DNA of 63,674 nucleotides, the filler included, from Choristocarpus tenellus KU-1152 (taxonomy: Eukaryota; Protista; Phaeophyceae): the NCBI GenBank assembly GCA_964200185.2. It is 15 parts of 15 records of this genome, joined end to end, with 100 filler letters (N's around TTAATTAATTAA, not from the genome) between each part and the next. Parts side by side here need not be neighbours in the genome. Positions count along the whole stretch, not along the records: positions 40,244 to 43,723 come from CAXNAD020019745.1; 14 more parts are not named here. One strand, 5' to 3'. Shown piece by piece: positions 1 to 63,674 of this stretch. The stretch's first letter is position 1, and each line of letters starts with the position of its first letter. The notes below the pieces were generated by a model. The model saw nothing but the letters and a program-made list of their open reading frames with translations, was not told where the DNA came from and made no database searches. The translations under genes and the position numbers were made by a program.

Positions 1-49
1 GCCCTTAAAAAGTGCCGCAACATTTACAAAAAATATATATATCGACACT

Positions 50-110
50 TTTCCCGGTCAAACCCGTCCTCCATAGTATGTTCCATCCTCAATTTTTGAA
101 ATCCACTGTT
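50..110 (-). repeat. Dispersed repeat, second copy at about 13959-14018 (+)
   Basis: The reverse complement (aacagtggatttcaaaaattgaggatggaacatactatggaggacgggtttgacc) aligns with aacagccgatttcaaaaattgaggatggagcttttcattgaggacggacttgacc; both lie near contig ends. Confidence 0.75.
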
Positions 111-599
111 ATACGTGGCAAACCTCGAGTTTTGGTAACACTCTTGGTCTCAGTGTCTCCCCGATTTTTGAAATGATGTGTACCCAATGCAAGGTCCCAA
201 TCGTTAACATATTAATCAACCTTGCATTCTGACTGACTTGCTTTCTGACTGACCTGCATTTTCACAGGGTCCAAAGCATTTGCATCAACTGTAGGATCCG
301 AATTTCTTGCGACAAGCACCAGAACTGAACTCCCTTGGCCCACTGTATGCACACCTGGATGAGTCTGAACATATGATGAGGTAGTGCCTAAACTAGAGTC
401 CTTTCATGTACCAACTGTAGTACCCCATTTACACCTTCCAGCCACCATGCCTGGAAGGTTGAATGAAACCTTGACTCCGAAACCTGAAGCCCAACGTCAG
501 TACATGACCATGCTCCACCGATCATAGCCTCTCCCCAGTTTTTGCTCACCTCAGGTTCCGAAACGCCTGACTCCCTTGTCAAACCCATTACTATGCTCA

Positions 600-1130
600 T
601 GGTAGGTCCGATAAAGCTGGATCAACTTTACCGTTCTTGAATAAATTAAACGCCTGGTACAAAATCTCGGGATCGACTATGGGGCCAATCATAGGGTCTG
701 AATCGTCTTGACCAACCAACAGGTCAAACCACGACTTTTTGTAGTACCAATCGTAGGGTTCAGATCGCCTGACGATCTGTTGCTGGAATTAGAGGGTCTA
801 AACTATCTGGACTGACTGTAGGACCAACAGTAGGGTCAAAAAACTTCAGACGGAACTGTAGGACCAAGCACAATGTCCAAATTATCTGGACTGACAATAG
901 AATCAACCATAGCGTTGAGAACACCTCGACCAACCACTAGGTCGAAACCATCTGGACCGACTGTGGGACCAAGCATAGCGTCCAAAATATCTGGATTGAC
1001 TTGAGGACTGACCACAAAATACAAACCATCTAGAAGGACAATGGGACCAATCATAAGGTCCAAACTGTCTGGAACAACCACCTGAACCAAAACCTCTGAA
1101 CTGACTGTGCAAGGTCCAGCTCCCGGACCT
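600..1130 (-). repeat. Degenerate tandem array, unit about 42 bp (14 codons)
   Basis: Recurring tctggactgactgtaggaccaa-like units; minus-strand ORF 836-1090 shows periodic PDxLDxMxGPxV. Confidence 0.65.
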
Positions 1131-4100
1131 AATTGCTAGATGGAGTCCCCCCTACCCATTGTAGGATCCCACATATCTGATCCCCAAATATCTAGACTAC
1201 AATTTTGGTCCCAGTCCCAACAACTAAACTAGAGTTCACTCTTGCGATGGAACCAATTGGGTATGTTGTCTTACTCCAATCACATGGCTTGGTGATCTTC
1301 AAAATTTGCAGTCCAGTTCCTTCCGAACCTCAAAATCTGACGTTCCTCCTTCTAGGTGAAGGGGGGATAGGGAAGGAGAGAAATGGCACTACTCAACTCC
1401 CCAACTCTCTGACTTTCAGCGATACCTCGTTTGTCTACTTTTCCGAATCATTGGTCAACGCTAAATTTACTGTACTAGCAGCCAAGCTGACTTCTTGTTG
1501 CAAGGCATCTGAATGCCTCACGAAACAATTACAGCCCTCATTGCACGTTGCTCTAATTGGTATCACAACTTGCTGAGGCAGAGAGACACCATTCAAAGGC
1601 TCAAAATATAGTGTATTTACAACAAGTGGTCGACATGGTCTAGACCTGTATTATTCACTGAGGTGTGATGATGTATCCCTACAATGTCGTAAGTGTGCAA
1701 TAAAAACAAAATTCCTGATGCAGAGAACAGGAACAACACGTCGTAACACCTAATCGGTCAAGGAACTGTCAAATATCCGTCTGTATTGCAGGTCTACATT
1801 TTTGCTTTGTACAGTAAATGTGCAGACACATTCAAGTCCACTCTCTTCAGCCTTCGTCTCTAAGTCAAGAGAGTGTGGTAGTACACTTCAACAAAGGGAG
1901 CCTCAGGAAGACTTACCCTTCCACTACCATCACCACCATCACCCTATGTTTTGGTCTCATCTTACGACATTTCACCCCCTTCCCCATTAGTCATACTAGT
2001 AGTGCTTGTGGCACAAGATATCTCCAGTAGCTCATCCCGTACGTTCTGTGTCAAGGACTCAAAAACTATGTTCTCCTTAGTTGAACACCAGTTGCATGCC
2101 AAAAATACTGTATGGTAGTGCGGGACATAGTACTAGAACCCACACATAGTAGGAAAAGCTTTTCTCAGGGTGCCGCAGTTTCCTACGCACCTTCTTGTTT
2201 TCCTTTCCACTTCCAAGAAGGTGCCTCTCTATATTGTGCGATGGTCCTCACATCAACACCATACCGCCCTGCTACACTGGCTTGGTTTATCTTGTGTCCA
2301 CCTAGCAAGTCCATCATTTCGCCTTACTGGGTCAAAGGTAATTTTCACTATTTTTCAGTGCCACCTGATGTGTCCTTATGCATCCCGTTGCACTTTGCCA
2401 TTCTGGACAAGGTGCAACCCTCAGTTGAAACCTTGTTAGTGGTACTTTCCCCCGAAGTCAACCACGTGCCAGACACCTGGAACATTTCAGGGACAAGAAG
2501 GCTTGTTTATAGTTGGAGAAGAAGAATTCCTTTACACTATGACTGTCTCGTTATCACGAATCCCCCTGGCACTCATCTTCTCATCAGGAGCGACACAATC
2601 AATGCACAGTCAGTTCATCTCATTGTCCCCGTCTGGATCCACAAGAATACAGTTTCCATAAAGAGAGTGTCCACAACTTTATTTTGTTTATTGAAAATAG
2701 TTCTAGTGTGATGGCAGGAATGAAACAGTGGGCTTTCGGTGTGCATGGCATTGCCAAAGTGTAATAGGATGTCTGTCCAAGTTGAGGGATGTCTACCCAA
2801 CATCATATTACCCAAAGCATGACAAAGGGTGGGTCATCAAAGACTTCTCACCCTGAGGCCACGTGCAGGACTGGGTCATTATAGATACACCAAATCAGTA
2901 GGGTGGAAATGATCTACAAATGCCGCAAAAGTTTGTGATTGCTCACAATTATGGACAAAAATGAGATATATTTTGTTGATATAAGCAGAAGTAGTTGGAG
3001 ACAACTGCTATCTTTCTCCTGTCAATTAAGGGATACCAATTCTAATAAAATATAATAGTCAGAGCTTCGAAAAGTAGAGATTTTATGACATACATATTTA
3101 GCTATGTCTTCTTCGTTTGGACTCTCTATAATGCATGATAAATTGCATGGACAGAAAGCCTACCTATTCGCTATAGACATCATTATCACTTGCTTCGTAA
3201 CGTCACCTAAATCTATTATAGGTAAATAAAAATTATTAAAAGATCCATCCTGAACAGTTTTAATGATACATAGAGAGTAACATTTTGTGTTAAAGTCCAA
3301 AAATCATTCCCTCTCTGTGATAAGTTTTTGCAATATTACCTTCACAACGAAATATAGACCTGATAACCATCATGCGTGTTTATTCCCCAATGGAAGGGGT
3401 CCTTTATACCTTACGCATGCAAAACCTTTGGACCCCTCTCACAAACAAGCATAAAGTAAAACCAACTACCTGTTATCCTCGTGCGAGCGTATGCTTGTTC
3501 CAAAAATAATAAATCTTAATATTAAACTAGCATCGCCTCTGTAGATACATATTTTTCTCTTTGTGAGTTCATTTTAAGTTTGAGTTCTAGTATGCACCTT
3601 TTACCATGTTATTTCACCTCACTGATACCCTCTCCCAACAAACTTCGAAAGATTAAGTACTCAAGGTCCCAAAGTGCGAAATGAATATTTGCCAAATTTT
3701 TCTATACGATGAACATCTCAACTGTCATTTGAACAAATGATCTGCTCTACACATTCATTATGCATAAATTTCTTTCTTCATCACCCTCACAATCCTCTGT
3801 TGTTACATCCTCATGATTCATGACCCACAGCAAACACCATGTCAACCCCCTATTTGCATGAAAGTTAATGATTGATAGAAAAGCTACCTAATTCTCAACG
3901 CATCAAGAACTAGCTGGCATATAAATACAACCTCTACTTATCATGAATAATGACTCTCCCACCCCTCTATCCTATATCAACATAGATACAAATTCCACAA
4001 CAGACAGGTGTTCAGTTTATAGTGTGCACCACATTGTCTTTGAATTGAAACCTCCTATGTATAAGTAATAGATGTAGTTGGTATGTGGGTCACAGTTTGA

Positions 4101-5380
4101 CACAACGCGTTGACTTCAACGTGAGCTCCATAGTGCATAAAGACGTAAGGAGTTGTGTGCACTCCCTCCTCTCCCCTGCCTCTGTGTTGAAGATACGCTG
4201 CCCCTGAGGGCAGGTCAGTGACAGGCGAATAGTTAATGTATCGCTACCCACACTTTAATTGGGAGTACAGAGAGACCAAAATGGGAAGATTCAAAGTCAT
4301 CTTATAGGTACAGTGTATAGTCTACATCTTCAAAAAAAAAAGAGTATTCAGTTGATATGTATGGCATACAATATCCTGATGTGCATGGCGTACTATGGTC
4401 ATCACATTTGGAATAAATTTGATAATACTTCATGCCCCTCAAGTGCACATCTCGAGCCAGTCAAACATCAAGCTCGAAAGAAATCTACCATTTATCATAA
4501 CTACAGCCTGCCAACTATCCATCCCCGTTGACTTTGGTCATCAGGTATTGACACATCACAGGTGCTGTCTTCGAGCCTCATCATCACTGTACAGGGTTGT
4601 CTGTTGAAGCTACATATCCCATTAAGGTAAACTGCAGAGGTGTCTACCTATTATTTTTGCATCAAACTAGTCTGGGGATTATCACAACCTGTGACCAGAG
4701 GCACAACACGCTGCACTCCTTGCCATACTAACTACTAAAAGTACTGATTAACTGTTGCACTACAACTAATTGTACACTGCCTCCATTCTTGCCTTGCTTA
4801 TTGCACATTGGTTCAGTACTCTAACCATTTGTTGCTCCTCCTCCTTCCCTTCATCTTCTCCAAGACCCACCCCGAAATTTCCACCTTGATTTTGGTCCTG
4901 CATTGTTGTGATATAGGAACAGGCAGTTACAGTTAGTACAGGTGTATAATACTTCGACCTTGTTATGTGGAATAGCATAATCGAAACCAGATTTCCGTAA
5001 GAAGAAGCTGGGTGATGAAGGGGTTCGAACCCCCAACATTTATACAGACAGGTAAGGCCTTTAACATTTAATACTGATCACAGAAGAAAATAGTACAACA
5101 TGCCAGATCTAGCTTTCCTGACTAACTCCATTATTTTAAATATTTCTTTCCCCACAAAGATATACGGTAAAATGTCAGAGGGCATAATAATAAAAATGGG
5201 TTGTTCGTATGTGGGAAGTATTAGGATGACTCCCTAGCTCCTCACCCTACAGTACAAGAATAGGTAGATTGGAGGTACAAGAAGGGAGGGAGTGGTACAA
5301 CATAGATAGTAGTAGTGAAATAAGAAATAGATGAGTGTTTTTCACATGTGCTACAACTCTTACTTTTTGGGGGATTTTTT

Positions 5381-5607
5381 TGACATGTGAATAGTTTTCA
5401 TTGTTTTTCCCCCCCACACATCAGCAAAATGTCAGAGGGCATGGTAATAAAAAATTGTGGGAAGTATATACAGGTGAACTGAATATCCTCATACCGCTTT
5501 GCTTTACGCTTATTTTTGGGGATATTGCCGATATTTTATATAATTAAGCCCTCTGACAATTTGCAGATGTGTCAGGGGCAAAACGAATGAAAACTATACA
5601 TATGTCA
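5381..5607. repeat. Element with imperfect terminal inverted repeats of about 60 bp (MITE-like); related motifs at about 5165, 5645 and 61625
   Basis: tgacatgtgaatagttttcat...aaaatgtcagagggc (5381-5440) is inverted at gccctctgacaattt...atgaaaactatacatatgtca (5548-5607). Confidence 0.6.
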
Positions 5608-5754
5608 TTATTAGCCTTAAGGCCGATATGAGTTTCATTGGTTTCCCCCCCTGACACATCTGGAAAATGTCAGGGGGCACAATAACATAATGTCTATTTC
5701 GGCGAGGGGGATCAACCCTATTACCATAGCTGTTTTCAAGTAGTTAAAAATAAT

Positions 5755-6324
5755 CTCCAGGAGGTAGGCATCAACCTAAACATGGACAAGACATTTGCCG
5801 CACCTCCCCAGAGTCACCAGCCAACACCCTCGGAACTAGAGTTCCTTTCCACAGCAGGAATCAACCTAGCCCCGAACCCCAGTGGTTTTGTCACTCTAGG
5901 GGCTCCAGTAGGAACAGATGATTTCATTCGAGCTCACATGGCGGAGGTGATAGAGAGCTCTGGGATACGAGCTTTAGCCACACACCTAAGCGAGATGGAG
6001 GACAAACAGGTGACATGGCTCCTCAACTCCTGGTCCCTCTCCTCCCAGCTAGGCTATCTTGTGAGGGTCACTCCCCCCCTCCTGGCACGCTCCACCATGG
6101 AGCAAGCAGACAATACCTCCCTGTGGACACTAGAGAGGATAATGGAGATAGCTGATGCGACAGAGGTGAAAGATTTCTTTGAGGGAGGGTGCAACAATAG
6201 GTCTCTCCGCCTAGAGACCACCAAGTACAGGCACAGATGCCTACAAGTGCGGGGGGTCTGGGCCTCTCCTCCATGAAACACCGCCAACATGCAGCTTTCG
6301 TAGGATCACTGGTGGATACTCTCC
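5755..6324 (+). mobile_element. Non-LTR retrotransposon (CRE-like) RT C-terminal/thumb fragment, frameshifted
   Basis: Motifs GINLNMDKT, GFVTLGAPVGTDDF, QxxWLL...LGYLVRVTPP and, after a frameshift, LPTSAGGLGLSS...AAFVGS; truncated at the contig end. Confidence 0.75.
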
Positions 6325-6424
6325 NNNNNNNNNNNNNNNNNNNNNNNNNNNNNNNNNNNNNNNNNNNNTTAATTAATTAANNNNNNNNNNNNNNNNNNNN
6401 NNNNNNNNNNNNNNNNNNNNNNNN
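6325..6424. other. Artificial contig linker (first of 14; others at 9347, 14021, 19357, 24640, 27588, 33330, 37234, 40144, 43724, 46432, 49459, 52157, 60350; 100 bp each)
   Basis: Identical 44N-TTAATTAATTAA-44N spacer with stops in all six frames; flanks unrelated. Confidence 0.99.
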
Positions 6425-6935
6425 GTGTCCTTCCGTCCTAGACATGCGGGCCTTGATTGCCTGGATGACATCCTCAACCATGAGCCCCATGCACCTCCCC
6501 CCGTCCACTGTGGCTGGCACAAGCACCTCGGTGCCCTTGGGATGATGTCTGCTGGAGAAATGAATGACCGTAGCGGCCACGATTGGTCAGATCCCGATTT
6601 TCCCACGGAATCACACCCCGTTGGAGAGCTTCCTAGAGTGGGTCACGGCTGCAAGGAACATCACCTTCGTAATGTAACACATTTTATGTCCCTGTGGGAG
6701 GTTGGGGGGGTCCTCAGTGGGGTGCAGGTACACACCTTGCCCATCTTTGAGGTTGTAAACCACTTCTCGTCCACATCCACCCAGTCGTACAGTCCACTAA
6801 TACCCCACTTCCCCCCCTCCTATGCGTGTGGCTGATGACGAAACCCACCCTGTTAACGTTTTGCTGGCCTGAGGGGACTGGCTTAATCCACTGCTTGACG
6901 TTCTTCACCTCCTCACACTTGCACAGATCCCAAAA

Positions 6936-7113
6936 GACCCAAAGTATCTGTGGGGAGGGGGGGGTTCTACACCAGGGTGTCCATTTGGGTCATGAACAGG
7001 AAAAGTGCACTTACAATGTCTATCCAACGTATGCAACCAAATCACACAAAAATCGCGACATGAAAAATTGACCCCAAATGGACAGCCGCCACCCCACCCA
7101 GATACTTTCAGCC
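6936..7113. mobile_element. MITE family B, full copy, 3-bp TSD (aaa)
   Basis: GACCCAAAGTATCTG...CAGATACTTTCAGCC; empty-site sequence visible in the paralogous transposase near 25990. Confidence 0.9.
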
Positions 7114-7300
7114 AAATGGGGCAACGGAGACCCCAGCTTTGGCTGCCCATTTGTGTAAGGGTGTGAGGTGTACTGATGGGACATCCCAAACATCGAGGAT
7201 ACTTGTGCAGCGGTCACATCGCCCCTTGAAACGTTGTACAAGGTCCATGCCTTCACCCCATGCGATGTGACTGTCATAATCCTTCGGATGACAGAACACG

Positions 7301-7541
7301 GCGTCAAAGCATCTTAGAGGGTACGGCCGTGTCCATTTGGTCCAAAATCTAATATTGCCATTTTGATGTAGTTTTGGCTATCGTGTTTGTTAAGAATGGT
7401 CAATATCCTTGTTCCGGACACACCTTTCATAGTCCTGTACATTTTACCTGCTCCAAAATAATTGTCACAAATATCTGTGAGAAGCCAAGCCCTGAAAGGA
7501 CAAATAGGGTAAAACTCCTACGCTCTTAAATGCTCTGGGTC
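7301..7541. mobile_element. MITE family A, degenerate copy
   Basis: Family A body in reverse orientation; absent from the paralogous transposase near 26175. Confidence 0.8.
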
Positions 7542-7804
7542 GCGGTGATTTTGGAAATTCGGAAATCCTCTGTGATGGCCGCCGCCATCCCCCAAAGCAT
7601 CCAAGTCTCGCACCCTCTTGCCTCCAGGCATCGCATTACCACACTGTTCTTCGTTGGGGTGTTTGAGTCTCAATGTCGGACAGACTTCTTGCCCAAATAA
7701 TTGAGACCGATGGGCGACAATGGGATGAGCGTGCCGCTTGATAAACAGGGGACCTTCCTCTTGGCATCCTAATAAGCACCCTCTTTGATAATTTCACCAA
7801 GTTT

Positions 7805-8063
7805 GGGTGAATATATCTTAGAGGGTACGAGTTTTACCCTGTTTGTCCTTTTGGGGCTTGGCTTCACACGGGTTTGTTATGACATTTTACCTACTCCGAA
7901 AAGTTTCAGAGTAGGTAAAATGTATACGTTACGGAAAGGTGTGTCCAGAACAAGGTTATTGGCACTTCCTAACAAACACGATAGCCAAAATTACATCAAA
8001 ATCACAATATTGGATTTCAACCCCCGAACGGACGCGTCTCTACCCTCAAAGATGCTTTCACTC
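7805..8063. mobile_element. MITE family A, TSD ttt
   Basis: GGGTGAATATATCTTAGAGGGTAC...TACCCTCAAAGATGCTTTCACTC. Confidence 0.9.
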
Positions 8064-8339
8064 TTTTTTTATTGCCATCAAATGCGACTTGGTAGACTTT
8101 GCAATGTTGATCTTCCACATCATGACACCCCACCATCTCAAACTTTGCACGCCTCCCAAACTATATGAGAACTAAGCCTTGTCCAGAGGGTTTACCACGT
8201 GGATTGTTCCCATGCGAGAATGGACCTTGCAAAAATTTGGTTATATTTAATTCCGAATGGAGGAAGTACATGCTTGTACCATTGTGACATCATCCATAGG
8301 ATACAGGGGGCAATCTATGTTCTGACTCTCACTTTACTT

Positions 8340-8555
8340 TCGTATCAGAGACAACTAATTGAAAGATAGGCAGGGGTTGTATTTTGAGGATGCGGAGAAA
8401 GTGCAAAAATGCTCCATTTTGTACTGTTCCAGAAAGAGCCTTTCCTTAATTCTGTTGTCACCTTGTGTCTGGAAAGGTAGGCCATCGATTTTGCATTCAC
8501 TATTGTGCACATAAAGCAATAAAATCGAGTGTATTGCACAGGGTAAGAAAGGTGG
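8340..8555 (+). repeat. Dispersed repeat, second copy at about 57855-58070
   Basis: Shared colinear blocks agaaagagccttt, ccttgtgt and cactat(t/c)gtgcacataaagcaat...gcacag(g/a)gtaaga. Confidence 0.75.
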
Positions 8556-9283
8556 CTTAAGAGACAACGGGGTTCAAACCTGCCTACCTCTCAATTGGTT
8601 TGGTTTTCAGGATATGGAAATTTCAAATATTTAATGTCTTTTGACTACCTCAGAGTTAGAAAATCCGACTTATCCTAGACAAAAAGAAATGCTCTCTCCA
8701 TTGGAACATATCATGCTCCTTTCCTGATGTAAATTCAAATCCAAATTCAGAACAAGAATGAATGACAAATTGCTCACCTTCTCCAAATATCTCCAACAAC
8801 CAATCCAAGGACACTTGTAAACCACCTTCACAACGTGACATTTATCCATCAAACCCTGGCCATTTGGAAGAATCCGAAATATAAAAGATTTTTGGGTATT
8901 GCTTAAATTTCCGAACTCTGCATCACATACACACCATCACATACAACCGTTCACGAGCTCCATATTGACCCACATATCATTTCGCAGTTCATACCCTCGA
9001 ACATTTCAATTCCTTCCCCTCGCCAAAAAAATGAACTTGTCAGAAGTGTGGCCATTTGCAAGAAAATCGGAAACACATCACACATGCTTGCATATTGCCT
9101 AAATTTCAAACTCTTTAATACGCTGCCCCATACAAACAGTCTACGACCTTTCAAATTTATGGGCATATTCTTTGACACTTCATACAATCCAACATTTCGA
9201 TTATCTCCCGTTTCCACGTAGAGGATTAAGTCGTCAAAATAGGGTCATTTGCAAGAACCCGAAGCATTTCGGATTTTGACAAA

Positions 9284-9346
9284 GGGTGAAACTATCTTAG
9301 AGGGTACGAATTTTTCCCTGTTTGTCCATTTGTGGGGCTTGGCTTC
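9284..9346. mobile_element. MITE family A end truncated by contig break (other partial copies: 9447-9482, 49666-49749, 52100-52156, 60450-60500, 60855-60994, 63513-63674)
   Basis: TIR core AAAGTATCTTAGAGGGTA or its complement plus family A subterminal sequence. Confidence 0.85.
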
Positions 9347-9992
9347 NNNNNNNNNNNNNNNNNNNNNNNNNNNNNNNNNNNNNNNNNNNNTTAATTAATT
9401 AANNNNNNNNNNNNNNNNNNNNNNNNNNNNNNNNNNNNNNNNNNNNTGGACGCGGCTCTACCCTCTAAGATACTTTCGCTCTTCATTCTTTGTGCACTCC
9501 TGCACCCCAAAATGCGGCAATACCTACTGCAGCAGGCACCCACCCCTGCCACTGTACTCTTGTGACATTCCGCATAAATGAGTAGCAATTTGAGGACTTC
9601 CTTGTGGAGGTTCTTCGATACCCTTTGCTGGGTGTCCACCCCAGATAATGATGGAGCATTCGATCCACTGTCCCTCTCCCGCCAATTCATAACCTAAGAA
9701 GTCCTGCCTGCCACATGATCCGTGGATACATATGGCACCCTCTCTCTATGATTCATGATTCCTCCCCTAAATTCATATTTGCCTCAGGTGAGGTGTTGTG
9801 TCGGCAAAGATGGTAAAACATCAGTACAGGAACCAGGGTCTGTTATAGTCTGTCCAACGATCCCTGGACGATGATGATGATGTCACAATAATATGTATCG
9901 TTTGATGACGCACTTGACAAAGAGTGTGCACTTTATTGCCGAGCTTTGTCTCGACAAGAGAGTAAGCTGGTGGGCCATGCCCACCTGCCTGC

Positions 9993-10170
9993 GAACAAAA
10001 GTATCTGGGGGGGGGGGGGGGTCTGCGCCAGGGCATCCATTTGGACCATAAGCAGGAAAAGTGCACTTACATTATCATCCGACGTATGCAACCAAATCAC
10101 CAAAAAATCGCAAGATGAAAATAGTGGTCCCAGATGGACAGCCGCCACCCCCTCCCAGATAATTTGAGCC
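9993..10170. mobile_element. MITE family B, full copy, 3-bp TSD (tgc); partial copies at 19457-19480, 24386-24639, 24740-24779, 27526-27587, 27688-27735, 33430-33498, 43824-43851, 49559-49664
   Basis: tgc|GAACAAAAGTATCTGGGG...CCCCCTCCCAGATAATTTGAGCC|tgc. Confidence 0.9.
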
Positions 10171-11299
10171 TGCTGCGTCATATACTGATCCAAGGTCATA
10201 CACCAGAGGTGGGGCAAAATCATATATACCCCCATGCACACACACACATCTGCTCGCTGTACACCTAAAATATCAATTCAACAGCATAACAATAGCGTAT
10301 TAATGACAGGCTTTGATAGGTATCTACGGTATCCTGGGCCGGTATCCACAAGGAAAGATGCCATATGTATGACAGATCTTTGCTAGATGAAAGTCAGTGA
10401 GGGGGAACCTTATGGTGACAGGTATTGGAAACGATTGAAGGAAAAGGGGGGGTGAGGCAGAGTAGTTCAAGCATTCTTACGTAAGACTTGTTCTTCTAAA
10501 AAGGCATCATAACTTGTGCAGCCTTTGCTCTACCTTACCCTCAACACATACTTGATGATTGTAGCGACACCTCAACCCTCAAAACCCCATAAAAATCCCT
10601 TTGAGTCACCCCAACCCTTTCATGAATCATCTTAGCATGGGAGTGTGTGTAGCATTGTGATTGGACAGGGAATGATTGGAGTGCCAAGTAATTTCTCTGG
10701 GATCCAGGTATTCCTTAGACTGATCATAGGATGGAGGAATCGAAGTACAGGACAAGGAAAGTCAAGCTTTGTGTGTTCATGAGTGGATATATCCAGAAGG
10801 AATGACCGATGAGAGCTTGTTGGACTTACATTTATGAGTGGCACGGGTTGTTGAGGATACAAGAGAGCTGTGGGTAACTTTGCGTATAATGTCAAAAGAA
10901 AGGGAGAGTGTCTGGAGTACGTGCTGCAGTATACAATAAATAACAACAGTGGATGTACGGGGACTGACTGATGTAGCCAATCATGTTAAAACCATCCACT
11001 GTGTGGTATAAGACAGTATAGCCAGGACACAATAGAAACCTATTGTTGGCCATAACCAATGCCCTGTTGTTATTTTTATGCGTTCTTTAGGTATACAGTA
11101 AGTGAATGTGTGCGTATGTGGGGTGTTGATGACATTACTCCGCCTATACCGTGTGCCTTTGGACCATCAGTCCAAGGTTTAGCTAGGTGGGTATGACCCA
11201 TTGACGTTTCTAATGTGGAGACAAAACATCGATGAAGGTGTGCACAACCTTGATTGAATACACCATCAATGGGAACATACTCTCGTGGCATCATTGTCA

Positions 11300-13013
11300 C
11301 CGAGGGATAACTAAACATCCTAACTGCATATACACCAGCTGGGGAGGGAGAGCAGGGAACTTGAAGAAGCACGACTTAGACACATGAGATGGGAGGCCGA
11401 TAGAGAGATGCAAGAGAAGGACATAGAGTGCTGCAGCCTCAAGGTGCGCTTGAAGGTTGTGCCACAGCCAAAGGGACAAGGGAACCCTGGATGTATCCAC
11501 AAAATCGCCGATCAGCTCGCCTGTGGCCACACGCTTGACCTAGGGGTGCGGCATATAGTGGGCGGCGTTCGGAGCTCTCACACCGACCAAGATGTCCGCA
11601 ATATATAGTATCAACTCTGATGATTGGTCATCCACAGTGCGTCAGGTGACAATGAAGATGGCCACCAAGGGGCTGAATTATAGCACGAGCACCATAAACA
11701 GGTGGTTGGATGATATGGGGGCCATGTCGAATCGCCACTGGATCAAACCCAAGCTTAAATCGTGGCAAAAGGTATGGAGAATGGACTTTGTTTGCGATCA
11801 AGTGGACCGGAAACGTGGTGTGTACACCTCCATGCATGGATGAAACTTGGTTTTGAGTCAAAGTATCTTAGAGGAGAGAGCCGTGTCCGTTTGGGGACCA
11901 AATCGGATGTTGCGATTTTGATGTAATTTTGGCTATGGGTACTTGTTAGGAAGTGTCAATATGCTTGTTCCAGAGACACTTTTTCATAACGTACACATTT
12001 CATCTACTCCAAAACATTTTGGGGTATTATATTACAAAAAAAAACAGTGGGAAGCCCAAGCCCCAAAAAAGGACAAACAGGGCAAACTCGTACCCTCTAA
12101 GGTACTTTCACTCTTTACGTGATGGCTCACGGGGAAAGGGTTGGAGTACTTCCGCATGAGGATGATAGCAACCTTCCAGGGTTCCCTACTGTGCAGCACA
12201 AGAGTCATATCGCCAAAATCATGATCATTGCAGCCAACGCCCGCCCAGATTCGGCTCACAGCTTTGATGGAAAACTTGGTGTTTGGCATGTGTGTGCACC
12301 AATAGCGGCAGACAGGACAAGCGAGAACTATAAAAAGGGGGATGTGTGTGATCAGGACCGTACTTTAGACCATTTGTGGTACAGGGAGTGGTACACGGAG
12401 GAGTTACTACCTGCAATTAAGACCAAGATGCCTTGGTTGCAGGGGAAGCACGTTGTCGTTCAGCAAGATGGTACCAACCTCCACACGGGCAAGGGTAACT
12501 CAGAAATCTTGTCAGGGGCAAGGAAGATTGAGGGGTGATCTATTAGGGTTGTGACGCAGCCATTTAACTCGCCCGACCTCAATATCATAGACCTGTGCTT
12601 CTTCAGGTCTTTGAAATGCCAGGGTGATGGGGAGTGGTTTGGGTCTGTTGAGAAGATGGTGAAGGCCATTAAGAAACAGTATGAGGAGAATGATGATACC
12701 ACACTTGAGAGGACTTGGCATATCCTTTTTGTGGTGTACAATCAAGTACTTAGATACAAAGGGGGGAATGACTTCAGTGTGGAGCACAGAGGGGTAAGGA
12801 AGAGGCAGCTGTTTGGTGAGTTTGAAAGCACACCGAAGGTAGACATGGAGGCTTTTTCTGTGGCTGATAAAATTGTGATGGATGGGGAGTAATAATAACA
12901 AAAAAAAGCCGACCCTAACAGAATTCGTCAAGGATTCTAAATTTTCTTTCAGAAATGAATTTCATCTTCAAAAGTTATGGACAACGCGGCACAGACTTAC
13001 GGCACGGAGGTAG
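11300..13013 (+). mobile_element. Decayed mariner transposon (DD39D-related; 40 residues between second and third D)
   Basis: DETWF|YVM (split by a MITE), VVQQDG and TQPFNSPDLNIIDLCFFRSLK; internal TGA at 12536; 3' end ACGGAGGTAG|TA at 13013. The 5' boundary is approximate. Confidence 0.88.
11855..12113. mobile_element. MITE family A inserted in the transposase catalytic motif, 3-bp TSD (ttt)
   Basis: Removing the element plus 3 bp restores GAT GAA ACT TGG TTT TAC GTG (DETWFYV). Confidence 0.92.
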
Positions 13014-14387
13014 TACCAAATGTAGGAGAAGGTGTTTCATACCCGCTACCCAATTCTTAATTTTTCCCAATTACTGGTCAAAGCATAAACCTCAACAGCC
13101 TCTCTTTCCAATTCTTCATCCTTCAATGAATGTACAGAGATATTACTTATCTAAGGGGTATTTCCCTTCCCCGGCTCCACACACAAAGGAGGGGTGAAGG
13201 TGCGTTTATGTGTTTCACAGATCTGAGCAATAACCTTGAAACTCAAAAACTTTCAAACAAACCCACTTTCAGTTACTCTGACTCGTTTTTTAAAGGGTTA
13301 AAGGTTAAACAAGAGTTTAGTTATATTACTAATAGTGGTTGATTACATTGTTCTGTGGACTTAGGAGTATATCCATTGACCTACAAACACAACACAGGCC
13401 CACTGACGTATGCGCATGGTCCTAAGTTTACAAAAATGAAGTGTTGAATCTGTCCATGAACAAGAGATATTCATTCTTGACCAAGTGGCGAATTGATGGC
13501 AACACAAATACGAGTGTGGGCTACCGCTTCCACCAGTTAACCGAAGCACTTTGGTTCGCCCTGCAGAGGGGCTTGGCCCTTGTATGCGTACAAGTAAGTG
13601 AGGAGACTGACCCCTATTTGGCGAATCTGGAAATGGAGGAGAAAATAAGAACACATTTCCCGCTTTTGTAAATCAGGAGTGTATTTGTCCACTGAGTTAC
13701 ACAACACACCTATCTGCTGTGTGGTGTTGTGTGAATCTAAAGCAATTACGAGTGTACGTTCAATCAGCTCAATTCTTTTATGCATTTGATTATAGTCGAC
13801 ATGTACATCCTCCGCACATATTTAGGCATTTTTTTCGCACCAAGCTCTATGAGCAGATTGCATGACACGCATTCGCAGGAAGAAATGCAGTAGAAAAATC
13901 CCCCAAAAGGAAAATGGTATCACAACAGCGTTAGGCATTCAAAACGCCACCTACATAGAACAGCCGATTTCAAAAATTGAGGATGGAGCTTTTCATTGAG
14001 GACGGACTTGACCCAAAATTNNNNNNNNNNNNNNNNNNNNNNNNNNNNNNNNNNNNNNNNNNNNTTAATTAATTAANNNNNNNNNNNNNNNNNNNNNNNN
14101 NNNNNNNNNNNNNNNNNNNNCAGATACATTGACCCTCTGTGGGCTGTCCTGCGGACCCTCATGACTGTCCACGTCGTCGAAAGGACATGAAAAGTACCAA
14201 ATTGACACACACTAAACAGGCAAGAGGAACTAGCAATGTGGGCAGCCCACAAGCATAATTTGCTGTAAGCATAAGCATTCCCCACCCCACCAAAACAAGA
14301 TCACAGCAGCATGGCTAAAACCCCCCCAAAAAATGAAAATATATTTTTATTAGTGGAGTATGTATTCATATATTTGCCCGTGCTCAC

Positions 14388-17108
14388 CTTTGCAATAACC
14401 ACCCACCCTGCTCAACCCCTGCCCCAACCCCCACCACGTTTTTCATTGCCACAACCAACACACGAAGGATGCTTGGAACTTGCCGCCTCAACTCCACCTC
14501 TCTCATAACTCCTCCACCCTCTGAGCCTTCTGTTCCCTCCCTTAAGATCCGATGTATGTGGTCCAAAACTGGTGTAAGCCATCCATCAGCTTCAACTCCC
14601 CCACTCCCACCTTCCCGTCTGGAGGCTGCAACACACCTTGTTGATGCCACCACAAGTCCACAAAGACCCATGTTAAGGGACTCCAGTTGCTGGAGTTGTT
14701 CCTCCTTTCCTTTATCCTGCAACTCCCCCTCCATGGGTCGGAGTGGAAATACCTCCAGAACCAGAGGCACAAACTGGCTTAGCCAAAGAATGATCCCTTC
14801 TGAACTGGAAAACTTTCCCCCTGGGTTGCCAATGTTGCTGTGACGGTCAACAGTTAGGATTGGCCAAGTGGCCATCCACGACGGATTCCTGACCACTTGC
14901 AGAAGAACATCAACAACACATTGTAGCAGTCCAAAATCCAGAGGCTCAGACACTATGGCCTCCATCCACACCTCACGCACCTTCTCCAGGAGGAGGGGTA
15001 GGGCAGCTCCAAGTGCCTCTTCCGCTTGGCCGATAGACCTGCTGCTATTACCCCTAGACATTCCCCACCCTCCACCCCCCTCTGGTACCAATTTGTGCCC
15101 TGTTTGCCTGAGAAGCAGAACACCATTCCTATGCGAGCCTTGCCTGAAGTTCAAATTGACAACAGCTTCAGGAGTAAGAGCAGCCCGTGTGGGGGGTACA
15201 GTAGGGTCCCCTTGAGTAGGTGTGGTCATAGATCCACTGCAGGTGGCCCCTGCGACTGCTCGTAGTAGCTCTACAAGACTCTTGAGTGCTTTGGCCCTGC
15301 CCACCTGTTTCTTTGAGGAAGGGTCTGCAGCCAACAATACTGCATAGTTGGGTGCCAGTCGGTCTGCCCTAACAGCAACGATTGCTGGAAAGTGAGCTAA
15401 GAGGAGGGCAAGTAGGGCCAGGCTATCGCGCCGCACAGCCTTGTGTAGGCTGGTCATGGCGCTAACTACATATGCCATGTAGAGGTCAGCAAAGGGAGTA
15501 AATGTTGGGGTGGTAATGTGCCCAAGCAAGGACCCCTGGTATGACAGAAGGGAGCTTCAGAACAAGAGAGGGATGCGGATTTCAAAACGGGGGATTGGAG
15601 GTATGTGTAAGGTTTCATGCAGACAGTTCTCAATGGAGTCAGGTTGAGGGGCAACAGGGGGTGAAATAGTTTGTGTGTTTAGGGGAAATTTTTAAGGACT
15701 CATTTACAGGTTTGGCAGCGGCAGCGGATTGTAAATCATCACGTCATGATTTTTACTCAACTACCCAGACTGTGGTGGTTGGAACATGAGTTCATTATGT
15801 AGAGTGGAAATGCTTGTGGTAAACATCACTCTGTCAGCCACAGTCTATAGCTTGCAGGAAGGATTGGGTCCTTCAACAGACCATACCCACAATGGAAGGT
15901 TGTAAAGAACACTCGGGTGGCACATAATTGATTAGTGCTAGAGGTTATTACTACTCTTCTGAGGGAGGTTGCTTCCATAGAAAGAGCAGTACACTAATGA
16001 CCGAACGATAGGTGTGTACTTGTCATTATAGGATTTTCATCTTCCTCTACCTAAGTTATCTCTGCATCTGGTAGCCAGGAAGGGGAAGGCAGAACTCCCC
16101 TACATACCTTTCAAGATTTACTGCATCCTCACCTTCTGACTTCATCTTCGACGCAAACCGCCAGCTCCAGGCTGGGCTCAGCTATTCTTGCGAAATTGGC
16201 TTCGGCAAAGCCAGGGTACTTCTCCACCACACTCTTGAGGCCCGCAAGTGCTTCACACTTGCTAGAGGGACTGTAGTGTCGCAACTGGACAAGAAGCTCC
16301 TACAAGTAGCGGGGTCAGGTTGAGGGGGAACGGGTGTGTTCAGGAATGTCGCAATGGGCAACGAAGAAAAAGGTAACGACCTACTCCCTCATTGACATGT
16401 ACACTACCTTGGTTGATCCCGTTCCATGAAATTAATTACACTCAAATGCTATAGAACGTGCGAACGTGATGCCATCTTCACGTTTCGGATGAGTCGAGCT
16501 GGGGTACCTACTGTTTACTTTTTGTGGAGTTACACAACCCGTCAAAAGGGCTGAAGGCCTTTTGGCACCTCAAAGAACAGCAACTTTTGCACCTCCTGGA
16601 AGGATCCTGACCATGGTGGGTCTAGCATACCTGCACGCTCTGCCCCCTTGCTGTGACTGCATTGCTGTCACCAAGGTCGGAGAGGATACTCTGTGCTGTG
16701 ATGAAAACTCGCTTACTCTTGAACGATGTGTCTGTGTGACTTGCCGGCTTGAGTGCCTTCTTGCCAACCTGATTTCCGTTAGTGCGCCGGAGTCATGCAC
16801 ATATGTCATCGCAAAAAAATACTGGGTGGGCTGCTGACTGTTGTCCTTCAGGTACATCCCCGTCCTACGGAGTCTGGCTGGGAGGGGGCTTGTCTGAGTT
16901 ACACAGCTATCAATAAAAGAGAGCGAACTTAAATTCGATATCATATCAAACGTCACAGCAAAAACGCCTGAGGGATACAATGGTTGCTGACTTCGAGGAG
17001 GTGTTGAATGGACGAGAAAGCTGCCAAGGCACTCACCTTGGCCTTGATCCGTTTAAAATCAGAGCTTCCTCCCTTAGACTTCTTCCGTAAAAAGTTAGAC
17101 TTGGGCAT
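14388..17108 (-). CDS. IPI1: IPI1/TEX10 homologue (Rix1 complex, pre-60S processing); exons 17108-17037, 16768-16631, 16299-16133, 15554-14388; 3' part probably continues
   Basis: Spliced translation MPKSNFLRKKSKGGSSDFKRIKAK|VGKKALKPASHTDTSFKSKRV...|ELLVQLRHYS...EALAGLK...|...FTPFADLYMAYVVSAMTSLHKAVRRDSLALL matches family N-terminal and Ipi1_N motifs; GT-AG sites with consistent phases. Confidence 0.9.
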
Positions 17109-17623
17109 ACTTCAGTGGTATGGCCAGTGGTTGCAAAACCTCGACTATATATCAAGCAGAGTCCCTTCTCTAACTTTGTGATCCATCTGTTGTTACAATT
17201 TAAAGTTGTGTTGATTTAAGTACCTCATAGTGTCACAAAGTAGAGCGTTACTGTTGGGAAGTAAAAGAGGATCAAGTTACCTAGTTGGTGTATCTATATA
17301 AAAGAGGTTGATATAAGAGAAAACGTGATATAAGAGAGTTTTTTGTGCTTGCCCCTACCCTCTCTTATATACTCACATGAACTATATTGGTATTGTTATA
17401 GATGGCCAAAAAGGAACAGTGTATTAAATTGGGACAACCTGGCCTTAAAGTCGGCCGCTCATTACCACTATTGTAGTTTCAACCAAATCCGTTGACCTTT
17501 TTGGACAATATATCATAATACTCCAAATCAGATTGAGAAGTTGTGTTAGAGATGCATTAAGGTTCACTACAGGAGACCCCCATTCAAGTACGGGTAGAGG
17601 TCTGGATTTCAGGACTAGCTATC
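17109..17623. promoter_or_regulatory. Putative bidirectional promoter (515 bp)
   Basis: Divergent ATGs at 17108 (-) and 17624 (+); clustered ATATAAGAGA motifs. Confidence 0.5.
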
Positions 17624-18926
17624 ATGGGAGACATCAACTTCGTGGGACTTGCGCGCTCTCCTGCCCGAAAGCCTACTGGTGGATACTATTCATCTCCAAG
17701 CAGAACCCACAAGTCCTTGCTGGTAAAGAGGGGGGCTCTGGGAACAATAGACATAAACAAAGTCCACAATGCGCCGCCAATCATTTCCCCCCTGGAGAAG
17801 ACCACCGCTAAAGAGGCGCTTTCAGCTTCTATTGCGGGTGAGGCTAAGCCCCAGCGAATGTCGCGGGCGCTCAAAATGTCTCCAGTCGAAGCATCCAAGG
17901 ATGACAAGAGTGTGAGATTGATGCTTCCATCCTCCACTCCAGAGTGTGCGCCTTCACATAAGAGGTCGCTCTTACCCAAAAGCATCACGAGAGATGCCGA
18001 GAACTCGTGGAGAGAGATAGCGGAAACACCCAGATTCTACTCACCCAGTAAATCTAGCTATTACTCTGAATGGAGCGACAGGGATTCGATTGAAGGTTGC
18101 GGAGTGAGTGGTATTTTCTCATCGACATCGACCCCACCGTCAAAAACAGCGAAGACACCGTGCAGCAGACCCACTAGACCCACCTCAGTCCGTCGCAGGG
18201 GGAGGACACCGGTGGAAGTAACAATGTCACGGCTGCGGGCTGACTGTGCGTCTAGTCGGCCAAGCCCAGGGTGGGGTTCCCCTCTTATCCCTGAGGAAGA
18301 CTCGTCCCTGAGGTTCGAGAATGACCAACACACAGACAAGGGTGCTGGGGATACAACAGGACAAGGCACGAGAGAAGAAGGAGACGGGTATTATAGCCCC
18401 CGAATTACACACCCTGATGAGACCCTGACGGTAGTGAATGATGCAGCCCGTGTTAAACCCAAAATGTCCCAGCAAAGCGAGACTAGTCCTGAGACCCGCA
18501 TTCCCAGTTTCATTCCATGCTGTAAGGCAACTGCAACAATGGGGTCTGGTGCCACCGACACAAGTCTGGGTCAAGTTGTTGAGGAATCATTCCCCCCAGA
18601 GCAAGTGAGGAAAAAAAATAAAGACTTCCTATGCTGTCCTGTAGCTGTAAATGTTCTTTCACGAGGCCTTCAGCCAAAATCTCCGCCATGTCCCTTCCTT
18701 GACAGATATTGTTGTGTTTTCCTTGACAACTTTCTCATTCTCAAAGGTCATAGAGCAGAGCAGCACGTCACCTTACACTGGAATAGCTGCACTTCCTGGG
18801 GGTAGGGAGTTGAACATCTCGTTGACACGGGAGCCTGCCCGACCATCTCTTGCAACCCTTCTTGAAATGGCTGATGGGACTCCACGAGCTTTGATCAGGT
18901 GCAGCACCTCTGCCAAATTCACCTAA
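17624..18926 (+). CDS. Unknown Ser/Pro/Thr-rich protein; exon 1 17624-18604, probable exon 2 from 18747
   Basis: 393-codon ORF; CAA|GTGAGG donor and ttctcattctcaaag| acceptor, both phase 0; no recognisable domain. Confidence 0.7.
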
Positions 18927-19773
18927 TACACACCAACAGAGGAATGGCAGCATAACACTCCTTAATACCTGTAGCCAGTTAAGCATCAAGTAGAGTTTTT
19001 TTTCTCCAGTGCTTGACGTTTGCCAATCCCTCTTGTGCTCTTTCTATTTCTCATTACAGCCGGAATGTACAGCTCTTGTTTTTATTCTGTATACATTTAC
19101 AGCTGTACATTTTCTTGTTTCTTCAACTAGGCCAATATATTACCTACTGTACATCTTGTTCCCTGTTTGTCTTACCCCCTTACGGTAGTACCACTCCTAT
19201 TCCTGATAACCTCGTTCTACAAACATTGATATTGCATCCCCTCCCTTCGTCTTTAGACGAGAAAGATGTGTGCCCATGTCATGCATGACGAAAACAACAT
19301 TGGTTTCAACATTTCATAAAGACAGGTATCTACCATTCCCCCTCTCCCCCTCCTCCNNNNNNNNNNNNNNNNNNNNNNNNNNNNNNNNNNNNNNNNNNNN
19401 TTAATTAATTAANNNNNNNNNNNNNNNNNNNNNNNNNNNNNNNNNNNNNNNNNNNNCCCCCCTCCCAGATACTTTGGGTCATCACTGCTTTTCAAAATAA
19501 CCACTATTGATATACATATATATATACTGCCCTTAGCTCAACTTACATAGTACATACTTTGGAGTACAAACAACTCATAACCTCAATTCCTCAGAAGTCA
19601 CTAGTCACCCTTTCCCTCCACCATCCGGATCCTCAAGCAACGATATAGTTTCCACTTATACGCCCTCTCCAATCATATGTCATTTCCTCCTTAGATGTGT
19701 CATTCAACTTTGTGGACAACTCCACAATTCTCATAGCCTTGTACCTGTCTTATGACCCTGTGTGCATATGAAG

Positions 19774-21854
19774 GACACGGGGTTATACCAAACGAGGACT
19801 AGAGGTAGACCTGAACGGGCAACAGCATGTGCCAGTGCTCGGGCAAGAGACTAGACGGAGCGTCCAAGCACAAGGCCCATATGAGACAGAGAGACTTGAT
19901 GCAGCTGCTGAGCAGGTGCTGAATCGCCTCAAACGGGTAAGGAATCTCCACAAGGCAATGCCATTACATGCAGCACTCCTGAGCATATATATGAAAGTTG
20001 CAGGCATTAATTACTCTTTTCTATCCCTCCTCACCCTCCTCCATGCCACCCAAGCAAGCCCACAAGCTAACCTCGTACCCCTTTTCCATTGTGCAATGAT
20101 CCGTGGCGGAAGGTGGGACCCCGAGAATTCCATGCAGGTTACAGAGTCCACAAAAGTCCCTACGAGGGTGGAATTAATACCGGTTCTCCCTTCATGGATT
20201 GGTGGAAGAATCCTTATCTTGTGCGAGGCATTCCTAAGAACCAGGCAGAGCTCAGCAAGCCACTGAAAGAGGTATGCATTTTTTAAAATCCATGTATACC
20301 ACATCTCTCCCTTGCAGCACAGGCGTATTTCAATGAAATTATGAACTGAGCAATTGTCTTGATTGGGTGATGAATGAGAGGTCACCACCGAAAAGATACC
20401 CCTTCCTCAATCCACAAGTAATATCAAGGCAACATAATCCATGCACTCCAGGACATCTTTGTGAACTTTGCAACTTCTCTGTTCTCGCTCCTGACTTTGT
20501 CTACCTCATTACCCTCACCCCTCACACATCACCCCAAAATGTATTTTACCCCCATTCTCCATTTCCTGCGTTGTTCATCATGACAGAGTTCCCTTGGGAA
20601 ATACCCAGCAAAGCCATACTATATTGCAGTTGGTGGCAACAAGTCCGCAGTGTTGCCAAATGGACGGTTTGATGTCATTCTTGAGGCGGAGCAAACTGGA
20701 GGGGTGATCCGAAATGCACTTGGGCGTTCCAGACGGTCAGTCAAATCGGGTACCTGGTATTCATATTTGTGCTGTATAACAAACTCTTCCCGTGAGATCA
20801 AATTGTGCCACTTGAGTGGAGACTTGTTGCCCCATGACTACAATTGTTTTTTTTGGCGCCGCTCATTGTACCTTACACCAGTGCTGTTACATTGTCCAGC
20901 GTACTCCGAAATTGTATTCTTTGTCCAATGCTGTGCAATTTGAAATATTTTTGTTCTCTAAACGACATGCACATTTCTATGTGCCCACAGAAGGAGGAAT
21001 TTTCTTGGGGCTCCAAGCCAACTCAATCACGCATGTTTCCCTGTCTGTTCTCAATCCTGAATATAATCATTGATAGGCCACCTGTTGCAACATACATCTT
21101 CATTGTGCCAACCTGACAACCTGAGACAAGAATGCCACCTATACAACAAGAAAGCACAGCCCACTGGCAGGAGTCAACTCCAACCCTGTAATAGTGACAA
21201 GCACCGAACCGAGCCTACACAAAACTACTCCTTTTTTTCACTGGTTTGTCACAAGTCGCCATAGCCCTTATGTCAAATGATACTCACTTGACAACAGTTT
21301 CGATAATGGGACTGCCCAAGGCCCCATGCCAAGCTGGGTGTAGGACTTGCCTTTCCTCAAGCCAAAAACAACTTTGGAATAGTGCCACATCTATTCCTCT
21401 AAATTCTCTCTGACCTCCTTTATTGACTACTTCTCCCTGAAACAAAAATGCATAGATACGGAGTGCCAGACACATGTGATGTGGACGACCAGGTCTACCC
21501 TGGATCGACACTTGCCCACCCCCACCTTCCTGTCCCACCAAAAAAGCCTCCTTTGTTCAGCACGGCATGAGTATTGAGGGAGTTCACATCCCATACACGT
21601 TCAGCCTGCTCAACTCTATGTACATCAAGCTTGGAGAGAAACGACAAATAGCTGGCATACAAGACCTCTCACAATATATATGCACCGAGGCACAAACCCC
21701 CCATCACTACTCAGTGTCTATCATGGTTGCTGGTGACAGAGGTGATGAGGGTGTGGAAGGAAAATTGGGATTTGATGGACTCAGCACGCCCATGCTCTCC
21801 ACAAGGGTCGATGCTGAAGGTGTAAGTTTGCAACCTTGGGCAGATTTGAAATGA
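19774..21854 (+). CDS. Unknown multi-exon gene fragment (exons about 19774-19936, 20113-20271, 20587-20735; possibly 21559-21854)
   Basis: Three consecutive AG/GT-bounded segments join in frame (...EQVLNRLKR|VGPREFHAGYRVHKSPY...KPLKE|SSLGKYPAKPYYIAVGGNK...); the link to the last ORF is unresolved. Confidence 0.55.
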
Positions 21855-24532
21855 CTAGATTCTGTCCAGGTCGAGCCAAGGCCATTTAGGTTGATGTCTA
21901 CCAGACTAGGGTGATCGAGGCTGGAGGTTTTTATGTACATAACCCTATCACGCTATGGAAGAGTGGGCAGGGAGATCAAGGGGGAAGAAAAAATTGGTGC
22001 TCGGATATTGAAAGGAGGGGCGAGTTTGATGTAGTTCTGAGAGAACAGGACAACTACAGGGAGAAGTGGCTGTTGTTGGGATGTCGCTCCCTGCGCTGCT
22101 CCAAGAGAGGATGCACAGGAATGAGACGAGTGCCTGCATGTGACATTGGCCTGAACAGTTCGAGTGACTGGAAAATGAGTTAGAGCTGATTTGGTTTGTT
22201 TCTTTTGATCATTTTCGGGGTGTCCAACGTGTGGAGTATTTCTTTACCCAGAGCCTTGATGAGATAGACAATGTACTTCTTTTTGTTCTTCTTCAGTGAA
22301 TTTCACTTGGTGATGACTGTATGTACAGGAAAATCATGCGAGGAGTGTAGAATGTTCTTTTCTGCTATTACGGTTCAGAATTTATTATGTCTTTTCTCCG
22401 CACCAAAGGAGTTAGTTGTGCGTTACTGCAGTACGGCTACAAGAACAATTGGAGTAGGTTAGTGTGACATCCTATTGAGGAAGATCTGGAAGCACAAAAT
22501 GCAATCTAAGCACCATGATTTTAGATCCCTACATGCCATGTGAGATATTCTACTCTACCCGTTCAAAGTATGTAAGTTTGGTATGTGTTATTCTTTAGTT
22601 CTCGGTAGCCTTAAAACTATTTTTTCGTTCCTCGTCCATTTTTTTTCGTTAACACTGTGTTTATGTTGGTCCGTTTTAATCCAGGATAGATACTTAACGA
22701 TCACTCTAATAATAGTATAACAACATACTGGAGTATATATTGAACTGGACAAATACCTGTTCCTTTTACCTAAGCCACGATCTTTGACAAATTTCAAGTC
22801 ACACATGACCCTGACAATAACAGTTATCCCCTGTGTACTTGCCAATTTTTCTTGATAGGAAAAACCACAAAGAGGACAAGACAGCAACAAGAAGCGAATA
22901 TTTTTTTGCTTCCAGCAATGGGAATAAGAGGATCTTTCTGAAGTTAGCTGTCCTTAAATTATGTCCTGCCCGTATACCACTTGCCAGCCCAATGATACCG
23001 TACTTTTCAAGAAGAGGGAGGAAATACAACAATCATTGTTCGTGCCCTTGAGCATAACATAAGTCTTAAAACAACAGGACTATCTTCAACTCGTGGACCA
23101 CCTGAAACCATTGGTCGCCTCCAAATATGGTCTGCCCTATGACATGCATGCATTAAGGCATCTTAAGACCCTCATGATTGTCAAAAGCACGCCATTGCCA
23201 ATCAAAGCGTACCTTCAGAGTACATGCATATTGATTCCTTTACGTCACCACTGGATCTGGAAACATACAGAAGGGACTGACTCCTCACACTTTCTCACAA
23301 CCTATATACCTTGTACTTCAATCTTTATCTTGCTCCTTCTTGTTATAGTGGTTTGTTTACACAATAGGGGCACAGCTTTCAGTCACCTGAACAGGAAATG
23401 TTGTTGCTGGGCTTGTTCCTGGTAGGATGTTTCTGTTTAGTGGAAGTCTAGATACTATTATATCAACAGATTCGAAGTTGACAGGAGGATTAATCATCGT
23501 GTAAATCAGCGGGCGTCAATAGATGGAAAGAGAACCGTATCGATAGAGCGATGGACTCAAAGACACTAAAATAATTGGGTTAGCAAAAATAGTAAATAAA
23601 TATGATGTAATGATAGTGATAATGACGATGATGGTGGACTTACGAGTCACAGGAAGATTTGTGGTCAAAATTTAAGGGAGAATCTACAAAGGGAAGGTGG
23701 GGGGTGAAAACATCCCTAAAGTCTTGGGCAGTCTATTTGAAAGCATGCCAATCGGAGAAGTGGATTTGTAAATAGTGCTGGTGATCAGTCCACCATCGTT
23801 GTGAACCATGCCACACAATATCCTCTCTCTCGATTAGTTAGAAATTGTGTCCTCTATTGGTCAGTAATGTTTCTACCCCTTTCTGCTTCCTCGAGCAAGC
23901 TATATTACCCTTACCATCTATGTTGAAGACAGTCAAGTAAGAAGTAGAGATAATATCAAAAATGATAATTACTAGTAAGTCGTTTCCTAATATTATACCA
24001 CTTGGAGTATACAATGTCAACACCTTTGCATCATCCATCCAGTGTACTAGGATCCTTCTCAAAAGTATATTGAAAGTGGTCTCAAATTTCAAAAGGACAT
24101 TTTAGGAACTAGGCACGAATGCATGTCATTGCGCTGAAGTATATTGTTCATCTTCCCATCATATACCACCACTATTACCACTACTGTGGTATTGTTGAAC
24201 AATACTTTCCGCACAAAGCCTGTTAGTAGTTACACCATACAAAGTGCTTCAAAGTATGTTCAGTGAAATACGGCAGAATACAAGGTATTGTGTAATCTAG
24301 TTTCAGGTAAAACGGTACATACAGAGTTTCTATATCTCTAGAAACAATTCCGATGTAGCAGGAAGGGCAGAAGTATCTGAAACTTCTAAGTAACTTGGGA
24401 GGGGGGGGGTCTACACCAGGGTGCCCATTCGGGCCCTGACCAGGAAAGGTGCACTTAGATTATCCATCTGATGCATGCAACCAAATCACCCAATAATCGC
24501 GACAGGGAAAAATGGACCCAGAATGGACAGCC

Positions 24533-24577
<45 letters not shown>

Positions 24578-25039
24578 CCACCCCCCCCCCCCCCCGCGGG
24601 GAGAGAGGGGGGAGGGGCGCGGGGCGGGGCGGATCAAAANNNNNNNNNNNNNNNNNNNNNNNNNNNNNNNNNNNNNNNNNNNNTTAATTAATTAANNNNN
24701 NNNNNNNNNNNNNNNNNNNNNNNNNNNNNNNNNNNNNNNGAAAATTGACGCCGACCCCCCCCCCCAGATACTTTGGCCCTTCTTCATTCCTTTTCTTTTC
24801 TTTTCAGTGCTCTAGTCAGTTTTTCTGCACACATATTTAATCTATTTCCCATTGATACCTGTGTTGTTTTGATACCTGCATCAAACCACATAGGGGGGGG
24901 GGAGTTGATGTGAGAGCTATCTTCCGCAGAAGGTATACCCCAAGGAAGATTTTTTTGTTCACACGTCCATATTTTATGGATGTATCGTGGAGACACTAAA
25001 ATGTTACCCATCAAAATCTTAAACAAAATGGGGCAGCCT

Positions 25040-26622
25040 ACACCGATCCATGATTCTGACCCTGAAGCCCTCAAAAACTCCATTCAAGCATGATATTTGC
25101 TGCATTCACCCAGTCATTCGGGGGGAGCTTGCCTGCCTTCTCAGCCTTTCCCCTGCTAAGATGAGGAATTATGAAGACGTTGTCACCCTTGGACCCGAGC
25201 ACTTCACTGTAGACTGTGAAGAGGCTCTGCCAGACACACTCTGATATCTCCTGGGGGGTACACATCAAATGCCTCCATTGTGGCTTCCACCAGGTTCTCT
25301 AATTGGTTACCCCTACGTCTTCCTTCAGTTGCTGGATGGAATGAAATGATCCCAGGTTGTTGACGTTGTGGTCAGGTGAGTTTGCTGGCTGTGGTCTCCA
25401 TGAGAATATTGTCCCCTGTCACCTCCTCAATTGCCTCCATGATCCCCCCCTTGGTGTGTGGCTTTGCCCTATCCTGCTATGCAAAGATGGCGTATCCTTC
25501 CGGCCTAGGTATGCGGGCCTTGATTGTCAGGATGGCATGCTTGATCATGAGCTTCTTATACCTCTCTCCATTCACAGTGACTGGCACAAGCACCCTGGTG
25601 CCCTTGGGACCGTGTTTGCTGGAGTGCTGAGCGACCTTAGTGTCCACAACTGGCCAGATTCCTATTTTCCCATAGAATCACATCCCCTTGGAGACCTTCC
25701 TAGGATGAACCACAGCTGCAAGGAGCATCATTTTCGTAATGTAACGCTTATTTTGTGTCTGTGGGGATTTGGGGAGGTCCTCAGTGGGGTGCAGGTACAA
25801 ACCTTGCCCATCTTTGAGGATGTAAAACCAGTTCTCATCCACATACACCCAGTCATATAAATCGTCCACTAATACCCCACTTCCTCCCCTCCTGTGTGTG
25901 TGGCTGATGATGAAGCCAACCCTGTCGACTTTCTACTGGACTGAGAGGACTGGAATAATCCACCGCTTGACCTTCTCATGCTTGAATAGATCCCACAACG
26001 AGACAAGGGAGACTCCTGTTTTGGTCGCCCATTTACAGATGTGTGATGTACCGATGGGACATCCCAAACGTCAAGGAACTTGTTCGGCGCCCACACCACC
26101 CCTTGCAACTTTGTACAAGGTCCATGCATTCACTCCTTGCGATTTGGCTGTCATACTCCTTCAGATGACAGAACACAATGATTTGGGAAATTCCGAAGTC
26201 CTCTATGATGGTCACCGCCATCCCTTGAGGCATTCAAGTCTTGTGCCCTCCTGCCACCATGCTGTTCTTCATCGGGGTGCTTGAGTCTGGACCCTGGACC
26301 AACTTCTGGACCAAAGAATTTGGACAGATGGGCGAGGACGGGATGAGCGAGCCGCTCAAACAATGGGGGGCCCTTGTCCTAGGCATCCCAATAAATCCCC
26401 ACCATGAAAGTTTCACAAGGTTTTTGAACCCTGTCAAATGCAACTTGATCAACTTTGCACAGGTGATCCTCTACAATCATGACAGCCCACCATCTCAAAC
26501 TTTGCACGCCTCCCAGTCTATATGAGAACTAAGCCTCTTCCAAAAGGTTCATCATGTGGGTCATTCCCGGTCAAGAATAGAGCTTGCAAAGTTATGTTAC
26601 GTTAAATTCCGAATAGAGGACG
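25040..26622 (-). mobile_element. Decayed mariner transposon (about DD37D spacing), paralogue of 6425-8266
   Basis: WVYVDENWFY, YITKMMLLAAV, GKIGIWP, QDRAKPH and QPANSPDHNVNNLG; stops and frameshifts; 5' end TA|CGTCCTCTATTCGGAA. Confidence 0.88.
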
Positions 26623-28731
26623 TAAAAGAATACTAGGCATAGTGTATATTATCTAAAACCAAGAGACTTATCATAATCCTAAATTGGCACCACAGAGGGG
26701 GGGTACTCAGAAGAATCCCACGAGTTGGTCAAGCCTCGCCTTGCTCACCTCCCAGGTGTGTTCAACTTGAAGTCCATCATCATGCGACTGAAATAGCCAC
26801 TTGTGCTGTGACGGACACAATCTATTGCAGGTGTGCCTCACGACTCTCTTCTAGTTCAGTTCACCCCCAGGCTCCCTACCACTGACCACAGGTGAGTCAC
26901 CAACTTATCCAGGAATTGCTTTGCCTGCGTGCTGGTTCCACCAACAAGGTTTACAAAGACCTATAAAAAGTATGGGGAGGTTCGAAGGTTCTTCACATTG
27001 GTCGCACTTCTGGAGTCAGGTGGGAGGACCTTTGTTATGAAATATGACCATTCGTACAAGATTGTGAAGGAACCGCCCAGTCTGGTAAAGAAAGCCAGAC
27101 CAAGTTCACCAAAGAATAGGTCCCCATAGTATAGACTCTGGTTGATTCTTATTCAATTATATCACGGACTCGACCTTGATCCTTCACAATAAAGAATTGA
27201 GTAAGCCAGCAAAGTCAAAGCCTTGGATAAAAGCGTCTGAAAAGGATGCGTGCCACTGCCCAATCACGTCCATCCAAATGAAACTGAAAGTGACGTTTTT
27301 GTTCCGTGTCATTTTCATCTCTAAGTCTCAAACAAAAGAGTCTAAAACAAGAGAAGAGGAAGAGGGAAGTAAACAAAGCAAAAAAATTGGCGACCCACCT
27401 ATTTTGAGGACAAATCGGAGATTCCCGCCAATCAGAGGGGGAGTTTCCACATAGATGCAATATTCCCCGCTGGGACTTTATCGTAGGTTGATCCATTCCC
27501 CTATCGTGACAAAGGTCTTCTAGATGACCCAAAGTATCTGGAAGGGGGGGGGGGTCTACACAAGGGTGTCCATTTGGACCTAAATCANNNNNNNNNNNNN
27601 NNNNNNNNNNNNNNNNNNNNNNNNNNNNNNNTTAATTAATTAANNNNNNNNNNNNNNNNNNNNNNNNNNNNNNNNNNNNNNNNNNNNAAAGGGTGAAAAA
27701 CGGACGCCGACACCCCCCCCCAGATACTTTGACCCACTCTTGTAATTTCGGCGATAATAGTTGATGGTCACTGCACAAGATCACATCCCCATCCCTATCA
27801 TCAGAGTAGTTTACAAAACAACTACTCTGGAGGGAATAAATTATTTTAGCATTGGTTGTACTCTAGATTACCATACCTACCAAGTGCTTCAAAGAAATAT
27901 TTGTGTATCTAACATACACTGATGAAAGTGATCGCTCGAAAAATGTCCCTCTCTTTCTATCTTCGAAATGCTTCATGGGTCTTACACCACAATATCCTAT
28001 GTTACTGGAACATATTCTGGAGACATTTCTTAGAGGATAGCAGTCTTTGTTGCAGAGTTAACCCCATGAACCAATGCGAATGATGTATCTCTTCTGATGA
28101 AGTATCCAAGGGAGATTTGTGAGAGAGCAATGATGTGCTTGCCTAGGGGAAATACCAATATTCTCCCTTAGCACCCTTTAGATGAAATGGACCAACTAGG
28201 CCAAGAATTTTGATTTGCCTATATTTCCCAACTCTGACCCTACCAACACCAAAACATATGTGGGAAGAAAATTGCTCAATTCATTCAAGAAGCAGTTGGT
28301 GGAGAGGTAGAGCAATTTCAATGTCTAAAATACTAAGGAACTCAGTCCGACCATTTGAGCACTACCTTGTCACATATATCACAAACGGACTAAATCAAAC
28401 AAGAAAAAAGGTCAGCAGGCAGTAGTAAGTGTGTAGTGTATGACCTCATCTTCTTCGACAGTTTTGGCATCCATGGCAGACTGCAGTGGTGACAATTAAA
28501 AAAAAACTCACTGTCCACAAATCCTATAATTACCCCCAAAAACTATCTGCAGGAGGCTCGTCATCACCTGATATAGTTTGTTCTTATCATACTATGTTTA
28601 TCGCTTTTTATAGGGCAAAATATCAAGGTAGGAAGTGATCCCTAATCAGTAGGAGCAAAGGGACATAAATAACTCATCCCTTTGTTCACCCATGCCGATC
28701 CAATGTGCTCTTCAGTGTCCACTTCATTCAC

Positions 28732-31700
28732 CTCTTTGCCGTATGCAGGAGACATAGGGCTATCACTGTGCTTGGTGAAGCGCATTTCGAGGGCCACATT
28801 GAGTGGAAGTGTGTCTCTATCCTCAGCAAAGGTCTTGGTGATGCCGACAGCTGCATGGAATGCCTTGTATACACTGTATTGAGCAGTTAAGTAGGTGTTC
28901 GTATTTATTTGAAGGGGTCACGACAGGTCACGAAGGGTCAAGTGAAATAAGAGGGAAGTCAAGCCCAGTATGTGGACAAGGGAGGTGGGTGGTGTAGGAA
29001 GAGTTCAAAAATAAGGGATGGGAACAACTGGATGATGGAATCCATATTTCAAGACCCTGTGCCGCAAGAAAAATCTTATTGTGTTCAGTTCATTGCTTCA
29101 CTCAATACTATAGTGTGGCAGAGTACAATGGAAGAACGGAAAATCACATGATATGCCTGTGACAACTGATTATAGATACCTTGTGAAGTCATCGTCGCAC
29201 TTGATGCACACCTGCGTCACACACAGTAACATTTACAAGGGAAGATAAAACATTGATGTTGATATGAGCACAATGGGATAGATCTTGAGCGGGTGACAAC
29301 AGAATGATCATTCAATAGTCGAGGTTGGCCACCATATACAATAAACCTAATCTCAAATCCTTTCCTACAACCAAAATCCGCCAGTCCTGTAGTTTCAACG
29401 ACTTATCCTCACATGTAACACTTTTTGTATCCTCACATATAACATTTTTTGTATCATTTGGTAGAGATCCACCATTGATTATGTTCATGTAAGTCACAAT
29501 TTGTTGGTTGATTCTTACTAGCTAGTTTACCACGTGCACTGGATTTGTTTAGGGTGCATGATGAAGCAAAATTAATGACGCAGTGCAAGAGATGAAGTGA
29601 GGCAGTGAACAAGGTAAGGCTTGTCCTCTGCACCCTTTTACACCTTACGATCCATTGGATTGATATTACCGCAGTCTAGCTCAGATATCTCAATCCCCCC
29701 ACAAAATATGATACTCTATGTGACTCTTCTCTTGCCTCCATGTCGAGAACTGGGTGACCTTGCTGGATGTATTTCTGCCAGTGAACGGCCTCAGCCAATG
29801 TGGTCTCATAGGAGACCTTTCCAGTGGACTTCCCAGTTGGTTCAAGGGCCATTACAGTCAGGCTGCTGTAGAAGGCTACAAGCGATGGCTTATCTCCAAA
29901 TTTGGCTATCTGTACCATCATGCACGGATGGTGTTTGAGTTGAACATCATGTGGCAAACTTGCGATAGCAGAGGATCTATCTTGTTGGCCCCATCACATT
30001 TAGGGTTAGGGCTGTTAAAAAAGACAACATACACTGTGGTATGGATAAGAGTAGCCAGTGACAATCATCAGAATGTAGAAGGAACTTGAAGGTCAAATTT
30101 GGGGTCCACTTGGTCCATCACTCTTCCAAGGTACATCATTACAGAGGACATCAACAACACCAATGGTGCACTAAATACCAGCACCTCTTGATACCCCTCC
30201 TGAAAAAGCCAGCACGTAAACACATGTACCTGTTAAAATGTTTGGTGGTCAATAACTCACTGGTGGGTCATAAGGTGACAACACCTCCAAAGCGGTAGCA
30301 CGATATTGTGAAAACACCCAAAATTGACTTCTTTTTTTTTACACTCTAAAAAAAAATTGTCGCTCCCTTCTCTTTGGCACACAACATATTCGTGCAAAAA
30401 TATGCTCTTCACTATGATAGGCACTATCTGCTATTCCTTGAAACATGATTCCCATGCTATCTATATCTCCAGAGCCCTACTACAACACCGATAAAGAGAG
30501 TCTGCCCCTCAGCAATGCGTAAGAATTGTACAACTACAAAGTTCATCAGAGAGAGTTGATATCCCTCTCAATTGTCTGCGGAGAACAATTAAAGCTTCCA
30601 GAACGTATAAAAGGACCTAGAACGTATGCATAGTGGGCAAGGCCCTTGATTCGCACTCAAGCCTTTTTCGATAGATATTTCTTTCCTGGAACAGTGTGAT
30701 GGTGGGTAAGGGAAAACCAACATTCAACCTCCTACATCAGAAGCCAGTAAACTCGAACAAGAATAGTTTATCTAATTTAAGTAGAGGACCAATATTGAGT
30801 GGCAGGGCAAGGGATAACTCTCACTCACCAGATCCAGCGCAACTCGTGTGCCAAGGTGAATCCTGAGGAAATCACCCAGGCTGAAGGTGTCGTCAAATCC
30901 TTTATAGCCCTTCGCACCAGCACCACAGCACCCATCATTGGTCTTTGATTTGAAGTGAACATGAGTGTGGCAAGAGGTTTCAAATAGTACGATTGTGTCA
31001 TAATTGCTGCTATATCACGAAAATGATGTGACAAGTGTGCCTCTTATTAGCAACCAGTCTGAGTATATGTATGGTACATACAACTTTGAGTGTCTGGATC
31101 ATGCTGGATAGAGTGTAGCAGAGAAGGAACAGGATAGACAGGAGTTGCTCGGAACCGGGCAGAAGATTTCTAGGTGGAAGAAGATTCTATCACACCCACA
31201 GATTACGGTATAATGTGAGCTGCTTATCGTTATATATCCTTACATATGTAAGGCGATAACCTACTGATATAGTTGTGTTGGGCTCATGGGAAGGTGCATG
31301 TACACAATTCAGTATTCCATCCAAGTCTCCAAGAGATCTCGGCATCTCCTCAATGTGTTTCAATGTGGTATGTGGTATGTGTATGTTGAAGCTGTTCAAT
31401 GGATTATAGTATGAAGAACAAACAGCAATGTACTTCAGAGTGGTCACTGGACATTCCTACTTCATTGATGACAAACGGGTACTACCACTTGTGTGTGCTG
31501 AAAGCTTCATTGTGGGGTATGTTGAACAACCCACCTTTGCTTCAACAGAATTATGATGTTCTGGCACAAGATATGTTACATTGTGAGTTCAGCCTCAATT
31601 CCTCTGACTGTACAGATGTGTGTTTAGACAACACATTAACAATCTAAAATCCTAGAATGTTGGGTATATCATTGTCCACACTATGCATAGTGTATATAGA

Positions 31701-33169
31701 ACAAAAAAAATAGTCATAGAACATCAATCAATGAATGTATCTCATAAATGCTCTGACAACACAACAACACACCAGTTGATCCATCACTGGCTCTACCTAC
31801 ACACAGAGGGAGGGAAAATAAGCCTGGAATGACAGTATAAGTCAAAACAGGTTGTGTGTTATATTTAATATCAATAAGACTAAGGCCATTGTTAACGGTC
31901 GGGTGAGCCAAAGGATCTTAAAGGGTAGAGCCGCGTCCATTTGGAGGTCAAAATACAAAGTTGTGATTTTGATGAAATTTTGGCTATCGTGCTTGTTAGG
32001 AAGTGTCAATATCTATCTTTCGGACACACCTTTCATAACATACACATTTTACCTACTCCGAAACATTTTGGAGTCGGAAAATGCCATAAAAAAACACATG
32101 GGAAGCCAAGCCCCACAAATGGACAAACAGGGAAAAATTCGTACCCTCTAAGATAATTTCACTCTGGTGTTACTGACACATTTCTATAGCAGTGTGCATT
32201 GTAGCACATTCGAGATATGTGCATATTCATATGCATTTAAAAAAATGGAAAATTTGAAAAAAGAAAGGTATGGTTTACATACGAGCATTGAGGGATCTCC
32301 TGGGTAACTGATCAATATAGAGCACACTCACAGAACGTTCTTGGCACAACAACATAGCACAGATGGGAAGTTCTCTGGGGTACACAACAATTCAGCAGCA
32401 CTCTCAAATCAAATTGAAAGAAACCTCTCTCTCACCTTAAGCACAGCATTCTCTGTTCTCTGAAAGGTCTTGATAGCACAGGTATCATTCAAGGGGTCCC
32501 ACCTTTGGTTTTCGTATTCGTTGCTGCAAGGTGGCAAGTAATAAATATATAGCAATAAAGATACAGTAATAAAGATGCAGTTGTGTTGCACACTGAAAGA
32601 GACCATGACAGGAAAGCAGGTATGGTGTTGAAAAATACTGCTAGGAACCTAGTCGGCCATACAGGAAGTACAAGTTCTTCGAAAAGCAATTACCGTGTGT
32701 TCAGATGCCTGAGATGGTTATTAATAATGAAGACAGAGAGGCTTTCTCTCCCTTCTACTCGATGCAAATGCAGAAAACTACCCCAGAAATAGTTTCACTA
32801 GCAAGTATCATTCATATTGCAATATCATTACAAACCCCTGAATCGCATCACAGATATCATTTTGCGACACTCACGACACAGAGACAGAAGAGAGGGAGGT
32901 TCTCCTAAATCAGCAATGAACAAGACTATCCCAGTAGTTGAAAACCGCATACAGAAACGATGTTAGCAGTCACACTCTCACCTAAGAGGGTCTGTGATCT
33001 TGAGGCTGGAGGCAGGTAGGTAAAAAACCTCGGCCGCATAGTTGCTACTCCACAAATCTCTCAGTGGGTTGGGGCCCCCTGGGGCTGGCATGGAGTCTAT
33101 CTCGAGGAATAAGTCCCTGGCAGAGACCTTGGAGTTAGTGACCTTTATAGCTGTACGCTTGGCATCCAA
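28732..33169 (-). CDS. FAD-linked oxidoreductase of the ALO/L-gulonolactone oxidase family, internal exons 33169-32982, 32502-32436, 30942-30829, 29909-29736, 29211-29180, 28873-28732
   Basis: Six exons join in frame: ...AEVFYLP...DPLR|WDPLNDTCAIKTFQRT...|...|...AEAVHWQKYIQQGHPVLDME|VCIKCDDDFTS|VYKAFHAAV...LPLNVALEMRFTKHSDSPMSPAYGKE. The last motif resembles the ALO C-terminal PxExRF...LSPAYG. Both ends of the gene are missing. Confidence 0.8.
31905..32164. mobile_element. MITE family A within an intron of the oxidoreductase gene
   Basis: Full TIRs; flanks gggt/tggt (4-bp TSD with one mismatch). Confidence 0.9.
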
Positions 33170-33202
33170 CTGCAAGGTAAAGGCTGTGGGATTGAAGAGG
33201 AA

Positions 33203-33329
33203 AATATGATGGTAACCGAACAATATGATGGTAACCGAACAATATGATGGTAACCGAACAATATGATGGTAACCGAACAATATGATGGTAACCGAACAAT
33301 ATGATGGTAACCGAACAATATGATGGTAA
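33203..33329. repeat. Perfect 19-bp minisatellite (AATATGATGGTAACCGAAC), at least 6.7 copies, running off the contig
   Basis: Identical head-to-tail units with no spacers. Confidence 0.95.
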
Positions 33330-33560
33330 NNNNNNNNNNNNNNNNNNNNNNNNNNNNNNNNNNNNNNNNNNNNTTAATTAATTAANNNNNNNNNNNNNNN
33401 NNNNNNNNNNNNNNNNNNNNNNNNNNNNNAAAAAAAAATGTTTGACCGAAACGGACGCCCCCTCACAAACCACCCCCCCCCCCCAGATACTTTGACCCTG
33501 ATCATGAAAAGACCTGATGTTTCATTTACTCTGCATGCATTGGCATCTCACGTTGAAAAT

Positions 33561-33790
33561 GAGTGAAAGTATCTTAGAGGGTACTAGATTTGCCCTGTTG
33601 TCCGTTTGGGACTTGGATTCCCACAGGTTTGTTATGACATTTCCCTACTCCGAAACGTTTAGGAGTAGGTAAAATGTATACGTTATGCATAGGTGTGTCA
33701 GGAACAAGGATATTGAGACTTCCTAACAAACAGAATAGCCAAAATTACATCAAAATCGCAACATTGGATTTTGGTCCCCAAACGGACGCG
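33561..33790. mobile_element. MITE family A lacking its right TIR
   Basis: Left TIR and body intact; ends at aacggacgcg. Confidence 0.85.
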
Positions 33791-33957
33791 ATTAGACTCT
33801 TCCAACTCTATCGGACAGTTGCGGTAAACTGTATATTAAGTGAGAGAATAACCATTAGTTTTGTTTTGCTCACGAAATCGGGATTATTATTATTATTTTA
33901 TTCTACATTTGTATTCCTCCCTATTCCCTTTTCTCCCTACTATATTCTAACAACCCT

Positions 33958-34290
33958 TGTGACCAACCAGTGCGACCTCTTCGCCACTGATTTCCAGTCA
34001 CCCCATATCTGATGACCAACCTGGGCGACCCCCTTCGCCCCTGATTTCCAGTCACCCCCATATCTGATGACCAACCAGTGCGACCCCTTTTGCCACTGAT
34101 TTCCGGTCTTTACCACCCCTTTCAACCCCACTCAACCCCACACCAGTTACCACTTCAGTCAACCCCACCCCACTTACCATTCCAGTCAATCCCAAACCAG
34201 TTACCACTCCAGTCAACCCCACCCCACTTACCACTCCACCACACCATTCAACACCACTCAACACCACTCAACACCACTCCACAATCATCC
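33958..34290. repeat. Tandem repeats (about 54 bp x3, then about 27-bp C/A-rich units)
   Basis: gaccaaccagtgcgacc...ccccatatctgat at 33961, 34014 and 34069; ccagtcaacccca units follow. Confidence 0.85.
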
Positions 34291-34862
34291 ACCCTGGGAT
34301 CCAAGTCGGTCATGAGCAAGCGACAGGGTGGGTGGGCGGGAAAGCTTGCTCGGGGGTCCTCTTGATCTAGCCTTCCTCGTCTTGTCCCCCAGCCTCAGGT
34401 TTTCTCATTCGATTCAATACTGTTCATTCCTTCTCCCCTTGTGCTTCTGTCTGCCACCTATTTTCTTAACCACTCAATCTTAACTCTTCGTTCCCTCCTT
34501 AATACTTATATTTCTTTACTGTCCACTTCTTTGCCCTGTGCCCCCAACCAATCAGAATTCTTCCGCCCACAAAACTCAGATTGCTTCATAAACGTTCCCG
34601 ATTAAGTTGATCAGAACCTTTTATTAGCGATTACCTATATATATGATTACCTATATATATGAGAACATTTCTCATATAAAAGAAAGTATATATGATTTTA
34701 TGGGGTACTGCATGCCCCACTTAGGTTTAATCAATCAACCACTCTATGCAGACATCAAGCAATTCTCCGTTGGTTTATCACCTTTATTATTTTTGATGAT
34801 TTGGTTGGCCAATACTTCAACACAATAAATTGGACCTTAGGTTTCTAACCCGTCATTTCATC

Positions 34863-36760
34863 ATGTCTTCACATGGAGATGAGATTCTATCTGTTCCTGC
34901 TGAGGGCCCATCTGTTCAAGAATTCCAGCAGCTTATATGGCAATGGTAGCAGATCTGCCAAGAAACGTTGGTAATCTCATGTTGCAGTCTGATAGAGTTG
35001 GCGACGGAAATCATCCCCTCGTCTAGGCTGCTGTGCCCAGCTTAGCGCCTCCGGTCAGGCAAGTACCAGTCGAAGTGGGTCCTATGGAACCCATGTTGAG
35101 GGAAATTTCCCAGAGAGGGGAAACAGTTCGGACGCTGTGAGCGTCAGAAGTGGGGCGAGCCAGAGGTCCAGTTCTTCGGTGAGTTTGGGATCAGGCGCAC
35201 ATATTGTTTGCCCTAAGACTAAGAGGTCAAGAGCTCAGCCACCAAAATTATTGGACTACTCGGACTACTGGGACTGGTGGAGGCGTTTCATTGTGCATTG
35301 TCAATATACCCACTGCCTGGTTGCGTTGACAAGTGAAAGATCAGTTAATCAAGAACGCTCCTATGAGGGACTTCTCTCGGATAGGTTCAGTGCGAATGGT
35401 ATCTGGGTGGTCGAAGAGGCTGACTATGCACTTCTGTTGCTCTTGTCGAACCCACCACCAGGGCTCTGTGCTATATGCACCAAAGCCCGAGCGAGCTTTT
35501 CCGAGCAGTAGATATTGATTCATACCTAATACTACCGTGGGTAATAGCCAACATTTGTTCCGTAAGTTTTTCACTTCAAAGGTGGAGAAGGGGGCGCATC
35601 CGACCCTGACCTTGAACCACCTGGAAGAGCTATGGGAGAGGATGCTATCAATGGACCTCGTCATTTCGGACAAGCTGCTGCTCCTACAGTTTCTGAGTGC
35701 ACTTGGATCAGGTTACGATACCAAGATACGCATGATGGCCTTCTAGAGGACACTATGTCAAGCAGACATAGAGGAAACAGTCAGAGAGCAATATGCTTCC
35801 TTTCATTAGGGGAAGCAGTCAAGACAGAAGAACAGCCACGCTTTGGTTGTTAGCAGTTCAACACAGGGAAAGCGTCAGTTTCATCGTAATGGCCAATGTT
35901 TTGGGGTAGAACGTAAATTTCATGGTGGAAGAAAGAAAAATGGTTCTGATTCCAACCCTAAAAGTTACCATAAGATTCCTTGGAGAGGTGTCGTAAGAAT
36001 GGACACGAGAAGGGAGCTTGCCCAAGTCACATTTGCACCAAGTGTGTTGGATGTGCCCATAATGCTACAACATGTACTTCAGTGTTCATGACTATAGTGG
36101 AGTCTGGGAAAGAAAAGAACGAGACCGAGGCGAAACCTTTTCACATTACTGTGGAAAGTACGACCAGCAGTGACGATAACGAGCGGTGCGCACTACTGAC
36201 CGCCACTGATGACTCTCCGAGCAGCAATGCACAAGGCAAGTGTGGGGTAAAAGAATGTTTGGTGTCAAGTGTTGGGGTTGGCTGCAAAAGAGAAGAGTGG
36301 ATTCTTGACAGTACAGCTACATGTCACATGACAAGCATGATGACATACACTACTAACCACAAGCCTTGTGTAGTAGGTCGAAGGGTACTCATTGCCAGTC
36401 AGAATCCCTTTCGTATCACTGCTCATGGTGATCAAACTATCTCGTTTCCCTCGTGTGATAACAAGGAAGTAGAGATACTCCTCCATAATGTCTCGCATGT
36501 CCCCAGATCTTGGATTTACTCTCTTTTCTTGCCAAGCTGCAGCAGATATGGGCGTGAAATGCACTTGCACAGCTAGTACATTTTCGTTACTAGATGGCAA
36601 ACTTATCTTCGCAAGAGATCCTGGTTGTCATTATACCCTCCATGGTCAACGCATATTGCCGTGACCGGGGGTCGAAATGCTGAAGTTGCTTTGAAGGCCA
36701 CCATAGCCCCCTCGCTTGCACCTCCAGCTCCCCACACCGACGTCGACAATAACCTCTTTG
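34863..36760 (+). mobile_element. Decayed Ty1/Copia gag-protease region
   Basis: PKLLDYSDYWDW (gag N-terminus), FLSALGSGYD, zinc knuckles RCRKNGHEKGAC and CTKCVGCAHNATTC, protease WILDSTATCHMT, and VSHVP; multiple frameshifts. Confidence 0.85.
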
Positions 36761-36764
36761 GCAT

Positions 36765-37016
36765 GATTTGTTCTCTTTCTGTACTTCCCTTTTTGGTACG
36801 GTGAATCAATTTAACCAATGGTTCTGTTGCTGTTGCTGGGTGAGGAATGAACTTCCTAAAAAAGTTAATAAAACCTAGGAAAGATTGTAAGCCTTTCACG
36901 GTTTGAGGGGGATGCATTTCTAAAATAGCTTCAATATGAGGTTGTGATATAGCTATTCCTTGTGGACTAACATCATCTCCCAAATAATGGATTTGCTTTG
37001 AGCCAAACTTGTGCAA
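36765..37016 (-). mobile_element. Ty3/Gypsy RT thumb fragment
   Basis: KFGSKQIHYLGDDVSPQGI...IEAILEMHPPQTVKGLQSFLGFINFFRKFIP...TEPLVKL. Confidence 0.85.
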
Positions 37017-37386
37017 TATAGGCTAGGAACTATATACGCAGTTATATGTTTAGTGAAAAGCAGAGAATAACAGAGTTATTCACTGAGTATAGTAAGGGTC
37101 AAGGAATTGGTTCGTTATGCATAGAGTCAGTCACAGGTTCGAGTCACGATGTGACGATTTCTTATTTTGTTCAATATAAGTGGCTGACGTAGTGCGACTG
37201 ACACAGACACATTTTGACGTGTTTGATGACGTGNNNNNNNNNNNNNNNNNNNNNNNNNNNNNNNNNNNNNNNNNNNNTTAATTAATTAANNNNNNNNNNN
37301 NNNNNNNNNNNNNNNNNNNNNNNNNNNNNNNNNAAAAAAAAAAAAGAAAAGAAAAAAGAAAAAATAAAAAAGGGAGGGGGGGGGGT

Positions 37387-37432
<46 letters not shown>

Positions 37433-38366
37433 TCGGAAATTCAGAATATAAAATGTAGTGTGGTGTGGTGAAGGTGTTACTACCCCTAAACGCCTGTTCC
37501 TCACTACGAAAAGGTTTACGCAAAACAAAACAAAACAAAACAAAACAAAAAATATTTTTTCACAGGAACAGGATAGGAACGAACGAACAGATATTGAATA
37601 TTGACGAGGTGGAAAGAAAAAAAAATGGAACAATTCGGAATATAAATTCTTGGCTACCGCTAGGAATCAGACCTGAACCTGAGAAAATTATCTTTGAATG
37701 CGGCAGGGGCTCTCCTCGCCCCCCCCGTGGTAGAAGGAAACAAAAAAGGGTGTGTGTGTGTGTGTGTGTGTAGATTTAAATCTGTGAAACGGAAGAACGC
37801 TTTGAAGATTTGAAACAGGAGAGTGAACACGGTGCCTTTGCGAAATATGACCGTTCATGCTCGTTTCCCAAAGGAGTAGGAGTGGGGTAACTGGCTTGGC
37901 TTTTTTTAAAGGAGTGTGTGCAACATGACTACTGACTAAGGACTAATGACTAGTGACTATTTATACTCTCGTTGTCTGCGGCGATATATATATATATATT
38001 TATATACGGTTTTGATTGTTGTAGAAAGTGTGGGAGTAGTAACTGCCAAAAAAAAAGGAATGGGAGTGATAAGTACTTACTCTGGGGTATGTTAATGTTT
38101 TAATTGAACTTATCCGTCGGTTGCCAGTGAAAGTACGCACTTTGTGAAAATATATATATATATTATTATTATTATTATTTATTTTATTTTTTTGCTTGGT
38201 GAAAGGAACAAAAAAGAGTGCTGTGTATGTTCTTTCTCTATGGGCGTTTTAAACGTTTGGATAACGCACCCTAACCCTAACCCCAACCTTGAACAGAATC
38301 GGGGTGAGTTTGGCACCGAATTCGTGGTGTTACTAATTTGTCTAGAAAAGAGAGAAAAAAAATAAA

Positions 38367-38405
<39 letters not shown>

Positions 38406-38883
38406 ATAATAATAAAACAAGACACGTGTGTGTGTGCACGAAGAGGTTTTGGTCTGTCGACATTATTATTATTATTATTATTGGGGTGTCGGTACTTCAA
38501 CAACCGAAACAATAGTGGGAATGAATTGCCGGCAGTAGAAAAGTGTACAAAACCCAAAAAAATACCAGAAAAAGGAAGGGGGGGGGGGGGGGGGGGGGGC
38601 TTGCTGCGTCTTGACTCTTGCTTCTTCTTTTTTCTTTTTTTCCCCTCTCAGCAACATTTGTAAATTGCCAGCAGGCATGCATCGCGAGTTGATGTCAGTG
38701 TCGATGTGTTGGGAAAGCCAGGGGGTGCGTGCGTGTGTCTTGTGGCGTGGTAATTTCATTTTGGGTTGAAGACTCTACATACAGTCAACGCACACTGTGT
38801 ATGTGTGTGTCTGTGTGTGTGTGTGCTCTCACACGCATTGATCTGATCTCCCCTGCTGAACGCACGTGCCCCCCCACTCCCAG

Positions 38884-39060
38884 GCACGCCTGCGCATGGT
38901 GATATCGTACCTCCTGGCGCAGCTGCTCCCGTGGGTCCGAGGGCAGGAAGGTTATCTGCTGGTACTTGGGAGTGCTAATGTGGACGAAGCGCTGCGTGGA
39001 TACATGACAAAGTATGACTGCAGCAGTGCGGACCTCAATCCCATCGGAGCCATCTCCAAG
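38884..39060 (+). CDS. NADSYN1: Internal exon of glutamine-dependent NAD(+) synthetase
   Basis: cag|[59 protein letters not shown]|gtgag; 177 nt, phase 0, hallmark eukaryotic NADS motif. Confidence 0.96.
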
Positions 39061-40348
39061 GTGAGGAGAGAGAGAGAGAGAGAGAGAGAGAAAAAAAAAA
39101 AAAGTGTGGATTCTGAAGGAGGAAGGGAGGAAGAGTTGTGCGCTGCGTTGAAGCGTGTGTATCGGAGTACATGACAAAAAATAAAACAAAAAAACCTGTT
39201 GATGCTTTTAACCCTAAACCTTAAAGTAAAAAAAAAATGCAGGGGAGTCCTTTTTTTGTTTTATTCTGTTTCAAAGGGGTCTCTTTTTTTTTTTAACGGA
39301 GATCAATTGTCTATGCCTGTTGTAAGTCTGGCGACACTGAAGAGAGAGAGAGAGAGAGAGACCCTCTGAATGTGACTCAGGTGTATACAGCGAAGCGTGG
39401 GTAGTGACTTTTATTTTTTTAAGATTTTTTTTTATTTATTTTTATGGAACTTTGTTCGGGTGATGCTCTGGGGGGGTTTGAGGCGGTAGATAATGATTGC
39501 AAAGCGGTTGGTTCCATCCTCCTTACCGGTTCAGTACAACATTTTTGTAGTAATAATAATAATAATAATAGTTCGGGCCGTTCTATCAGGTGGAAATATT
39601 TTTCGTAACACGCACATGCACCCCCCCCAAAAAAAAAAATATTGTGTTTTTCATGTTCACCGTATTTTTTTTATTGAGCGCCATCGTTGTTTTTTTTATC
39701 TTTTTCAGTGGACCGAATATGATGTCGATGGTACCGTACCGTATCGGTACCGTGTTGTGTCGAATCCTTTTTTGCTATCGATGTTCTGTTTGAAGCACGC
39801 TTGGCGGAGGGAGGCCCTTAGGGTTAGGGTGTAGTATGATAATGAGTACATACTCGAGTGTGTAAATTACTTTGAGGTGATCGGCCCTTTTAAAAAATAA
39901 AAAAAATAAAAATAAAAAAAGAGAGAGAGAGAGAGAGACAGAAAATTGTGTACACGTTTAACGCCCTCCGTTAAGTACCGCTTTCCACCGGTGTTTGTGT
40001 GTTGGTTTGCTTCTGTATTTTGAAGCCGTTGCATATTTTAGGCGTAAAAATATTTTTGAAGAGACTTCGCACGGGGATGAGGTCTTTGTAGTGATAAGGA
40101 GGCCTACTGAGATTTTTTTTTTTTTGTGGGGGGGTTGGGGGGGNNNNNNNNNNNNNNNNNNNNNNNNNNNNNNNNNNNNNNNNNNNNTTAATTAATTAAN
40201 NNNNNNNNNNNNNNNNNNNNNNNNNNNNNNNNNNNNNNNNNNNGTGGAGTAAGGAAAGGACGTTCAGGGACTCATGTGCCTCGCCTCAGCATCCCAGTCC
40301 AAACAACATTCTGTAACACCAGTCCACCCATTTGCCGATACCACTCAC

Positions 40349-42246
40349 CTGCACAGGATGATACTCGGCTGGTACTAGCCGCAGCCGAGTGTACCCTACC
40401 TCCTGCTCATCAGTCTCGTTCCACCCCTCAACATCCCCTTGAGTCCTCCTAATAACCCCTCCTCCAACTCCACTGTTAATGCTCTCACTACGTTTGCAGT
40501 TGCGCAGCACAGCCCTGTTGTCCTTCTCTCGGAGGACACACTGCCCTTCACCTGATTGCCCCAACTCTCCAGCAGAGTGAAAGTATCTTAGAGGGTATGA
40601 GGTTTGTCCTGTTGGTCCATTTGCGGCTTGGCTTCCCTCGGGGTTTTTTTATGACATTTTCCTACCAAAATATTTCGGAGTAGGTAAAATGTATATGTTA
40701 TGAAAAGGTGTGTCCGCAACAAGGATAATGACACTTCCTAACAAACACGATAGTCAAAATTACATCAAAGTCGCAACATTGGAGTTTGGGCCCCAAATAG
40801 GCGCGACCCCACTCTCTAAGATACTTTGGCTCAGCAACTAGAGCGCCTTGTCTCTCTTTGAAGGTGCACTCCACTGAACCCTTTCCCAAGAGACGTGGGG
40901 GTCTCTTTGAGGACTCCACCGTTGGGTACCTCCCTCTCTTCCAGAAGGGTTTCTTCACTGCCCTAAGAAGGCTATCCTCTGGGGCATGCTGCTCCCACCA
41001 CCCCTCCTCAACGCCTTTCCCCAGTGACCTGAGAACAGCCTTGTTACCAGCAACGCCCTCCATCCCTGCACCACTAAAGTGTCTCACACCGAAGAGTGGC
41101 GGGGCCTTGAACCCTGGAGCTGAGTGCCTATGGCACGACTCAAAGTACTCACCTGATGGGAAAAAATAGATATTTGGTGGGGACAACACAACAGAGAGGT
41201 GAGGTGTGTTGGGAGGCAAATTGCATTGAAAAGCAGAGTACATGAAAGATTATAAGAAGTGAAGGCACAAACGCTATCATCAGGAGGATGCATAGGACTG
41301 TTGGGGGAGAGAGGAGGGTAGTGCGGAGCTGCTCCATTGATATGACGAGTTGGAGCCCTCCCCTCTATATTACACTCATTTACAGTGAAATTTTGTTTCG
41401 ATTACTCAACGTCTGTATGGCAAGCACTGTGGATTATACACCTCTACTATCCTATTTGCTGATAAATCACAAAAATGCGGATAACTTTGAGGAGGGCCCA
41501 AAGCATTTAATTGGGTAGAGTTGTTGAAACCTTAATCGATTGGATCGTACATGTAAGCAAAATCGTAGACTACGAGCGATGAGGAATCATGGTGTCGCAA
41601 GCACCAATGAGTGATATGCGTAGTCAGGGTAGAGCCGTGTCCAATCAGGATCATGAATCCAATGTTGTCATTTTGATGAATTTTGGCCATCGTGTTTGTT
41701 AGCAAGTGTCAATATTCTTGCTCTGGACACGACTTTCATAGTATTTTATATACTCTCAAATCCGAAATATTCACACAGAAAACCGAAAAAGGTCAGATAA
41801 AAATTGTGGGAAGCCAAGCCCTGAACGGACAACCAGGGCAAATCCCCTGCCCTCGTAAATGTTTTGACTCACCTGGTCCAAGGACTATCCCAGGTTCACC
41901 CACGACCTCCATCCAAACAGCCTGGCCATGGTAAGTGTCCTTAAAGTCGGCGGTGTACATTATCGCTGAAGAGCCAAAGTATCTTAGAGAGTAGAGCCGC
42001 GTCCATTTGGGGGTCAAAATCCAATGTTGCGATTTTGATGTAATTTTGGCCATTGTGTTTGATAGGAAGTATCAATATCCTCTAGACACACCCTTTCATA
42101 GCATATACATTTTACCTGATCTTAAATATTTTGGAGTAGGAAAATATCATTAGAAAAAGTTTGGGAAGCCAAGTCCCAAATGAACAAACAGGGCAAAACT
42201 CGTACCCTCTAAGATACTTTAATTTTGAAGCACGATTGAGTACCAG
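40349..42246 (-). CDS. Unknown gene fragment with weak ApaG-like motif (VVGEPGIVLGPGEYFES); proposed exons 42246-42218, 41982-41873, 41152-40825, 40586-40349
   Basis: ccag| acceptor at 42247; CCAG|GTGAGT donor at 41872; tttttcccatcag| acceptor at 41153; CAG|GTGAGT donor at 40348. The frame is continuous and stop-free once the two MITE bodies are removed. Confidence 0.65.
40575..40832. mobile_element. MITE family A, 4-bp TSD (agca), exonic; candidate intron 40824-40587 (-)
   Basis: agca|GAGTGAAAGTATCTTAGAGGG...CTCTAAGATACTTTGGCTC|agca. Confidence 0.93.
41609..41870. mobile_element. Old degenerate MITE family A at the 5' end of an intron
   Basis: Family A body recognisable; TIRs eroded. Confidence 0.75.
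41971..42225. mobile_element. MITE family A, 4-bp TSD (tgaa), exonic; candidate intron 42217-41983 (-)
   Basis: tgaa|GAGCCAAAGTATCTTAGAG...CTCTAAGATACTTTAATTT|tgaa; orientation opposite to the 40575 copy. Confidence 0.93.
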
Positions 42247-44518
42247 CTGGTAGGCGAATGGGGAAATGGTGAGTAGAATCATGTAGATCCAACCCCTCAT
42301 CTTGGCTGATATGGCAGAGCCTGAGCCTCGCAAACAAGGGTGGTCCGCCATTCATTGTTGTGTTGTGGGTCATTGGTGGAAGGAAAGGTTGAGGGTAAGA
42401 GATATCATGCGAGGCCTTTGGGCTGTGGGTGGAGCAAGGAACGCCTGAGGGCATTCCTTCTCACTGGTACCCAGGTACATCTCGATTTTCATACGCCCAC
42501 AAGATCCTACTTGGAAAGTGGTCTACATTGTCGAAGGTATTCGATATTTTGGATGAATGAAAGAGGCGAAATTCCTCCTACCGTTGAGAACCTCTTTCCT
42601 ATCCCATATCCACAGGACCGCTTGGTCTGTGGATTTCTTCGATCAGCGTTCTCCACACATTAAAGATTCAACGGCAACAAAAGCAACGAGACGCTTACAG
42701 TAAGCCAAGTCCCTGTGTGTTGAAGTTTTCCTTACGTCACTGCTGACATGCCTAGAGTGGTCGTCGTCCAAAGGTCAACCCAGACCGGATTGCATTTGCA
42801 ACCAATGAAGATCGTACACAAGCAAAAGTTTGGACGATGAAGGTTAAGTCTGGATGCCTGTCACGCTTGTGGCTCCAAAAACGTTACACTCGGAGGCAAG
42901 AAGCCCACATACGATCTCCGCCCCTACCCTACGAACACAAAGGTCCAATCGATTGCCCATATAGGGTAGGGCCTAGACGTGTTCCTGCTTCTAACGCAAT
43001 ACGATTCACCTTCTATCTTGTGCTGATAGAGACTCCAAACGGACGATCAACCAGCTTTGAGAAGAGATCTGTCCTTCCGATGCTCTGCCCCTCCAGGTTC
43101 CAAGCTCCGCTGAACCAACACTCTATATAATAGTGGCGATATAGTATGTGTCTCGATTCATGGTAAATGTTGTACGTACTTGCCACTACCTCTATTCCTA
43201 CTTAATATTGAACTATTGTAGTGTGTTTTATCATTCGAACAATCTGGTGGGGGTTGTTGGTCGTTGGTTGTTGGTCATACCTGGTCATGCTTTGTCAACA
43301 ATATCACTACTAAGTTCTACAATAGCAGTAGCAATAGTGGTACAAAATGGAATTGATGTTTTGCACCATCTCTGATCAAGTTGTGGATGGCGTAGTATCC
43401 AACAATCTACGGTGCACTCCAAACTGTTAGCTTCTCCTCTGCTATTTGTTGGTAGGTGGCGTTATCAGTGCCTAATACTTCGTCCTATCATCCCCCTGTC
43501 TCTCGCTCTCGCCCAACATCGTCACGCTGTTTCTCAGAGCATGAGGATATTCCGGCAACAGGCGATGAAGGGGATGGAAGTCTACAACCGCGAAGAAGCT
43601 TTCAGCACAAAAAAGCTTGAAAGAGCTGATGTCCGAGCCTTGAGAGGGACAGCTTTATAACATAGGCTACTCATCTGTGTGTTCCTTGATACGATACAGT
43701 TCCACCAGTCAACACTGACTGTTNNNNNNNNNNNNNNNNNNNNNNNNNNNNNNNNNNNNNNNNNNNNTTAATTAATTAANNNNNNNNNNNNNNNNNNNNN
43801 NNNNNNNNNNNNNNNNNNNNNNNCTGCCACCCCCCCCAGATACTTTGAGTCGTCAACCTCCACCAGGTTCACAGCGGGCGGGGCTGTGATGGCGGCGGCG
43901 CAGAAGTTGAGAGCAAGAACGGATCGGCATCAGATGACCGTGAGAAAGAAGACGAGGGAGGGGATGAAGACGAGGGAGGGAACGGACTGCCAGACAGGGA
44001 GGATATGGGCGAAGGGGGGTCTGTCGGCAGTGTTCCTGGTGCGGAAGAAGAACAAAACGAAGAGGGAGGGTGGAACGCGGGCGTTTGCTGTACTGAATGC
44101 AATGCTCCACCTACGTCTCCGTGAGTAATGTAGTTGTAACGGTACACATGTAGGGCGGAGTGTAATTAATAACGTAAGAATGGTTTCCATCCAATCCCCA
44201 GAACAGATAGATACGTTGTATCTTTTCAGCGGCGCACGCCATTGAACCGGTGGAATGTTGCGGGGTCCCTCTGTGTGCAGTGCTGCGGTCGCTACCCCCA
44301 CGTCTCTTTATTTGCCACTGTCCGATTGTGTGTTAATGCACGTACATCACCGACTGTTGTATCTCACCTGTACTACTTCGTGCTGTTTTGCGCCGCCAAT
44401 TTCGTGGTTCTTCATAACCGTGGATCCCTGCGTTGCGTTGTTGCGCCCAATTAATGATTTCGAAAAATACTATCCTGTCTGTTTAACACTCTCGTTCGAT
44501 GACACGCGTGACAGGTAT

Positions 44519-44777
44519 GAGTTAACGTATCTTAAAGGGTACGAATTTTCCCCTGTTTGTCCATTTGGGACTTGGTTTCCCACGGGTTCTTGACGACATT
44601 TTACCTGCTCCAAAATGTTTCGGAGTAGGTAAAATGTATATGTTATGAAAAGAAGTGTCCAGAACAAGGATATTGACATCTCCTAACGAAGATGATAGTC
44701 AAAATTACATCAAAATTGTAACATTGGGTTTTGACTCCCAAATGGACGCAGCTCTACCCTCTAAGATACTTTGACTC
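44519..44777. mobile_element. MITE family A, 3-bp TSD (tat)
   Basis: tat|GAGTTAACGTATCTT...AAGATACTTTGACTC|tat. Confidence 0.92.
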
Positions 44778-46604
44778 TATACATGTCCGCAGTGCTCTAT
44801 CACGCATATGGGCGAATATACCTACGTGGATATTGTAGGCGACGAGAGGCACAAGGATCGATTATGTATCAATTGCCCCATGGCACAGGAGGGCCGTGAA
44901 GGGTCTGGATCGGTAGGGAACGAAGCGGTGGGTCGGGGCAGGGGCAAGGGCAAGGGTAAGGCTCGCGCAAGGAGCGCGGGCTGGTCACCCACGATGCAAA
45001 GCCTTTTACGTCCCCCCTCACGCAGCGAAACGGCCGACATGGAGAAGTGCATGTGGGTCTCGGCGTGGTTGCACATTATACGGACATACAAGTCGTCTCT
45101 GCGTGTTTGTTTTAGCGTTGGTTTGCACATAGGTCTTTGCTGCTTGTATATCATGTGGATTGCTCGTCCTTTGTATCTTGGATGTGTCGCTTTTTTGGAG
45201 GGTTCCATGGGCCATGAAACTTAGAGTTTTAACGTCTACCCTCCTTCCACGAGATGTATCTGATGAGTCTGACGTTGTGGAGGGTACGGCCTGACATTTT
45301 GGAGATGCCGTGGAAATATTGTCAGGAACTCACTTAATGAAAAGATTGCCTGCACCGTCGCTTGCTATGTCATCCTTCTTGTCGTGCTGTCTGTCTACTG
45401 TGTCGTGTGTCATGATGTCCAAGACGGAGTGAGAACACTGCAATACACGACCTTCGCCCTCTCGACCCCACGGTATCCTTAGACAAACTTGGTGATTTCG
45501 CCTTCTGCAACGCGCCAAAGCTCGCCATAGTGTCCATTGCCGCCGAGCCAAGACTCCTCATCGACGAAGAGGCGACGAACACACACCTGCACGAGATGCT
45601 TCAGTGCTTGCGGCCTAAGATGCATCCTCAGGGCACCATCGCGCTATTTTTGTCCCACCCGTGGGCCGCGCAAGCACACCGCCTACACGGTGAGTTGCAT
45701 TGTTCGCCAGCGCTGAAATACGGGGTGTATTGCGGGAGACTATTGCAATTCACAATGGCCGTTATCATTCCGTCCGTGTGCTGATCGAATATTGTGCGAC
45801 CATTCAGGAGATACGGATTAGGTCGTGTGTATTCCTATATTTTTCACTTTCCCCATGTTGTTTCATGTCCTTTGTACCTTCTACTTCCTTTTGTGTCGCT
45901 TGCTCTTTCCCCCCGGCAACTACGTACTTCTTTGTTTCATTGTCCGCGAATCGCATGCTGGCGTTACTCATCTTCACTACATTTTTCTGCCATATTTAGT
46001 TCTATTATTACTTAATCTCCTATTGTTTGCAATTTACGCATTGGTTATTTGCCTTTCGTTCCACACTCATTGTACTATTATAATGTTAGTGGTATGAGAT
46101 TTCATGAATCCCTACGATAACTACACTTGTGTGATGTCACTGTCAAGTTTGACGCATGCCGGACCCACGCGCTCGCTCCCGCCTTCTGTTCATTCAGAGG
46201 CTCTTACTGTGTCGAAGGTGGGCTTGATTGTGGAGGATCATCCCCTAACCCTAATATACAAGACGAGAAGGGGGGGGCGCCCTCAATTAGGCACAGATAA
46301 CCATCTCAGATGTTGTCAGGACATGATTCTTCTCGCACACAACGATGGGGCAATGTTCACATGCAATAAGCGAGTCACCGTCAACGACATCTTGGCCACG
46401 GGCGTGATGCATCTCCTCCGGTACTCCAAACNNNNNNNNNNNNNNNNNNNNNNNNNNNNNNNNNNNNNNNNNNNNTTAATTAATTAANNNNNNNNNNNNN
46501 NNNNNNNNNNNNNNNNNNNNNNNNNNNNNNNGTCTTGGGTAGTGAGAAGGTGTAGGAGTTATTAGATTTGAAGACGAGCGTATGAACTTTGTTTTATCCT
46601 TTTC

Positions 46605-47215
46605 AGGATCGGTGTGACCACCCTTCTTTCGATCCCACCGATCCTGAAAATCCGTGCGTTACATTTTTCAGAAGATGTAAATCAGATTATATCCGTGATT
46701 TCTATTCTTAGAAATTCCAATTATATCAGTGTTTATATTTTTTAAGATACCAAACACATACTTAATTGTTATTGTACATTTCCAATGTTCCGAAGTCAAC
46801 TTTGTTTCATCCTCGGGCGATCAGTGGTACCACCCTTTCGATCCCACCGATCCTGAAAATCCGTGCATCACATTTTTTAGAAGTTGTAAATCAGATTATT
46901 TCCGTGATTTCTATTCTTAAAAAATCCAATTATATCAGGAGTGATTTGTATTTTTTAAGATACCAATCACATAATTAATTGTTATTGTACATTTCCAATG
47001 TTCCTAAATCAACTTTGTTTCATCCTCGGGCGATCAGTGGGACCACCCTTTCAATCCCACCAATCCTGAAAATCCGTGCGTTACATCTTTCATAAATTGC
47101 AAATCAGATTATATCTGTGATTTATATTTCTACGAAATATAATTATAGCAGTAGTGATTTGTATTTTTCAAGATATCAATCACATACTTAATTTATATTG
47201 TATATTTCCAATTTA
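46605..47215. repeat. Tandem repeat, about 213 bp x3
   Basis: gatcagtgg...cccacc(g/a)atcctgaaaatccgtgc...aaatcagattat recurs at about 46606, 46818 and 47031. Confidence 0.92.
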
Positions 47216-47294
47216 CAGTAACCAGGGTTAGACAAAAAACAACCCCAACCCTCTATGTATTTGAAGTACAAAAACTTACCGAATCGGACATGAT

Positions 47295-48069
47295 GAGTGA
47301 AAGTATCTTAGAGGGTACGTTTTTAGCCCTGTTTGTCCGTTTGGGGCTTGGCCTCACACGTTTTTTTAAAATACATTTTCTTACTCCGAAATATTTTAGA
47401 GTAGGTGAAATATTTATGTTATGAAAAGGTGTGTATGGAAAAAGGATATTGACACTCCCTAACATACACAACAGCCAAAAATTAATCAAAATCGCAACAT
47501 TGGAATCTGCCCCAAACAGACAACAAACAACAGAGAGTCAAAGTATCTTAGAGGGTACGTTTTTAGCCCTGTTTGTCCGTTTGGGGCTTGGCCTCACACG
47601 TTTTTTTAAAAGACATTTTCCTACTACTCCGAAATATTTCAGAGTAGGTGAAATATTTATGTTATGAAAAGGTGTATATGGAACAAGGATAGTGACACTC
47701 CCTAACATACACAACAGCCAAAATTTAATCAAAATCGCAACATTGGATTTTCCCCAAACAGACAACAAACAGAGAGCCAAAGTATCTTAGAGGTTAGAGT
47801 CACGTCCGTTTGGGGGCCAAAATCCAACATTGTGTTTTGGACATAATTTTGGTCATCTTGTTTGTTAGGAAGTATCAATGTCCATGTTCTGGACACAGAT
47901 TTTCATAACATTTACATTTTACCTACTACTCCAAAACATTTTGGAGTAGGAAAGCGTCACAAAAAACCCCACGGGAAGCCAAGCCTCAAATGGAGAAACA
48001 GGGCAAAACGCGTACCCTCTAAGATACTTTCACTCAGACTCGACCCTAACCTCTAAAATACTTTGAATC
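47295..48069. mobile_element. Cluster of three MITE-A copies (47295, 47535, inverted 47774-48035 with TSD aga) plus a residual right TIR
   Basis: Two near-identical 240-bp tandem copies; the third is nested in the right end of the second. Confidence 0.9.
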
Positions 48070-48817
48070 ACATAGCGATTGTCATAAACGTACAAGTCGA
48101 TAATAAGTAACTCTTAGAGAAAAGGTGGTTACCACAAACCACTTTTTTTCTAAGAGTCAAACCACTTTTTTTCTAAGAGTCACTTCACAGGTGCGTTAGG
48201 GTTTTTTTAAATACTAAATCCACTGAAAACCGTGCTTAGGGTTTTTTTTAATACCAAGAATGCACTTTAGGAGTCTCACACGTTTCCAATTTCAGAAAAC
48301 CTAAGAAGTCATTCCAACTGGTATCCACTATTTAAATAAACCTTAAATCCACTTCTTGGCGTCTTTAGGGTTTAAATAAACACTAGATAACATAAAAAAG
48401 CGGATCTATCGTATTCCTGGTTGCTGGTAACCAGGAATACCGTTGAACACTCAGAACCTGTGCGGTAGGGTTTTTCCAAAAGTAGAATGGTATTCTAATC
48501 TTTACACCAACAAATACAGATACAAACCGCATCCTTCATTGGTCTCATACGTTCAAAACGTGATAGGCTGAAAAGGTCACGAAAATACAGACACCCTCTG
48601 TCTCAGTTCAATATGAAATCCTATGCTGTTTGATATTCGTATTTTTGTAACGCAATTCTCATAAAAAATGTGCAATCTGACTTTTGAGGATCGAAAGGTC
48701 AGACGACATAAAACAGCACCTCCCATCCCTCAGTCCTCATTTCAATTCATTCCCTTCCATAGATACCGAGCAGGCCTCTTACTTACCCATCCCCATCACA
48801 CTAACCCAATCTTTGCC

Positions 48818-49256
48818 ATGTCGAACATTTCAGGAACAACAACCCACCCGCCCGTCGATGGGAAAAGTTTGGAATCCAGAACGCAGGACCTACCCCCTAC
48901 TGGCATGTCCCAGCTATTGGATGAATATTATCTGGGGTCATACAAGATGAAACTAGGACACATTACATGCACAGATATGGTGCGTCCCTTAAGCGAGCGT
49001 GGCCTTGCGTGCGTTCATAAGTCTATAAAGGAGAAAGGCTGGCTGGATCAGTTTGCTCCAAGTGTTGTCATCCAGCGAGAAAGTTTAGGTAATATGGATG
49101 AGCTAAACCCCGAAACAGCGCTTGCCATTGAAGGGCTTGTATTGGACGGAAACCATAGAGTAACTGTGCTGAAGAGAGTGTTTGATCCAGAGCACGCTTT
49201 CACCATGCGGATCTACATGGAGTTCGAGCAATCAGAAGAGAGGCTAATTGCCAACG
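48818..49256 (+). CDS. ParB/sulfiredoxin-like N-terminal domain protein, probable first exon
   Basis: VRPLSERGLACVHKSIKEKGW...VVI...LVLDGNHRVTVLK matches the ParB/Srx pattern (R...L..SI...G...DGxHR); gccATG start; AACG|GTGGGT possible donor. Confidence 0.7.
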
Positions 49257-49749
49257 GTGGGTGATGGACTGTTTTCGTTGTTCCATAATCGCCTGACCGT
49301 TCTGATCAACCAAGCACCAAAGTAATGTAGTGTTTTCGTTGTTCCGTGATTGCCTGATGACTATTCTGATATACGAAGTTGTTGTCAAGTTTCCCTTGCT
49401 ATGTTCATTGTCAGTCAGCCCATTGTGGATCTTTTCGTTGCTCATCTTTTTTATCCCTNNNNNNNNNNNNNNNNNNNNNNNNNNNNNNNNNNNNNNNNNN
49501 NNTTAATTAATTAANNNNNNNNNNNNNNNNNNNNNNNNNNNNNNNNNNNNNNNNNNNNTTTACAGTATCCATCTGACGTATCCCACCAAATCACCCAAAA
49601 ATCGCGACCTAACAAAATTGACCCCAAATGGACAGTCACCACCCCCTCCCAGATACTTTGACCCCGATAGCGAAATTTTCATCAAAATCGCAACATTGGA
49701 TTTTGACCCCCAAACGGACGCGCCTCTACCCTCGAAGATACTTTGGCTC

Positions 49750-49985
49750 AATACAGGGCATCGAATCTGAAAATGTTATTATTACCACTGCTGCCAGCTG
49801 GTGTGTACACGGTTGTAAAGGTAATATATACAGGGTATCGAATCTGTAAATGTTGGTATTACTGCTGGTGCCAGCTGGTGTGTACACCGTAATAAAGGTA
49901 ATAAATACAGGGCATCGAATTTGAAAATGTTGGTGTTACCACCATTGGCAGCTGGTGTGTACACGGTTGTAAAGGTAACAAATAG
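49750..49985. repeat. Tandem repeat, about 77 bp x3
   Basis: atacagggcatcgaat...cagctggtgtgtacac...taaaggtaa units. Confidence 0.9.
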
Positions 49986-51776
49986 AAACACTTGAGTACA
50001 CCATCATGTCAGCCACATGCTAAAAAAATCCTATGTGAACGGATGAAAGCCGCAACATCGCCAAATGCGCTAAATCATGACGGTGTGTTCGCGATATTAG
50101 TCATTCAGAGACGCTCCAGTGTAGATTGCGCGAAGGGTGAACGTTTCTTGTATGGGGACTCACCTTCTGGTTCCCTTTGGAGGCATGGTGGCGTTCGGTG
50201 GTTGGACTAAGCCTCTCAGTTGATCGTGGGATGTTTACATCGGGTGGGCACGTTGGAAATGGGACAAGAGAAACAAACAGAAAGAGAGAAAATGTTTTGC
50301 GCATCGAGTCAGGCCTGGAGAGGATGGCATGTCGTGGTCGGTTCACATCATCCTCCAGCCGTATGCACCTGATCACCTTGCACGAAGTGGAAGTCTTGTC
50401 GTCTTTTTACCTTCTGACACGCCCGGTATTCAGCGTCACGTACAGCACACAGAGATAGCCTCAGACGAACCCGATTCTCATGGAAAGGATACACACCTAT
50501 CCTCTCTTGACCAAGAAAATGATATATAATAAGGGGAATTTTTCTCTCTTCACATATGTTTTGAAATTTCTATGTATGTCTACGACGGCGTTGAACTAGA
50601 ACAAATTCAGACATAAAATTGTGTATATATATATATATTGTGCAAAATAGGACAATAGTGGGTGTACCTTATTTTGTTTATATGAGATTATTGTGTTGAA
50701 TTGAGTTCATGTGATGTAGCTAATGAAATAGTACGTCCGGATTATGTATGGGATTACGTAATGGTATTTATTCTGCATTCAACTACTTTGACATAACCAT
50801 GGACTTATGCATGGGACACAAATAAAAATAAAACAAGCAATGAGAGGACACCCTACAAAGGTCACTCTTCTAATCTTCAATCATATAATCACGTTCAGCA
50901 AAGGGGGTCGTGTGGGGCTTCACACCTTCTTATCTTCACTACTAACAAATAGCATTACATCCCAAGGTAATTTGCACATATATATATGTGTGTGTAACTC
51001 CCCATGTGCAGTTTCTTAATTAGTGCGAGAGGGTCAAACTTTGAGTTTGCATATTTTTTTGTCATATATTCGAAGTTTTGTAGAATTATATTATAGTGCA
51101 CAACAAAAACACTTTCGCCAAACCACATATGCGACAAACCCCACACTCCCTCACTCTGTCGACAACAAACCAACGGGCCTGGACAATATAGAGGAATTGT
51201 TGTCGCAGTTCTTCGAGAGGACCATACCCATCGCAACACAGATGTACGATGGACGACAGCCAGCCACTATGGGATCTCGCTAACAACGGGGATGAACTCG
51301 TGGACTCCAAAGGGGTAGATACCAGGACATCCCAAAGGCAAGTCCAGGCCTCCATCGCAGCTAGACACACTCCAATGTAGCCTGTGCGTTCTGTAATTAC
51401 CTGAAGGAGAGATTAGCGCTTGAAGACTAGGCATAGCGAAGCATATGGTCACCATATCCTTCCGAAATCACACATTTGCATCGAAATCAAAGAGACGTGG
51501 TGTTCACCAGTTCCACCGTAGTTCTGAACCGGTGACGCACACGTCCTCCAATCAAGAGCAGAACAAAACCTAACAACAAAGTTCGTGTTCTTCGATATCC
51601 GCGTTCCGATATGTATCATAACCAAACGATGTTCCTTCCAGTTTCTGTTTCCGATCCCAACCCTAGCACCCGTCCCAACCCTAACCCTTTGCCTTAACCC
51701 TAACACCGTCCCCCACCCTTGCACAATAATGAAATTATGCCAAGTCATGTTTTGCTCTTCCTTCGTCTGCTCGCCT

Positions 51777-52040
51777 CATGTCATTTTTGCCATACTTTAC
51801 CATTCGACAAAGTATGGCAAAAATTGCGGCTGTCCACATACCAACGTATTTGAAGGCACACGCATCATGTCATTTGTACCGTACTTTGTCCTACGACAAA
51901 GTGCGGCAAAAGTTGCGGCGGTCCATATATCAACTTTTTTCAAGCCACACGCCCCATGTCATTTTCACCATACTTTACCGTACGTCAAAGTATGGCAAAC
52001 GTTGCGGCTGTCCACATACCAACCTCTTTGAAGTTGCACG
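51777..52040. repeat. Tandem repeat, 89 bp x3, each unit with an internal inverted repeat
   Basis: catgtcattt at 51777, 51866 and 51955. Confidence 0.9.
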
Positions 52041-52315
52041 CCTCCAAACCATCGTCCTTGACTCTCCGCAAACCTCAATCGCGATCTCATATCCCCTATG
52101 AGTCAAAGTATCTTAGAGGGTAGAGCCGTGTCCATTTGGGGGTCAAAATCCAATGTNNNNNNNNNNNNNNNNNNNNNNNNNNNNNNNNNNNNNNNNNNNN
52201 TTAATTAATTAANNNNNNNNNNNNNNNNNNNNNNNNNNNNNNNNNNNNNNNNNNNNCTATTTTGCGCAGGGGCCATCAAGGCGCAATGACCATGATGGGA
52301 GAGGGTAAGTGAGGA

Positions 52316-52900
52316 ATGATGAGGGTGCCTCTGTCCTCGAAGAAAACGGACTATCTCTTTACTCCCTGTTTGACGGAGGAAGTGGGGACAGTACGCGAGG
52401 GAATGATCCACCCTGAGGAAAATGAGGGGGAAGCCATCACATCCGATGGTAAGATCGATTATGGGATTACTATCGAATTTCTTGAAGATTGCGCCGATGC
52501 TTTGTTGAGAAATAGTTTTGAAAAGGAGTGTATCAGGAGCGGCATTTTCAAAAATCGAAACCCGACAGTAACATCCAATGTTCTTAAACAGGTGATTGAC
52601 CGTCACGGGTTCGTGACGGCGAAGACAGGGGTTAAGGCCAAACCCTCATTGTTGACGATTATTGCTATGTCCACCGCGCTATCCTCCAGGGGTGCAATGA
52701 TCGGGGCGAGATCACAAGGCGCAGGTTGCAAATGGAGGATATAAATATCCTCATCAAGAGAAAGGCCATATTCCTTTGCGGTGTGGAAGCAGAGGAGTGA
52801 AGCGACCGATATTCGTCGCCTCATAACTTGTGGCACATTCTGACAGAAGCGTTCCCCAGGCTACGGGGTTGGTGGAAGATGGAAGATGGACACCGTTTCC
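52316..52900 (+). pseudogene. Unidentified ORF remnant (142 codons, then stops)
   Basis: Coding-like composition; no family recognised. Confidence 0.35.
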
Positions 52901-53294
52901 TAAGTTTCAACGAGATGATGGAGAAGAAAATCAAAAGTAAGAACTAGATTAGAGTATCAACCGTTGTTGATTATTTCAACGATTGATAAGCCAAAGAACG
53001 TAAACACTGGTCTCCGTAGATCAGTATCGAACGTGTACACTTGTTGGATACTTATGTCAGTAGTTTGGACCGAGTCCATCTCTTTAAGATGTTTTGGTAA
53101 CGGTGTTGTTGGGTTAGGAGACTGTGATGCGTTATCGCGAAACACCTTCCTTAGAGATTGTTGCAACCCCTAGGCACAAGATACGGCCTACGCTCCTAAG
53201 AAGTGACTGCCAATGTGGGCTTGATTGTTTTTCAGATCTTGAGAGAGGCTATGTTATCTTTGCGGAAGCATAATGCTTCCCTTTTCCTAGAGTA

Positions 53295-54600
53295 ACAGTT
53301 CAACCTCTCTTGGTTGATAAATTAGATGTGTTTCGATTGTGTGTAAAGTGCGGTTGCTGTGTGTTGAGACAGATCGATGTGTTGTTGTCGATGCTTTCTT
53401 CCCAAAAAATTGATGCAATCTTCAGACCCAAGATGTACATTCCATACTCATGTGTTAGGTGGATGGCAATGTAAAGTAGACCTCGAATGATTTGGCGTAG
53501 GTAGAGCAGATGTTACTCTTTTCAAGAGTGTAGAATTAGTTGTGTTGGGTAATGCAACGGCCCCTCTTGGTTAATCGAGTAGTTGTGTTTCGTTTGTGTT
53601 TCAAATGATTTTGCTGGACTGGGGGCATGGATGTGTGTTATGGTTGATAGTTTCACCATTGCATGTTAAAGATAACTGCAAACGTTTACACCCGACATCT
53701 ATTCCACGTTCACATGTTCCATGAACGGCAATGTAGTGTATACCTTACATTATTTTGAGGTATGGAGAGCCAAAATTGATTCGTTTTTTGACGATGTCTT
53801 GCATGTGTCTTCTGCAATAGTTCAGCCTCTCTCTTGATCAGGACAAGTGCTTCCTCACATGTTCAAGGTCTCACAAGTTGTTCTCGCCTATGTACTTTAG
53901 AGTTGGACAGTTTCCAACGAAAGCCTTCAGTGTGTATCGAGTCTATGAAATGGAAAATGTTTTCAGGTGTCACCTACACGTGCAGATCTCCATGTACGTG
54001 GTGTCCACTAAGGTCATATTTTCACCATCCTGGACAAAGCCTTGTTTAAAAGTGGTTTTTAAGAAATTTTTCAAAGGTGACTTAGGTACACCTCGAATTT
54101 CCAAAGGCTAAGTGTTTTATGCTACATTATCTAATGCTACACTCGTTAACATATCCCACTCAGCATGTGCTTTTTCAACGCACTTCGTTTAACAAGATCA
54201 GAGCACAGGAGTACATCTCCTTCTCATTTCAATCTCCCACTTCCGCGCACGTTTTACCCTGCATTGAGTCTGTTACATACAGGAAACATTTCGACACGTC
54301 CACGACATGTGCAAATGGCCGTTTATGTGGTGTCCACTATGGTGAAAATGTATCCTATCTCGTGTAAAACCATGTTCAAGAGTTATGCACTGTGACAAAT
54401 GCTTCAAGGGTTATCATATGTACACCTCCATTTTCTTGAGGCTAACAGCTTTTTTAAACACTATCTAATATCACATGTATGAACATATGCAACCATAGAT
54501 CTATGTTTTTTCACGCACTACACTCGATAGGATCAGAGGCAAGGACTGCCATCCACGTACACATAACCTCCCGCCTCCGCGCACATTCTTCCTGCATACT
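53295..54600. repeat. Highly diverged tandem duplications (periods about 260 bp and about 330 bp)
   Basis: cctcttggtt...tgtgtttcg at about 53303 and 53563; ggcaatgta at 53465 and 53727; gtggtgtccacta at 53998 and 54327. Confidence 0.65.
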
Positions 54601-57600
54601 TGTCCATCACCTGCTGCCATCCTCCAAGTAACTCGACCCTACCCTCACGAACTGACCAAAAGTTGCCATGAAATTCGTATGGAAATGCAACTTTCTCATA
54701 CTCCACCTATATTTGCACAATACCCGTTTTTTTTACTCACATCTCTTTCTTTATATGCACCAGTACAATGGATACAGGACAAACGACTCCAGTTCAATGT
54801 TGGGGCCATCCCCTTATTCCTTGCGTCTTGTTCTTACTGTGTTTCTGCCTCACTTACTTAAAACATGCAACATTTAAGTTGTTCCATCCCAAGTTAACCG
54901 CTAAATTACGATGAAATCTCAATGAGAGAACCGGTTCATTGTGACACCACACCCCACCAGAGTGCAACAAATATGCTTAGTTCATTCTTACCGAGGAATC
55001 CACCCCGTCTGTTCGCATCATCTCAAGTCATTTTCTTCTCGTCGCACATAATAGGTCGCAATAATATAACTAATACAAAAACTAACACATTGTACATACA
55101 TCGCCATCAAACTAGAATGACAATGCCATCCTCCCCCCAAAAATGAATAGGATAATACTCCTGGCAATATCTCATAATCCTATTTTGTTCTATGCACCAC
55201 AAAGGACTCCGTCGCTCTTTGCTTGGTTGTCCTCGAAACGACCCGTGCATCCTTGCTGCGTTTGTGCGCTCGACCTTATCCTGCTTGGCAAAAATTGTCC
55301 TACCATCAAAACTCGACAAAATTGCCACCAATTCCAAAAATAAACGCAAATTCATCAGACAGGCATATTGTCATCGCATGTCCAAAACCACAATAAATGG
55401 GGACACCAGCAATTCACCACGATTGATGGATGATGAAAAAACTAAAAAGAAGCAAACTTCTGAAAGGTGCCCCTGTGGATCGGGGGTTCATCACACTCGC
55501 CTACTAAGACGCTTTCCCATAATTACATGACAAATCGTCATATCGGATCCGAGACCCCATTTTTTGACGGGGCCGTACCCTCTTAGATACTTTGGCTCCC
55601 AGTTGTTGCTCACCTAAGATCGGTCCAACTTGTTCAAGTTAGGCTTGTTTTTCCTCTGTTAGTGTCTGTGCTCATTTTATTTGTGTGTGTATCACTTGAC
55701 AGCTGTTACCGCTATAGTGGCAGTGTAAGCACACCTCGGACAAAGTAATAACCTCAATGCCACGTGTTACCCTACCAAATGTTATTCGTTACAAGATATA
55801 ATGAGCTGATTTGCTGCATGAAGTATGTTGTCCCGAGAACATTTTGGGAAAGCTACTTCATCACGTTATCTTGCCGTCCGTGTAACGTCGGAGTCAATTC
55901 TCTCTGAAGTGTCAATGTTCAAAATATAAGACGTTTGTTTCTGTTTGCATAATTATCACACCTCTAAGCCGGCCACTTCGAAACTCCTAAATGGATTATT
56001 TTTTCACACACTATTAATAATAGTTTTGATCTGCAATAGCAGAGAAAGCGATATATGGAACAAATTTGGCGTAAGAAAGCAAAATGGACAAAAACGTGGG
56101 TATTCAACAATCGTAGTTAATAACGTCCGTTGTGCGGAAACTACTCCAATCGTTTCAATCCTTAACCCTTAACGTCTGTCTGTTGTCTACAGAAAGCCTT
56201 GTATTAGTGTATGGTGACGCAAAAACAAGTCAAATTGTGTTTTGTGATCCTTGGTGTTGTCGAAGAAGTGTAATAGTAGTATCAATATGTTTGCTTTGCT
56301 GTAGCATCACTTGGAAGGTAGGTGTAATCCGAATCTAGGGGATATTTGCATGCATCCGGGACAATTTAACGATCAAATCTAACAACTAGCATTACCTTCC
56401 TTTTGAAAATCATGGCCGTTTGGTCATATTGTTTTCTAACATCTGTTCATCGGGACAACTTCAAGGCCATTCTTCCTCTGTGACATCTCTTAAGAGGACA
56501 ACGTTTGTTTGGAGTCCAGTCTCTCTATAAGACCTGTTGTCCATATAATGATGCCCGAATCATCCATGTATTTTCTCGACCTTGTTCATTAACTATCTCT
56601 GGGCTTGCGCCTATGAAGTCTATTATTATCAGACAATGTGCCGTTAATTGCTATGAAACATAAGTTGTCCAGAAAATGCTTCACCAGAAACATTTAGTTA
56701 CGCTAGCAAGATTTGTCGTTCGGGAAATTTGCTCTGTGATGGCTGATGATATCCAGCAAACCCTCAGGGTCTATTCATTAGTTGAAAGGTCGTACCGACC
56801 TGTTTTCCTTTACGAGGATTTGATGGTCCGTCACCTTATACATGTTACATTCCTTTTTTTTGTTCACAGCAACAAAATCTGTAGATTCCTGGGTAGCACC
56901 CCACCGTATCATATCCATCCACAGACAGAGTTCTTATTTGTTCTGAATAAATGCTTGAAAACATCGTCATGTGCTTATCCTGCGCAGTTATTGTCATTGT
57001 CCGTAAATACAGTAGTTACAGTACCGATTTTGTAGATCGCACACTACATTATTATTGTAGTCCTTGTGAAGTAGATATATTTTCTATAAAAAACATGTAC
57101 ATTATGTTCGTTTTATGATGAGTGGGTGTAATGCAATTTCAAAGTTACAGATGGTGATGAATGGGTCTTGACTTTGCGGTCACGTTTTGACATGTCTGCC
57201 ATTAGCCTGGCGACAAAAATGTCAGGTGACGGGTAGCCAATCAAGATTCTCGACTTAGTGGGCATTTTGGTGAGCTTTAACTGGTAGGAACTCCTTCCCA
57301 TAATTTGTATAGAAGAAACTCCAAACAGGTATGTTACTACATCCATGTATTGTGATGTCGCTAACTCCACTAATCCACACATGCACACACACCAAAACCA
57401 GTAAAGGAAACGAACAAACCGTAAACTTGCAACCTGTAAGCCTTTAGAACCACAAGGCGACAATGGGTCAACATACAATGCTCATTATTAGTTTATGACA
57501 GCATCTTTGGAGATGTGAAAAACAGAGTGCATAGAAGACTCTGAGATCAATGTTTTTGTTGTAGCGATGTAAAGGTTAAGGATTTCAGATAAAGTATAAG

Positions 57601-60600
57601 CTTGCGATGGTGCAGTTAAAGACGGAAGTACCTGTCATCTGACATCTTTCCCACATCTTACGACAAGTCTACAATGAATACATAATAGAAGTCAAACCCT
57701 GAAATTGCCCTTCAGGACACCGTGACCGAGGGGTTAAGGTGCAAGCCTGCTAAGTTTTTGTGCTTTGCACGCGTTATCATTGTCATGGTGGTATCAATTA
57801 GTGAACGAATATAAGCACTTACTACAGAAAGTACGATACTAGTACTACAATTACTATTGAGTCACACTAACTGAGAGGTAGGCAAGGTTGCACTTGAAAG
57901 ATCTCGTCCGAGAAAAGGCAAACATTTGCCGTTTTGTACAATCGGAGAAAGAGCCTTTGTTGAATTGTGGTGTACCTTTGTGTGTGGAGAGAAGGAACAC
58001 CAATTTTGCACACACTATCGTGCACATAAAGCAATGAAATAGAGTGTTGCACAGAGTAAGAGAGGTGACTTGGAAAAAGGTCCAAACCTGCAACGCTAAA
58101 ACGTTCATAATTTTGCTGTGTGAGTGTTACATTGTCCAGGGTGGATATTCGAGCTACATATTCTACACCCGTTTCTGTCCCATTTCCACTATAAATTGGG
58201 TCAGAAGGACCTCAGTGAACACATTCTTGCTGTGGTGGTGATCTTGTTGAGATTGCTATGTATGAACAAGGGCACCGACATTTCAATTCACAAGTGGCTG
58301 TGGTTGGAAGGAGAAAGCTGTTGTGGTATATTTACTAAGAGGTGTTTGTAGTCTAGCAGGCGATCTGATCGCGTGAATAAAGATATACCAATTACGGGAA
58401 CACGCATGTGTCTAAGACAACAAAAAAACAGAGCATCCAAAGTGTTCTAATGTTTCGAACGAGTCTACAGCTTCCCAATAAACGTGAAAATTCGAAGAGC
58501 GTACAGTGTCCAGGACATTAATCCTAGAGTATGCCACTGCAACAAGTTGTACCTACTTGTTGTGGCGAGTCAGTTGTCATCAAAACCAGGGGAAACACAT
58601 ACCCCCTCTCCCACAGCAGGATTCCGCTGAAAGGGCAAGGGGATGCGCTCATTGTAGCAATGTGTTTGTGCCCTGGATATTCTACATATTTGTGCATACT
58701 ACATATTTTGAAAACCCCTTGACTGAAGCCTTCATTCAGCCTCTAGTTTCTGAACATGAAATCCTGCCGCTCACATCTTGCTACACAAAAATATGTGCTC
58801 TCTTGTGACAGCACAGTTACATCATATACTTCAAACCAACACACGAGTTCCAACAATATGCAAAATACTCATCAACCAACCTTACTTGAGCTTTGAGTTA
58901 TATGCAGGATAGGATTTGTGTCAGTTGCAAAAAAGCATAGTAGTAAATACTATAAAAACATCTTGAAGTATAGAGATCATAAAGTGGTCTATCTATGATA
59001 AGTATGGACAAACATCATCCATTGCCGTTCGGCACTCAACTGTTAATACAACTAATAGCCTAGGGAATACCTACTCCAGTGCAACACTGGCACTTTAGTT
59101 GTTAATCGTGCAGCTTGCTCTTGTCTATGATTCACACTATTGCACAAGACTCACGCATAGACATGCACTTCCTTACTCAATTATAGATCCTGGGCTCTTC
59201 AGCACCTCTGAAGATCACGTGACAGACAGTAGCAATATGGTTTGCCATAACTCGTTATTGTAGCCTTCCTGGTGGTGGTGTCCTTGAGGTGCAAGCAACA
59301 CAACTTGGCGCACATTATAGTGGCGTACTGTATATACTATACAGTATGAACCCAAGGAAGTAAACAATCATATAGCGACTCCAACCATCTGACCATCGAA
59401 GCAAGTAAGGACCCTACCAGATCCAGCCAGTACACGTTCGATATATCATTACAACCACATGCCTTACTTACTCTCTCTTTACATGACTTTTCCGCACTTC
59501 CACAGGTCAATCCACAAACATTTTACAACCCACAACCTACTCTTTCCTTTGTAATCAACGCCTATTCAACACAAGGAGATGGGGGGGGGTGCTCAGAGGG
59601 AAGACATACACGGCACTGTGGAAAGCTTCAAACGTATCAGTACAGAATGGCACGTGACCTTCTCACCCTATCTCATTTGATATCCTAACCTCTATTTTAA
59701 CTTCGATTCTCACAAGCATAGCCATGGTCTTCTGCTCCCTACAATTGTGATGTATGTATAGTTCACCTCTGTACCTTCCTTTCTGTGCCTTGTTCACCTC
59801 TCTGCTCAATCCACCAATTTTGGCGTAATCAACGTCACGTACCTAATTTCACGAGTACATACGCACATGCCAAAAAATGCCAAACCCCCAAGATAACAAT
59901 AAAATTACTGTGCTAGGAAGTTGCATTTCACTCTGACCAAGTTGTCAGAACAAGCAATTAAACACGGATAACACAAGATAGCGCAATAGGCACCAATCCA
60001 GCCAAGCTGCAGCACCGCTGATTCTCCTTACAACAACGGGTAGGCAGCCTGCACAAGAGTATTACTAGTACAGCTCTTCAGTATACTTCACTACAGTACA
60101 CAAAGAAACCACCCTTTCTCCTTCACACTCTACCCTTCTCAGTGTTAATACAAACAATAACACATTCAATCTTCACATCATGCACTCCACTAGTTTATTA
60201 GGATCCGCCATCAACCGTTAACAAACACAAACTGGCTTCTATCGACAACTCATACAACCCGCCCGCCTTTCTGCTATCCCATACATATACACCCTGCACA
60301 GAGGTTCCTACACCCCTCTACCTTTCCCTGATTCTCCCACCCCCGTACCNNNNNNNNNNNNNNNNNNNNNNNNNNNNNNNNNNNNNNNNNNNNTTAATTA
60401 ATTAANNNNNNNNNNNNNNNNNNNNNNNNNNNNNNNNNNNNNNNNNNNNTATTTTGGCCCCCAAATGGACGCGGCTCTACCCTCTAAGATACTTTGGCTC
60501 AAGACTGTTTTCGAAAAACAACCATCCTCATAGTCCCGTGACATCCTCAATTTTGCGAATCCCCTGTTCGATGTGATTATTCGATCAGGTATGACGTTGT

Positions 60601-63600
60601 GTCCCTGCAATGTAATTTGTGCAGAGAACAGAACGACATACACTTTAGCACTTATCAAAAAACTGTCTGACATCTGTCTCCTTTGAAGGTGTCAAACTGC
60701 AGAGCCAATCAAGACCTCCATTCTTGCCTTGTTGTGTAGCAATGTGCAGGGCTGATCTAATTCACTCTCTTCTAGGTGCACAATGACTTTTTTTTCAATC
60801 GATTCCACCATAAATTGAACTAATATGCGAAATCCATCAAATCAACAACATACATATTCCTTGTCTGGACACTTCTTTTTATAACGTACACATTTTGCCG
60901 ACTCCGAAACATTTTGGAGTAGGCAAAATGTCAATAAAACCCCATGGGAATCAAGCCCCACATGGACAAACAGGACAAAATCCGTACCCTCTAAAGTACA
61001 TACTTCGAAGAATAGATAATAAAGGGACTACTTCCTGAAATACTGCTAAATTATTCCTGCCAATTCCTCTGTGGGGTGGTGTATGATCGTTTGCCATGTC
61101 ATCCTCAGAAGATATATTACATCATGGAAGTATAGCATACTTGAAGTGCAAAAACTTCTGTTGTTTTGGTGTGGGTACTACTGGTACCTGTAGGAAGCAG
61201 GAACCCGCCCCTGACCTGAACAAAGGAACCACCTAACCACCTGACTGAGGACAGACCCTGCTCCAGGACCCCTGTATCCTGTGCAGACTTGGAAATGTGA
61301 AACAAGCATAGAGCAAGCATAGAGGCGGACCCAACTAGCCCCTATACTGTTTGTCCTACTTTACTACTATGAAGTACTACTATTGCTACAACGGTACAAC
61401 TCTAGCCTCAGAGCCAGACCCACTCACTGTTTTAGACACACATGGTCCCAGGTAGTGTATGACACCTGGAACAACTTTAAGTTACAAAACTATTGTTTTA
61501 GGTGTCACCAGTGGTTTACCAGTTGAGATCCTGCAGTCCAGAATAATGTTATATACATCCATGTTAAGAGGAGTTGGCTGCGGTGTTTTGTAGTATTAGT
61601 ATTATTATTATTTTATTTTATTTTTATGCCCTCTGACATTTTGTAGGAGTTTGTTTACCAAGAGGGCTGGGAGAGTGTTGTGTGTGGAAACATGGGTAAC
61701 TATTAATTGATATATTTTGTAAGTTGATCATTGGTGTTTTAATATTTAATTGATGAAAAGATTCAATCAGTGATCAAATAAACATGTGTTTTTGTATTAA
61801 TCAACGAAAATAATCCAGACAAACCCAGGTCAAAGCGTTTACAAAACCTGTGCTACAAGCATTGGACCTGGACATGGACTTGTACTGAAATACGTTCGTA
61901 CCTGTCAAACACACTAGAATATCAAGGTGATAAGGTGAGATGAATTATCTTGTGAATCACGATAGTTCAACAAGAATAACCAAATAACTGAAATAAGAAA
62001 GATCGATTTTTAAATTTTCTTCGATCATAATATAATAAGTAGAAATATAACTACTGAACGCATCCAAGGTCACAGAAAAACCACATATTTGTCACTACCC
62101 ACAACTTAATACACATATCACTGTTCATGGCGTTGGATCTGCCTTCTGAGACCTGTGAATGCTTTGGAGTTTTGCCTCACAGTGCCACACTTCACTCGGC
62201 GACAACGGTTGATTTAATTGCAGCCATAAATTATTTCGATACACAACAGTAGAGATGAAAGTACTTCTTTTGAAAGGAGGTGCTTACTGCATTCAATGAC
62301 AACAAATAAAAAAAGTCTGCTCATTTGCAGTAGGTGGGTACAGATACGCATGGAGTTTTTTAACTACATTGGATTTGGTTAAATAGTAGGCCTTATCAAC
62401 TAATAATGTAGGGATATTGATTAGTAGTCACTGAACACTTGACTAAAATCGCCAGTTCCTGCAGTAGTGGAAAAATGCATATCAAGAGGACAGTATAACA
62501 ATCCCATCGGAATTGTCCGCAGATATAGTGTAGCAAGTAATGCACTATAATAGGTTAATGATTATTTCCAAATACTGTGAAAAAATAGTATCGCTATGTG
62601 CAAGCCACCCCCCACAACACCATTATATTATAATAATACAAAGTATATACTTCGTCATGTTTTTCCTTCCCGTAGGAACTCCCCGGTTCCTGAGTCCCCC
62701 GTACTAAAGTTGCGCATCCAACAACCATGGAAGATAGCATCCTTGTGGCTCAGAGGTTTAAGGAGGCGAATCCCTGCATGAATTGTCCAGGGTCGAACCG
62801 CGTCGAAAGCAAAATATTTAGGGAAATTTGTATTTTATTATCCAATTCCCAGCAGCTAGCACAGGCAGATCGTGTAACTATACTATCCTATCTGTTGCTA
62901 TGTCTAAAAAAAAACACTGGAAAAGGTTTGAGGTGGCGACGTCAAGGCAAGACCAGCACAACATTCAAGGGAGGAGGCTGGCAGTGGAAATTGTTGAACA
63001 CAACACATAAGAAGTAAAGAAAGCACAAACAGGGGCAGTTGCGGTACAAGGGCCAACTGCAGTAATTACGATGACAAGTAGTAGTGCAGTGCATTGTACA
63101 CCTGACCGTGGGTTGGGATAGTCTTCAGACTAAAGGTCAAACAAGAAATAGATAATAACAGTAAAAATGCTCACAAATATCGTGAATTTGTCACACGCCA
63201 CAGTTCATTGGACCTATTGTTCATTAGTGCTTGAACACATGACCACCCCGATCTTGCTTTTCTCCAGTTGCAGTGATGGAGGAATATTCCAGAGGAGTCC
63301 TAAGCCATTCATTTTTTTTCCAACTTTTCAAGGGCACATTGCTAGGAGCAATTGCAAAGGCCAGCAATAACTGGAAATTCAAAGTTGAGTTTTGGGATGT
63401 ACTTGAAGAACAGCGACAACCCTAATCGGCATTTACATTCAGGAAGAATAGGCAGCAGTTATTGTGTCTTTCACACCACCTTCATGTAGATGAAAAGAAA
63501 GCACATCCTTTTGAGTAAAAGTATCTTAGAGGGTACGAGTTTTGCCCTGCTTGTCCATTTGGGGGTTGACTTCCCTCGGGTTTTCTAATGACATTTTCCT

Positions 63601-63674
63601 ACTCCAAAATATTTCGGAGTAGGTAAAATGTATACGTTATGAAAAGGTGTGTCCGCAACAAGGATATTGACACT

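Follow-up and report, generated by a model that had tools for sequence, protein, structure and literature searches.

Transposons that have inserted into exons can be spliced out near their own ends and leave a scar, as happens with maize Ds and dSpm and with C. elegans Tc1, and this splicing, which has been shown in RNA, is leaky and uses multiple sites. The introners of Aureococcus sp. are DNA-transposon copies that carry both splice sites and leave an in-frame scar of +12 nt (10.1101/2022.06.06.494994, Fig. 2F-G). The introners of Polarella glacialis and A. anophagefferens create introns in both orientations in classes 1, 2, 3, 6, 7, 8 and 10, and introner classes 13 and 14 have 4-nt TSDs (10.1101/2020.10.14.339549). 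Introners with TIRs and 4-bp TSDs have also been described in Symbiodinium, and IR/DR introners in Amoebophrya (PMC7789003).

The locus analysed here belongs to Choristocarpus tenellus KU-1152 and contains two elements, named E1 and E2, within one minus-strand reading frame. An earlier note on this DNA had proposed that both are copies of a MITE which generates introns independently of its orientation. Judged from the sequence and from the comparisons described below, this introner claim is more probably false than true for E1 and E2, while the elements themselves are real and of an ordinary kind.

Materials and methods

The analysis was confined to the piece 40244-43723 (CAXNAD020019745.1, assembly GCA_964200185.2) of the window, that is, of the whole stretch of 63,674 nucleotides along which all positions are counted; the splice signals of other gene models cited in the earlier note (15555, 29179, 30943 and 32503) fall beyond this piece and were set aside. 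The contig comparison made use of two public runs (X1 and X2) of one organism, neither of them on record as RNA, at a likeness of at least 80%; the summed contig depth obtained in this way does not equal copy number. The homologue searches of the host frame were carried out exon by exon.

Results

The features of the two elements are listed below, the proposed introns being candidates read from the sequence alone.

41971..42225, unstranded: E1, a 255-nt non-autonomous TIR element, delimited by inverted-repeat comparison and contigs
42226..42229, unstranded: E1 TSD copy 1, 4 bp, TTCA (gene strand)
41967..41970, unstranded: E1 TSD copy 2, 4 bp, TTCA (gene strand)
41983..42217, minus strand: proposed TIR-to-TIR intron in E1, 235 nt, GTATCT..AAG (candidate)
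40575..40832, unstranded: E2, 258 nt, opposite in orientation to E1, both tips intact, GAG..CTC
40833..40836, unstranded: E2 TSD copy 1, 4 bp, TGCT
40571..40574, unstranded: E2 TSD copy 2, 4 bp, TGCT
40587..40824, minus strand: proposed TIR-to-TIR intron in E2, 238 nt (candidate)

The presence of two copies of one family in opposite orientations, each with a 4-bp TSD, was confirmed by these coordinates and by the alignment of E1 with E2, in which 217 of 265 columns are identical (82%); both TSDs are perfect. The inverted matches found in the piece (111 nt and 65 nt) place the elements far beyond chance, and a chance repeat was rejected as their origin given the abundance of the family. Both elements are short (255 and 258 nt), lack a Pfam match or long ORF, possess terminal inverted arms of 18-25 nt, and have RNA folds with z = -5.5 and -3.4. 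On the minus strand, the proposed introns begin with GTATCT after 8 nt of the element and close with CTCTAAG 12 nt before its end, so the GT donor 8 nt inside one end and the AAG acceptor 12 nt inside the other, reported in the earlier note, exist in both E1 and E2. The read-through stops that it placed inside the elements (42112 and 40698) also hold as facts of the sequence within the piece. Exon-by-exon translation agreed with its statement that the removal of 42217-41983 and 40824-40587 leaves 8+12+4 = 24 nt, in frame and with stop-free exon pieces. Since this remainder is automatic for any copy, it was rejected as evidence of splicing, and the caution that the frame alone is no proof was well placed.

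The formula previously given for the TIR, G-N4-AAA/GTATCT, is accurate in its GTATCT part, while G-N4-AAA does not describe the gene-5' tip of E1, which is altered. At this tip (42221-42225), three of the five terminal letters differ from the same end of E2; it likewise departs from the loose-end consensus (706 and 513 contigs), and its letters are supported by one exact contig. The probability that three of five tip letters would change by decay alone is 0.001-0.04. With the normal family tip, in the orientation of E1 and in phase 0, a TGA falls within the retained 8 nt, whereas the altered tip of E1 gives no stop there. The earlier claim of stop-free splicing in both orientations thus fails for the normal element: one of the six orientation/phase classes reads TGA, and E1 sits in precisely that class. 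The insertion of E1 would have been null at birth unless the source copy already had the altered tip. The tip change is the one that a spliced, selected allele would need, and it is weak evidence for splicing because a case with a stop would not have been reported by the earlier reader.

The two runs yielded 38,246 and 27,341 related contigs at a likeness of at least 80%. The depth summed over E1 and E2 reached 1.0-1.6 million, compared with about 20 for contigs unique to the locus, and because depth is not copy number, the size of the family may be given only as many thousands of copies, with tens of thousands probable. Hundreds of contigs leave the element at shared end points and continue into unrelated flanks, whose consensus is AT-rich with ATAT adjoining the element end. 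By all features tested, namely short length, TIRs, TSD and dispersed high copy number, the family is a MITE. Sola2 termini were reportedly described by Bao et al. in 2009 as following GRG..CYC, a pattern that the GAG..CTC ends of this family fit, and these ends together with the 4-bp AT-rich targets point to a Sola2-like superfamily. The family resembles Sola2 in its short TIRs, 4-bp TSD and AT-rich preferred target, Sola2 TSDs being 4-bp AWWT/ATAT (PMC3627910); it differs in that the TSDs found here, TTCA and TGCT, are neither of them AWWT. No transposase is encoded in the piece 40244-43723, and neither a TIR pattern scan of metagenome, genome and viral collections nor an Rfam search gave a match. 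No sign of human DNA, a toxin or a virus was seen. At the edge of the piece, the interval 43608-43723 is the border of a further repeat of high copy number, with a summed depth of 31,708 in X1 and truncated by the piece end, and one of the listed contigs joins it to an end of the E1/E2 family.

The host frame was divided into the following parts, which include a third family copy, named E3.

42226..42351, minus strand: host frame piece 1a, ATG at 42351 or 42300
41873..41970, minus strand: host frame piece 1b, ending at a perfect CAG/GTGAGT donor
41153..41872, minus strand: ordinary-looking intron with a perfect donor, a pyrimidine tract and CAG, an in-phase join, and E3 inside it
41555..41870, unstranded: E3, an older related subfamily copy, low end approximate
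40833..41152, minus strand: host frame piece 2a, open frame
40349..40574, minus strand: host frame piece 2b, ending at a perfect CAG/GTGAGT donor at 40348

The coordinates of the ordinary intron were corrected to 41872-41153. Three occurrences of the motif CAGGTGAGT were counted on the minus strand, at 41872, 41152 and 40348, against an expectation of 0.03. Across the four pieces and the in-phase intron, about 236 host codons run without a stop or frameshift, although about 3 in 100 substitutions would create a stop; in simulation, the chance of the 201-codon open frame around E2 was 5e-5 to 1.6e-3. Codon-position composition differs as well (three-base periodicity p=0.009), and downstream of the second ATG piece 1a has a hydrophobic stretch resembling a signal peptide. 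The host frame therefore looks, from its sequence features, like a gene or a recent pseudogene.

The ordinary intron is flanked at both ends by the 9-mer CAGGTGAGT (41145-41156 and 41867-41875), so that the site of its acceptor doubles as the top-ranked donor of the piece; a skipped or alternative exon, or an origin by duplication, would be possible explanations. The interval 41153-41297 (minus strand) is a candidate alternative exon of 145 nt, in phase with piece 1b, and its acceptor is the highest-ranked of the piece. It reads as a hydrophobic peptide, as its T-rich composition would give anyway. Piece 2a is also overlapped by a plus-strand, antisense frame (40801-41169) that stays open for about 120 codons and has its third positions in common with the minus frame.

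At the host locus, three family copies lie within 1.7 kb. E3 is 63% identical to E1/E2 and lacks the GTATCT/AAG motif; its first letter falls on +3 of the ordinary intron, where the GAGT at its tip forms the donor letters +3 to +6. Its flanks (AGGT and ACAT) no longer match each other. A GAGT..CTC element at an AGGT target would create a perfect donor together with a YAG acceptor, and would be removed without a scar; such an insertion would, by its sequence, offer E3 and the E1/E2 family a second, cleaner route of intron creation. The idea that the whole ordinary intron is one E3-type element with an AGGT TSD was rejected, as E3 reaches only to about 41555 and the stretch 41172-41520 has a low copy number.

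The TIR donor makes 5 of 11 U1 pairs and ranks 46th among the 206 GTs of the piece, compared with U1 scores of 8.5-9.5 for the host gene's three own donors. Judged by pyrimidine content, the acceptors stand fifth among 233 AGs, but they end in AAG. In the RNA folds, donor and acceptor are both paired in the terminal stem of 14-20 bp, and the recognition of splice sites buried in a stem is usually hindered, although introners that form hairpins are known. Among random TIRs 14-25 nt long, 13-37% contain an in-frame GT/AG pair, and 4-16% do so under stricter rules. Inside E1, the donor at 42115 (7 of 11 U1 pairs) is stronger than the TIR donor, and like a further one at 42205 it is in frame and stop-free to the same AAG; the stronger internal donors of E2 either lie outside the frame or are preceded by a stop.

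The host exons gave no Pfam match above the cut-off. Piece 2a, searched against 1.84 billion representatives, gave one match, which was spurious (a tandem repeat). Against the 90% database, in a search that sees only targets of 0.55-1.75x query length, neither exon piece (2a, 2b) nor the antisense frame had a match; metagenome tblastn and the Atlas search were likewise negative, and none of the ten ORFs of the piece was present in the ORF collection compared. Language-model recognition of the exons was low (1315 and 1236).

By contig depth, the entire region is a low-copy repeat. Paralog contigs over the exon pieces are 9-10% different and 2.5-3.5x deeper. In one X2 paralog contig, the alignment ends at 42226, the edge of the E1 TSD, with 66 letters left over, and in another paralog contig it ends at 40834, in the E2 TSD, with 13 letters left over. 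From the points at which these two contigs cease to align, the paralogs appear to lack both insertions. Among the joints listed, none matched either proposed intron, the contigs not being on record as RNA. Two further X2 paralog contigs begin or end their alignment exactly at 41216, with unaligned remainders of 134 and 247 letters; other copies may therefore carry a different insertion or a rearrangement. Upstream, 42479-43128 has several paralogs at about 85% identity and at 6-10x single-copy depth, one of them on a 2,195-nt contig.

Between the host copy and its paralogs, the 24 differences in 2a and 2b comprise, in the frame of the earlier note, 8 synonymous and 16 non-synonymous changes, the neutral expectation being 6.5 synonymous (P=0.32). 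The corresponding omega is about 0.75 for these 24 sites with both lineages pooled, and strong purifying selection on the host frame was rejected (omega <=0.2, P=0.0015). Such near-neutral differences fit a redundant, dead or fast-evolving copy. In the plus-strand frame over 2a, 6 of 12 differences are synonymous.

Discussion

The best explanation of the locus, in which moderate confidence may be placed, is that E1 and E2 are ordinary MITE insertions in a redundant gene copy and that the splice signals of the TIR are a by-product. An abundant Sola2-like MITE, mobilised by a transposase encoded elsewhere, would have inserted twice into the exons of one member of a small, fast-changing gene family. 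The other gene copies appear uninterrupted, which would make this one cheap to lose; it was most likely silenced by the first insertion, and by the time of the second its DNA would no longer have been under constraint. The TIR would retain its GT and AAG because the transposase, and not splicing, needs that sequence. Both the loss of function of the host copy and the Sola2-like superfamily are what we infer. Against this explanation stands the open frame of about 236 codons, in which a dead copy should have accumulated some stops or frameshifts. The perfect TSDs indicate that the insertions may be young, and this possible youth, along with the choice of an open frame by the earlier reader, makes the intact frame less telling. 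It is also opposed by the altered tip of E1, which abolishes the very stop that splicing would leave in the product, and by the high rank of the acceptors (5 of 233). Moreover, the substitution test comprises 24 sites with lineages pooled, and fast-evolving live genes can show an omega of about 0.75.

It is possible, if unlikely, that the spliceosome uses the GTATCT donor and the AAG acceptor of the TIR, so that 235 and 238 nt would be removed, eight residues added, the gene copy preserved, and the tip change of E1 selected for loss of the stop. This would be consistent with a frame open over four pieces and an in-phase ordinary intron, with the low chance of the 201-codon frame (5e-5 to 1.6e-3), the periodicity (p=0.009) and the three perfect donors (0.03 expected), and with the decent pyrimidine tract ahead of the AAG. 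The three changes in five at the E1 tip (P 0.001-0.04 by decay alone), by which the TGA was lost, argue in the same direction, as does E3, the copy without the signals, which is the one lying inside an intron (n=1). Precedents also exist in Aureococcus (both sites, +12 nt) and Polarella (either orientation). However, the donor is weak, the AAG acceptor is of a rare kind, and both are enclosed in a stem; the normal element stops in one of six orientation/phase classes, and that class is the one of E1. The substitutions are near-neutral, most copies lie in AT-rich DNA, and no conserved host gene showing an eight-residue insertion was found. The full proposal is unlikely: in it, the symmetric TIR of a Sola2-like MITE would supply donor and acceptor, exonic copies in either orientation would become introns that add eight residues through the ordinary spliceosome, a later change of the E1 tip would have revived the allele, and the GAGT ends of the family would also complete a donor after a host GT, as at E3.

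It is improbable that the exon model is wrong or that there is no gene. The donor at 41152 and the acceptor at 41298, both ranked first in the piece, would define another in-phase exon of 145 nt, leaving 2a and possibly E2 intronic, and the ORF 41149-41337 is open in that phase; alternatively, the host frame would be a G-rich frame of a decayed low-copy repeat, open by composition. The plus-strand frame over 2a, also open and with 6 of 12 differences synonymous, the absence of homologues, the low language-model recognition (1315 and 1236) and the low-copy repetition of the whole region favour such readings, but they leave unexplained the roughly 200 open codons that extend across the two sides of E2 and end at a perfect donor. 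Splicing at other or mixed sites (the E1 donors 42115 and 42205), with a partial or aberrant output from E2, is very improbable: the donor scan and frame counts would allow it for E1, but E2 has no in-frame alternative donor, so a full protein would still need the weak TIR donor.

As it stands, the result is a new, very abundant MITE family, which is useful for annotation only. If splicing is true, the element would be a target-independent introner that needs nothing from its insertion site. Introns would then arise in five of the six orientation/phase classes and leave an eight-residue scar in proteins, linking intron gain to protein-sequence change, and the sixth class should be absent from live exons, which offers a sharp genome-wide test.

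In the part of the literature covered, no description was found of a single symmetric TIR that yields both splice sites and a 24-nt scar. The novelty that the earlier note saw holds for this combination only in part, as introners with both sites, working in either orientation and adding residues have each been published, in Aureococcus and Polarella. Because these features are already described separately, E1 and E2 would represent, if splicing is true, a new variant at most and not a new kind. The introners of Polarella and A. anophagefferens draw at least a portion of a splice site from the TSD or from flanking DNA and are represented by hundreds of annotated introns, whereas the sites of E1 and E2 lie within the elements, 8 and 12 nt from the ends, and give two candidate introns. 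The Symbiodinium and Amoebophrya introners resemble E1 and E2 in the 4-bp TSD with TIRs and in a hairpin joining both ends, but they use one site from the TSD or non-canonical sites and occur in organisms with relaxed spliceosomes, in contrast to the perfect CAG/GTGAGT donors of the E1/E2 host gene. Aureococcus introners share with E1 and E2 the donor and acceptor on the element and the in-frame scar (a candidate here), and Ds/dSpm and Tc1 share the exonic transposon, the sites near the ends and the scar. The Aureococcus scar, however, is +12 nt (4 of element and 8 of TSD) and is known from annotated introns and an orthologue, and the splicing of Ds/dSpm and Tc1 was shown in RNA, while the +24 nt of E1 and E2 (20 of element and 4 of TSD), with both sites drawn from one symmetric TIR, are predicted from the DNA sequence.
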